Below the pieces are notes generated by a model. The model was given only the letters and a program-made list of their open reading frames with translations. It ran no database searches and was not told the origin of the DNA. 64,000 bases of DNA from Paramecium tetraurelia (taxonomy: Eukaryota). This document shows, piece by piece, positions 1 to 64,000 of this stretch (position 1 is its first letter; every line of letters starts with the position of its first letter). Location of the stretch: the NCBI GenBank assembly GCA_000165425.1, contig CT868029.1, positions 124,001 through 188,000 on the forward strand, given 5' to 3'. Position numbers and translations under genes: made by a program.

Positions 1-1010
1 AAAAGATCCGAAACTTTAAATCTCAATTGAACTCCTAAAGTAATTCAGAAATGATTATAATTTTATGAAAATTTTAGAGATATTTTAAGAATGTTAGAAA
101 ATACTTATAAAGTTCTCAATTTCACAGCACAAGATATTAGAATTGCTCTAATAAGAATAGGTGATGCGTAGTACAGGGATATATAGTAATTATCGGGATT
201 TTAGTCAAAAAGAGTTTAAATAAAAAAGAAATATGATGTAAGTTTCGATTAAGACAAGAATTTGTGTAAAATAAGGAAAGTCTTTAAAGAAATTAAATTT
301 TAGACATTAGACTCGATCGCAAATTCTAATTTCAACTTGTTATATCTATTGCAATACTATTAGAAGATACAATTAAGAATAGAGGAATCAATAATTTATC
401 TATTATATTTTAGTAACTAAAAATTGGGAGTTAAAATAATTTGGATTTTTGATTTTAATTGCTCAAAATATTTTGGATAATGGCTTTTTAGGAATGGAAA
501 GTATTTATCAGTTTTTAGGAGATTATAATATAAGGGTGAAACAAAAGATCAAGTTATTTGTATTAATATTGTTAACATTAGAAATTAGGTAAGCTATATA
601 TATATGAAATAAAAAGCGGGATAAAAAGTAACTAATTGCCTAGTATTGAAATAAATTAATGAATTTTATGTTTTTAAAATAGTTTAATTTTTGAGTATAG
701 TAATTGTATGTTAAAAGCTGAATTGAGATATTTGACATTAGAGGATGTGATGAATTTTAAATAATTTGATAAGTACATATAAAATTTGCGTTGACAAGAG
801 AAGCAATACTTGATTATCTTGAAGGGGAATTGCAGAGCTTGTTGATTACTATAGTTTGAAAGGAGAAGAATTAAAGTTTGTTTAATTTAGGATAGATGCA
901 TACTACAGTGGTATCGATAGTCAATAATGAAAAAGTTGAATTTTAGATGGGAATAAAGAAGAATGTGAAAGATTGGAGAGGTGTTGATTAGCAAAATTAC
1001 AAGTGAAATA
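1..1010 (+). pseudogene. Probable degenerate coding relic, truncated by the window edge
   Basis: Purine-rich, codon-like sequence with scattered Gly/Trp/Lys codons. No frame I followed stayed free of TGA under the ciliate code, and no clean intron rescued one. Confidence 0.25.
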
Positions 1011-1233
1011 ACGAAATTTCTATTTTAATTAAATTCTCTATTCAATATTATTGTTTTTTTTCAAAACGATATTGCAAAATTAAAATGTAAATTGAACGAA
1101 TAATTATTTATGTTTATATATTCTCATTGAATTATGAATGGAGTGGAGAGAAATACATGCACTGGAACCTTTTCTGAGGGTCAGTATTTAGAATCTATAA
1201 TATTACTCTACAAATAAATAATTAATATAAAAT

Positions 1234-2770
1234 ATGATAGCTCAAAAGATCGAGAGACATTTCTCACGAACAGTCCAAGCATAAAAATAATCAAAAAAGA
1301 AGATGAAATTTGTTGAATAGGTATCATTCAAATTGATTTGTGTATAGTCCGATAGGTTTTTATAAGTCAACGAAGACTCTCCAAAGTTAAGTTAGGACAA
1401 GGTAGAAACAAAAAAAAACTTGACTTCGAGACACCTTTAAGAAAATGAGGCTTAAATTTCTGGTCCGGAGGAGACTTTCTCGAGAGGACATGATGCTTAA
1501 AATGATTCATAAGTAAAGTGCTTTTAATAAACTCATCTAGACTGTCACACCTCTAGCTGTTCCAGAGGTTTAGGATCTCGAATAAATTCCAAGTCTTGAA
1601 CACAATCTCTTTCCAGAGTACAATTCTAAAAAGTATTATTTTTCAAATAACTTCTTCAGTAAATAGAAAGCGACAAAAAGAAAAGTCCTGCTCAAAAGAT
1701 TTAAGTCTCACTAAAAGTCATTACTCGCAATGGACAGTAATACTTCTTTGCCAACAGCAGTGGATTTACAATTCGAGAGTCAATTTTTAGAAAAGAATGA
1801 ACCAGACAATAAATCATTTTCAAATAATCAATAACCAGTTCACGAATCTAATGATGAGTCGAAAGAGGGGGAATTATTTAAATAAATTCAAACTGAAGAT
1901 TTTAATTAACCCAAAAATAAAAGAACTTATTACACTGATAAATTAATAAGCTTGATCAAAGGAGATTACGTCGATACATTTATGGCGTAAATGTATCTCA
2001 ATCATTTTATTTAAACCTATGGAATTCTCAAAAAATCAAAGTTATTAAATTAACCTGAAAGTTATGAAATATTATAAAAAATCAACCCCTAAATAAGTAA
2101 TCATAATATTAATTTCATAAGATCGATAAAAGACATTGGTTATAGATTTGGATGAAACCTTAGTCCATTGTAATGAATCAAAACTTATGCCAAAAGATCT
2201 AGTGATAAACATTAAATTACACGATACGTTAACAGTAAAAGTAATTATTTGAAGCATATTCAAATTAGGCCGAAATTAGTGTTCGACCTTATGCTCAGCA
2301 ATTTCTATAAAAAATGGCTAAACACTTTGAAATTATGATATACACTGCTTCAAATGAAGATTATGCGAATTAGATTATAGAATATTTAGATCCAACCAAA
2401 TCGTTGGTGAAGTATCGTCTCTATCGAAATGATTGCATAAATCTCTCAGAAGGATGTCATATAAAAGATTTAAGGACTTTGAACAGAAATTTAAAGGATA
2501 TAATCTTAATTGATAATTCTGCTTATTCTTTTGCTTACCAATTGAACAATGGAATCCCAATAATTCCATATCTTGATAACAAAAAAGATGATGTAATATT
2601 TTTATAATATGTTTCAATAGGAATTAATGGAATTGGAAAATTACTTGATGGAATTACTAAATGTTGATGATGTAAGAATTGAGAATGAGAAGAATTTTCG
2701 ATTGTAGCAGATATAAAATAGTAGTTCAATATAGCAAGCTGTTAATTACTTGATGTGTAATAGAAAATGA
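1234..2770 (+). CDS. NLI-interacting-factor / SCP (CTD small phosphatase-like) HAD phosphatase with long N-terminal extension
   Basis: Ciliate-code translation gives KTLVIDLDETLVHC (DxDxT motif), VRPYAQQFL, IYTASNEDYA, HIKDLRTLNRNLKDIILIDNS. Introns at 1513-1540, 2241-2268 and 2593-2620, possibly also 1321-1347. TGA at 2768-2770. Confidence 0.9.
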
Positions 2771-2817
2771 TTTTATTTAATTCTTATGTCTTAACTTGTT
2801 TAATGAAATTGTTATAT

Positions 2818-3854
2818 TCAATAGAGTTTAGAACTTCTACGGACTTCTGTGCGAACTTCAGATTTCTTTTACTCTTGCATGGCTTTGTCAGCAGCTTCAA
2901 CCTGTGCCAATTGTCTCTTTAAGTCTGCTATTTTTTGTGTGCTTTCAGCGTAGTTCTTCTCTAAATTGCCATACTTCTTCATCCAAGTTTCAACTTCATT
3001 TGATGCATAAGTAACTTTTTCAGTGATGATTATTTCATATTCCTGTCTCAATTCCTCAAGTCTATTTCTCAATTCATCCATCAATTGTTCATCTTCATGA
3101 ATTTTTTATTCTAACTCCAATTTTTAGAGTTCTAGGTTTTTCACTTTAGTATCATCTTATATTTCTTAAACTGTCTCTTCAACAATAGTTCCATTGTTCT
3201 TTCTTATTTATATCTATAATTCCAAGATCTGTCTCTCTAGAGTGGCACATTTCAGTCTCCAGGGAGCTTCGATTTCTGATATAAATATTCAACTAAATAT
3301 TTACCATCTACTGTGATGACTTAGAGTGGTCTTTCGACATGTCTGAACTCTTGGACCTGGGTTTAGGGTTGAACAGCCTAGGGAAATTATTGTTAGAACA
3401 GGGTACTACTGGTTATTGCAAGATCACTTGTTGAACGGGAGGGGCAACTTGGACAGTAACTGGTTGATAGGAGGGTCTGATGTTGATGGGACTTTGTTAT
3501 CGAGCAGGAATGAAGGGTTGAGAAGTAACAGGCAGAATTGGGTTCTATTATACAGGTAGTTGAGGTTGTCTTATTTGGGGTTGCTAAAGAAATTGCTATG
3601 ATTGGGGGATCTAGTAGGGGGAGCTCTTTAAATAAATGAATTAGCAATACAAACTATTATTGGGGCTAATAGGTTTGTGGGGATTGAATTATTGGATTTT
3701 GAGGAGATTGCTAATATTGCTATGGGATGCCTGGAGATTAAAGCTAAGATAGGAATTTGAATCTTCATCATACGTATTGACTCTAAATGGGTGAACCTTA
3801 GTAGATGTTGTTCATTTGGAAAGGCTGTTATTATCTGGGGTCGGTTTAGTGCAT
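2818..3854 (-). CDS. Pro/Gln/Val-rich N-terminus plus C-terminal coiled coil; putative cortical cytoskeletal protein
   Basis: MHQTDPRQQQPFQ...YQPVTVQVAPPVQQVILQQPV...VITVDEIEAPWRLKCATLERQILELQ, then heptad-rich helix. About four short introns. Ends RRSSKLY-TGA. Confidence 0.7.
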
Positions 3855-4054
3855 ATTGTTTAAATAATTTTTATTTGAGTATTAGCAAATTATCTCGTTA
3901 ATTTAAAAGGAAGTCATTAAATACTATACGAGGATTTAATATAAAAATCAATAATATGTCAATTCAAAATGGAAATCAATTATAATATGTAAGTTAATTA
4001 GTATAGATGTCATTAAACTGTTTATAAATCTTATTATTTAAGTTAACATTTAGT

Positions 4055-4627
4055 ATGCTTCATCATTTCTCAAAATATAGATTCACTCTTAACAAAGTCG
4101 CCAACTTGGATTCCATCAAAGTGTTCATTAAAGATCTTAAGGATGTAGCCTCAATTGTTCCTTCCAAGTTGGACGAAACTGAAGTGTAGCTCTCTCTCTA
4201 AATCCATGCGCTGGAGAAGAATTGGAAAATCGTATGAAACTATAATTATAGGTTTAGAATTCAAAGTCTTTGGCCAAAGAGTACAAATTCGAAACATTCA
4301 AACAAGCATTCGTGTTCATGAACACAGTTTCCCACTTGGCAGATCAGATGAGTCGTAACTTTGAGTGTTTAATTAGATTACCCCAAATGGATCAATGTCT
4401 ACAATAAATTAAGCGTGGAAATAACGACCTAAGATGTGAGTGGCATTTCAGTAAAGGATGTGCTCTTAGCTTACCTAATGGAATCAACCTACAAAGATGT
4501 TAAAGAATTGAACCCAGAACACGTTGGTGAGATTTCAAAGGTGTCAGCTCCACAATTGTTACAAAACTGGAATGCAAATTTCACTTAATATTAGGAGATC
4601 TTGAAAAAAAATGTTCACAAACTCTGA
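4055..4627 (+). CDS. Pterin-4-alpha-carbinolamine dehydratase (PCD/DCoH)-like protein with basic N-terminal extension
   Basis: KEYKFETFKQAFVFMNTVSHLADQMSHYPKWINVYNKLSVEITTQDVSGISVKDVLLAYLME matches the PCD pattern FxxFxxAFxFMxxVAxxAExxxHHPxWxNVYNKVxIxLxTHxxxGLSxxD. Two short introns. Confidence 0.85.
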
Positions 4628-4719
4628 AATTGATAAATGTTATGACAATTAAATAAAATTTAATATATATCTGATTCACACGTCAATAGTTTATACGACA
4701 TATTTATTTATTATTATTA

Positions 4720-6971
4720 ATGAATAAGTTCATACTAATTGCCTTGTTGACTCTGTCTACGTAGGCTTTATTCGAAAATTCATACACCATAAAGAGTGCC
4801 AACAAAATGTAAGACTTTAGAGCAATTTTGGAGTCAGATTTTGTATCTCTGGTTTACTTTTACACAGAAGAGTGCGAGAATTGTTAAATGGCAGCCTCAT
4901 TAGTAGAAAAGGTGGCAGAGGATTAAGAAGGAATAATCAATGTTTTTGGAGCCAATTGCGATCAAATCAACAAGGATCCAAATTCTGTGTAATCTTCATA
5001 AATTACCTTAGTAATAAATTACCATACTGCTCTGAGGATATGCTAGAATAATTGCCTCAAATCTCCTTTTTTGAACCTCCTCAATTTAAAATCAATCCCT
5101 ATACTAAAGAACCCATGATAGCAACTGAACATAGATTTTAAGGAGAAGCATCTCCACAATCCTTGGGAACCTTTGGCCACAAGTTCATACCCAACCATGT
5201 TATTAGAATCAACACATTAGAAGAATTGAAACAATTTGAAACTACAGATCCAAAACTAAATAAAGTTCTCTTATTTACTAAGAAGAAGGAAACATCACCT
5301 ATTTTGAAATCTTTGAATTTACATTATTTTGAAAGAGTCAAATTTGGTGAGATTATTGCATCACCAGAAACTCAATCACTTTTGGATTAATTTGATATCA
5401 AAGATCTTCCCTAAATTATTGGATTAGAAAATAATGGTGATAACACTTATAATCATGATATATTTGATGGAGATTTACTATTCAAACCTATTAAAAAGTT
5501 TGTTAGAAGTTTGGCCTCAAAAGATAGAGTTCCATATGAGTAAGTTAATGAAAAACCAAAGGAGGACAATAGAAGAAACAGAAGAAATAAACAAAATGAT
5601 CAAGAAGAAGACACGTAAAAACCAGTAGTCATTACTCCCACTAAATTAGATTTAAGTGTTTTGAATAAGTAGTTGTTAAGGAATGATAAACCTGCTCTTG
5701 TTCATGTGTACAAAGATCAAATGCATAAAGCCTGGGATGACTCTCTCAAGAAATATAAATCCCTATTTGATTATTATGAATTACAAGTAGATACACAACA
5801 AGATGAAGAATTAGCTAAAGAATTATTCATTAAGAGTTACCCTAGTATCAGATTCTATTAGGTTGGTAATGCTGGAAAAAAGAAATCCAATAAAATCTCA
5901 TTCACTAAAGAATATAAAATAGAAGAAATCAATAAGGACATTCAAGACTTAATTGATGATAAGACTATTAATATCAATGAATAAACCCTTCAAATGTAAT
6001 TAAGTTAATTCATAGCTGACAACAACATCGTTGTTATCTATTTCTATTAAACTCCTATTGTAGGTCTTACCTATAGAGTTCTTAGTTAATTGCAAGAATA
6101 TTATGGAAAATATAAGTTTTTGTCTTTCAAAAATGCTCCAGAAATGGTAATTAAATAATTTTAAATTCCTTCTCAACCTGCAATTACAATCATTTTCAGA
6201 GAAGTCGCTGATAAAAAGGAATTAGAAGAGGAACTTAAACCTGAATAAGTGAGATAGGCATTATTCACTGGCAAACATTCTTATGAGGAAATAAAGAGTT
6301 TCATCGATTCAGTATAAACAAATAATTATTTTAGTTTGATGAGACCAAGAAGACCTCTCATAAAAAAGTCATCGAGATTTCTACTTAAGAATAGTTATTA
6401 GAACAATGCAACAAAAAGTAAAAGTTGTGTTATATTGCACTTTTGAATGGAGAACACAAATAATAAAAACATGATGAGATATTGACAAAATGGGAATATC
6501 AATTAGAAGTTCTAGATAGAATTAAAAATGCACACGGAGATAAGCAAGCTTCTTTTGTTTATATTGATGCTTCATGTCATGATGAAGTATTATTAAAATT
6601 TGACATCTCTGATGACTCTTTACCTAATTTTGTAGCATATTCGAACGCTAAGAAAATGTAACTTAAATTATTATTTTAGTTATTCAAAATTAATAGGACG
6701 ATTTGATTATGAATCTATTAATAAATTCATAGAGAGACAGTATAAAGGTTAGTCAAACAATATCTAAATACATGAACTTGAAATCTTAGAAAGAGATTGT
6801 GAGGAAGTATTTTAAAAGAGGAAAGAAGCAAGTCAAAAATCTGGACTTTCTGATTTTGATGAAGAAATCTTAAAAGAGATATTGGAGGAAGAGAAGTAAA
6901 GAAAGAAAGAATTAGAGAAAGAGTTAAAAAAAGGAAAGAAAAAGAATAAAAAATCAAAAGATGAATTATGA
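4720..6971 (+). CDS. ER-resident protein disulfide isomerase-like multi-thioredoxin-fold protein
   Basis: Signal peptide MNKFILIALLTLSTQA; LVYFYTEECENC (CxxC); further Trx-like repeats (IKSYPSIRFY, LPNFVAY); C-terminal KSKDEL-TGA. Confidence 0.8.
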
Positions 6972-7603
6972 ATTTTTATGTACATAAACTTATCATCAAT
7001 GTTAATCTAAAATATATATGGATTATAATTTAATGATCTCTAAAATATTAAAAAAATAATAATTGAAGAAAATCTCATTAGATACAATTTATTTCTTATA
7101 AAAAATACTATTCAAGAAAATATACAGATACAATTTTATATACTATATATTAGGAATTTTATTTAATAATTCATATATAATTAAATTTGATTAATTAATT
7201 TATAAATATCCATTTTTAAAAGCTATAATCATTATATAAATAATGACTACATCTGCATATAGATTCAATAAAGCTAACTTCATTTTTTTAGCAAATATTC
7301 TTATATAAATTTTTATCAAATTAGCTGGTTGTCTTTTATTATATTATAAAAATTAATTCATTTCTAATCACTAATAGAAATAATATTTAAAGGATAGCAT
7401 GCAATAAGAAGAGGAAATATGATGGATTTGAAACTCTCTTGAATATTTATTTTGTTCTAGCTTAAATTAATATCAAATAGTTAGGATGGATTTATTTAAC
7501 AAAATAGAATAGAACAAAAAATAGGGTGTTTGATGAAACTCGATTGAATTATGTATGAGAATAATAAGTTTTAATGTTTAAATCTTATATTTTATAGTTA
7601 ATA

Positions 7604-8328
7604 TCACAATTACTATAATTTCTTTTCAAAATCATCCAAATCCTAATTAGCTTCTTACTGTTTCATCTATTGTTGTTGAGGCAATTACTTATTTGGTCCT
7701 GCTTGTTATGATTCAATCTAATATATTAAGTCGTCAGCCTAAGATACATGTAATAGAATACTTATGATTACATGTCTCCAAGATCAACATCATCATTCAT
7801 GTTCTCCATTGCATCATCCATTTATTCTTGGACGATACCCATTTTCATCATTTCTTTTTACAAATCTTGCATAGTTGCTGAAATTTCCTTAATATTCATC
7901 AGCTTGTTAATGTCTTTCATAACATTAGAGATGCATCCCATAGCTTGAGCCATTTTTATGTTGGCAAACATATTATCTATGCCGTACATAACATTTTAAA
8001 TCTTTCCTTTATTTAAAAGATTTCTCTCCTTTTGTTTTTAACAAGTAATGACCTATTTTGCATAAGTCTATTTAATAAATTTGTCAGCCTTATCTCCTTT
8101 CTTTATTTCTTTTTGAAGTAAGTCTTCAGCCTTCTTCCTTGCCTATTCAATTTAAAAATTTTGTCTTTTAAAACATAGAATAATTAAGTACCTTTCAATT
8201 TCCCTCATTTCCTTCTACAATTCTTTATTCATTGATCTTTATTTATCTCGTAGTTCTTCTTTAGTCATTGATTATAATTTTGGTTCAGGAGGAGGAGCTT
8301 GTGCTTTTTTAGATCCAAAAAAATTCAT
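7604..8328 (-). CDS. ESCRT-III (Snf7 family) subunit, CHMP2/VPS2- or CHMP3/VPS24-like
   Basis: Basic N-terminal helices (LQKEMREIERQ), AQAMGCISNVMKDINKLMNIKEISATMQDLQKEMMKMGIVQEQMDDAME, and an acidic C-terminus with MIM-like DLDDFEKKLQQL. Two introns. Confidence 0.85.
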
Positions 8329-8367
8329 GATGAATAAAATATATATAATAATGTATATTGTTATGAA

Positions 8368-8550
8368 TCATAATGCTGTATTTAAATGAAAAAATTCGTA
8401 ATCAATATTTTAACGAATAACTTATCCTCGATAATAGCCATCAATTTTGGTTACGACTCCCTTAAAATCATATTCCTCCTCTGCCTTAGGTTTAAGTTGG
8501 GCTGGATTTTAATACTGAATACTTGTGGATGGAGCACAACACTATCCCAT
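8368..8550 (-). CDS. 60-aa microprotein with N-terminal MGQCC acylation-type motif
   Basis: Intronless ATG-to-TGA frame MGQCCAPSTSIQYQNPAQLKPKAEEEYDFKGVVTKIDGYYRGQVIRQNIDYEFFHLNTAL, visibly more GC-rich than its flanks. Confidence 0.65.
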
Positions 8551-9498
8551 TAATTTAAAATAAAAAATATTATCATTTTTTGTCAATTTTTGGTTTGATA
8601 ATTTTTCCAGATTAAAATCTTATTTTCTTTAGTGAACTTATATTCTTATATTAATAATCAAGAGATTTTCAGTATTTATGAAAATGGAACTGAATACTTC
8701 ATAAGGATTAATACATTATTCTGATTCGACTTGATATCCCAATTCTGCAAACAGCTTAGAAGATTGCAAAGCTTAAGTACATGCTTCTATACTTAAGTAC
8801 TAAATTATATCAAATAGAGATGATAAAAGAATAAATATATTAATATCAACCGAAAACATTGCTACTTGTTTATTTCATCAAATCATCAAATAGGTAGATG
8901 CAAAATTGAAAAAACTATAATCCTACTCTATTCCAAATCTAAAAGATTATACGGTAACGAAAGTATTCTTCACAATAGTTGAGGTAAACAATAAGAACAA
9001 TTAACTAAAAAAGCATAATTTAAAATAGATTTTGAATAGGAAACTATTCTTAATACAGGTTGGTTTCCAATTAGTTTGATACTACTTATTTAGTTATTTA
9101 GATTGGAACTATTTTCATTTTATAATCAAAACTGTTTCTAGCCTAATAATTTTAATCTAATCTTCAATCCTTCTACTAAAAATATTAAACAGATCAAGTT
9201 CATATTATTAAAAGAGAATATGCCATATCAACGCTCATATATTCTGAAACGCTCTGCACTATTTAATCCAAAATTTTCATTATTTAAAAAAAATATATAT
9301 ATAATGCAGAAGCTATATATTTTTGAATATTTTATTTGTCTCATATTCAATTTGAAATACCCCACAGAGAAATTGAATTGTATCTATTTTGATGTGAGTA
9401 TTTAGAATAATAAGACAGAATTGGCACTTGATTTTAAAGATTTCAAAGAATATGTTTATGATTATTAAATACTAATGTATCTTATACTATTGTAAATC

Positions 9499-9850
9499 TC
9501 ATTTGGCATTTTTCTTAGCTTCTTATTGTTTTTTAAGTTGATTGGCATCAACGAATACTATAGTCTTGCATCTCTTGATGACCTTTAACCACTTCAATTT
9601 ACACTTAACACATTCAAGTCTAAAACGATTAACAAAAGTAATACTTTAAGGCAACTTTCTTTGTTGTCTTTGCCTTCTTTCTGAAGATGGGTTTAGTTTG
9701 TCCACCATAACCAGCTTGCTTCATGTCGTACCTTCTTCTGCCTTAGGCAAAAGGACTTTCCTTGCTCTTTTTGTATTGGGACACTTTGCAACTTTAATGA
9801 CTTCCACATTTTCTGCAATAGGTCTTTCTGTTTTTGGGGACGTTCACCAT
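9499..9850 (-). CDS. RPL36A: 60S ribosomal protein eL42 (L36a/L44)
   Basis: [18 protein letters not shown]...[41 protein letters not shown]. One 25-nt intron. Confidence 0.97.
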
Positions 9851-10016
9851 TTATTATTTTTTTAATAAAATTTAATCATTTTTTGAAAATCCAAAATAAT
9901 CATTATTTTTGTGATTCAATGAACTCCCCAATTATTCATCTCTTATCTAATCAATACTGAATAAACTTGATAAAATAGGAATGATGGTAATAATATAATT
10001 TAAGAAATTTAAATAT

Positions 10017-11283
10017 TCATAGTAATTTCTACAATCTCAATAAATACTATTTAATCAATTCCAATTGTTGTTTCTGCCCTTCTATTTACACATTGTACTA
10101 TTAAAATTAATTAATATTATACATCATTTGCCATCTATTCAGTGACTTTTAGGACTGAATTATAGTTTTAAGCCTATTTTAAAAATTCATCAATTTCAGC
10201 TCCTTCGTCACTTTGTTATTCAACTAAAAAGCTTTGACAAAATTCGTAGTCTCTTTTTTACTCTTTAATCTTCTCGATTTAATGATGTCTTATCTATTGT
10301 TATGAATCAGAGTAATTATTGATATAATCTTAAAGTTGATATGTATTGGATTCATGTTGTTAGCATACTTTATTCAAATTCTTCGATTAGGATTCAATGT
10401 TATTCAGGATTTGATCATAGATTAAATCATTATTTTTGACTTTCTATTCTTTGATATCTTAAAATGTTTAACAAATTTGATTAAACAGTTAATTCACTTA
10501 TTTGTCTATTTAATCGGAATCCTGGAATTATGGTGCATCTTTATTGAATGTAATATTGGCATTTGACTTTTCCATCTTAAGAACTTCTTATTGTAAATCA
10601 CTTTCAACTTTAGCAACAAATTTCAATTCAATAGTTTTTTCCAAGAGCTTCAATTCGTTATCAATGTTCATCTCCATTTTTTGCACTACTTGATCAGATA
10701 AATTGTTTTGTTCTTCTATTTTCTCAAATATAATCTTTCTGGTTTATTTTACTTTTAATTCTAATTGAGAAACTTATTGTTGATATACAATGTTATTCTT
10801 CTAATCCTTAATGAATTAGACCATTTCATTTTTATAAATATCTTTGTTGTTTGAAGTTAATGATGAATGATCTAAAGGTTGATTTAAGGATAATATTTGT
10901 GTTTATGCTTCCTCTTGAAATTTATAAACCTATTGCTTATTACTTGCAGACTATTTTTAATCAATTCTCAAGGAGATCTCTGATATAGATTTGGAGATGT
11001 CACTAATTAATTCGATTAATGCAGTATATTAACTTTCTAAGTATTCGCACAAGAGGGGTTTATTGAAATGTTCTTCAATCAAATTCAAATCATATTGATT
11101 TCCTATTTGAACTTAATATTTCTAATTTTGTACAGGTTTAGCTTTTTGATCTTCAAATATTTGCTTTACTAATTCTATTTGTTAATCTTGGGGAATTTAT
11201 ATTTCTAGAATTTTCAATTCTTTGATCATATTTCTAATGGATTCATCCTCAATATCGACATAATTCGAGAGTGTTTAAAGCAT
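10017..11283 (-). CDS. Hypothetical coiled-coil protein
   Basis: Frame starting MLQTLSNYVDIEDESIRNMIKELKIL, E/K/Q-rich, with one intron near the 3' end. No domain recognised. Confidence 0.6.
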
Positions 11284-11528
11284 ATAATTTGAATTTGAAT
11301 TTTGATTAATAAAAAGAGTAATATTGAATATAAAATAATATTTAAAGAAGCACTATCAACTTTAAAAGTAGTCATATGTTGTTTACACTTAGAAATAGTT
11401 TAAGATTAACCATAAAGAAAGAGCGCTATGAGTTGCTTTAAAAGGGAGAATAGTATTTAATGTCATTCTGAAGTGAAGAACTGTCATATAGTTGAATTGA
11501 TGATAATTTAATAGTTATTTTATTAATA

Positions 11529-14228
11529 ATGATTGCACAACCTAGATACTCGTAGAAAATGGCTGACACCTTCTCAAACAGCAAAGACTTTTATTCTTTT
11601 CACTAAAAATAACTGATTGGAACGAAGGTGCATCCCTAACTCTTAGAACATTTATCAATCTCTTAGCGAACGAAAATGACGACTTTGAAAGACCGGACAA
11701 GTTCAGATATATTTACAAGTTTCATTAATAGAGGGATGCTGCATAGTGAATAGAAGGAGATCAATCTTTAGACTTACGACAATTCTTCAACGATGATGAT
11801 TAAGCAGAATGATGATGACAGAATTAGTAAAGAAGAGTAAACAACTCCACAGATTCTGCAAACTCAAGGGGAATAAGAGAAATGTAAGAAATCATATTAT
11901 ACATCGATAGCAAAGAAGTTATTGCCTCCTCTTAAGTTGATTACAAATAAACTGAAACAAAAGGAGAGACAGAACCAATCAAAAGAACGTACTGAAACCT
12001 TTAAAAGTTCCCTCATCGAGACGTATGCCATATTTATATTGTAGACCTACAATGCAAAAAACTTTAGCCAGAAAGCATAGAGCATTCGGATAGGGTGAAC
12101 AGAAGTCAACGATAGAAAATGAAACCAGTGTGCATAAGATGGGAAGAACTTCTTCAACTCCTTTTATGTAAAAGTCAAAAGAGGACAAGGAGGATCATCT
12201 AACAAGCAGATCTGGTACACCGCAAAAAGAGTTGTTTCATGCAAGTCCTCTAAGAAATAGACAAAAACTGTAAAATAAGTAGGCTGTAATTCAAACCCCA
12301 TAATCCAAAGGAGTAAAAGAAAAGAAGTAATCGAATGCTTTCTATTCTTCCTCCTCATAATAGTAATAAATTAAAGGCACAGACATTTAAAATGAAAAAA
12401 AAGTAGTACCCAAGAAAAAAAAGAAAGTGAATCAAGGAATTGCAATTTAATAATAGAATCAATAAAAAGAAAAGTTAACATAACGTCACACTTCATATAG
12501 ATGCTTTATCAATAAAATCAATTTCTCAAATAATTAATGTATTTGTTGTCCCACCAAGTTGGAAGTTCCCTCCTACTTTTATTATGTGGGCAAGGGAAAT
12601 AATGGTAGTCTCATCAAAAACATGTTCCGTTAAAGATGGTGGTGGTAAGAGGTAGAGACTTTGGATATTACCAAAGTGAATATGTCTTGGACATAATTAA
12701 AATAAAACATGTGCATAACCTAATTGCATCCCTGCATTGTGGATTCAGGACCATAGAGTTCTGAGTCATTCCTTTTGAGTCATGAAGAAACAATAGGAGA
12801 CACCAGTGACTCAGACATGGAAGCTAGACCTAAATAATTAAATAGTACTGCAGGCCAATTAAAGTCGACTCCTTAACAGTAATAAAAGAGACCCTAAAAT
12901 TACTATTCTTTAAGAAGAATCTTTAATCAATAAGATCTCTAAAAAATCTTAAATTATATGGAGGAAACTGGATGTTAAGACACTTAATTAATTTTTAGCG
13001 ATTGCACTGAAAAGTTGCTCAAAGACATTAAATCTCTCTGCACTAATCAAAGGCAGGATAGCAAAACCTTTAGAATGCACAATCATATGGAGGATAATTG
13101 GCATTTGGGTAACAAAAAAGCATTGTTCTACAATATGAAACATTACTATTAGATTACAAAGGAGGATTATAATAAGTTACTTCCAGTCACTTTTCATGTA
13201 TAAAAAGGGGTTAATGACATAGAATATCAGAGGTTTTTAGAATACTTTAATAGGAGGACTGAGGAAATTAAAGAAATTGAAAGAACTAGAGAGAGGAAGG
13301 ATAAAAAGAAACTTCCAATTAATTTATGGATTATCAAACCAGGTGAATTAACAAATAGAGGTAATGGAATTACAGTTTGTAATGATCTTAATGAAATCAA
13401 CAAGATCATCAATGAGGAAATTCAAGAGGGCAGACCAAGAACATATATTGTATAATAATATATAGACAATCCTCTTTTATATAATAAGAGGAAATTTGAT
13501 ATCAGATGTTATATGCTATTGACTTCTTAAAATGGGATCTTCAAGGGGTACTGGTATCAGGAGGGATACATTAGAACATCATCAAAGGAGTTCACTACGA
13601 AATGTTTGGATAGATTTGTTCATTTGACCAATGATGCTGTCTAATCTAAGGATCAAGACTATGGAAAACATGAGCCTGGAAATAAAATATCTTATCTTGA
13701 ATTTTAAAGATACGTTGAAGCCAATCATCCGAATTCAAAATTTAATTTCTTCATAGACATTTATCCAAAGATGAAGTCTGCTGCTCTTGAAATGATGAAG
13801 GCTACTTATGGTAAAATAGATCCACATCGTAGAATTAATAGTTTTGAGGTATAATAATTATAATTTATGTGAAGCTCTATGGATTAGACTTTATGATTGA
13901 TGACAATTTTAAATTGTGGTTGATTGAAGCAAATACAAACCCTTGTTTAGAACTCTCTTGTCCACTTCTCAGCAGGATCATACCTACTATGGTTGAAAAT
14001 CTATTTAGGATTGCAGTAGACCCAATTTTCCCTCCTCCTTTTTTTGAAGAATGGCCTCAAAATAAGAAACTATTCATACCAGACAATGTTATTGAAAACA
14101 ACAAATTCGAACTCATTTTTGATGAATTGATTGAAAAAAAGAATATGATCAATCTATTTCGTGATAATAAAATAGAACAGGAATGCTTTGATATTGAAGA
14201 AGAGGAAGAAGAAGAAGAAAAGGATTGA
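11529..14228 (+). CDS. Tubulin-tyrosine ligase-like (TTLL) enzyme, probably from the glycylase branch (TTLL3/8/10-like)
   Basis: YVGKGNNGSLIK, NHMEDNWHLGNKKALF, LWIIKPGELTNRGNGI, YIVQQYIDNPLLYNKRKFDIRCY, HLTNDAVQ, FELYGLDFMIDDNFKLWLIEANTNP. The subfamily assignment is inferred. Confidence 0.9.
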
Positions 14229-14283
14229 GAACTTATCTGATAACTTATTTGTAAAAATATTATATAGATAAATGTTAATTAAC

Positions 14284-15053
14284 TCACTTACAAATTGAAC
14301 AAAAATAATGACCACTCCCCATCTTCTCCTAACGAATTCCAACACATTCAAAATGATACCATTCCTTACATGAATCACACTATTATATATCGTTTTATTT
14401 ACCTAAATGTATTTTCTATCTGGATTTAAAGGTTGATGACACAAGCAAAATTTTTGTAGTTTATCATACCCCCTAAATTTACTTTTTTCCAAATCCCATG
14501 ACAATCTATTAAAGTAAACATTTGACTCTATTTCATTCAATTCAGCATATTCTTTACATGTCACAATATTGCATTTGTCTATTATCGTCTAAGCCAAAAT
14601 ATACTCAGAAAGTTTGGTTTTAAAGATTTCCTGTTCCGAGGCCCATTCATTACTTTTTGGGTGGTTTTTAATAACCTCACTCTTTCTCATGTACCATTCA
14701 ACATTGCATAAGCAAATGTATTTGTTTGTTCTAGGGACCATTACAGATACAATTTATTTGATAATCCCAACATAATCTTCCTCATGATTATCGCCACTGT
14801 TGATTAAAACTGCCTCTCCAACATTGATGTCTCTCCCTTGCACTCTAATTTAGTCGTACTCTTAGAACAACCCTCTATTTCGTTTTGAAATTGCAATAAG
14901 TTGCGACCATTTTTCCTCCTTATACAATTCTCGTATGCCTACTAATTCTTCTTTAATGATTTTTTTCTTAGTGGTACTTGAGGTATTTGGGGATGCTTTT
15001 TTCATTTGTTATTTGTTTGGTATAGTTTTTTTAATCCAGTGAGAATAATTCAT
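14284..15053 (-). CDS. BAH-PHD domain protein (EBS/SHL-like architecture)
   Basis: BAH: INVGEAVLINSG...DYVGIIKQI...VEWYMRKSE...EQEIFKT...IIDKCNIVTCKEY. PHD: FCLCHQPLNPDRKYIQCDSCKEWYHFECVGI...YFCSICK-TGA. One 23-nt intron. Confidence 0.9.
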
Positions 15054-15149
15054 TTTATTTATTATGATTTCGCAAATAATTTATTGATAATTATTGATTT
15101 ATAATATTTTAGGATATAAATTTAATTGATTTATATTTTAATTAAAAAA

Positions 15150-18128
15150 TCAATTTGAATCACCACTGCTTTCAGATACATTCAAAATGTCTTAATCCTT
15201 GAATTGTGGGGAACAAAACAATGTTTTTTGATATTAGTCTTTTCGTATTTCTACATGACTATTATTTTGACTTGACTCGCTGGGATATGTCATTTACTTT
15301 TAATCACTGAAATGTTTCATCTCTTTGGAACTAAACATCTATTACACTTCCTTGTCTTCGTCATTCTCAAATTCACTTGGATCTTATTGATCATCACACA
15401 GATTCATTTATTGAACTGAATCCATCAATTAAGATTATTTATTTGACAAAATAGCCTTCTTACAGGTTTCAGTATCTTGTAGATATTATAAACATTAAAC
15501 TCCTTATAGTTCGTATTTCTTAATGTCAGGTGTTTCTAATACAAACTTTTGACTAGACTGAATCATCTATTGATAAAATCTAAATAGGAATAAATGGGAT
15601 TATTTACTATTATGTTTTGGATTGATTATTCGAGATTTTGTTTAGAATAGTTCTGAATTTCTCACTTTTAGCAGGACTGACGCTCGAATCGTTTTGGAGT
15701 ACTTCACTATTTTATTGATCTTCAGTATTATCAAATAGAGTTCTGAAAGTGCTTTTTGATTTTTAGAAGGCATCCTTTGGTATTTGAGCATGCTCTTCTA
15801 ATTTGGTGGCTGTCCTTTAGACTGATTGTTTAGTTTATCCACTGGCAGGACTGTGAGGAGTGGATTTGGGTGATTCATGATCACTTAATTGTTGCTCTTC
15901 TTCAGGTATGTTCTTTTTGGATTCTCTGTAACTCTCTAAAATCATAATAGGATTAGAAGTGACAGATTATTTGTCTTCGTGTATGCTTTATTTGGAATTC
16001 TTTTCAGATTCCAAAATATTCATAAATATATCTTTATTTTCAAAAGAAATATAAAGATTGTTTTTATTTGGGTGTTATTGTGATTGTTATTATTATGATT
16101 ATAGTTTGGAAGCACTGAGTTAATAAATATTTGTATCATTAAAATATTAGTAAAAATTAGATGGAGTTTCATTGTTTTATGGTTGAGTTTTGGATCCACT
16201 GTAATCGGTTTTAACTCTCTATTACTAATTTGATTAGTTGATTTAAGAATCTACAGTATCAGTTCGTTTCTTTGGAGGAGTAGGCTATGTTCTAATGGTT
16301 TGATTGAAAATTGAATTGTTATGTAGAATTAATTGTTGTTCAGATTCATTTAATTAAAAACTAATATTTAGAGAAAGTCAATACTTCGACACAATCAAAG
16401 CTAAGGTAGACTGCATATCTGTCTTCGCCAAAGACTTCATTTGAATTGTTGATGATAGTAACTGAATTTGGAATTCATTCATTTTTACAAATTCAGACTA
16501 ATAATAATCCATGATCTTTCTGAAAGGTTCCATTCTTATATCTTCTAAGACTTCAGTCCAATTCTTTTCAATATCCTATTTGATATTTTAGGCATCCAGT
16601 TAATGCTACTATAATACGTAGTATAAGTTAGATAATTATTTTAAAGATTCTTATCGTTAATTCTACAGTATCTGAATACTGTTATTACAAGCATCATTAA
16701 TTATCTGCTGCATTACTTGTTTGGACTATTGACATTTTCCAATTTAAGATTCATACCATGCATTAATTTTCTCAATTTGATTTTGCATTTAATTTAACAT
16801 ATCACCTCTTTGAGAATGTGAGTATTCCAATTTGGTTAAAAACCCACTTAATTCTCTTTCCTTGAAATTAACATCTGAAGAATTTGAATGTCTATTTGAA
16901 TCTACTGAACTTGATTAAAATGATAATATTTAGGATTCTTAAGACTTGATAATCAATTGGCTTAAATCTTACACAATCTTGCCTTGACTAGCAACAACAA
17001 TAGCACATTGTGAACAATAGAATTACTGCTTTTGATGTTCATCAACAAAGTATTTAGCCTTCTTGGTTCTATGATTTATGCATGTTCTAACAGGAAATGA
17101 TTCCTGTAGGTGATCATTGGATCCACTTGTATTTTGATATGGCGATTATTAAGTTAACATTTTGGCTTAATGGAATTTGCTATTTAAACTTTCACCAACC
17201 TATTATCAATGTTACTATCTTACACTTTGTTATTCTATTGATATTTTAGAATGCAAATAAGTACTTGGAGTACCAATGTTTAACAAATTCATGTCATTCT
17301 CTTTCTCTCTGTCATAATATATCATTCTAATACACTGCTCATCCAAAACTGATTTACTCTTGCTATGTTCTGTGTTTAATGTTGTAGTCGTAACTTTCGT
17401 TGGTGTGTGATTCATTCCGAAATCGCATTTCTTTAGAATATGTGGTTTCAAATTATATGAAACTGAATTGGCTGAACTATGCCCTTTCAATTTATGGTTT
17501 GATTTAGGTTGCTACTATTGGATTGACAAATAGGGTCCCAGTTGCAATGGATTAGTCTTTGGTTTTTGTGAATTTGAACCTTTTGGAGATGAAATAGCTT
17601 GAAATTACATAAGAATTTATTACTTTAATGGTTTTAGAGTAGAGAAGCTACGCTTTCTTATATTTCGGATGGTGTTGGAGATTTTGCTATAAATCTGTTA
17701 ATTTAAGGAGTGGCTGAATATTCATCATTCACAAGTGAGGAAGGTCTCCTTTATATGAATTCTTCGTTTTTTTTATAGTTGCTTAATTGGGAATTGGGTG
17801 AATAATCTCTCCTCTTACTAAATTGGTTCAATTTTTCTTAGAATTATTCATTTACAATATGACTTTTATTTTGCAAGGAAGTGTTGGATTTATGAATGGC
17901 GATTTGTTGGGATGGCTTTTAAGATGGTTTAGATGCTTAATTGCTTGATCTTGGTGATAAAGGTTTCTTCTCCATAACATCATTGGTTATTTTGTTAAAA
18001 AAGTTCTCATTGATCTGTGTAGGAATCAAATTTGAAAGTTTGATCTTATCAGGTTTGCTAGAAAATTATTGTGCTAAAAATTATTAAGCTTATTGTTATT
18101 TGAACATTTATTGCATTTGTTATGACAT
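15150..18128 (-). CDS. Large hypothetical low-complexity protein with a small Cys/His (B-box-like) motif and coiled coil
   Basis: Frame is continuous across the 16.0-16.2 kb junction. CINHRTKKAKYF...FYCSQCAIVVA near 17000-17090, followed by a helical region. Confidence 0.6.
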
Positions 18129-18772
18129 TTCTTAACTATGAAATTCAAATTCAATTTCTAAATTAATTATATAAATGCCTCCAAATATTTATTAATCTAA
18201 TTACTTTATATTAACAGCTACTTTCCTAATGGTGTGTTTTCAGTATTACCAACCAACAACTCTTTACACTTATCAACATACTTTCATTTAACCAAATCCT
18301 AAAAAACAAATCCTTTTAATATTAGATTTATAACCAATCCTTGAATTAAAATACTCCTATATCCTAATCAGTTTCATAAAGAATTCCAACTATTCTTTAT
18401 AGTGCTTCAACTTCCAATATGTTTACACACAAGTGTTTATTTGTTTTACAATAGTAATTTTACTTACTTGCTTGCTTGCTTACTTACTTATTTAGTTTTA
18501 ACAATCACTATAATATTTTAATATATCTTTAAATTCACCTATTTTCAATAATAAATTAAGAATCACCTTCATATTATATCATCTATCTACTCCAATACTC
18601 TCAATTCCAACTTCAGTTCAAAACCACCTTTCTCTCAAATTAATTCTAATAGAACTTAAGTAACAGCAAGGTCATGCAAAATTTGTTCTATTATTTGTTA
18701 TTTTACAATCTTAATAGGTTTGCTTAAAACATTAGAAGTTCACTTTAATTTGTAGCTTATTAAAATTTTTAT

Positions 18773-19285
18773 ATGCTTGATAAAGCACTATAATTTTCCT
18801 AATTCAAGGAACCTCCATCTTAGTTCCTTGAAATTTTATAGCAACCTCTAAATGTAATCAAATCAAAGCCCAACTACTTTTATAAAGAATACGAAAATTC
18901 CCCCAACAAATTCAAAAGATTGAGAATTTCAACTCATCATGAAGGCGCTGCCAATAATATTGTTATTGACTTAAATATTCCGAGTCCTAACTTTAGAGTT
19001 TAACAAAAATTGGATTACCATGACAACAACATCACAATCCATTCTCAAATCACTAGTTAAAAAACCACACCTAAAACATCGAGATCAAATAGTCCGTTAA
19101 AGAAAGTTTATTTGGGCTCTAGTCTAGTAGCCAAAAGAAAATTAAATGGCTATGTAAAACGCAAAAAATCACCTGACCCATATGAGATATGTCGATAAAT
19201 GACAAAGAAAATATAATATAAGAAAACCGAAACTTTGACTATTGCTTCTCAAACCCTCTTTCTTTTAGCAAAATATGGTACTTGA
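18773..19285 (+). CDS. Hypothetical basic protein (170 aa)
   Basis: Intronless frame MLDKALQFSQFKEPP...FFLAKYGT-TGA. Confidence 0.65.
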
Positions 19286-20590
19286 TAACTCAGATAATGA
19301 TTTTTTAAATTTTCTTAGATTTACTTAGAAACAACCCTTTAGAATTTACAATATGTATTGATTATTTAATCTTATATAAAATTAATTTATATATCTAGCA
19401 GATATATATATCAATGTTATTTAATTCAGTTATTTGATAATCTGGCTAATCAATTTCAAATTATGATTTACATTTAATTAGTTTTACAAAAATCAAAGTT
19501 ATTTTTCTCACTGATCTTTTGAAGACCTTGAGCGATGAACTTTAATTGTCATTAGTTAACTAAAGGTTCAAAAAAGCCTAATCTTAATCATTAATAATAA
19601 TTTTATGTAGTAAGATAATGGCCATATTGAAATATATTACTATCAACCCAAACTTTTTACATAGTATTGAAATAAAATAATGATGCAATATACACAAGAA
19701 AATTTATCAGCTTTTGAGAATTTATATGCATTAATCAAAATAATTAGTCATTTCTTAGATTTCTTTTGAGTATAGTTATTATCAAATAAAGAATGCCATT
19801 GTTCCCCATTCTATAAATCTTCTATTGTTATTTTTATTAATTTGCTAGCCATATATATTGCACAAAGAGTACGAGAAAAGTACATTCAATTTTAGCTTTA
19901 ATTATTTTCTTTGATTTATACTATAAACATGATTTATAGAGGAATAATCTGATAAATATTACTATGAAAATTAAATCAATTAATTACTATCCTCTTAACT
20001 TACATCGATTTTAGTTTTTACTTCTTATAAGTATACCTACGTGACGATGATATGTAGATCGTATCCTATCATTTATAAAATGTAGGACTCTACTTCAATT
20101 TATTTTGAAATTATCTAGTATGTGTTCTAATCATCATATTTTATCTTCTATCCATCAATATCTACTTTCTTTTAGATATGCAACAATTAATGAAAGCAGT
20201 TGCATATCACCATACTTAAAAGTATCTCGTAATCTCTTGCAATATAAAAACATTCTGATGAAATTTTAACTTCCTATGAAAATAGGATATAATCTAGAGA
20301 TAATGTAGAATTCTTTCAATTTCCAAATAGAAACTATTTAATAAGTATATAGTATGTTTAAAGTTATTATTATTCTATTTATTCTAAATTTCACAAGAAA
20401 TTAATAATATAAATTACAATTTTATTATATTTTTAAATAAACTGTGCATTGATTTGTTTCATTTTATCACCCAATAACTGGATTATTAATTTATCCACAA
20501 AAATGCTTAAAATCATTTATCATTCATTCAAAATCTAGAGGAGGAGATTTTTTATATTATATATTAAAATTAACAATTAAATTCTAATTT

Positions 20591-22586
20591 TCAAATAGGT
20601 TTTCTAAACTAAGATGAAAGAACTTCTTATTTCTACTACTACTTGGTTACTTAAGATATCATTTATTGTATTAAGGAGTTTTTGGTACTCATTGAGCATT
20701 TCAAAGTTGTTGTTCCACTACTAACTCGTTTTAATTTTTGAGTCTTTGGGGAATTTTGACAAGAAGCAGCAATGCTATTTTTGAATAAAAATTCGCTAGC
20801 TCCTCCTCTGTCAGTTAAGCAGACATATTCTTATTAAGTATCAGGTAAATTAGTATTCAATTAAAGTGGTTTACCTTCCGATTAATTTTTCTTATGCTTT
20901 TATTATTATTCTAATGGTTATTATTTAATAATTACATTTCTGCAACTCTGGATGATCATTAATATTGATGTTGATATTAATGACTTTGTCTTGATTGGAT
21001 GTATAACGAATATGAATATTAGGTTGAGAAGATTTTCGATTCGTTTGAGATCCTGATTATTTAGTTATTTTTGAATTTGCTTATTATGATGCGGTTGGAG
21101 TCTACTTGATTTTATTTATTTTTAAATCATTTTGTGCTCCCCTGGAAATAGTGGGACTGTTTCTGTTTGAAAAGAAATTTTGAGTCCCTGATTGAGGTCT
21201 ATGGGTTTAGGATCCATTTTTCCATTTGATTTCTTATTCAGTAGGGTCTTCCTCAATCAATAATTTAGATACTTATTTTAGATTCAATTTGCCTACATAG
21301 ATGATAGAGAATAATTACCTATATTTGTTTGATTGGATGTAGATACCTTATTATGAGGATTGGTTGTAGGAGATGGTATGTTGTTTTGATTATATTTATT
21401 GAGTAATTAAGGAATAGATTGCACATTTTTCTTCAAGTCTTTCAGGAAAAGTTGAGTAGAGATCTTGGGCTAATGTTAGATAATAGTTTTAGATTTTGGA
21501 TTGGCAGATTATTTAATTTGTTCATTCTGATCAACTCTTGTCAGACTTTGAGGATTGTCATTACTTTATTTGCTTTTGAATAAGGAATCAACTTGATTTT
21601 TCACAAAATTCACATTGATATCTTTCGATAATTTATTCATCTGTAGCAATAATTCAGTATTTTATTTAGAATGCTGAGAGCCAAACCTAGATTTAGATTC
21701 TTCTTATTGTTTTTAAATCAAGGTTTAAATTAACAACTCATGAGGTTGACTCAACTTTTTCTTAGACTTTAGGTGTTGAGAATCTCCTTTGGGCTAGGCT
21801 TTTTTGACCTGTTGATTCATGTAGTTTAGGAATTTATTCAATTGCAATTCTTCTGTTTTACCTGCCTGGATGAAAAGTGAGGATTGTTCAAACGCCTAAT
21901 TACCCAGATGTTTGCAAATTTCTTGTAATGTGCATGAAATGTCAATTTTCTATTTATTTAATATTCTTGATTTATTTAACCAACTCAGGTCTTTCAAAAT
22001 TTGAATATTTCTGAATCTCCTTGCTGCTGTAGGTGATTCCTCTTCTTTTTGGGTTTCCTGTGAATTAGCAGGGGAGGGTCGTTCACCAACAATACCTTTT
22101 GGAGGGCGATTGGGATTTTTCTTATTCTCATCTTCAATTAAACGAGCAATCCTGTAGTACTCATATTTGCGCTTCTTATCGTAGTATTTGTTTAGCAAGG
22201 TCGCAATTGGTTCCATAAATAATCTGGCAATATCTGTATGAAACTCTTTTATATGGTTAATTTTACTTTATAGTATTCAGTTAACAACTGGACCTTCTGC
22301 GGATATTCATCAGTAAAATAATACCTTTTTAGGTACTCATCCTTAGAATGATTGAAAACATTACATCATCGTCATATCCATACCAATCCTTGTATCTGAT
22401 CACAGCTTTTGATGAAGTATCGGCAAGAATTTCATTTACATCTCTAGTGTAATAATAATTCTAAGATTGGCAATAACGAAGGAACAAATTTTTATTGGTC
22501 CACACCACTGTATTTTGAATCAGTTCAGATTATCTAATTATCTTCAGATTTTCCTTGTTGATTAATTATTCCTTATTATGTTTCAT
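20591..22586 (-). CDS. Hypothetical protein with a Tyr-rich N-terminal domain and a long Q/S/N-rich tail
   Basis: RYCQSQNYYYTRDVNEILAD...EYLKRYYFTDEYPQKVQLLTEYYKFHTDIARLFMEPIATLLNKYYDKKRKYEYYRI. Several short introns. Confidence 0.7.
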
Positions 22587-23028
22587 CACTTTTATTGTAA
22601 ATTAATAATATTTTTAAGATAATAAGGAGAGAATTTAATCCCAATATTCAAGTCTTTATAAACCTCAAACTAGGTTTACAATTTTAAGAAATAGCAAATT
22701 GATTGCTTGTGAATGGAAAGTTTTGCTAAAGGAAAAATTGAAGCAGAATAAGATATAAACCAATTTAATAAAAGCATGCAAAAAAATAAATCGAGCTCAA
22801 AGTAGAAGATTATTAAAATTGTTGAATAAGAAGAAGATAATGATTCTTTTGGTGTAGGCATAAGAAGGGACTGATATTGATAGATGAATATTTAAAAAGA
22901 ATATGGATAGGAAATATTCATTTATTGTTAAATATAAAGTGTCTAATTAAAATATAAGATATAGCAATGATTAAATAAACCTAATTTTAGTTATTACTTA
23001 AACCACATTAGAATTATAATTATCATTT

Positions 23029-24078
23029 ATGGATATAAATATAGGGAGTTCGTTTAAAATGACAAAGAAATTGGGTTCAGGTATTTATGCAGAAGTATTT
23101 CATGGATTCAATATCAAAACGAACATGGAAGTGGCAATTAAACTTGAGCCTGTAAACACAAAGCGTCCACAACTGTTTTATGAAGGAAAATTATACTAAT
23201 ACTTGTAACAAGAACCCTCAGTTATTGATAAAGGAATTCCAAATGTTTACTATTGTGCAACAGAGGGTACATATTTTTTGTAAAATTAAGGTGGAAATAA
23301 TATTATGGTAATGGATCTCCTTGGCCCTTCTTTAGAAGATCTATTCAATTTATGTGGCAGAAAATTTTCTCTAAAGTCAGTATTAATGTTGGCTGATCAG
23401 ATGATTTAAAGGATTGAATATGTTCATTCTAGAAACTTTTTACATCGAGATATTAAACCAGACAAATTTTTAATTGGAACAGGCAATAGGTACTAGATAT
23501 TTAAATTTAAATAGAGCTCATAAGGTTTATATTATTGGTTTTGGATTTGCAAAGAGATATATTCAAAAAGATGGCAAACACATTCCCTATAAGGAGGGTA
23601 AAGATTTAACAGGGACTGCCCGTTATGCTTCAATCAATAACCATCTTGGTATTGAGCAGGTAAAAATGGATTTAAATTTTAGGGAAGAAGAGATGATCTT
23701 GAATCATTAGGCTATGTAATGATGTACTTCTTAAGAGGATCTCTCCCCTGGTAAAACTAGAGGACTAGGAAACTAGAATACCGCGAAAGTGTTGATAAGA
23801 AAAAGCTTTCAATATCAATTGAAAAATTATGCGAAGGATTTCCATAAGAATTTGCTACATACTTAAATTATGCAAAAAAATTAAGATTAGATGAAAAACC
23901 TGACTACAATCACTTAAGAACTTTATTTAAAGATTTATTTACCAAGAGTGGATTTGAGATGGACAATATTTATGATTGGAATCTGATTTAGAAAATGGAT
24001 GGTACTCCTGGAAAAACCACAAACAACAATTAAACAGAATAACTGCCAATAGGTTAAGTGCTCCAAAAATAAGGTTGA
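23029..24078 (+). CDS. Casein kinase 1 family protein with degenerate catalytic motifs (probable pseudokinase)
   Basis: [58 protein letters not shown] and LPWQ are all CK1-diagnostic, but the catalytic motifs read HRDIKPDK and IIGFGFA. Three introns. Confidence 0.92.
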
Positions 24079-25079
24079 TAATCAACCTTAAAGATTATTA
24101 TTGTTATATATATATAAATTTTATAAAAGAAATATTTATTAATTATCTCTATCCTTTTTTATTATAAAATTTAGCCAATCAATGAATCGCATATATCTTA
24201 ACGAGTAATAATAAGGATTAATAAAAACGATAGATATATTCTAAATTATCAAACAAATAATTTTGATTACAAACATTAGTATACAAAAGTGAGAATTATC
24301 TTTGTGAATACTTTGTGAGTTGAACATGTAAATTTTTCACAAGAAATTCAAAAAGTATATCAAAAAGAGCATGTCGATAAGATTCTGTTAATGAAGCAGA
24401 AATCTATCTCAAGGTCTCATATAAATTTCGCAAATTTCAACTTATTTAATAAATCAATAAAATTCTCTATCTGAATATCGAAAGATAATGCACTGTATCT
24501 TTATTTCTAGAGGCAAAGAAAAAAGATTTTTAGATTTCGAAATATAGAGTAATTAATGTTGACCAGAACTAAACTCTTTTATTCATTGTCCTGGTTTATT
24601 TTATTATGAAATAAAATTTAATTTCAAATCACGTTTATTTAGAGATAAATAATCAATAACTTTATGCAAATAATTACTAAGATTGTTGAGCATTTTAAAA
24701 ACTAAAAAATAATTATATTTTATTTATTCAATTGTATCAAAATTTATGAAAACCAACAATTCAGAATGAACTCAAATTTATATCTCCAAAAAATATACCT
24801 AAATAGTTTTATATTGAAAGTAGAATCCATATATAATAGTTCCTAATAAAAGTTAAATTTAAACCAATTGTTTTCAGAACTAATTTTATTTTCAAATCAG
24901 AAGGACTACTAAACTCGTGTATTAATTGAAGAATTAGATTTATAGGATATTTGATTGTTGCAAAATAGAAAATTTAGAATTATTAAGCTTTTACAAATTC
25001 TTGATTTTTCATCCAACAATACGAAATTAAATTAAAAATTTTAAAAACTAAAAGAACCCTCAAAAGATTGTTCTGTTAT

Positions 25080-25330
25080 AATTAGATTTGGCCCATAATA
25101 ATATTACAGACTAATTATAAAATGATAAAATTTTAGAGTATTATTAATTAATAGGTGAATAATGATAAAATAGAATATTTAAAAAATTTTGTACTATGAT
25201 ATTAAACCAGAATATTAAATCAATTAATAGTAAATAAAATCCTGTGCTTAATTCCATGATTATAAAATGAAATTGTTGTCTTTAATACTTAATTTGATTC
25301 AAATAGATGCAGTTAGAATTAGATGAGTAT
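25080..25330 (+). pseudogene. Degenerate kinase-like (CK1-like) relic
   Basis: Broken fragments resembling LLIGE..IEYL..NF..DIKPE (gatattaaaccagaa near 25198-25212), with frameshifts and stops. Confidence 0.3.
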
Positions 25331-25364
25331 AAGTATAAAAATATTAATAATTTAAAAAATTAAC

Positions 25365-25840
25365 ATGCAGAAACCAGAATAAGTGATGCAAGATTTTGCT
25401 AATCTATTGGAAAAATGTAATTCCTTATTTGTAAAATCTTAGATAGAAATGACCCTGAGGCGTGGTCTTAAATTTATAAGGTTATAAATTATAAGCCAAC
25501 TCAAAACATTCCTAAAGGATAATCGTTAGACCCAGAAAAAATTCGAGAGTTCCTTAGATTAGGAAAACCTGGAACCTAAGAATTTGATCCTTATGATGAT
25601 ATGATATACTTTGATGATAACAAGGTCAAAGAAATAGTTTTAAGATAAAACTTTCTAATTGCAAAAGGTTGATTATGAATCTATGATGTTCTAGGGTACT
25701 TTGATCCGAAGGCATACTTTCCATCAATTAATTTAAGTAGTTTAGACGATACATCATTTGATGAGAAAATCAAAGGTATTATGATTTATAATTATTAAGA
25801 AATGCTTAAAATACCTGATTAGGCCGACAAAAAAATTTGA
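25365..25840 (+). CDS. Small hypothetical protein
   Basis: MQKPEQVMQDFANLLEK...EFDPYDDMIYFDDNKVKEIVLRQNFL. Three canonical short introns restore the frame; TGA at 25838-25840. Confidence 0.7.
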
Positions 25841-25887
25841 AAATTATATCATGTCAAAACAATAATTCATATTACTTTACTATTTCA

Positions 25888-28556
25888 TCAAACCTACCTA
25901 TAAATGCGAATCAACGCTTGTTTGAAATCGTCAATATTCAATGGTTTAGTCAGCACCTTTTGCATTCCACTATCAAAACATTTTTCTATTTCATATTATC
26001 CATTGAAAGCAGTTAATCCAATAATAGGAATAAAGGGAATGATCTTCCCAATCATCATATTTCTCAATCTTTTGGTTGTTTGCCAGCCATCTAAAATTGG
26101 CATTTGGCAATCCATCAAAATGAAAACATAGAGTTAACAATCCTCATTGCATCTCTTGGCATTTTTGACAATCTCAATTGCCTATTAACCATTGTAAGCA
26201 AGTAGTATTTCAAATCCCATCTGTGCCAGAATCAATTCGAGAGCCTTCTAATTAAAAGAATCGTCATCCACAGATAGAGCTCTTTGACATTAACATTTAA
26301 ATTTGAACTTAACCTTACTGAAATTAGATTAGATTTAACTTTGATCATCTATCTTTTGTTGCATTCTGGATACTAATGAATTTTGACTCTGTTTATTCGT
26401 TATGAATTTAGGATTGAAATTTGATTATACATACATAAGTTGATGAGACAATTCAAATCTATCAGAATCTAAAGGCTAATATAATATCTCTTTCTACCTT
26501 AAAATTAAACATCCGTCTCAAATTAACATTAAATTTCCAGCTTCTAATTCTATTATGGTTTCCCATAATAATTGGCCACGGATGAAAGACCCTTGACAGG
26601 TATGTTCTTAACTGAAGTATTTTTATATTCAGCATTAGCTATGATTAATAGGCCTATTAAAATAGTTCTATATGTAATACCTTACAAGCCTTCGCTAAGA
26701 TCAGGAACTGTATTAGGTGTAGCTAGAGATCCTCTTTTGAATGTTTTAATTTAACCTAATTATTAAGAGAACACTTATGTTTGAGTCTTTATTCTGAATT
26801 TAACTTCGACACCTTGATTTAATCCTTTAGAAGCAATTTAGAGATGTGATTTATTTTAAGGAGCTAAAGTGATCAAATTCATCTGACTTACTAAAAGTCC
26901 TAAGCCTTACCACTCGTGCTATTGAGAAATACTTCTATTCAAAGCAAAGTCTTAGAGAGTTTATTAGATTTTTGCTAGGAGTTAAGGCTCTATACCCTAT
27001 CCTTAATCCTATACTTTGAATAAGACGTAGTCATCAAACCCTTGAATCACCACTTCAACTTAGCCTTAAGAACTAAATTTAACTGAATTCGAGATAATAT
27101 TAACTAAGATTTGCATAATTCGATAGAAATCAGACTTTATGATAATTGGAATAGACCTTTGAGCATTAACATGCAATCCTATTTTCTTGTGTTAAAATAT
27201 AAGCTTAAATAAATCGTTTATTTCTTGGATGATGTCAACGAAATTGAAATCTGAAAAGTGATATTTAATCATCTTCTGATTGAATTGTGTGAAGTCAATG
27301 ATGTCTCTTATTATGTATGCTTACAATCTTAATGAGTTCTTAGCAGGGTCAATAAAAAGTTCTTTCAATTCAATAGGTAATTAATTTGTTTAACTTAATC
27401 CTTATAAAAATAGTTCTGCACTATTTAATGGTGTTCTTAATTCATGTGAAAATGAATCAATCATTTTTACAATGAATTGTTCTTTTGTTTCCATCTTTTT
27501 GAAATTTGTTTAAAGTGTAATATCTTGAATTATTATCAAATATTCACTTTCATCTTAAGCATATGAAACTTTAAATAATAGATTTCTCTCTTCAAAAAAT
27601 GCTTCATTTCCCTTACAAAATGTAGCAGATAATTCTAATTGATCATCATTTGACTTAATCTTCTCTAATTGCCCTAAGTTTAATAGATTTAGAATTTGTT
27701 TAATAGTGAAGGTCTTGTTCTAAATTTAGTGCTAAGTTAGATTGATGGAACCCGAAGCCTGGAGGAGACTATTTTTCTCTAACACTATGCTTGTTTGATT
27801 AGTAAAATAGGTGTTTTTCTTTTGGATTATTGTGCATTCCAAACTCTCAAGGATGAATCTGCCAATGTCTCTTTCAGCCTAAAAAATTTATAGCAATTAA
27901 TCATTTTCAAATAAAATTTCTAAATTGTCCTTTTTAACTATTACGATACCCACAGGGAAACTTTGCAATTTATTCATCCACTTCAGACTAACAGATTCAT
28001 TAATCCTATTAATTAACAAGGATTATCTTATCTAATTTTATATTGGTTTTATCTCTGTTTTTGATAATTATTCGAATTTAATTTTCTCCTATTTCCTTAT
28101 AATTAAATGTTTTTCTTTTAAGAGCAACATAGTTGCATAACCTACTGCAATGTATGTAACTCCTAATTCATTGTGAGAGATCATCAAAAATAATTACACA
28201 GCATTCAAAGCGATTAGGATGATGTAACTAATTTATTTCTATAGAACATCTATTAATTGTTTCTCATAAAATTTAATAAGCAGATAACCATATCTCAGTA
28301 TCTCTGTAAAATAAAAGCAACAATAATATATTTGCACCATTTGTGCAGATAACATCACAATTTATATGTATTTTCTCTTTTTGCCACCAAATTTCTTCGC
28401 TATGTAAGGCGATAATAAAATGCCGAGCAATTGAATTATGATTGTATTGATGGATACTATAAAAGAATCTTTTGAATAACTATAAATTATTCCCGATAGA
28501 GCAATATCAATAAAGCATTTCAAATAATACCAAAATTCTTTATTATTAAATTTCAT
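25888..28556 (-). CDS. Membrane-bound hybrid histidine kinase (TM helices, HisKA, HATPase_c, receiver)
   Basis: H-box FSHELRTPLN; N-box MQILVNIISNSVKF; G1 VQDQGQGI; G2 GQGLGL; receiver SVDDDSFNQ...ILMDCQMPILDG...IIGLTA...LTKPL. Confidence 0.92.
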
Positions 28557-29482
28557 TATTAAATTTACAACAATTAAGTGTCTCTTAAATATAGTTAATT
28601 AGTTATATTTTAGAGTGCAAAGAGATGATAATTCAAAATATAATTTAATTCAACACATTCCTGTTAAGTCATAAAAGTGAAAAATTAGTTTGAAACCTGA
28701 TAACGGCAGAGGCATATTGATGCAAATGAAAATAAGACCATCAAGAACATTTTTAAGTATTAATTATCATATTATTTAATATATTTATTTACAATGGAAA
28801 GCTTTATTTCATAAAATTTTATTTTCTAGTAAATCAAATTACTTAAATTGCTTTATCCAACTAAATTGAAGCACTTATGATGAATATATATTGTTATACC
28901 AATTTCTATCGGCTTTGTTAGACTAGTTCATTAATTCTTGATATATTATTCTTGCATGTGAACGCATATAGTGAATGCTTCTTTATACGCTCTTTTTATT
29001 TAATTTAATAATAATTCCATAATGATGGTTCAGTAAATTTATAAGCCTTTAGCATAATGATTATTTTAAAAAGAGATTATTTTTGAAATCGTCTTGCATT
29101 AGATATTTCCAATTTCAAACATTCCTTTCAAACCATAATTTCAGAATAAACAACCATTTTCGGTTATCCTAAATTTAAAAAATATTATGTATTTATGTTT
29201 GCTTATATTTTATCTTTCTTAAAATTACAAACCTCTAATACCAATAATTAAAATCTAGGGATTTATGATTAAATTACATTTAATAAAGAAATTGTGATTC
29301 TTGCATGCTAATTTTTAATCATTTTGTCAACTATTTCTGAGTATGCAATTCTAAATACTTAATCTATTGTTACTCACTAATGGATTAAATCATATGAAAT
29401 TTATATAATGATGATGAAGAGAGATAAATAGATTATAAATAATATAAAAACATTAATTACTCTCTTTTCTTTCTTTTTTAAT

Positions 29483-29773
29483 TCATATCTAATCAGAACA
29501 CATTCTAAAGCTTCTTCTTTGAAAAAGTTCTGAGTCCATCGTCAGTGAAACTCGCCTTTGTTGTTTTGGGGGTGTCAGTGCTGCATCAAGACTATAAAAT
29601 GAATTTCTTTAATTGCAATGTTTTTCTACTTATGTTAGTTGATTAATTCCCAACTAATCCAAATAGGAAACTATTGATTATTCAACATCATTTTTGATTG
29701 GTAACCATCCATAAGTAAATTATTCGCTTTTTGAGGAATTCTCATTTGATTTCTAGAATTGAGGTGATTGCAT
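29483..29773 (-). CDS. Small hypothetical protein (96 aa)
   Basis: Intronless frame MQSPQFQKSNENSSKSEQFTYGWLPIKNDVEQSIVSYLDQLGINQ...RMCSDQI-TGA. Confidence 0.55.
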
Positions 29774-29801
29774 AAGTATTATTATATTTTAATATTATAT
29801 T

Positions 29802-30323
29802 TCATGATTTTGAAATCCTTTTATTTCTAATTAGTTTATATTTTCTAACAAATTTATCTGTCCAACCTTTACTTGCTTTGAAATCCACTCCTTGCTTAAT
29901 CATTTTCAAGGCCTATGTTTAGATCATGGCTCGAGAGACCCTTTTATTGGTATTTCTGATAGTTTCATGACACCATGCTGCCAGTTTTTATTCCATTTCC
30001 AAATCAATAGATTTGCGCCCACAACCCTTCTTACGAAAAGGACCTTGCTTTTTCCACCGTCTAATGTTCTTCAATGGAATGTCTAATTCCTCAGCTATCG
30101 TTCTTTCATCTCTTCCTTCCTCAATCCATTTGAGCGCACAAATTTTTAAATTTAGACTATAGCTCCTATACTTGCCTCTCTCCTTTTTCTTTTTCTTCCT
30201 TTGCTATCTTGTCTTTAAGTCTCTTATTCTTTAGCAAAGGTTCTTTCTAAATTTTACAGGAATGAGTTGAAATTTTTCACAAATAGGTTTTTCCATGTTG
30301 TAAAAAAAGTGAAGAGTTATCAT
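29802..30323 (-). CDS. Stand-alone bipartite HTH protein (psq/Brinker-like HTH plus CENP-B/Tc5-type HTH), no DDE domain
   Basis: RGKYRSYSLNLKICAL...TIAEELDIPLKNIRRWKK, then GRKSIDLEMEQKLAAW...VSRAMIQTQAL...FKASKGWTDKFVRKY, with TGA shortly after. Confidence 0.8.
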
Positions 30324-30750
30324 AATTTTATTAAATTCTATTTTATATTAATCAATCTCAATCTCTAAATACCTCATTTCTTTCTAAATTACAAATTTCG
30401 AATTTTCTCCAAACTTATCCTCATAATTTAAAATCTAAATTTTTCCATTTAAACAAATTCTACTAATATTCAAAAACAAAATAAATAATCAATACAAATT
30501 CTTGCGTATTCAATGCATATTAATTTTACAAAATACTAATTGTATTCTATTCTTTATCCCTTAAAATAAAATATAATAGAAATCTATAATAGATTATTTT
30601 AACAGTATAATATTAGATATATAAATAATAATTAAATTTTTGTAGATCTATTACATTGTAACCATTAATATTCTAAAAGTATCTTTGGGAATATTTTAAT
30701 ATTAAATATATTTGTTGATATTAAAATTGAAACACAAAAGTATTAATATT

Positions 30751-33700
30751 TCATTTAATCTGTATTAATTAGGAGTACAACAATTTATTAAATCCTTTCT
30801 GATGAATTAAGGCAGGTGGAAACAATGTAGCAATCAATTTCAATTGATTTAATCTGTTATACTATTTGTTAATCCAAAAAGCTGACACAAAAGAAGTAAA
30901 GATGAGAAATCTAAGATAATTAAAAATATTTACGCAACTGATGAAGTGATTAGATAAGTTAAGATTTAATTTGATAATTTGTTGCTTAATATCTGTGTTT
31001 CAGTAAAAATATCTAAGAAACAAAAATAGATGCAAGTTTGCAGTTCAATAAAGTATTGTAGAAATAAATGAAAATGAAGAGATGATTACAGAAATTAGTC
31101 TGAATGACTCTAATCATACTCATAACGTAAATTAACTTTTTCAAAGTTGAACTCCTCTTTGGATAATTTATTTAAGTCTTAAATTATCCCATAAATACCT
31201 TTATCAATCAAAGTGAGATAATTTTCATTTTCAAAATATAGCTATTTGATGTTACTTATTTAGCAAAAACTCAATATGCTGGCATAGTAAGTACAGAGAT
31301 CATCATTAAAGATATCAATTAATTGTTGCTGAAATGATTAATTATACGAGGTTGTGGTGACTAGTTCATTATTGATCTAATCTGAAAGATGGAGCAAAAC
31401 ATCAATATTATTGAAAAAGAATTCAATATGATCAGTTTAATTTATGTAATCTATTGCACTATTATTTTTGATTATATGTTCAGTCTTCATGACTTCCCCT
31501 ACAATTACTGCAGAATCAAGTCTTGACTTCAGTTTCAGATACTTCATAGTAAGGATTAAGCTACTTTAATATTGGCTATTATATAATTTGGAAATCAATT
31601 GAGATCCAAATATAAACAATATCAGTTCGCAACCAATAATCAATGACAAGATTATCAACAAAGTGTACTTTTCATTGTAATTTTCCAATTTGCTTAGTGG
31701 ATTGAATTTTGGTTAATTTGCAATAGCTTTCTCACTTGGTTTTTAAGTGACAGGTTCTTCTTTTGATTACGATTATATCAGTAATAGTTTTGATAATTGG
31801 TCTTTTTAAAAATGCAAAATTTCTATCTATTCTTGAATAATTTTAATGTTTAAATATTACAAAAGTCTAATTAATTTGGTCTCAGTCCTTAATAATCTAC
31901 AATTGATAATAAAGAAGATAATCAACAGAAATAGTATGACTATCGAAGAATATACACAAAATATAAAGGTTTGGTTCTCAAATTAAGAAAATGATTACTC
32001 AGTTGATGAAATCATATCATCTAGTACAAAATTGTGAAATTTAAATATGTTTAACATATTCTATCTAATTAATCCATCAGTCTTGAGTATATCTGGATCA
32101 AAAGTCGTGATATTCTTGAAGTCTGTTTTTTTAAACTGCCTTACCAGTGCTTCTCTGAGAATAGTATAAAATTAATAGTAATCCAAGCTAGATTAAGTCT
32201 TTTAGCCATTCTAGTAACTAATTAAATCAATGGTATCCATCCCCAACTGAGTACTCTTCTTACTGAGGTTCATTGTATATTCTTCATGTACACTGCCCCA
32301 GAAATCAAAAACATATATTAATTAATTTTCTCTTCTAAATTCTAAGTATGGACTAATTCGATACAGTTAGTTTTCAATACAATACTGATTCCACATCAAC
32401 ATGAATGAGGCTCCTATGTTGAAAGTCATAGCCTATGGAGTATTCAAAAAATTGACATCATATTGTTAGTGGATCATATTATAATAATTCAACAGATAAC
32501 TCACCAGTAAAGAAATTGTGGTCACACATATCATTAATAATAGTATCCAAATGTTGTACTTTAATGGAGTATACAATTTCTTGCTTTTGATAAGATTGGA
32601 AATGAATTCATAATCTGATTACAACCCTTCAAATTACGACTCATCGGTGATTAAAGATATATTTTAGATATCTTCTATCTAAGGAATTTAAACAATTTTT
32701 TATTGTTAAAATTCTTCTATCTATTTGAATTTCAAAACAAAGTAGGTTGTATCTGACTCTATAAACTTCTGTTGTACAAATTCCAATGATCCTTCAAAGT
32801 CAATACTTTTCATTCGTGATGGGGGGACTACAAGTGCTTGTATTTAGTTCATGATTTGCATTTGCATAATCTTTATTTTTGTGTCTTTAATGGTGGGCAC
32901 TTCATCTGTTAATTTAGGTTATTTAGAAGAAGGCAAGCGCTTTGTGGAAGATGAATAAAAGATTTTTTTAAATTTCGAGGAAATAGTTGCTTCATCGTTG
33001 ACAAGTCCTAATGCTTAAGTTTAGTCAAGACACTTCTTATGATTTACAGGGAATTGCCATCTAGAAGCAATATTCACTGATTGTTGGAATGTTCCTAAAG
33101 AATATTAAGTGGCTAATTCTTGAATATGAGAGTATATTTCTGGAAGATAATATTGAATCATTCCTGATTGGATGAATTCAGAAACACCTAATTTTTTTGT
33201 AAATGCATTATCTGACTTAGATGTAAAAAATTCATATATTTATTAGGAGATCCCCAACATCTTCCCTTCTGAATCGAATAATGCAAAATGATTGGGTTGG
33301 TTTTTAATTACTATTAAATTTTACAATATGATATCGTCCTTACTAATTGTTACATAGATGTATAAACTACATTCGACTAAATATTCATCTTTATAAAAGT
33401 ATAGAGTCAAAGGCTAATTTATATCTAGGCCTTAATACAAATACTGATTGACAAAACTATTATAAACGGTTTTTTAAAATTATGGCAACAAATCAACTAA
33501 TTGTTTTGGTTCGAGTTGGTCTCCTATGATTTGGAGTAGCCTCTTATTATTTTTATTGATTATATTATTGGAATTCATAATAAAACTAGATGACAACAAG
33601 AATGCTTCATCTATGAATATTTTTAAATAAATATTTACTCTTCTAAAATTTAGTGTTCATTATCCTATCGTAGGCAAGCAAATCATTTTGTTTCTTCCAG

Positions 33701-35243
33701 AGATCTTTAACCTATCATTAATTTTGTTGATTACTTTAAAATAATTACTGTAAAAAATAAACAAAAATGAAGATACAATATTAATAGATATTTAATCTGA
33801 ATTCTGAAATTCCAATAATCTTCCACTTTCCAAGTCATATTGTCTTTCAAAGATATTCTTGTATTTCTCTAGTGTGCTTAAGATTTTGTCAAGCTATATT
33901 CTAAACGTATTCAGGTATTGATCCAAAGATTACTCCTTTTTCAATAAGAGATAGAACTAGCTTTTTATGTCTATAAAATTAATTAAGAGTTAATAATTTT
34001 ATTATTCTAAAAGAAGCGTTTTAATGTACAAATTAACATTTAAAGGAGATTTAATTAATCCATCACAGTATTAGATGACATTTAATAAATTTGCCTCCAA
34101 AGTAGATTATTACAGAATACTTAAATTTGTTTTGTCTATATTTATTAAATTTAGATAGAGCTGTATTTTCTTGTACTTGAAAACATACTACAAGATAGTT
34201 AATCTCTCAGGGATATCACCATTCTACAACACATGTTTTTAGTATTTAATGACATTCTATTCTTGAGTGGCTGTAAAAAATTAAGAGTATGATGTAAAAT
34301 ACTTTACTAATTCTGGATTTTTAAAAAGACTGTATTTGAATAAATTTGTTTATGAATTTTTCGAAAATAATTCTTCACCTAGTCTCTTTTACCGAATTGA
34401 AGTTTAAATACTAATCAACAAAATATAAATTAAAACTAAATCGTACCAATACTATTTTATCAAAAACACGATTATATACGATATGATAAAATTTGAGATT
34501 TGTAAATAGTACCAACTGTTATATTGATAGTTATTCATCTTTTATGTAATCATGATAAATCTTGAAAACAACAAGAGAATTGGTGCCACCAAATACTATT
34601 CTTGGCTCTGCACTACAAAGCAAATTATAAGCTACATAATTAGGTAAAATAAGTTCACCAGTCTTGAGGAGTAACAGCCTTCAATTTCAATTAAACTGTT
34701 TTGAATATTACAAAAACAGTACATAATTTCTAGTGATAAACCTAAAATGATTCCTATAATAGACAGTTCTATATATTTTAAGGATAAAGCAAAATTAAAT
34801 GTAATATTCAAAGTGGGCAGAAATATTATTAAGTGATAAATGTTTTGAAAATATTTGAAAAATTATCCTACCAGAATAAATTTTTCATTTTTATCAACAT
34901 AAACAATTGCTAGCATCAAAAGGTATAAGACTTGTGTGGAGAGCAACAAAAAAAACAATGGTTCGACTTAATCATATTTAATCAAATTGATGGAAAACTT
35001 CTATTGAATAGACAATAGAGAACTCTGAATTTATGTGGAAGTTTGATTTTGAATTTCTGTTGAAGTGATTAACTATATCTCCTGTAGGGCTGAGACGAAT
35101 AGAAGGATTTTTGCAAAGATGAGATTAAATAGTGTTGGCTCAATTTTGTTTCTGATCATTATTTATTGCATCCGCACTAAGCCATTGAATACTAGTTTCC
35201 CCAATTTATCATTTATTTTCTTCTTTTTTAAGGCCCTCCTCAT
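30751..35243 (-). CDS. Large multipass membrane protein with central PAS-like region (TmcB-like architecture)
   Basis: About 1480 codons: N-terminal TM cluster, central LVDLLPQFQKTVYNSFVNQYL...FALFDSEGKMLGISQ segment, C-terminal TM pairs. The family call is inferred. Confidence 0.65.
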
Positions 35244-35395
35244 AAATAACTCAATATAAATAATATTAAAATTAAGCAATTTAATAATTCAAGTAAGGAG
35301 ACACATTTTACATTCTCTAATTGATTGAATATCAAAAAATCTATATGAAGATTGAGGAATTAATAAAAATAAAAGCTCAATAATATTATATTGCA

Positions 35396-38300
35396 TCATT
35401 CAAACATATCGTCTCTCTTGAAATTTTATATTACACTATCTTATTGATTTTCTTCATCAGAGCATTTTTCCGAAATATACCCTCCTAGTTTCTTGACTTG
35501 CTTTTCACTTTGAGTCGCTTAGAGAGTTCCTAAACTCTTATCAGATTTGATTGCAGGAAAATCGATTTTTTGAGTTTCATGTACAACTTTCATTGGAAAT
35601 CCATTGCACATTTCGTCAGGATCAATATAAAAGTTTAGACTAGTCAAAGAATTTTTGTCATCCTTGTTTTGTTATTATTTCTAGTAGTTTTGATGCATAG
35701 CTCTCTTTGGTTGATGGATGGCTTGTTCAATATCAACATTGATTTCACTCCTTCTTTAGACATTGGTTTATTAGAAGTTATACACCTTTTTTCTTATTTA
35801 GCTCCTTCTTCTGCCTTTATTTCTTTCAAGCAGAGTCTTGGTGGTGATGTAAGCATTTTCATTAATTTCTAATTGCTTTAAGTTTTTCTCCTTTTGCATT
35901 TCCTTGATTCTTTTCTTGATCTTCCTCCTCTCAATAACTCTAAATTAATAACATCAATACCCTCTCAAAATGTCAGTGATGGAATTAAAAGCAAAGATAT
36001 CTACAACAAATTGTTAGGTTTTCATTCCAACCAAATCAGGATATCTGGACTCCCATGATTTTCTTATTTAACGTAGAATGATCTTGTCTTCAATCTATTC
36101 GATTCCTTTGAGTTCATTCTTCTTTTTTATTGCATTGTAAGCCAACTGGATACATATATCCTTGAAATGAACCATTTTATTTTGATAAATTTACACTTGA
36201 TAATCACTTAGTTTTTGAAAGATCTCAGTTTTGAATAGTCTCATCTTTTTCTTATGATTATAGAAATGGGACTTCAATTTTTGATTTTCTAATTATAGAG
36301 TTTTCTATTTTACTTGCAGCAGCAAAGTCGTAATATTGAGAATTTTCATCTTTAAATCCTAGAGGGGGATTTATTTCGAACATCAAAAATGCAAAATCTT
36401 CTGGGGTTATCCAACCTGTACCTTGAGGATCATAATCCGACCATTTAACTAAAAAGTCCTCTAATTAATACGGATTTATGGCAGCCGTATTTTCTAATTG
36501 ACATTCCTGATATGATTCAATAATCATGGCTAAAAACAATGAAGTCATGATGATGCGAATCAAAACCAGAAAGCTAATAAAGAAAAAATAACCAAAGATT
36601 GTACTACACCCCCGAGCACCTTCCGATTCAAATTGTTCAGGAGTTTGGGCATGACATCCTTTGGTATCAATTGTATAATCAGCCATATACAAAGACCAAT
36701 ATTAACCAGTAGAAATATCGATTAAAATCAAGACTCCATCTAAGAAATTTGAAAAGGACTTAGTTCTTTAGCTTTCTTCCATCGTATAGGGATACTGAGG
36801 ATCTGATGACGTGCTCCATACTGTTGAAAAGGTCTGGACTCCTATTAGTGAATATATGATTATGGTGATTGCAATGAATACTATGACACTCAATAAGGTA
36901 GGAATCAGATCTTAGATCACATCAATGAGAACTCTCAATTGTTTATTGAACCTAAATAATTTATTGGCTTTTATGATTCTCAGGGATCTTATAATGAGTG
37001 GAATCGTGTAAAGTCTAGGCAAGTCAAAACTGTCCTTCATTATCAAGAGCACATCTGTCACAATCAATATGATAATATCGAATTTATTGAGAATATCTCT
37101 GAAGAAATGAACCCAGTATGCGAGTAGTTTGATGAACAATTCCACATGGAAAATTACTATAAAGAAAATACTCATTCCATATAATGCCTCTTAAGTGGTG
37201 ATACTCTACTTGCCACTATAGGATGAACAACTAGATATGAGTGCAATAATTACAAAATTAGATTGACCACAAGCAAAATTAGGATGACAGTCTCGAAGTA
37301 TTAGTTGCTAGCCAAATGATAACAAATTAGTCTGTATTTGGATGAAGGTTTGGGTATGAGATATATAAGTTTCTTCTTTTGCATTATTTACATCATTTAT
37401 ATCCATTGTCTTTGAAATTCATTTAATTACTAAAAGTTGGCAATGTTCTCCTTGATAGTTCTGTAATTGTTGATGATCAAGCCAGTGATTAGATTGAGCA
37501 ATACGATATTCAATGAAAAGATCAACACATAAAAGAAGAATTGGTATTAGGATGATGAATTAATTTTAGGATTGAGTCCTCTATTGGTGATGTCAGATAC
37601 ACTAAACATTTATTAGGTCCAACCCTCTCCAATGATTAATCTGAACAAACAAAGTAGGGAATCTTGGATTGTATCATAATTGGTTATATTATTTATCCAT
37701 TATCCTCCTTTGGCGAGACAATCTTCTACGTTGACAATATCTTAAAAGTCTTTCAACGATACTTAGGAGCAAAAATAGAGTTTGCCCTTCCATATTGTCA
37801 TGCATATGATACTTAGAATCCACAGACTTATGCCAGTAACAAATATCATTGATGAAAGTAATGAGATGGTTTATAATAAAGATCTGGATATTAGATTCAG
37901 TTACTCATTTTGCGATCCTCTCTACATATATCAAAATTAATTACCCGTAATGTGATCAGAATTCTTAATGTTCTCAGAGCTCTGAAGGCTCTTAAGTATT
38001 AGCTCTTGTAAATATTGAGATCATCAAGAGAACTAATAATGAGGACTACGAAATCTAATTAATTGTTATTGTTCATGATATAGGATTTTTGAGGTTCCTA
38101 TTTATTCCAATAGAAACCTTGGGCTAGGATTTTGATAAATGCGTCCAATATGAAAATGCCAGTAAATGCATAATTAAATACATCAATAACTAAATTCTCC
38201 TTTCTGAGAGGTTGATCATACCCTAAGAGTATTAAATTAGACAAAATAATGAAACTCATTGCCCAATCATAATATTTAGATTGAATGAGAATGTGTAATT

Positions 38301-40798
38301 TCTTCCTTAAATTAGATCGGTTGTGTAGGATAAAAAGTGATGAATTTCCAAAGAATTCTTTCCAATTCTATTAATAAAGTGATATTATTTAGAAATCATC
38401 ACTGCTTTTGAAAATCTACACCTACTAATATTTTGATTATTGTCTTTTTAACGCAGGGTGTTATTTTGAATGAGTCTCCTCTTTCTCACTGTCATCAGAG
38501 ACCTTAGACAATCTTCCAAAGAAGCGTTTCTTTTCAGATTATGAATTGCTGACTTGCAATAATGAGGTCTCTTTTGTTGGTACAATTCTAGATTTATTTT
38601 GCATTGTTGAAATAATTTTAGTAGCTCTAGCTTTTGAAATATCAGCTTCGTTTTTAGCATCTTCATAATTATCAAGCATCAAAGTCAAAAACGAGGGAAG
38701 TATAAAAAATTTACAAATAAATTAGACACAAATGAAAAAGATATACGGAATCCAAGATCCAGTTTCCAATGTAGTATAAAATATGGTTTACCATTAATCC
38801 GAAGATATGATTATAAACAATGTAGTAATTGTCTCTCTCATACTGTCGAAATTAGCCCTTGGAATATAGGAACCATCCAAATCATAGAATCCTAAATCAT
38901 TGAATCTTAATTTCCCAGCAAAAAAGTTACGACCCATCAAACCAATCACTAGACCGTAAATAAAGAGTATCAAAATCATGATGGGGATGTTGTTGAACGA
39001 CTTCCATAAGGCTGATAATAAAACTCGATAATTTGACCAACTAGTTTAGTAATTGAAGACCCATAGCAATCGTATTCCTTTGATTGTATTTAAGATGAAG
39101 GGATGTTCCAATTAATTGACTTGGACTATCAAACCAACAAAATCACAAATAAATTCTAATAACACAATTATTTTGCTTTCCTTTTATTTCCAAATATAGA
39201 TTCTTGCTATGTCTTCTATTAAATAAATTACCAAAAACACCACATTTATTTTGGCTAATGTTCCTTCTAATTTGTTTATATATGCTGATTCATCATTTAG
39301 AGACAACACAACAAGATTAGCCAAAAATAAAAGACTGTAAAAATATTGCGTTATTTTTGAAGATAAAATAGATTTGATAATTACTCTAATCTTTCTTTAA
39401 TCACTACTTCTTTTAGTTGAATTCATAAGCATAGTCATAACTCTTTGTTTACTTCTACTAAGATAATTGGGACTCTAAAACACAGTCTTTCTTTTTTCAT
39501 TCGTTAATGATATTTTGGTATGACTATTTAAAAATAAAACTGTTTAAGCTGGTTCATCTAAATGAACTTCTTGTTGAGATTACTTCAGAAATATGGCAAC
39601 CACCAAGTTTTACAAAAAGAATGAACAAATAAAAATATAAGTCCACAAATACCCAGTACTCACATATTTATTGAATGAGTCAGCCAAACTCTATTCAATT
39701 TCTACCCATCCTTCAATATAATGGACTATAAACAAACTAGCCATTGATTCTTGAATGTAATCAAATTTAGTGAAATTATGTGAATACTAAATGAATGGTT
39801 ACTCAAATTGAGCCTGCTGACATTCATATCCATCAGAACAAGACCTTCCCAAACCACAAAATCGAGTTGGATAGTAGTCAACCTCATTATCTTTGTTGAT
39901 GCATTAATTTCCGATAATCCCAGTCCAAATTTGTAATCCTACCACTGCAAACACATAAAAGAAAAAGCAAATTATTATTGTGATGTAAACAATTGAGATA
40001 AATGAATGTTCTACTGTCAAACAAAATTTTCGGACTATTCTTAAAATTTTGTAGTGCATAAAAAACTCAAGCAAAAATAGTATTCTTAATGTATAAAAGT
40101 AAGATTGTCTCAAAATTAAGGCGAAGAACAAGGCTATTCCATTTATGAATGCTATTGGGTTCCTGTAGTATCCGTATTTACAACTCCATAACCTACATAG
40201 TTATTCTAAATACCCATATGAAACTATCGATATTAGGTGATGAGCAGCAAATATCACATCTGCGGTGACTATTACTCCCAGGATCTGATCATCATTTAAA
40301 CTGAACCCAAATCCACTCTTTTGACCATTGTAAGGCTTGATCATCAAAATCACTATACAAAATGTTGTCTAAATAGTTTGGAAATAATACGAATATGTAC
40401 ACAGAATATTAATAAACTCGAGATTCATTTATTAAAATGCAATATTGCCGAAATTTATTATTCATTCCAAAATAATCCAAAGAAAATTAGCAATAATAAG
40501 GATTCTCATTTTTTTAAAACTGTTCATCAACATTTTCTAAAAAGTGTAATCGAATGTTTGCTTACGATGGATTTGGTGAAAAAATCCCCTACTCTTAATT
40601 CAACCTATTTAAATCATTTGTTGCCTAAAATTCCTTATTATGGCTTTCTATTTGATTCATATTTTACTTGTTATACTAATGTTTCTAAAAGGACTATGGC
40701 AAAATGTCCTAAACTGAAGATAAGATATCCTTCTCATAATCGCGATTCATCCTAAACTTCGGTTACTTTTTGAAGCAATTTAAAAAAGACTAAAGCAT
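35396..40798 (-). CDS. Four-domain (24-TM) voltage-gated-type cation channel alpha subunit (CaV/NaV superfamily), filter E/D/E/Q
   Basis: Four repeats with pore loops YIEGW, SSDQW, IGEGW, TGQYW. S4 YLRAFRALRTLRIL (DIII) and IRSLRIIKANKLFR (DIV). Post-S6 segment KWSDYDPQGTGWI...PPLGF. Confidence 0.9.
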
Positions 40799-40841
40799 AT
40801 AAATAATATAAATTTAGTATTATTATTCTCAAAGCTCTTCA

Positions 40842-42547
40842 TCAAATCCACCTCCTCCTCTAAGAAGTCTGAGTCGATTGAAATGATCCTCCAATCTGAC
40901 TTACCCTTCTATCTCCTTAAGTTTTCACCTACTCTGATAAATGTCCTGGAATCCAAATTTCTCTAACTTCCAAACAAGACTTAGAAATTTCTGGATGCAA
41001 CAACTTCCGTATTTCTGATTGGCTGGGAGGCTTAAGAGGTAAGGTTTTCTAAATTGATTGTGCTTCATTAAAAACATCATCTTCACTGTCTCTTTAGGAT
41101 TTTAAATATGCTTCATCAGCACTTATCTTCCTCGAAGGTTGTTGTCCTTGTTAGTACTTTATTCTCCTTTTCCCAACAGCATTTATTTCCACTGGTCTTA
41201 TGGGTACATTTTTATTTAATGTAAATCCTACATGGGCGATACTACTTCTCCTTTTGAGACTATGCTACATGGACTATAATTTTTATTCCTCTTAAGCGTA
41301 TGTTAATCTTTATTGACTATGAGAAGCTATCCCATTCTTGCCTCTTATTTACATTAATTCGAGAGTGGTTTTCTTTTGGTTCTAATTATTAGTGTTTTTC
41401 AGAAGATCTAATATAGATGAGGATTTTGTATTAACTTTGTGATAATTCTCAATTGAATTGAAAGGTTTAGAGGAACTTAAATTTACATAATAAAGTTTTT
41501 CTTACTTGGAGACTTTGATGTTGTACATAGCATATTATACAAAGTTTTTGAGCAAAGTATTTGTAAAAGGGTATTTGGTATCAATTTCAAACATGCAAGC
41601 CAAAGCCTTGGGATACTCAATTATTGATGGTCCTTCGTCACTTTCTGCAAGACAGATAAATTTCTTTTCGGAATTATTGAATTAGAAATTGTGAATATCC
41701 CATCTATTCAATAATGGTGCTAAAAAGCGTGATTCAATATCTTTAAATGCCTTTGTTGTTTTAATTTAATGAATAATACCCAATGTTATAAATAAACATT
41801 TCTTATTGAGACAACAGTTTCAGTGTTTTTATTTTTACTTAGAAAGGAGCCATTTTGTTTTGGTTTGTAAATAGGAGCCTTAACAACATACTTTCCTATT
41901 GATTAGAATTCTTGGGCTGCACTCCTTAAGTGAATGCCTACATTCAATTTTGGAATCCACTCAGAAGTTTCATAATTAAAAACATATAAATCCCCTGATG
42001 TGTTTTCCAAAAACATATCGCTTTGTTAAATCTGGATTTTTAATTCTCTTAGATCTGATAATTTTCCTCCATTCTAATTGATTAAGTTGATAGGCTTATA
42101 TATCATATTAAGTGATTACTCTCTCAATATTAGATGCTGATAAATACACTAAGGCCTACATGGCAAATCCTGAAGCAAAGAGTAGCTTCTATACTCTTAA
42201 ACACATTCTCAACAAAACCAATATTTTTGCTAACTATGATTCTGAAATCCATACCCATGTGAGCAGCCCAAGGTCGAGTGTGACAATCTCCAATAATGAA
42301 TATGACATCAAGTTGATCGAATTTTTGAGCTGCTTCCTTTTTCACATAAGAACTTTCTACTTCGTATAGAAAGTCCTCTATAGTATCCCTATTACGAACA
42401 TAAAATTCATTTTCTGTATCTATTAACTCTTTTTACTCTGCTAAATACTATATTATTCGGATATTTTACTTTCATAACATGAAATTGGAAATGTTGGAAT
42501 TTTTCTAGGTCTTTGTTATCATAGCAATTTATTATTAAAATTCGCAT
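40842..42547 (-). CDS. Class I glutamine amidotransferase-fold-like protein lacking the catalytic Cys
   Basis: Starts MRILIINCYD; FDQLDVIFIIGD; after removal of a 25-nt intron, LLRMCLRVQKLLFASGFAMQAL, which aligns with the GATase PILGICLGMQ elbow. The fold is inferred by eye. Confidence 0.55.
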
Positions 42548-42734
42548 TATAAAAAAATAATAAGTTATTTTATTAGTCTTGGTGAAAGTTGATTTTGCTG
42601 ATAAAAAGTGAAGATATACTGGATAGTTTTTATATTTTGAAGATAAATTAGAACTTTGTGAGCATTTGATCCATGTAAGTCATAGTGTAATTATAAAATT
42701 AACAAATATCAAGAAAATATAATTTAAATATTTT

Positions 42735-42980
42735 TCATTATTTTTCTTGTATTCCTAGTATTCCTTTGACAGTAATTTTACTTTTGTTTATTGTTTGTAG
42801 TCCGATTCTCATCTCACCAGGTTTAGAGATACCTACAACAAATTTATGGGTTTCAATCCTATTGGAGAATTATTCGATTTCCATTTGACTCTAACATTTA
42901 TCCTATAAATCCGTATCCATATTGATACAATCATCTTGACTGGATTTTCGTGAAAGTTTTTGTGAATATTCTAAATTCAT
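42735..42980 (-). CDS. Small hypothetical protein (81 aa)
   Basis: Intronless frame MNLEYSQKLSRKSSQDDCINMDTD...KFVVGISKPGEMRIGLQTINKSKITVKGILGIQEKQ-TGA. Confidence 0.5.
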
Positions 42981-43104
42981 GGAAGATTAATTAGTGCTGA
43001 ACTTTAATTAATTTATGAAGCAATTTATGAATACTATTTAAAATTCTGTTATTTGATATAAAACAACTTATAAATAATAGAGTATCAAAAGTATTATGAA
43101 ATAA

Positions 43105-46100
43105 TCAGAATTTTCTTATTTTGAAAGATTAATCTGGAGATATAAAGGCTTATTCAAATAATCCTCCTGATTGCTAATCACTCTGCCATCTGTAAACAGG
43201 AATGTCTTCCTTTTTAGGTTGGTCTTCCTCTGAACAATTGGTATTTGGATGAATATTTTCTGGTCGTGGTTCATCATTTGATATAACTTATTGTGTAATA
43301 TCATCTTCAAGAAATTAATTACAATCTTAATCAATGCTAAAGGATACACTAAAATAAGTACTATTGGTTATTTATAGATTTTTTATCGAATGAAGAATCC
43401 TGCTCATCCAGATCTTCCTCAGTGAATTGTTTCTATTTGATGTTGAGCTTCTTAATTAGTTTTCTAGAGTAAGCCTCCCATGCTTTGTATAAAATGAGGA
43501 CTGTCAGATAATCATGTAATATATTGAAGTTGGCTTTCAAATGCAGAATGGGACTGATGTTGCTTCTCTACAGGAACCTGTTTCTTCTGTAATACATCAG
43601 TCGGAGTTACATTTCCTTGTTGAATTACTTGACTTTCTTGATTGAGGAAGAAGTGCCGTTCTTGAACACTTCACCATGATAACATACTCTAAATAGTTCG
43701 TATATTAATTGATTATACTGAATGTATCCAAAGTGGTCACTATTTTATTATTAACAATAAATACCATTATAATTTAAATGAAGAAGCCAATTTACCAACA
43801 TCCCATAAATTCTCATCACTCCCACCACCCAAAGGTTTCCCAATATCCAATAAGAAACGACACAAAAACTTATAATGCATTGCTTGACCTTATGTTTCAG
43901 AAGAGTATTTACACCAAATTGTTTTGATCTTATCCATATTTTCAACGTAAGTTTGAATCATTGAATTTTAGAGCATAAAGAATTACTCAAACTATTCCAC
44001 CAAGCCCAAAACAAACAAATTTAATAGAACATAATTTGACAGCAACATAAATAGGAAGAAGTAGATTTAATTATAAATACTTCCACAATAGGTTTCATCT
44101 TCCGCACAATAAGGATTATAAAATATTGTGTCAGTCATTATAGTTCTCCAATCATCTCCTGATGCACATTTAGAAAAGGGAGAGCATGGCTTAAGCCAAC
44201 ATTCTGGAAATTGATTTAATCATCCATCACCTATCCCTTTTCTAATCTTCCATATAATTGACAGCCGAAAAGTGCAAAAATATACATCGTTATGATCAAC
44301 AAGCAGAAGATCTTCCCCAAAAATGGCATAGCAAAGACCATGACTCTCATTAATCTCTACAAATTAATCAATCCTTAGAAAATCAAAATAATTCTTAAAC
44401 ATCTGATGGCAAAGAATAACCGAAGGAGTTGATATCCTGAATCAGCTGGTGATGATCTAAAATAGACCAAGGCCCAATCTGATTCGAAATCAGCTATAAT
44501 ATCAATGATGGCTATTAAAATCAAGAAGAAATAGAATCTTCTCCAATGATTATCAAAAAATCTATTGACTCCTAAAGCAAAAAACAATAGGATATTCCAA
44601 ATGATGTAGATATATGTTAAACTATTGTGAGTACTATTCAAAATTCTGAAAAAGTTGTCATCCATCTCAGAAAAGAAGAGCAATAACACCATTAAATCGA
44701 GCAGTAATAAACAAAACATAATCTTTTGAGCAGTATTACTGTTTGTTAAATCAGAAGCAAATCTTCTAATCTTAGAAGTAGGAGGTGAAGAGTACAATGG
44801 AAAGTCTTTAATAATTATTTATGAAATCTCCATAAACTCTACTTGAGCTTTGGTGATATCAGACATTTCTATTTTGCTCTAATTGGCTTTCAAATTTGAA
44901 TATAAGACTCCCGTAAATAGACTCAAGAAAAACATTGATCCAATAAAACAAAATGTTATAAAAAAGGTGTAAGTATGTATGTAACTATTAAATGCCTCAG
45001 GACCTATATTTGGATTCTAACTGTTTTCTGATATCTGCATAATTTCACCCCATCCATCAAAAGTGGAAACTACAAAAAGAGTGGGGATAGCTATTGTAAT
45101 ATTGTCGAAATTATGTTTATAATTGATCCATGTCCTGTTCTACTCTAAACATTCCCGCTTGTTAACTTCAAATTGCATTTTGTCTTCACAAAATCCAAAC
45201 TGCTGCTCATATAAGATAATTCCATAAACTCCAAATATAATCCACACTGAAAGCATAGTAATCAGCACATTCCAAATGTCTGCTAGAGATCTACCTAATG
45301 CTAATCGAAGTGTGTCTAACCATGATATTCTGTACATCAATTTCATCACTCTGAAATATCCTAAATATAGAATTAACTCCACTATTATGCTTTTGTTTTG
45401 ATTTGATAAAAAATTGAGGAAAAATGAAATGATATAGATGACATCCACTATTTACCATGTGTATGTAATGTATGCTCCCTTATTCATCCACATTCCCTTT
45501 GCAATACTACCGAAAATAATCTCTAACAGAAATATAATATTGGCTATGAATTGCAAAACCTCTGGATAAAATGAAGAATCACTCTCATAGTCATTATATG
45601 TCTTCAAAGCAAAGACAACAATTGAAAAATATAAAACAGTATCTATAAAGTAATTGAAGAATTTTGAAGTGATTATTCTGCAACATATTATTCTGAAAAG
45701 GTTTTCCTTTTCAAATAAATAAAACGATTATTTGCATTAGATTCCATCATATAAATTAGGATATTTGTTTAATATATCTTTATGAACTTGTCTGATTGAT
45801 TTCATTAAGTTTGTTATTAAATGCTACTTGGACTTTTTCTATTGGGTTTCACTTAAATTAATTTATGATATCAATGGATTTAAATTCAACTAAAATTCGT
45901 TTATTTCTTGTTGTTCTGTGATCTGTGAGTTTTATTCCTCCTATTTCTCATTATTCTTTTCCTCATCTTATTCTTTTTCTTCATCCAACTCCTGCATTTC
46001 CTTGTCAATAGCTCCGAACCCATCCAACAATATAGCCAACACCAAACCATAGGTGATATAATTCAATAATATAACCATTGAATACGAATAAATTACAGCA

Positions 46101-49100
46101 AATATATAGTTAATATTTCCTCCCATAACATAGACTCCATACCAATCATCATTTGTTAAGATGTTGAAAATCGTCATAAAAGCCTTTAGAATATTGTCAT
46201 AGGAATGCAATTATCCTAGAGCATCTGTTTAGTCGAAATATCCGGCATACATCTCCATGCCAATCATAGCATAAACAAAGATGACTAAAAAAAACAAGAA
46301 GGTCAAATATATATATTATCTGAAAGTTCGCTAAGCAATATGTCCAATCGCCACTGCCATTTTATTATATTTCAATACTCGATAAAACAGAAGACACTTG
46401 GTCCCCCTTATCAACCTAAGATTCTGTTCATTTAAGTTTGTCATTACTGAACTCATAGTAAGCTCGATGAAGTTCAAAATCACAATGCAGGATTGTAGAA
46501 CGTAATCGGGACTTTAAGATATGTCTTTAAAAGAAAAAGCAAAAAATCTAATTACTAATTCTATGCATAGAAATATTGTTGAAACATCCTCCTCATTAGA
46601 TATTGTTACTGAATCAGCTATTCCTTATAATGATAGAAATGTAAAATTAATTAAGATAACACTATCAAAAAATAATTAGCTTAGTTAAGATGTAATTAAA
46701 ATATAAGAGTATTTTCGCAGAGTTTCAATTTTACCTTTAAACCCAAGCATCCAAATTTAAATGTCAATAAAATTAAGTCTCTTTAACACTTCTCTGAAAT
46801 TGAATAATCTAGACTCATTTAATTTAAGAACGTCATTTCCAGACCAAGTTTTTTTTGAAATCTAATTCTATTGAATATCCTTCCTTCTTAGTAATCTATA
46901 CTAGAATTCATTGGATGGCTAAGAGTGTTTGTTTTTCTGAATTTTAGCATTAATTTTTAAAGAAACTCCTGCATAATTTAAATAGTATCCTTGGATATGG
47001 ACCCAATTTTAGTCTTATTTTTTAATTGCAAATGGAACCTTGCCTTCATTTTATGAAAATTTGAGTTTATGAGATAGTGCCATACTTTGTTTTTAAATAA
47101 ATAGGTTTTGATCCAAAGAATTGTTGGTTTCTACTTCTTCATCCTCAGTCTCATTCAATTTGATCCTTTTCACCTTTCGAATCGGAAATTGACTGAGTTT
47201 CTTGCGATCATATACAATTTATTAAATCTTTTTTTATTTTATATCAGGATAAACAACAGGTATTTTGATGTTCCTCATGTTGAGAATTTCCTTTTCTAAT
47301 TCCTTTTTCTCGCAATCAGGCAAACTATTTATAGAGGAATCTCATTTACTTTAGAGTTGGCAAAACGTCTCCTTCACTTTCAAATTTCTAATGAATTTGT
47401 TAATTGACTGAGGATTACAATTAGGAGAATTATAAAGACTTTAATCTTTCTAATATTTACAACTCAATCTCGTCTTCAGTATACCTTTTAACATGAATAG
47501 TCTTTTGTTTCTCATTCAGTAAGTAGAATTTAGGCAATAGAATGTTTTTTACTGTTAAATTCTAAATTTTATAAATTAATCTTTTAAAATAACCTTACTA
47601 AAACAATGTTATAATATTTTATTACTTTTGGATTGTAATCTTCATTCTTTTTTTGTTTAGCTGACAATATTCTTGGTCCCTTTTACTTATTTGAATTGCC
47701 TTTTTCATTGACATTTTCTTCTAATTTGAAGGCTCGATAAGGGGATTTTAAAGCCAACCGATATCTTTGAATAACAGGAAAAAATTCAATATATCTCAAA
47801 AAAGCCACATCAAAAACATTAATAATATCTCTTTCGGGAAGTTCCCTATTCTCCTTAATCTTCTACTGTATTTATCTCATTTCTTCTTCCTTTGCATTCT
47901 CCTCTGCAGCTTCAGCATAATGTATTTTAATGACCGCAATAACTAAATTGAATCCAAAGAATCCGCAAACAAAAATAATGAATAAATAATACAACCAAGT
48001 CCATGGATGATAGATTCTCATCGTAAAGAACATGACCCAACTCCAATCATCCATTGTAATAGTTCTCAAAACTTGTCCATATGAATAAACGACATTGTTA
48101 AAGGAAGTCGGAAGTTTCGGAGTGAATGATGAATATTTACAAGACATTCCTTCCTCATAACAGGAATTTTAATTGCATTGGACCCACCCGTCAGTTTCAT
48201 CCCCATTATCATATTGACATCTATAATTAAATAATCCTTGAAACAAAAAAACTCCTGTGATTGCAAAAAACAACGAAAACAATCCTACTATCATTAAAGC
48301 TTCTAAGAGAAATCGAAAAGACTATTTCAATGCTTTCAACATCACTCCCAACCCTGAAAAGATGTCTCCTAAATACAGTAACAATGTTATCACACGCAAA
48401 GGCGATACATCTACTATGAATACATCAGGATAATTAATGTTTAAAACATAAACTACAACCAAAATGCAATCAAATAAGTCTTAAAAATTCTTGAAGAAGG
48501 CTCCTTTTGGAATTAATACACCTGAAGCTAGTATTCTGATTCCCAGTTCTATCAAGAAACAAATCATAATTGCTGTTTCCATATCTTTGGTTGACAGGGG
48601 GTCTTAATTGGTTTAAGAGTATATGTATAGGGTGACATTGAAGATAATTAGAAAGGACATGATGATTTTGAATGGAACACTCCTTATTATCCTTTTGCAT
48701 AAGATTGGAATAAATAAGGAATAATAGACTATAGACTTTCTTAGATTCAGAAATTTTTTATCATCATTATAAGCCTAACAATGGAAATGTTAAATTTACA
48801 TTTATTTCATAGTGCAATCTTTCGAATCCATGCAGATCCTACAACTTCACATAGTAAGGATCCTCAAATGGGTTTCTTTCATATAGTTTTTTAAATTTTC
48901 CTTTTAACTTATCCTCTACCGATTCATTATCAGCATAATCATCCTCTTCACTGTCACTTAGTTGTTATTTGACTCTATTATGAACTGCTAACAACTTAGA
49001 TTAAAAGGCTCCTTTTTTGCTACGATGAGACATCTTTAAGGATCTTTGGGATGACATTCCGTCACTTACTTAGGATTGAAGCATTTGATCTCCTCCACAT

Positions 49101-49724
49101 TGTTTTTGAATATTGATATCTTGTTTCATTCCCCATCGATGTTCAAAATCAATAAACTAAACTTTTAAAATAGACTTTTCAATTCCATCTGAGATATCCA
49201 ACGGATTTATGAAATCTTAATCAAATGACATATTCGGCAATATTAATTTATCCTACACTTAATAAAAGGAGGATTGGGCTTATTATATAATACCAATATT
49301 GTCCTTTAAAATTATTGATTAGTCTAACTTCTCCTTGTTCGATTCCGAATCACTAGAAAAAGATGATGATCCTGAAGATAAATCTTTGTTCATTGAAATG
49401 TTCACTTTTTATTTGCTTTTGATAGATGAAACGGAATGTCTGCTTCCTATCATTCTTATTTTACTTTCTTCCGACGAGAATAAATTAGAGTTGCTCATTT
49501 TTCTATTTGCAATTTCCCTTGAAATTGAGAAACGCTTCTTAGAACTTCTGGCTACTTCATTCTGCTTTCTATCACTTATCTTCTGCATTTCCTATAAATA
49601 ATAAATTAATCATATTTAAAGTCAAGTTTGAAAACAATAAATTCACCTCCACTTCCTCATCTGACCTAGAATATCCCCCCTCCTATCTTCGTCCTCGAAC
49701 TAGAATAGACAAGTGAATTTTCAT
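43105..49724 (-). CDS. Four-domain cation channel alpha subunit with D/D/D/D filter; frameshifted in domain IV as assembled
   Basis: Pore loops TITMDDW (DI), ILTNDDW (DII), VSTFDGW (DIII), CASGDDW (DIV); S6 FFGFNLVIAVI and FFLSLFTGVLY. Two extra bases at about 44170-44200 break the frame. The start is 49724 (needs a 55-nt intron) or 49588. Confidence 0.88.
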
Positions 49725-49743
49725 TTGAAATTATTATAATATA

Positions 49744-52216
49744 TCATTTCATAGCTGAGCGATTGCTTTTATGTATTGTTGTCCTACTGTCTCCTAGCAA
49801 CTCTGATTCGGTCTCATAAATTATATCAGTTCTATTTATGTTCGTGCTTTTTCTACTCTAACTCACTCTAGAATCCCTATTTAACTAGAACTTCTCAGAC
49901 AAAGAATATAATCTATCAGCCAACGATTATATATCATTTTTCAATTTGCTTTGTTCCGGCTACTAACCCCCCTATTAGGAATGATTTTCATTAGATTTAC
50001 TTCTGTACTCCTCCTAAACCTGAGTCGGTTTCTAAACTAAATTAGTTATGATTAATTTAATACTTTTCTAATCTTAAATTTTTTTAGCAAAATTTTTAGC
50101 ATCTCTCAAATTTGGCTTCTTGAGTAAAGGAGACTTGTTTTCATTATTAGAAAGCGTCGATAATCGATTAGATGTGGCCTTGAAATAGCTTTATTATTGC
50201 TTTTTTGGTTGCAATTGTTTTACATCCTTTTTTGGAGTTTTCTTATAGCTTTTAGGCAATGAGTCTTCTCTACTTTTATTATGTTAATTACTCCTCAATT
50301 CTACGAAAATCTTAACTAGCACTACTTCTATCTGATCTCAAAGTCTCTGTTGGTTGAGTAAATAAAGGCATTGCATCTATATTCAACTATTAAAATGAGT
50401 TCCTTCTTTATTTTTCTATCTAAGTATTAAGTAATTTAATTACTTTGATTTCCTATAAACATTACTATATTTAATGTTCTAAGTTTTAAAGATCTTCTAA
50501 ACTAAATTTTTTGAAATTTGGTTATCCCTCATAGCACGAAAGTCTATTTAGGGCATTTTAAGATAGTTTTTCAAATTTCTCATTTTACAATTTTAATTCT
50601 TTTATTTATTATTCCATTTCTTTGTGGGAATTGAAATAAGTAAGAATCTATTCATTAGATTTCTATAATCTTTTATGAAGTTCTGTACAATTCTTTTCTA
50701 AAAGTACATTCTTTTCCATTTCTTATTGTAGTTATGAATTTAATTCTTGGGTTTTCTCCAATAGGGATACATCAGTTTCATTGAATTGACTTACTGATGG
50801 CTTTGAAACTAATTAAATTTCCGATTATTTAAAATTTGTTAAGATTTCTGAACCATTTTATGTTTGTATTTGCTATTTTAATGAGTCAATAATCTTTTAT
50901 TAATCTTAAATGATCTTTTCATTTTGTTTGTTTTTTTGGATTAACTAATTTAATTTTTATTAATTATTAGAATAGGAAGCATCAAAATTTACATTCTATT
51001 CAATTTTAGATTCAACCAATTTTGCACTTGTGCCAAATCTCAGAGTAGATTGTGTTTGGTCATATTAACTCAATCCAGGGTTAATACTCAAAAGAATCAA
51101 GGTTTTGAAGTTCCCTGTGAGTGAAGATCTAGAGAAAATACAATAGATTAGATACTTTAATAGTTTAGTTAATGTTGAGTTACGATAGGGGATGTGTTGA
51201 GGTGGAACCTTTTAAGTTTTTAATGCAATAACTCTTGTTAAAAAGAACAAACTCTTATTGATTGCAGAGCTCTCTTTATTTCTATCCTTCCTATTGGAAT
51301 TTCTAGTGATATCATCTGAAATTGGACTCGATGTTATTTTTTCACTGCCTGCTAAATCAATAAAGTTGATGCATGCTTCAGTGGAAAAAGTAAAGTTTTC
51401 CTCTTCTTCGGACTCATTGGAGTAAGCACTAATGAGCACTTTGAAGATTGTGTGGCTTCTGCTGCTTTGGTGATTCAATATGGTTTCTGCATAATGTCTA
51501 TTTTTTTCTCCCTTTGAAATGCATGCAATCACATCTTCAATGGAGGTAACATTGAATTCTTTGATATTTTTGATGACAAATTCCTTATTTAAATTAGGGG
51601 ATAATTTACCTTACGATAATCAGTTCCAAAAATGAGGGGTTCAGATAACTCATTTTCTTCACGTAACAGATCATAAATAAACTCATTGTAGATTTCATAA
51701 TAACTACATTTAATTTCGAACTATCTCTTTTCATCCTAGTGATATAGAAGTAGCATATACAATATTAATCTGTTTAAAAAGTTCCATCATTGAGTAGATC
51801 AAAATTCCCACATCGTTGTATTGATTATTTGCAAAACTATCTTTGATTAATTACTAGATGTTGCTATTGTTGTTTTGGAGCATCTCCTAATTCCTCTTTC
51901 CTAACATTGTAAAGGTTTTGCCTGACCCTGTCTATCCATACATGATGACAGTCCCATTGATGCCATCTAAAGATTGCATAATTACTTGTTTGACAGAAGT
52001 TGAAAACAAAAAATAGTTGTCAGCTTGTTGACCATAGCAATGATTGAATTCGTAAATCAAACTATTGACTACTTTTTTTTAAGCAATCAATTCCTTTAAG
52101 CAAATTTTATTGAGTTAAATTTTTTAGTCATTGGCATCCCAAGCTATTATTTCGTTGTCATTAATTTCTTTTTGGTTGAGTGGTCGTATTCTTAAGCATA
52201 CGCTAATTTTTTCCAT
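49744..52216 (-). CDS. N-terminal kinesin motor protein with coiled-coil tail (possibly kinesin-7/CENP-E-like)
   Basis: ISVCLRIRPLN, P-loop YGQTGSGKTFTM, NHQSSRSHTIF, FIDLAGSE, HIPYRNSTLT, STLRFG. Confidence 0.93.
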
Positions 52217-52360
52217 ACTAACAGATAATTATAAATATATTATTATCAAAATTGTTATAATTTCAACTCCAATATTAGGAAGCAAAATTGTTGTAATTAA
52301 ATTTGATATCACACAATCATAACTATTGGAAATTTATTTAATAAATTTTATTCTTTGTCT

Positions 52361-53290
<930 letters not shown>

Positions 53291-53323
53291 TCTTTAATTT
53301 AATAATATTTAATTTAATACTTT

Positions 53324-54672
53324 ATGGACTCGATCACATTCAAGTAAAAGGAGTCGAATTCTAAGTTGACTAACTTTGATAACATTGACGATTAAAATAA
53401 TAAAGTAGATATGGGAAATATTTAGAGAATTTGATCATGCTTACCACCTAAGTGGAGAGACTTACACTAGCGTTGAAAAAGAAAACTAATGAGGTCGAGA
53501 TTCTTTAAGGCTAAATTGATACTCAGAAATCAACCCAATATCCACAAGAGATGGAAGAATTGATAACAGTACTATTAATTTAAATTTTAGACAGTTGAAG
53601 AATAAACTAAAGAAATTGAAAAATGGGCTTAGAAATACTAGAATTTGCAACAATAATATTAGCAATTACATCAATCAAGTCTATAATTACAATAAAAAAA
53701 CTAGGAACTAGAATAAGTAGTCCAATTACTTAAAAATTCATCCTCATTAGAATTTAAATCAACTGAAAGTTAAATTCAATTTTATTTTGTTTAGGCCTTC
53801 CATCTAAGCGATTTTATTAATCTGAAATCAGTAGGAAAGAAAATAAGCTAGAAACTGATGATAATAAATTCATTTCTCAATCTAAACTATAATCCAAATA
53901 AGAGGAGATCAATTAATTGAAATTGCAATTGGGATAGCTAAAACAAGAACTTTTAGAAGAAAAGCAAATTCATAGAGAACTACTTGAAGCCGAAGAAGCC
54001 AGAGTTAGAGATTAAGAGAGAAAGAACTTGAATCAATATAAGTTGGAAACTAAAGAGCAATTAATATTATACAAAAATTAAATTCAAGCCTTATAAGATA
54101 TGTTAGATAACAAATAATCAATGCAAAAACATGATAACTTTGAAGAAAAGAATAGAGAACTTAATTTATAATTGTTAGAGAAGAATAAGAAAATAGAATT
54201 ATTGGAAAACCTAATTTCATAAAAGGATTCATAAATTAATTAATTGTAATAATAATTAGAGAGATATTAAAAGGAGTAAGTCTAATTAATTAAATAATAG
54301 TAATCATAAAAATAGCTTACACTTCCTTCCTCCTCTTCTACATATAGAATTGTTTCAACCTAACATTCTTCTCTTGATAATAATTACAGCTCTTTAGTAA
54401 ATCTCAACAAGCCTAACTCCATTTAAGATCAAATTAATTAAACTATGGCTTAAATAAATAGATCTATTCAGTAGGTTGATCAAATGAAATAGGCAAATAG
54501 TGTTAATCAAAAATTATTTTAGGAATAATTTAACACTAACAATCTACCTAGTTCCTTAAGGAGTTCGCAAATGCCATAAATGCAATCAAATTTAAGCATT
54601 CAAGATAAGATTAAAGCTTTAACCTCATTGACACAGTAGTAAAATAGTTAAAATTACAATAAATATATTTGA
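53324..54672 (+). CDS. Hypothetical Gln-rich coiled-coil protein
   Basis: NLIMLTTQVERLTLALKKKTNEVEIL followed by long E/K/Q heptads. Short introns; TGA at 54670-54672. Confidence 0.65.
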
Positions 54673-55514
54673 ATTGAATAATATAAGATATATCAATATA
54701 TATTTTAACTGAAATCCAATTACGTAATTGAATCCTTTAAATAATAATATTTTATATGAATATTCGAGAAATTAAATTTTAGATTCATCTTCAAAAGAAT
54801 TCATTTCTCATAAGCAAAAATTATCAGAAATATTATTTCAACTAGAAACATAATTTAGACTTACGAAAGCGTCACATTAAGATGAAGAAACAAAAGATGA
54901 ATAATTCACTAAGCGACTATAAATTTGAATGAAAAGACATAAAACAGGGTTAAAAGCCTTTTATCTATCAATTTTCTTAAAAACTGAATGAGGATATGTA
55001 GACTGACCAATACATCAAATAAATGCTATTATAAGCGGTTTATTGATTGTCGAATGCATTTAATTAAAAGATTTCTAGCATTTTCCTTTTGCTTAAAGAA
55101 TTAAATATTTTGAGTTTTTGATTTTTAATTATATTTAGTATATATATTGATTATATTTATATTGTTAATTTCTTATTAAACTCTAATTAAATTTAAAACG
55201 AAGTTTTCCATGTTATGTAATTTGTTGAATTTGTAATTGTTGGTCGATTTCCATTGAAAAATATAATTAATATACAAAAAGTTGTTAAATATTCATAAAA
55301 TTAAAGTTCAGCTTATTCCGTTCTTAGTTATAACTGAACTCATCTAATAAAATTGATTATATTTCATACATTAAGACAAGTTTATTCCGTAATCATTTTG
55401 AGATTCCTCAATTGGAAATTTCTTTTGATATTTTCGCTGAAATCTAGTAGTTTTCTTAACATTTGACATTATATAAGGGACAAGCAAAGATTGAATTAAT
55501 AATAATTAAATTAG

Positions 55515-55883
55515 ATGGATAGTATTAACACTTGTTTATTCTTATTGAATGAAAAAAATGAAAAAGAAAGTGAATGTACCAAGGATGAACTTAATGATTC
55601 CATTGATTTGTATGTAGACTCGAAGATTAGTGAAATTGAAAGACGAGTCGTGAGGTACTTACATGACTAGGGAATATAAACAAAAACTGATCCTGGATTG
55701 AAATAATAACGATATTGGAATCTAAGAAGGATTGAAAGTAACAAGTAATTAGAATAATTTTGGAGCCAACCAAAGTTATCATTAAATTCTTCTGTTAGTA
55801 GATTATTAAGTGGGAGAGAATCATCGTTAAGCACATACTTCCACAAGAGTGGAAGCTCCCTTTAAGCATTCCTAACTTCCTGA
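55515..55883 (+). CDS. Small hypothetical protein (122 aa)
   Basis: Intronless frame MDSINTCLFLL...SKISEIERRVVRYLHDQGIQTKTDPG...LQAFLTS-TGA. Confidence 0.65.
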
Positions 55884-56231
55884 GATAGAAAACAAAGAAG
55901 TTGAGTTAATTAAATGTTATTATAGATTATACGCTTTTAATAATTTAGTTAAAATTTATATTTTAAATAACTAATATGCATATACAAGTAATTTAATCGA
56001 ATAAAGATAGTAAATAAATTATTATTATAATTTCTCTGAATGCAAAAATATTTGATTACCACCAAAGTAAATTAATTATGATAGAGTATGAATAAGGAAT
56101 GATTTTTCTCAAGGAAATATTTTGGTTAAATAGATTAGTTACTCGGTTTCATAAATTTTAGATTTAGAAAGTTAATGAATAGAGGTAGTGTGATAGGCGT
56201 GAAATAATATCGATATTAAAATAATTACAAT

Positions 56232-57534
56232 TCAACGATTAATACAGCCAAGGGATATTAATATACGTTTAAATAAGGTTTATTGGGGTTACTCAGACAC
56301 TTGTTAAGGTTGCTGGAATACAAAGTGTTGGGATCTCTATTTCATGTCTTCCCATTCTTTATTAGTAGTCTTGCGTTCTGACAACACAGTTAATGAAGTT
56401 TATAAAGGAGATTGATTTTATTCGTCAATTAATAATGAGACACTTCGATAGGTTAGGTTTTCATTGAGAGGTGGGTGTTATTTGATTTTGGATAGCATCC
56501 ATCGATGACTAAGAATTCCTTGGATAGAGGGTCTATTGAAAGGGTTCTACTGAAGAATCATAGATATAAGAGACTTGCAATCTTCTGAAACGTACTCATC
56601 GTATTTGAGAGGGGATCCGGAAAGAATTGCTTAGCATTTTTCTTAGTCGTTCCTTCCAGTGAAAGGAGGTTTCCCTTGCACCATTTCATAGAGCAGAACA
56701 CCCAAACACCAGATATCGAGTTTGTAGTTAGTACTTTGAGATTTAATCATTTCAGGTGCCATGTATTCAATTGTGCCACAAAATGCTTTTTTCAAATTGC
56801 CCATTTCAGTCGACCAGCCAAAATCACAGATCTTGATATTTCCTTTGTTATCGAGCAAGAGATTTTCTGGCTAGAAAATAGGAAGGCTAAATAACCTTTA
56901 TATCTCTGTGAATAATCTTTTGTTTGTGTAGATAATCAATGCCAAGACAGGTTTAGTAAAGATAATGAGAAGCTTCATCTTCGGATAGATGACGCTGTTT
57001 CTTTATTTATTTGAACAAAGAACCACCTTCTGCATACTCCAGTACCAAGTATACATTGGTCTAAGGAAATTAATTTGCATATTACCTTATCTTCAAAATA
57101 ACTATCCAATTTAATTATGTTTGGATGGTTTAATTTACGTTAAATTTTTATTTCCCTCTTTAAATTGTCAACTGTGCAGTATTTAAACAGTTCTGCCTTT
57201 TTCATCTGCATACTATAACAAAAATCATCAGTACAGCCTTCATTGCCAGCAATTTGCCTGTTGATATCTCTTTAACTAGAGTGACCCAACCAAATGAACC
57301 TTATCCCAATGTCTATTGCATAGCTTAAAAGTCACTAATATCTCTGAAACACATGTACATTTATGATTTCTTTCGAATTGTGCTGGAAGATGCTTTGCTA
57401 CTAGATGCTGGTCTATTTGAACTAATTTTAATTTTGCGAGGTTACCAATTTGTTTCATGCTTGTTGGCTGAGACATTCAATCTCAAACTCTTACAATCAC
57501 AAGTAGTCTCTGAATAAGTTTTATTGGAGTTCAT
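56232..57534 (-). CDS. Ser/Thr protein kinase, Aurora-like
   Basis: [65 protein letters not shown]. Three introns. Confidence 0.92.
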
Positions 57535-57553
57535 TAATATAATAAATATATTA

Positions 57554-58944
57554 TCAAAATTGAATTTTAGTCTAAAAGCCAAAGTAACACAACATGATCT
57601 AGGCTACTATTAATTGCACGAATAGGAATTCCCACAACTGTTCATGCAAAAAGTCATAAACACTATAGGCCATAAACATCCCCCCAAGATGACGGCACAC
57701 TTATGATAATCCCAAAATCATCGTACGGTAATCCTTAGGTTATCGACCAAGTTACTGAGCTGATATCGGTGGTTATATTGTAATGGAACACTCCTTGTAT
57801 CAAACTAGCTATCAATAGCATCAAATCTGACTAAAAATAGATGTAACTCAACTTCAACAATTAACTAATTATGCAAATTGATTCTAAAATAACAGTAAAT
57901 TTACATGAAATTTGATAAACTTATTTCTAAGTATACAATCCAGTCATAAATTGATAGAAGGGTTTACTAAGAGCCCCAAAAAAGGACAGTAGCATAATAT
58001 CAATATACTTATTGCTGTTATCAGAGTTGAAATATTTCAAGTATGTCAAATTGCTCAAATTAATAATACAAGTACCTATAAAATAGAAACCCTTGGAGAG
58101 TTGAACAAATAAAGTACTTATAAATTTATTCATTAATTTTTGACAATTTGGTGAATAATTTTCTCAAGGTTGGTCTATGTACTTTTACCTAAAAGGTTTG
58201 AATAATTGAAATCTGTTCATTGGAGTTCTTACTAATTTATTATTTAATCAATATTATCATACTATTCCTCGTAATTTAACACTGAATTACTCTCAGCACA
58301 CTTTTCAATATATTTGATGTAAATATCAAATTCATTATCAAGGCATTCCTCCATCAGAGGAGGCAGATGAGAAAATTGTTTCAAGAATATCACTATTAAA
58401 CAAAATTCGGCAACGCAAATAAAGCGAAATAGAGAATACTCAAATCTCTTGCACACTAAGCCTATGAGACTGAAAACTATAGTTATCAAGTATCCAACGT
58501 TTACAGATATCTTTATGAGTTGAAATCTTATCATCTAAAGTCCCTGATTCATGTATCCATTTATGAGTGATTTAATAATGAAGGCAATCAAAACGATTAT
58601 ATCTTGTTGCATCTCCATATATAATACGCAAATCAAGACAATTTAAAATATCTAACAATAAAATTAATATCGCTGCACATATTTGTTCAAGGCCGCCAAT
58701 TGACCAACTGTATAACATGCAAAATATATTAAAAGTATTAATGGATTGTCATATACAAACATAGCAATGCAGCTGTCGAATATATGAATGATATGTCCAA
58801 AACCTATTGTATTTCAATCATGTTTATACAGATCGTAAAAAATAGTTTACGCTAGAAATCGCTCTGTGGAACTGCATTAATTTGATCCTGCAAATTCGAT
58901 AGGTGAATTGAAGCTGTCAATTTATCCTCCAACTCAATTATCAT
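57554..58944 (-). CDS. Multipass membrane protein with MFS-like 6+6 layout
   Basis: Two clusters of hydrophobic helices separated by a hydrophilic loop (HLPPLMEECLDNEFD...). No clear signature motif. Confidence 0.5.
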
Positions 58945-59014
58945 ATTATTATAATATAATTAATATAAACTGGTGATAGTAAATATCATTATTTTAAAAT
59001 TCATATGAAAATTA

Positions 59015-60137
59015 TCAAATTACTTAGTTATTATCTAATTTTGATGAAAACAACCTACTAATTATCTTTTTTTAAGGTGTTCTTTCTAAGAAATTTTTTG
59101 GTTTTCCTGAACCTCCCGTTGATTGAAATGTAAATTATTATTTAGTGCTTGATTAAGGTGATTGTAATGAAGGTAATTAATGAATTTGATCGCTCTGTTC
59201 TATATTCTTCAATTTCTAACCAAACTTGAATTACAATTATTAATCCTAATTATCCCTTAGGTGTTAAGCAGTTCTTGATTTCCTCGAAATATCCTCTTCA
59301 GGTAAATTAAAATTGATAAATTCATTAACAGGAGTGATCGTTTGTTTTGAAGAGCTAGTTCTCAAGGCAGTTTCTTACTGTGATTATTATCCATTTGATC
59401 CATAGCCTATGAATTGGTTAATGTTAATCTTTTAAATGGGAGGTTTGATTCGTGGCAGAAAGGCAGTCGAATTAGACTTCTGCATCTGTTCACTATTGAA
59501 ATGAGATTATCTACTGTCCAGGAGAGCCTTTTAATAGGAAGGATATTCGGGTTTAACATAATCTTCAGCTGCTTTTGTAGAATTGTACTTGGGAATTGGC
59601 TGTAGGTCTGCCATACTGATATTGAATTCCTTTTCAGTAGTTTTGGGAGTCTGAAAAAATCTGCCATTTGCACTTCTTTGGATGCCTGAGGCAACAGAAT
59701 TGTTTTGAGCTATGATTACTTACTCTGAATTAGATTTGGGTTGAGGTGGAGAGAAGGGTTTTATCGATGGAACTTTCATCAATTTGGGTGGAGAGCTAGT
59801 TAGGTAGCACTTCATACCCATATTTATGCATAACAGGGGTTATGTATTGATTCTATACAAATTACTTCGCCGATTTAGCGATACTCTCTTGTTAAGATGG
59901 TTATGAGGGTCTTTTCTGATTAACTTATTAACTTAACACATTCTTTTTTCCCTCAGAATTAATTTTGAAAGCTTGATCTTTTGTGTTTTTGAATGGGACT
60001 CTTTATAATTGCTTTTATTAATATTTTATAGTTTGGCCTAACGAACCCAATTATGGATTGAAGAATTGAGCTGTTTACTTCATCTCTTAATGCAAACGAT
60101 TATGCTCAAACGAAGATGAATCTTGATGATTAATCAT
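59015..60137 (-). CDS. Hypothetical low-complexity (S/P/Q/K-rich) protein
   Basis: Frame MINHQDSSSFEHNRL... stays open to TGA with one 22-nt intron. Confidence 0.65.
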
Positions 60138-60305
60138 TTGCTTTAAATAATAATTAATATATCAATAACTATTAGCATAATCCAAACTGGAAAACTTAAT
60201 GAAAACTCTCAATTTATTATATGTTATTCTTGAATGTAGTTTAATTTTTAATCTATTAATTTAAAATTGATATATATATATATAAACCACACAAACAACA
60301 ATCAA

Positions 60306-62910
60306 TCATGATCCAAATTTAAGTATAAAATATTGAAATTGCAATATCAATTAGTTCAAGATTTCTTAAATTGATTAAATGTTCATTTAAGGAGTTGTTA
60401 ATTTGATCTACAATTATGTTAATTAAGCAGCCATCCCTTTAATGAATTAATCCATTCCTGTTACAGGCTGTATTTACACTTATTAATTTTAAGTTAACAC
60501 TTATAAATCATTTCTTAATTTCACAATGTGCTCCTCAATCTTCTACAATCTATCCTCAGATTAAAAGTTTTATTATTATTAAGGTTGTTATTACTAAAAT
60601 TCTGCTAACTTGAGCCCTTTCTTTGCATCCTCATATTATTTTACCATAAATTCAGTTTATTAAATCAACTAATCCAATTTCTACAGAGCATCTTGTCCTG
60701 GCCTATTATTTTCAGCCAGTTAGGCAATGTTTTTACTCAAAGTTTGAAGTTATTGAGTAGAACTGTCAATGAATGCATTAAAATTCACCAATTTTGTTTA
60801 GTCTATGAATTACATGTCATTGAAGTATTAAATTACCTTTTCAAATATTAACACTACTCCTTGAGACATTTTTGCTAACTCAACCTAGTAAAGTTGTCCA
60901 ATTTGTTCCTTTAAATAATCATTAGTTGAATTTTAGACTATTTGTGTACACTTTTATTATAAATGTAATATTTACTTCTGGCTAAGATATTTATTGATTA
61001 GCCAACACTTTAAGATGACTGCCTATTCTATCATCTATCAATTACTCGAAATATGACTAATTAAAATTATCCATCAAAAAGTTTTCACATGTCTATTGAT
61101 ATAATTCCAGATTCTGGGTAACCATTTCTTCCATTCTAGTTTCTAATTAGCACAAATCCTATTTAAATTGTTGTTCTAATTTGAGTAATGCTTATTAATC
61201 ATTTTAGCCTTGCTTATCTAGTTCCGTCTTTACTTGGCTTTCAATCAAATCTTTGATGTCAAAAATGAATGTAATGTCTTCTATTAGATCTTTCTTCACA
61301 TCATTGCTTATCATTTAGAATTACTGCTATTGTTAACACTATTAAACTTTTGGGATGAGTTCATTTTCAATAATATTATTTGCTTTAACCAGTGGGTCAA
61401 TTTCACCACTATTATTCTATTGGTTATTGTTTTCCCATTATTATTACTTTTATAATTGCCTTACATCTTCTTCTTTTATATAGGGAGGTGGGATTAATTG
61501 AGATTATTGAATAATACTGGAGCCTTGCTTTTTTGAAGTATTTTAGTCATACAATTAAAGTAAGTTCTCTGGTAATACTGCACCAAGCACAAGATCACTA
61601 TAAAACCAGCACAAATCAATTTTATCCCTCTTCTCAGATTATAATCCAAAAATATAAGGCAATTCATGATCTGTGAATTCTAAGACTTGATTTTAGAAAT
61701 CCTTAAATCCTTATTAAAATTCTAAATATTCTTGCTCTGATTAGCAGTTATTTCCACCATGTAAGAACTTTTGGTTTTATTCAGGTGGTATTATGAATTA
61801 TATAAAGAATGAAGATGTTGATCTTTCCTTAACAAACTTTTTGATATGTTTAATTTTGCTCTATTCTTTCTTCTAAATCTAAATTGAATGATAATTAATT
61901 TAAATACTTGAGATTGATTCAATTGAGCCACATAAATCTGTACTGCCATTTCTTATGTCTGATATAGAATGAAAAGAAAGTTTTACGTTGAATCTATTTG
62001 AAAATCAATTAATTCTACTTCTTATTTGCTTTAAATAGATTAGATATAAAGTACCTTGAACTAAATTTAAATTTGACAGATTCATTTGGCAAAAGGCTTG
62101 AAGTATGTAAATCTTCTTTTTCGAAAGTCCAAAATATGATCCTTTTTTCTAATGTAATTGTAAATAGAGCAATTTAATTGTTGAGTTCAAACAATTAAAA
62201 CCTCAAGGGCTCTGATTCTGTATATTTAAGATTATGTTCATTGATGATTTATAATGTTTTTGAATTGAGAACTTACAATTTTGAATCTTGAGTAAGTATA
62301 AATATGTATTTTAAACATTTTGTAACAATCACTTATTTAGCTGCTTGTTTCAATTACGATTTGATTATTTTATTGTCTAATTGAAGTAGATATATTTATG
62401 TATTATCAATCAATATTGCACCTATCTATTGTGAACAATATAATTTAGGTTATTACAATCCTTCAATTTTGAGTTCAGTTGCCAAAGAAAATTGATATTG
62501 GCAATCAATTTTGAAAAATTAAATATTCTCATTATTTTGGATAATTATTAGATAATATGTATGCGCAAAATACACAAGGACGAAATCCGATATATCTTTA
62601 TCTGAATTCAGATAGTATTTTTCAGAGCTATTGATACATGATACTAAGTAGAGACACTTAGAAGATTTTTTGCATACAAACAGATAATCCAAACTCTTGA
62701 TTTCTAATGCATGATAATTTTCAACATCAGATACATCAACAGTCTCTTAATCTAATATTGTATTTTAATTAGAAGCACAAGTGTACCTATCATTCGAATC
62801 AGAATTTACTTGTAATGATTGATGCTTGAAGACATAAAAGTGGATAAATAAATAATATTTAATATATTTATCAATTATATTAAATAACTTTGAATATATT
62901 CCTAATTCAT
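60306..62910 (-). CDS. Hypothetical membrane protein: N-terminal beta-rich region, one internal TM helix, C-terminal coiled coil
   Basis: Continuous frame with short introns; TM helix INLICAGFIVILCLVQYY near 61570-61620. Start is 62910 or 62835. Confidence 0.6.
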
Positions 62911-62999
62911 AGTAAATCAAAATGATTGTTATAGATTAACCTTAACTCAAATATTATATAATTGAAATATAGTTATTGTGACATAATATATTGTAGTAA

Positions 63000-64000
63000 T
63001 CAGAATAAAAACTTCTCTAACACCTAACTCTATATCAATAGCATCTCCATTATTTCGAATTAATTTTTTTGTGCTATTAAATATTCTTAAGAACAGTTTT
63101 TTTTGCTGGCATTATATTACTGCGTCCTGGACTTCGGTATACCATACAAACTTCCAGTCTAATTAGTAGATTAACTTTGAGACATTGATTCTTGTCCAAA
63201 ATTTGATTCTTGTCCAAAATTAGATAACAAATTCTCTGAAAAATTAGCGATTGCATTCAATTTGGCATTAAGAGTATTCTCAGAATAGAATAACTCTTTT
63301 TATAATTAAATCAAGTCATTAGCCACAGATTCAGGTTTAAAATTTACGATTCTATCCACAAGGCTTTTGTATTATTTGCCAAAATACAAAGCGTCCCCTA
63401 ACAAATGATTCTAATATAAATAATTCTATTTACAATATTGACTTAGTTTTCTCTTAGTTCATTTCTCAAATGACTAATTTCTTTCTCTTTAGCTTGTTGA
63501 ATTTAATTGAATTAAGCTTAGTAATAAGCAAATGTCTCCTATTTGTAATTCTCAAATTAGTTTTGACTAACCTCTAAAGCATTCTTATATAATTTAAATA
63601 ATGTTATACCTCAAGTTGTTACAAATTCGATTTCAATTCAATATTTTCATTTTCATATTCTTGAAAGACCGTATGATATTTTTCTTTCTCTTCTTGATGA
63701 ATTAGATCTTTGGATTAGAGCACTTCTATAGATTATAATAATTTTTCAATCTAAATAATTAACCTATATATATTTACTTCTTGCTGTTTTAATTCTAATT
63801 CCTGCTTTAATGATGCAATTTAGCAATTTGAATCTTAGATCTAGACTTGTTATTATTTACTCGTATTCTATAAGGATGCAATTTATTCATTTAGTTTGTT
63901 CACTAGTTACTTTTTCTAATCTAATTCGTCTATTTAGAACCTAATGATTTTTTAAGAACCAGATATATTATTTTGTTATTTCTGATGACCAGATTTGTAC
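63000..64000 (-). CDS. 3' part of a coiled-coil protein (5' end outside the window)
   Basis: E/Q/K-rich frame ending EIMEMLLIQSQVLEKFLF-TGA at 63000-63002. Confidence 0.65.
63185..63221. repeat. Perfect 18-bp tandem duplication within a CDS (SNFGQE x2)
   Basis: ttgattcttgtccaaaat occurs twice in tandem and preserves the frame. Confidence 0.85.

Follow-up and report, generated by a model that had tools for sequence, protein, structure and literature searches.

The window, the full 64,000-nt stretch of Paramecium tetraurelia DNA analysed here, carries on its minus strand the gene GSPATT00033796001 (protein XP_001431341.1), which encodes a large cation channel of predicted four-domain architecture. 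The deposited protein, filed under the name P. tetraurelia (P0090), is 100% identical to the translation of an exon in the window (P0001). As annotated, the product comprises 1791 aa, versus 2117 aa in the corrected model presented here. Five short introns of 25–28 nt interrupt the gene (Table 1), and the spliced model, from which two extra bases have been removed, measures 6354 nt with a single, terminal stop codon. It shares 96.0% identity over 2117 residues with an ortholog from Paramecium octaurelia (P0109) and 78.4% identity with the Paramecium channel Paramt29. Position 49724, at which an earlier sequence-only reading had ended the gene, corresponds to an upstream ATG that serves as the start in the model of the P. 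octaurelia gene; in P. tetraurelia, the annotated start is 49588. GSPATT00031894001 and GSPATT00032666001 are close paralogs of the gene. A literature search with the GSPATT, GSPATG, and XP identifiers of the gene and two paralogs, supplements lying outside its scope, found no paper.

Table 1. Features of the channel gene, in window positions
Feature	Position	Strand	Remarks
Whole gene	43105..49588	minus	ATG at 49588, stop TGA at 43105-43107; placed by tblastn with an ortholog (P0004) and the spliced model
Exon 1	48800..49588	minus	N-terminal cytoplasmic region
Intron 1	48775..48799	minus	25 nt, GTA...TAG
Exon 2	47626..48774	minus	Domain I and start of I-II linker
Intron 2	47598..47625	minus	28 nt; junction NPK/QGYFKR agrees with P0109
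Exon 3	47350..47597	minus	I-II linker
Intron 3	47325..47349	minus	25 nt
Exon 4	43765..47324	minus	Domains II, III, and IV and proximal C-terminus; includes both extra bases
Intron 4	43740..43764	minus	25 nt
Exon 5	43362..43739	minus	C-terminal region with IQ-like motif
Intron 5	43337..43361	minus	25 nt
Exon 6 and stop codon	43105..43336	minus	
DI S4, SPLRVITLLLYL	48370..48405	minus	1 basic residue (Arg)
DI pore loop, TMDDW	48043..48057	minus	HFS Asp and HFS+1 Asp; aligned to TMEGW of CaV1.2 and CaV1.4
DII S4, RLIRGTKCLLFYRVLK	46370..46417	minus	R,R,K,-,R,K in register
DII pore loop, TNDDW	46142..46156	minus	Aligned to TGEDW
DIII S4, YLGYFRVMKLMYR	45329..45367	minus	R,K,R
DIII pore loop, TFDGW	45050..45064	minus	Aligned to TFEGW
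DIV S4, LRLFFAIRCLRIILIF	44378..44425	minus	R,-,R,R
Extra base 1, DIV P-helix	44196..44196	minus	Missing from contigs of 4/4 public runs; orthologs read NFQNVAQAML
Extra base 2, DIV P-helix	44172..44172	minus	Missing from contigs of 4/4 public runs
DIV pore loop, SGDDW	44148..44162	minus	Aligned to TGEAW
IQ-like motif, VLILYKAWEAY	43469..43501	minus	Same string as the 'IQ motif' of Paramt29 (supplement of PMC5824947)

Two extra bases in the domain IV pore helix

In the window sequence, the P-helix of domain IV is split over three frames (NFQNV, AQAMLSLF, and KCASGDDW), and the DIV loop and the S5 segment of the same domain lie in different reading frames, a break that had been overlooked earlier. 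Translated as it stands, the window sequence therefore yields a truncated protein, with read-through needed to arrive at the SGDDW loop, and it is these two single-base insertions in the reference that cut the annotated product short. Contigs without the two bases were obtained from all four public runs, which come from four studies, and one of these contigs covers 43900-44500 with no further differences from the window. Each of the 20 matching runs carries only 0.89-0.91 of the words. When both bases are dropped, the frame is restored and an unbroken reading of 2117 aa results. Both extra bases are spurious and the gene is intact; since the public-run contigs lack the two bases, the DIV SGDDW loop truly belongs to it. 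A 41-nt GT..AG intron at the frame break was rejected, as it would remove the conserved P-helix, and orthologs and read contigs favour two one-base insertions.

It is very improbable that the locus is a pseudogene, with frameshifts that the sequenced stock genuinely carries and a product that is no longer a channel. The frameshifted tail is common to the window and the deposited protein, and a paralog from a recent duplication (P0113) is likewise annotated short (1543 aa, with three Ion_trans stretches), both of which would suit this explanation; however, the absence of the two bases from all four sets of contigs argues against it, as do the lack of any other stop or frame break across 6354 nt and the close match to the P. 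octaurelia ortholog, whose pore loops are identical. What the present analysis adds is modest: the correction of the gene to full length and the finding that its frameshifts are missing from the public-run contigs.

Architecture, filter, and voltage sensors

Pfam PF00520 (Ion_trans) matches four stretches of the P. octaurelia ortholog (1.6e-99) and also four of the deposited protein. Phmmer comparison with PDB sequences gives the strongest matches to CaV2.2 (2.3e-77), CaV1 (about 1e-76 to 1e-74), and CaV3 (about 1e-72 to 1e-68), with weaker ones to NaV (1e-58), NALCN (1e-26), and CatSper4 (5e-11); these relative E-values stand in for per-domain trees with named NaV, NALCN, TPC, and CatSper sequences. 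Domain I aligns to domain I of CaV1.2, domains II–IV to residues 474-1482 of CaV1.1, and domains III–IV to CaV2.2. The predicted protein is, from these similarities, a four-domain (4x6TM) cation channel of the CaV/NaV superfamily, collinear with CaV alpha-1.

The sequence-only reading had located four pore loops with an aspartate in each, and all four are found on the minus strand when it is translated with genetic code 6. A six-frame scan of the window (127,996 positions) finds the pattern [TS]xD[DG]W just four times, precisely at the four pore loops, each of which lies inside a Pfam Ion_trans match. The accompanying claim of an all-aspartate ring at the true filter (HFS) position is borne out by gap-free alignment of the Asp residues to the EEEE glutamates of animal CaV channels in all four domains. 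The HFS ring is thus D/D/D/D, a filter also found in 38 of 42 Paramecium relatives, and is accompanied by an HFS+1 ring of D/D/G/D, with Asp in domains I, II, and IV. An acidic residue at +4 occurs only in domain III (TFDGWGE), and the filter contains no Lys.

The voltage sensors are heavily eroded. The S4 segments of domains I–IV hold 1, 5, 3, and 3 basic residues, respectively, the single Arg of domain I having already been noticed in the sequence-only reading; the S3 Asp is missing in domain II, and both the S2 Glu and the S3 Asp are missing in domain IV. That reading also described the channel as weakly voltage-gated. The degraded sensors are in keeping with this description, but it stays unproven because five in-register basic residues persist in the domain II S4. 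In the C-terminal region, a Pfam search returned no GPHH or IQ domain match, and the IQ-like motif is recognised through the alignment in the 2018 paper on ciliate channels discussed below.

Subclade Ic, selectivity, and candidate currents

Ciliate subclade Ic has been characterised by a dominant D/D/D/D filter, at least one R/K-poor S4 segment, an IQ motif, and a pre-IQ that is not identifiable, and was called "likely voltage-insensitive" by Pozdnyakov, Matantseva & Skarlato (2018, Sci Rep 8:3539; PMC5824947). Sequences were aligned with MAFFT FFT-NS-2 (155 sequences), and the tree covers 49 rows, with no Ia or Ib members among them, and 1280 columns. One branch, with an SH-aLRT of 100, sets the 12 D/D/D/D rows apart from the rest. 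The window gene nests there with seven named Ic members (Paramt29, 23, 18, 20, 13, 26, and 33), a placement that assigns it to subclade Ic on phylogenetic grounds. Paramt29 (XP_001430212.1), itself an Ic member, has the same D/D/D/D filter, R/K-poor S4, VLILYKAWEAY string, and III-IV linker SDIT. An exhaustive representative search, which returned no Paramecium sequence and had a best match of 26-29% identity, covers non-Paramecium relatives only.

The suggestion that the gene represents a new channel class does not survive this placement, as a ciliate clade with documented D/D/D/D filters was already described in 2018, from sequence only, and the gene falls inside it (PMC5824947). XP_001431341.1 itself is missing from the 34 Paramecium sequences of that study, likely because of its truncated annotation. 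By our own count in the supplementary tree, the D/D/D/D group takes in 20 of those 34 sequences, to which the window gene and P0113 are to be added, and on that count no other block of four-domain channel genes in Paramecium is as large.

The reading preferred here, which we consider probable, is that an intact Ic gene encodes a 2117-aa channel with a likely Ca2+-selective double acidic ring and at most weak voltage gating. The two rings (D/D/D/D plus D/D/G/D) would form a divalent, most likely Ca2+-selective pore, whose gating would depend on voltage weakly at most and might be governed by other input, possibly Ca2+/calmodulin acting via the conserved proximal C-terminus. Ca2+ selectivity of the pore can reasonably be inferred from the likeness of the HFS+1 ring to the Ca2+-selective LDDW filter of engineered NaChBac, and NaChBac with the filter LDDWAD has a PCa/PNa of 133 (PMC2229573). 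Channels with an HFS+1 Asp are, according to one review, always Ca2+-selective (PMC10120453). An Asp ring within a CaV scaffold is nevertheless no guarantee of conduction, because conversion of EEEE to DDDD in CaV1.2 abolished Ca2+ and Ba2+ currents (cited in PMC2229573).

That loss of Ca2+ current is among the observations that would favour a non-selective or monovalent, NALCN-like leak channel, one candidate being the calmodulin-activated Na+ conductance of Paramecium. A calmodulin-dependent Na+ channel has been recorded in Paramecium membrane patches, and the accessible part of that source names no gene for it (PMC9608856); degraded voltage sensors and an IQ-like motif would suit such a role, and a diatom one-domain channel with an HFS Asp and no HFS+1 Asp is non-selective (PMC10120453). 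The present filter, however, has the HFS+1 Asp in three of four domains, a feature tied to Ca2+ selectivity (PMC10120453, PMC2229573), and has no Lys, unlike those of NALCN or NaV, and the match to NALCN is far weaker than that to CaV. A leak or Na+ channel is on balance unlikely, and a Ca2+-selective pore is the reading retained.

Paramecium is the classic 'swimming neuron', and the accessible portions of the literature present its hyperpolarization-activated Ca2+ and calmodulin-dependent Na+ currents as lacking an assigned gene. From what these portions report, Ihyp, the somatic Ca2+ current activated by hyperpolarization, is highly selective for Ca2+ and undergoes inactivation by the same ion; it does not depend on the depolarization-activated channels of the cilia, and it determines the frequency of ciliary beating (PMC2229130, PMC8208649). 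It is conceivable, at long odds, that the Ic D/D/D/D channels, including that of the window, carry Ihyp, an idea drawn from matching properties as given in the accessible parts of the same two sources. Were it true, extreme selectivity for Ca2+ would stem from the all-Asp pore with its three HFS+1 Asp residues, unusual gating from the rebuilt voltage sensors, and Ca2+-dependent inactivation from the IQ-like C-terminus.

Comparison with known channels

The metazoan CaV1, CaV2, and CaV3 alpha-1 subunits, which give the best PDB matches (2e-77 to 3e-68), share with the Paramecium protein a collinear set of four 6TM domains, pore loops of the TxxxW form, and a conserved post-S6 region. They differ in having a Glu filter (EEEE or EEDD) where the Paramecium protein has Asp in all four domains, an HFS+1 Asp in domain II only rather than in three domains, and S4 segments rich in Arg/Lys in all four domains, whereas those of the Paramecium protein are eroded. 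NALCN likewise combines four domains with a lowered S4 charge; its filter includes Lys (EEKE/EKEE), and it works in a complex with UNC79/UNC80. The Lys carried by NALCN and NaV filters has no counterpart in the Paramecium filter, and NALCN is a much more distant match than CaV.

CatSper1-4 share the Asp ring at the filter and the TxDxW loops, CatSper1 having D plus D and CatSper2-4 D plus G at the filter and HFS+1 positions (PMC10120453). They are, however, four separate one-domain subunits that assemble as a heterotetramer with accessory proteins (beta, gamma, delta, and epsilon) and are activated under alkaline conditions, whereas the Paramecium protein joins four domains in one polypeptide, and their sequence similarity to it is distant (5e-11 and 1.7e-6). 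The sequence-only reading had seen in this pore a CatSper-like ciliary channel with high Ca2+ selectivity and weak voltage gating, which in a working CatSper-like role would control ciliary beat. The common HFS Asp ring and the degraded voltage sensors speak for that idea, but the sequence is much nearer to CaV, with which it is collinear, than to CatSper, the architecture is different, and ciliary channels identified by experiment were reported as E/E/E/E (PMC5824947). Such a channel is accordingly judged improbable, kinship with CatSper is contradicted, and any CatSper likeness of the pore is, on the alignments, to be read as convergent.

The engineered bacterial channel CaChBac (NaChBac LDDWAD) has the same DDW core in its pore loop; it differs in being a homotetramer, each subunit of which has a fourth acidic position, at +4. 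Ideas on Ca2+ selectivity now rest on such engineered bacterial channels, and a natural channel of four domains with both HFS and HFS+1 Asp residues would put them to the test.

Gene model and the frame break in domain IV

The region holds one minus-strand gene read with the ciliate code (TAA/TAG as Gln), in which long open frames in three phases are linked by GTA...TAG introns of 25, 28, 25, 25, and 25 nt. Very short introns in this size range are typical of Paramecium. Each large exon contains an Ion_trans match (Pfam), and the full-length P. primaurelia relative P0004 (2114 aa) covers the gene from the ATG at 49588 to the stop at 43105-43107 (tblastn). The deposited P. tetraurelia protein, P0090 (GSPATT00033796001/XP_001431341.1), matches the translated 1068-aa exon at 100% identity, and the full-length P. 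octaurelia ortholog, P0109, has four Ion_trans stretches (1.6e-99, Pfam). The model of this ortholog starts 33 residues further upstream and its first 25 residues match the window at 80%, but that frame meets a stop unless one more intron is removed, so that the candidate start codons are 49724 or 49588.

Features of the channel gene and its neighbors
Feature	Coordinates	Strand	Description
Window gene	43105-49588	-	four-domain cation channel
Upstream ortholog match	49650-49724	-	first 25 residues of P. octaurelia model
DI S4	48370-48405	-	SPLRVITLLLYL; one Arg
DI pore loop	48043-48057	-	TMDDW
DII pore loop	46142-46156	-	TNDDW
DIII pore loop	45050-45064	-	TFDGW
DIV pore loop	44148-44162	-	SGDDW
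Extra bases	44172; 44196		one base each
Short-contig stretch	44145-44230		85-nt contigs
Downstream channel gene	36228-40461	-	YIEGW / SSDQW / IGEGW / STGQYW
Upstream neighbor	50144-51619	-	kinesin motor domain

The possibility that the gene is a pseudogene has to be weighed at domain IV, where the reading frame shifts twice within ~25 nt upstream of SGDDW, a break missed by the sequence-only reading. Orthologs read NFQNVAQAMLSLFKCASGDDW across this point, NFQNV, AQAMLSLF, and KCASGDDW each occupy a separate frame in the window, and P0090 (1791 aa) enters the wrong frame and then stops. Across the stretch 43900-44500, contigs lack the two extra bases in all four public runs compared, each from a different study, and a single contig spanning the whole stretch has no other difference. 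Sampled words were present at only 0.89-0.91 in all 20 matching public runs, by arithmetic roughly the cost of two one-base changes. With both bases removed, a 6354-nt frame with a single terminal stop encodes 2117 aa, 96.0% identical to P0109 over 2117 aligned residues. Because both bases are absent from contigs and their removal restores one full frame, the window gene is intact in the organism, and the extra bases are reference-sequence errors or private to the reference.

Short contigs with two to three times the depth also cover the DIV pore; they carry six differences, also lack both extra bases, and probably derive from paralogs with conserved DIV pore sequence. Close P. tetraurelia paralogs include P0120 (XP_001430212.1, 78.4% identical) and, outside the window, the closest, P0113 (GSPATT00031894001, 85.7%). 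Annotation of the latter, only 1543 aa, stops after domain III (three Ion_trans stretches), and its orthologs in three sister species have 2114-2118 aa; P0113 may be a true pseudogene, or its annotation may be a further case of truncation.

Directly downstream of the window gene lies a second four-domain channel gene (Ion_trans 4.3e-55 and 1.7e-33; GPHH 3e-06), whose filter is roughly E/D/E/Q and whose S4 strings resemble those given for Paramt21 in a 2018 paper (PMC5824947); it belongs to another subfamily. In the upstream neighbor, the motor domain (Pfam Kinesin 3.9e-43) leads into a long, Gln-rich, coiled-coil-like tail.

Selectivity filter and voltage sensors

The pore loops named by the sequence-only reading are confirmed by a six-frame pattern search, in which [TS]xD[DG]W has just four matches in the 64-kb window, all of them these loops. 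Its placement of aspartates at the filter in all four domains is borne out by alignment: DI ...TITMDDWSW... aligns to ...CITMEGWTD... of CaV1.2 (HMMER), and all four loops align gap-free to vertebrate CaV1.4, insect CaV1, and cnidarian CaV2 (L-INS-i), with each loop Asp in the column of an EEEE glutamate. Selectivity is assigned to the Glu of TxExW in PMC2229573. Residues following the filter position (HFS+1) are D/D/G/D.

Among 86 relatives of 1870-5000 aa, D/D/D/D occurs in 38 of 42 from Paramecium and in none of 44 from elsewhere; the exceptions (P0031, P0032, P0034, and P0035) either carry R or N in DIII or lack one residue in DII. The best 150 representatives from an exhaustive HMMER search include none from Paramecium (top match 26-29% identical), and none of the 113 with all four filter positions aligned has D/D/D/D, EEEE accounting for 60 and EEDD for 17. 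Two metagenome proteins, the partial P0130 (894 aa; -/D/D/D) and P0132 (S/D/D/E), suggest that Asp-type filters may extend beyond Paramecium. Within the Paramecium paralogs P0028-P0045, several Ic subgroups have Phe or Leu in place of the pore Trp of DIV (SGDDF, SCDNF, SGDDL), and a few copies without one filter Asp (TFRGW, QFNGL) look like decaying duplicates.

The single Arg reported for the DI S4 is likewise present, this helix holding one of five CaV charges, with S2 Phe/Glu/Arg and the S3 Asp kept. In DII, S4 has R,R,K,-,R,K in register and the S3 Asp is Gln; DIII has R,K,R in S4 and Gly for the S2 Lys; DIV has R,-,R,R, with Asn for the S2 Glu and Tyr for the S3 Asp. The sensors are clearly eroded, yet not charge-free, and weak voltage gating of the predicted channel is plausible.

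Family placement and an earlier description of the class

When PDB sequences were searched by phmmer with P0004, the matches were CaV2.2 (2.3e-77), CaV1 (about 1e-76 to 1e-74), CaV3 (about 1e-72 to 1e-68), NaV (1e-58), NALCN (1e-26), CatSper4 (5e-11), and CatSper1 (1.7e-6). These matches are collinear through DII-DIV and the best match of DI is DI; the four-domain build therefore descends from the CaV/NaV stock and was not put together from CatSper-like units. In a quick, unrooted maximum-likelihood tree (LG+G4, SH-aLRT only; 49 rows, 1280 columns), a branch with SH-aLRT 100 separates the 12 D/D/D/D rows from all others, and P0132 and the partial P0130 are the nearest outsiders. The window gene groups with P0109 (99), then P0004 (99), then Paramt29 (100). 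The rows were chosen from ~270 sequences by omitting most representatives and most near-duplicate Paramecium and insect CaV1 matches, and the tree includes no named sequences of ciliate Ia/Ib, NaV, NALCN, or CatSper.

The channel class proposed by the sequence-only reading had already been described from sequence in 2018. Pozdnyakov, Matantseva & Skarlato recognized three groups within ciliate clade I: Ia and Ib, with R/K-rich S4 and E/E/E/E, and Ic, with a D/D/D/D filter, at least one R/K-poor S4, and an IQ motif, called likely voltage-insensitive (PMC5824947). A 2018 review likewise counts DDDD as a filter type of protists (PMC6259924). Paramt29 is XP_001430212.1 (P0120), and the window gene shares, identically or almost so, its listed S4 strings, its III-IV linker SDIT, and its IQ motif VLILYKAWEAY. 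Six more P. tetraurelia relatives correspond by accession to Paramt23, 18, 20, 13, 26, and 33, all placed in Ic in the supplement tree. XP_001431341.1 is absent among the 34 Paramecium sequences of that study (PMC5824947), probably because its annotation is truncated. The present analysis contributes a corrected gene model at full length and shows that public-run contigs are free of the frameshifts.

Predicted pore function and comparison with known channels

For the window gene, the analysis shows its architecture, the makeup of its filter, the erosion of its sensors, and the clade to which it belongs; by analogy, its pore would be Ca2+-selective, because NaChBac converted to LDDWAD has PCa/PNa 133 (PMC2229573) and channels with Asp at HFS+1 are invariably Ca2+-selective, with either Glu or Asp at HFS, according to a 2023 review (PMC10120453). 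One rival reading is a non-selective or Na+ leak channel; counting against Ca2+ selectivity, CaV1.2 lost its Ca2+/Ba2+ currents when its filter was changed to DDDD, a result cited in PMC2229573. For the putative Ca2+-selective channel, gating would be at most weakly voltage dependent, and calmodulin control may be possible via an IQ-like motif, with no Pfam match to a GPHH or IQ domain.

A CatSper-like ciliary channel had also been proposed. The likeness stands for pore chemistry, as convergence only, CatSper1 having D plus D and CatSper2-4 D plus G (PMC10120453, a review partly inconsistent on the CatSper2-4 HFS residue); it fails for kinship (CaV2.2 2.3e-77 vs CatSper4 5e-11). A ciliary role is unsupported, and the ciliary channels characterized by experiment are E/E/E/E according to Pozdnyakov et al., 2018 (PMC5824947). 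In the most daring reading, by matching of properties only, the hyperpolarization-activated Ca2+ current could run through these D/D/D/D channels; it is described as highly selective for Ca2+ and as not depending on the depolarization-activated current (PMC2229130), and as somatic, with two components, and inactivated by Ca2+ (PMC8208649).
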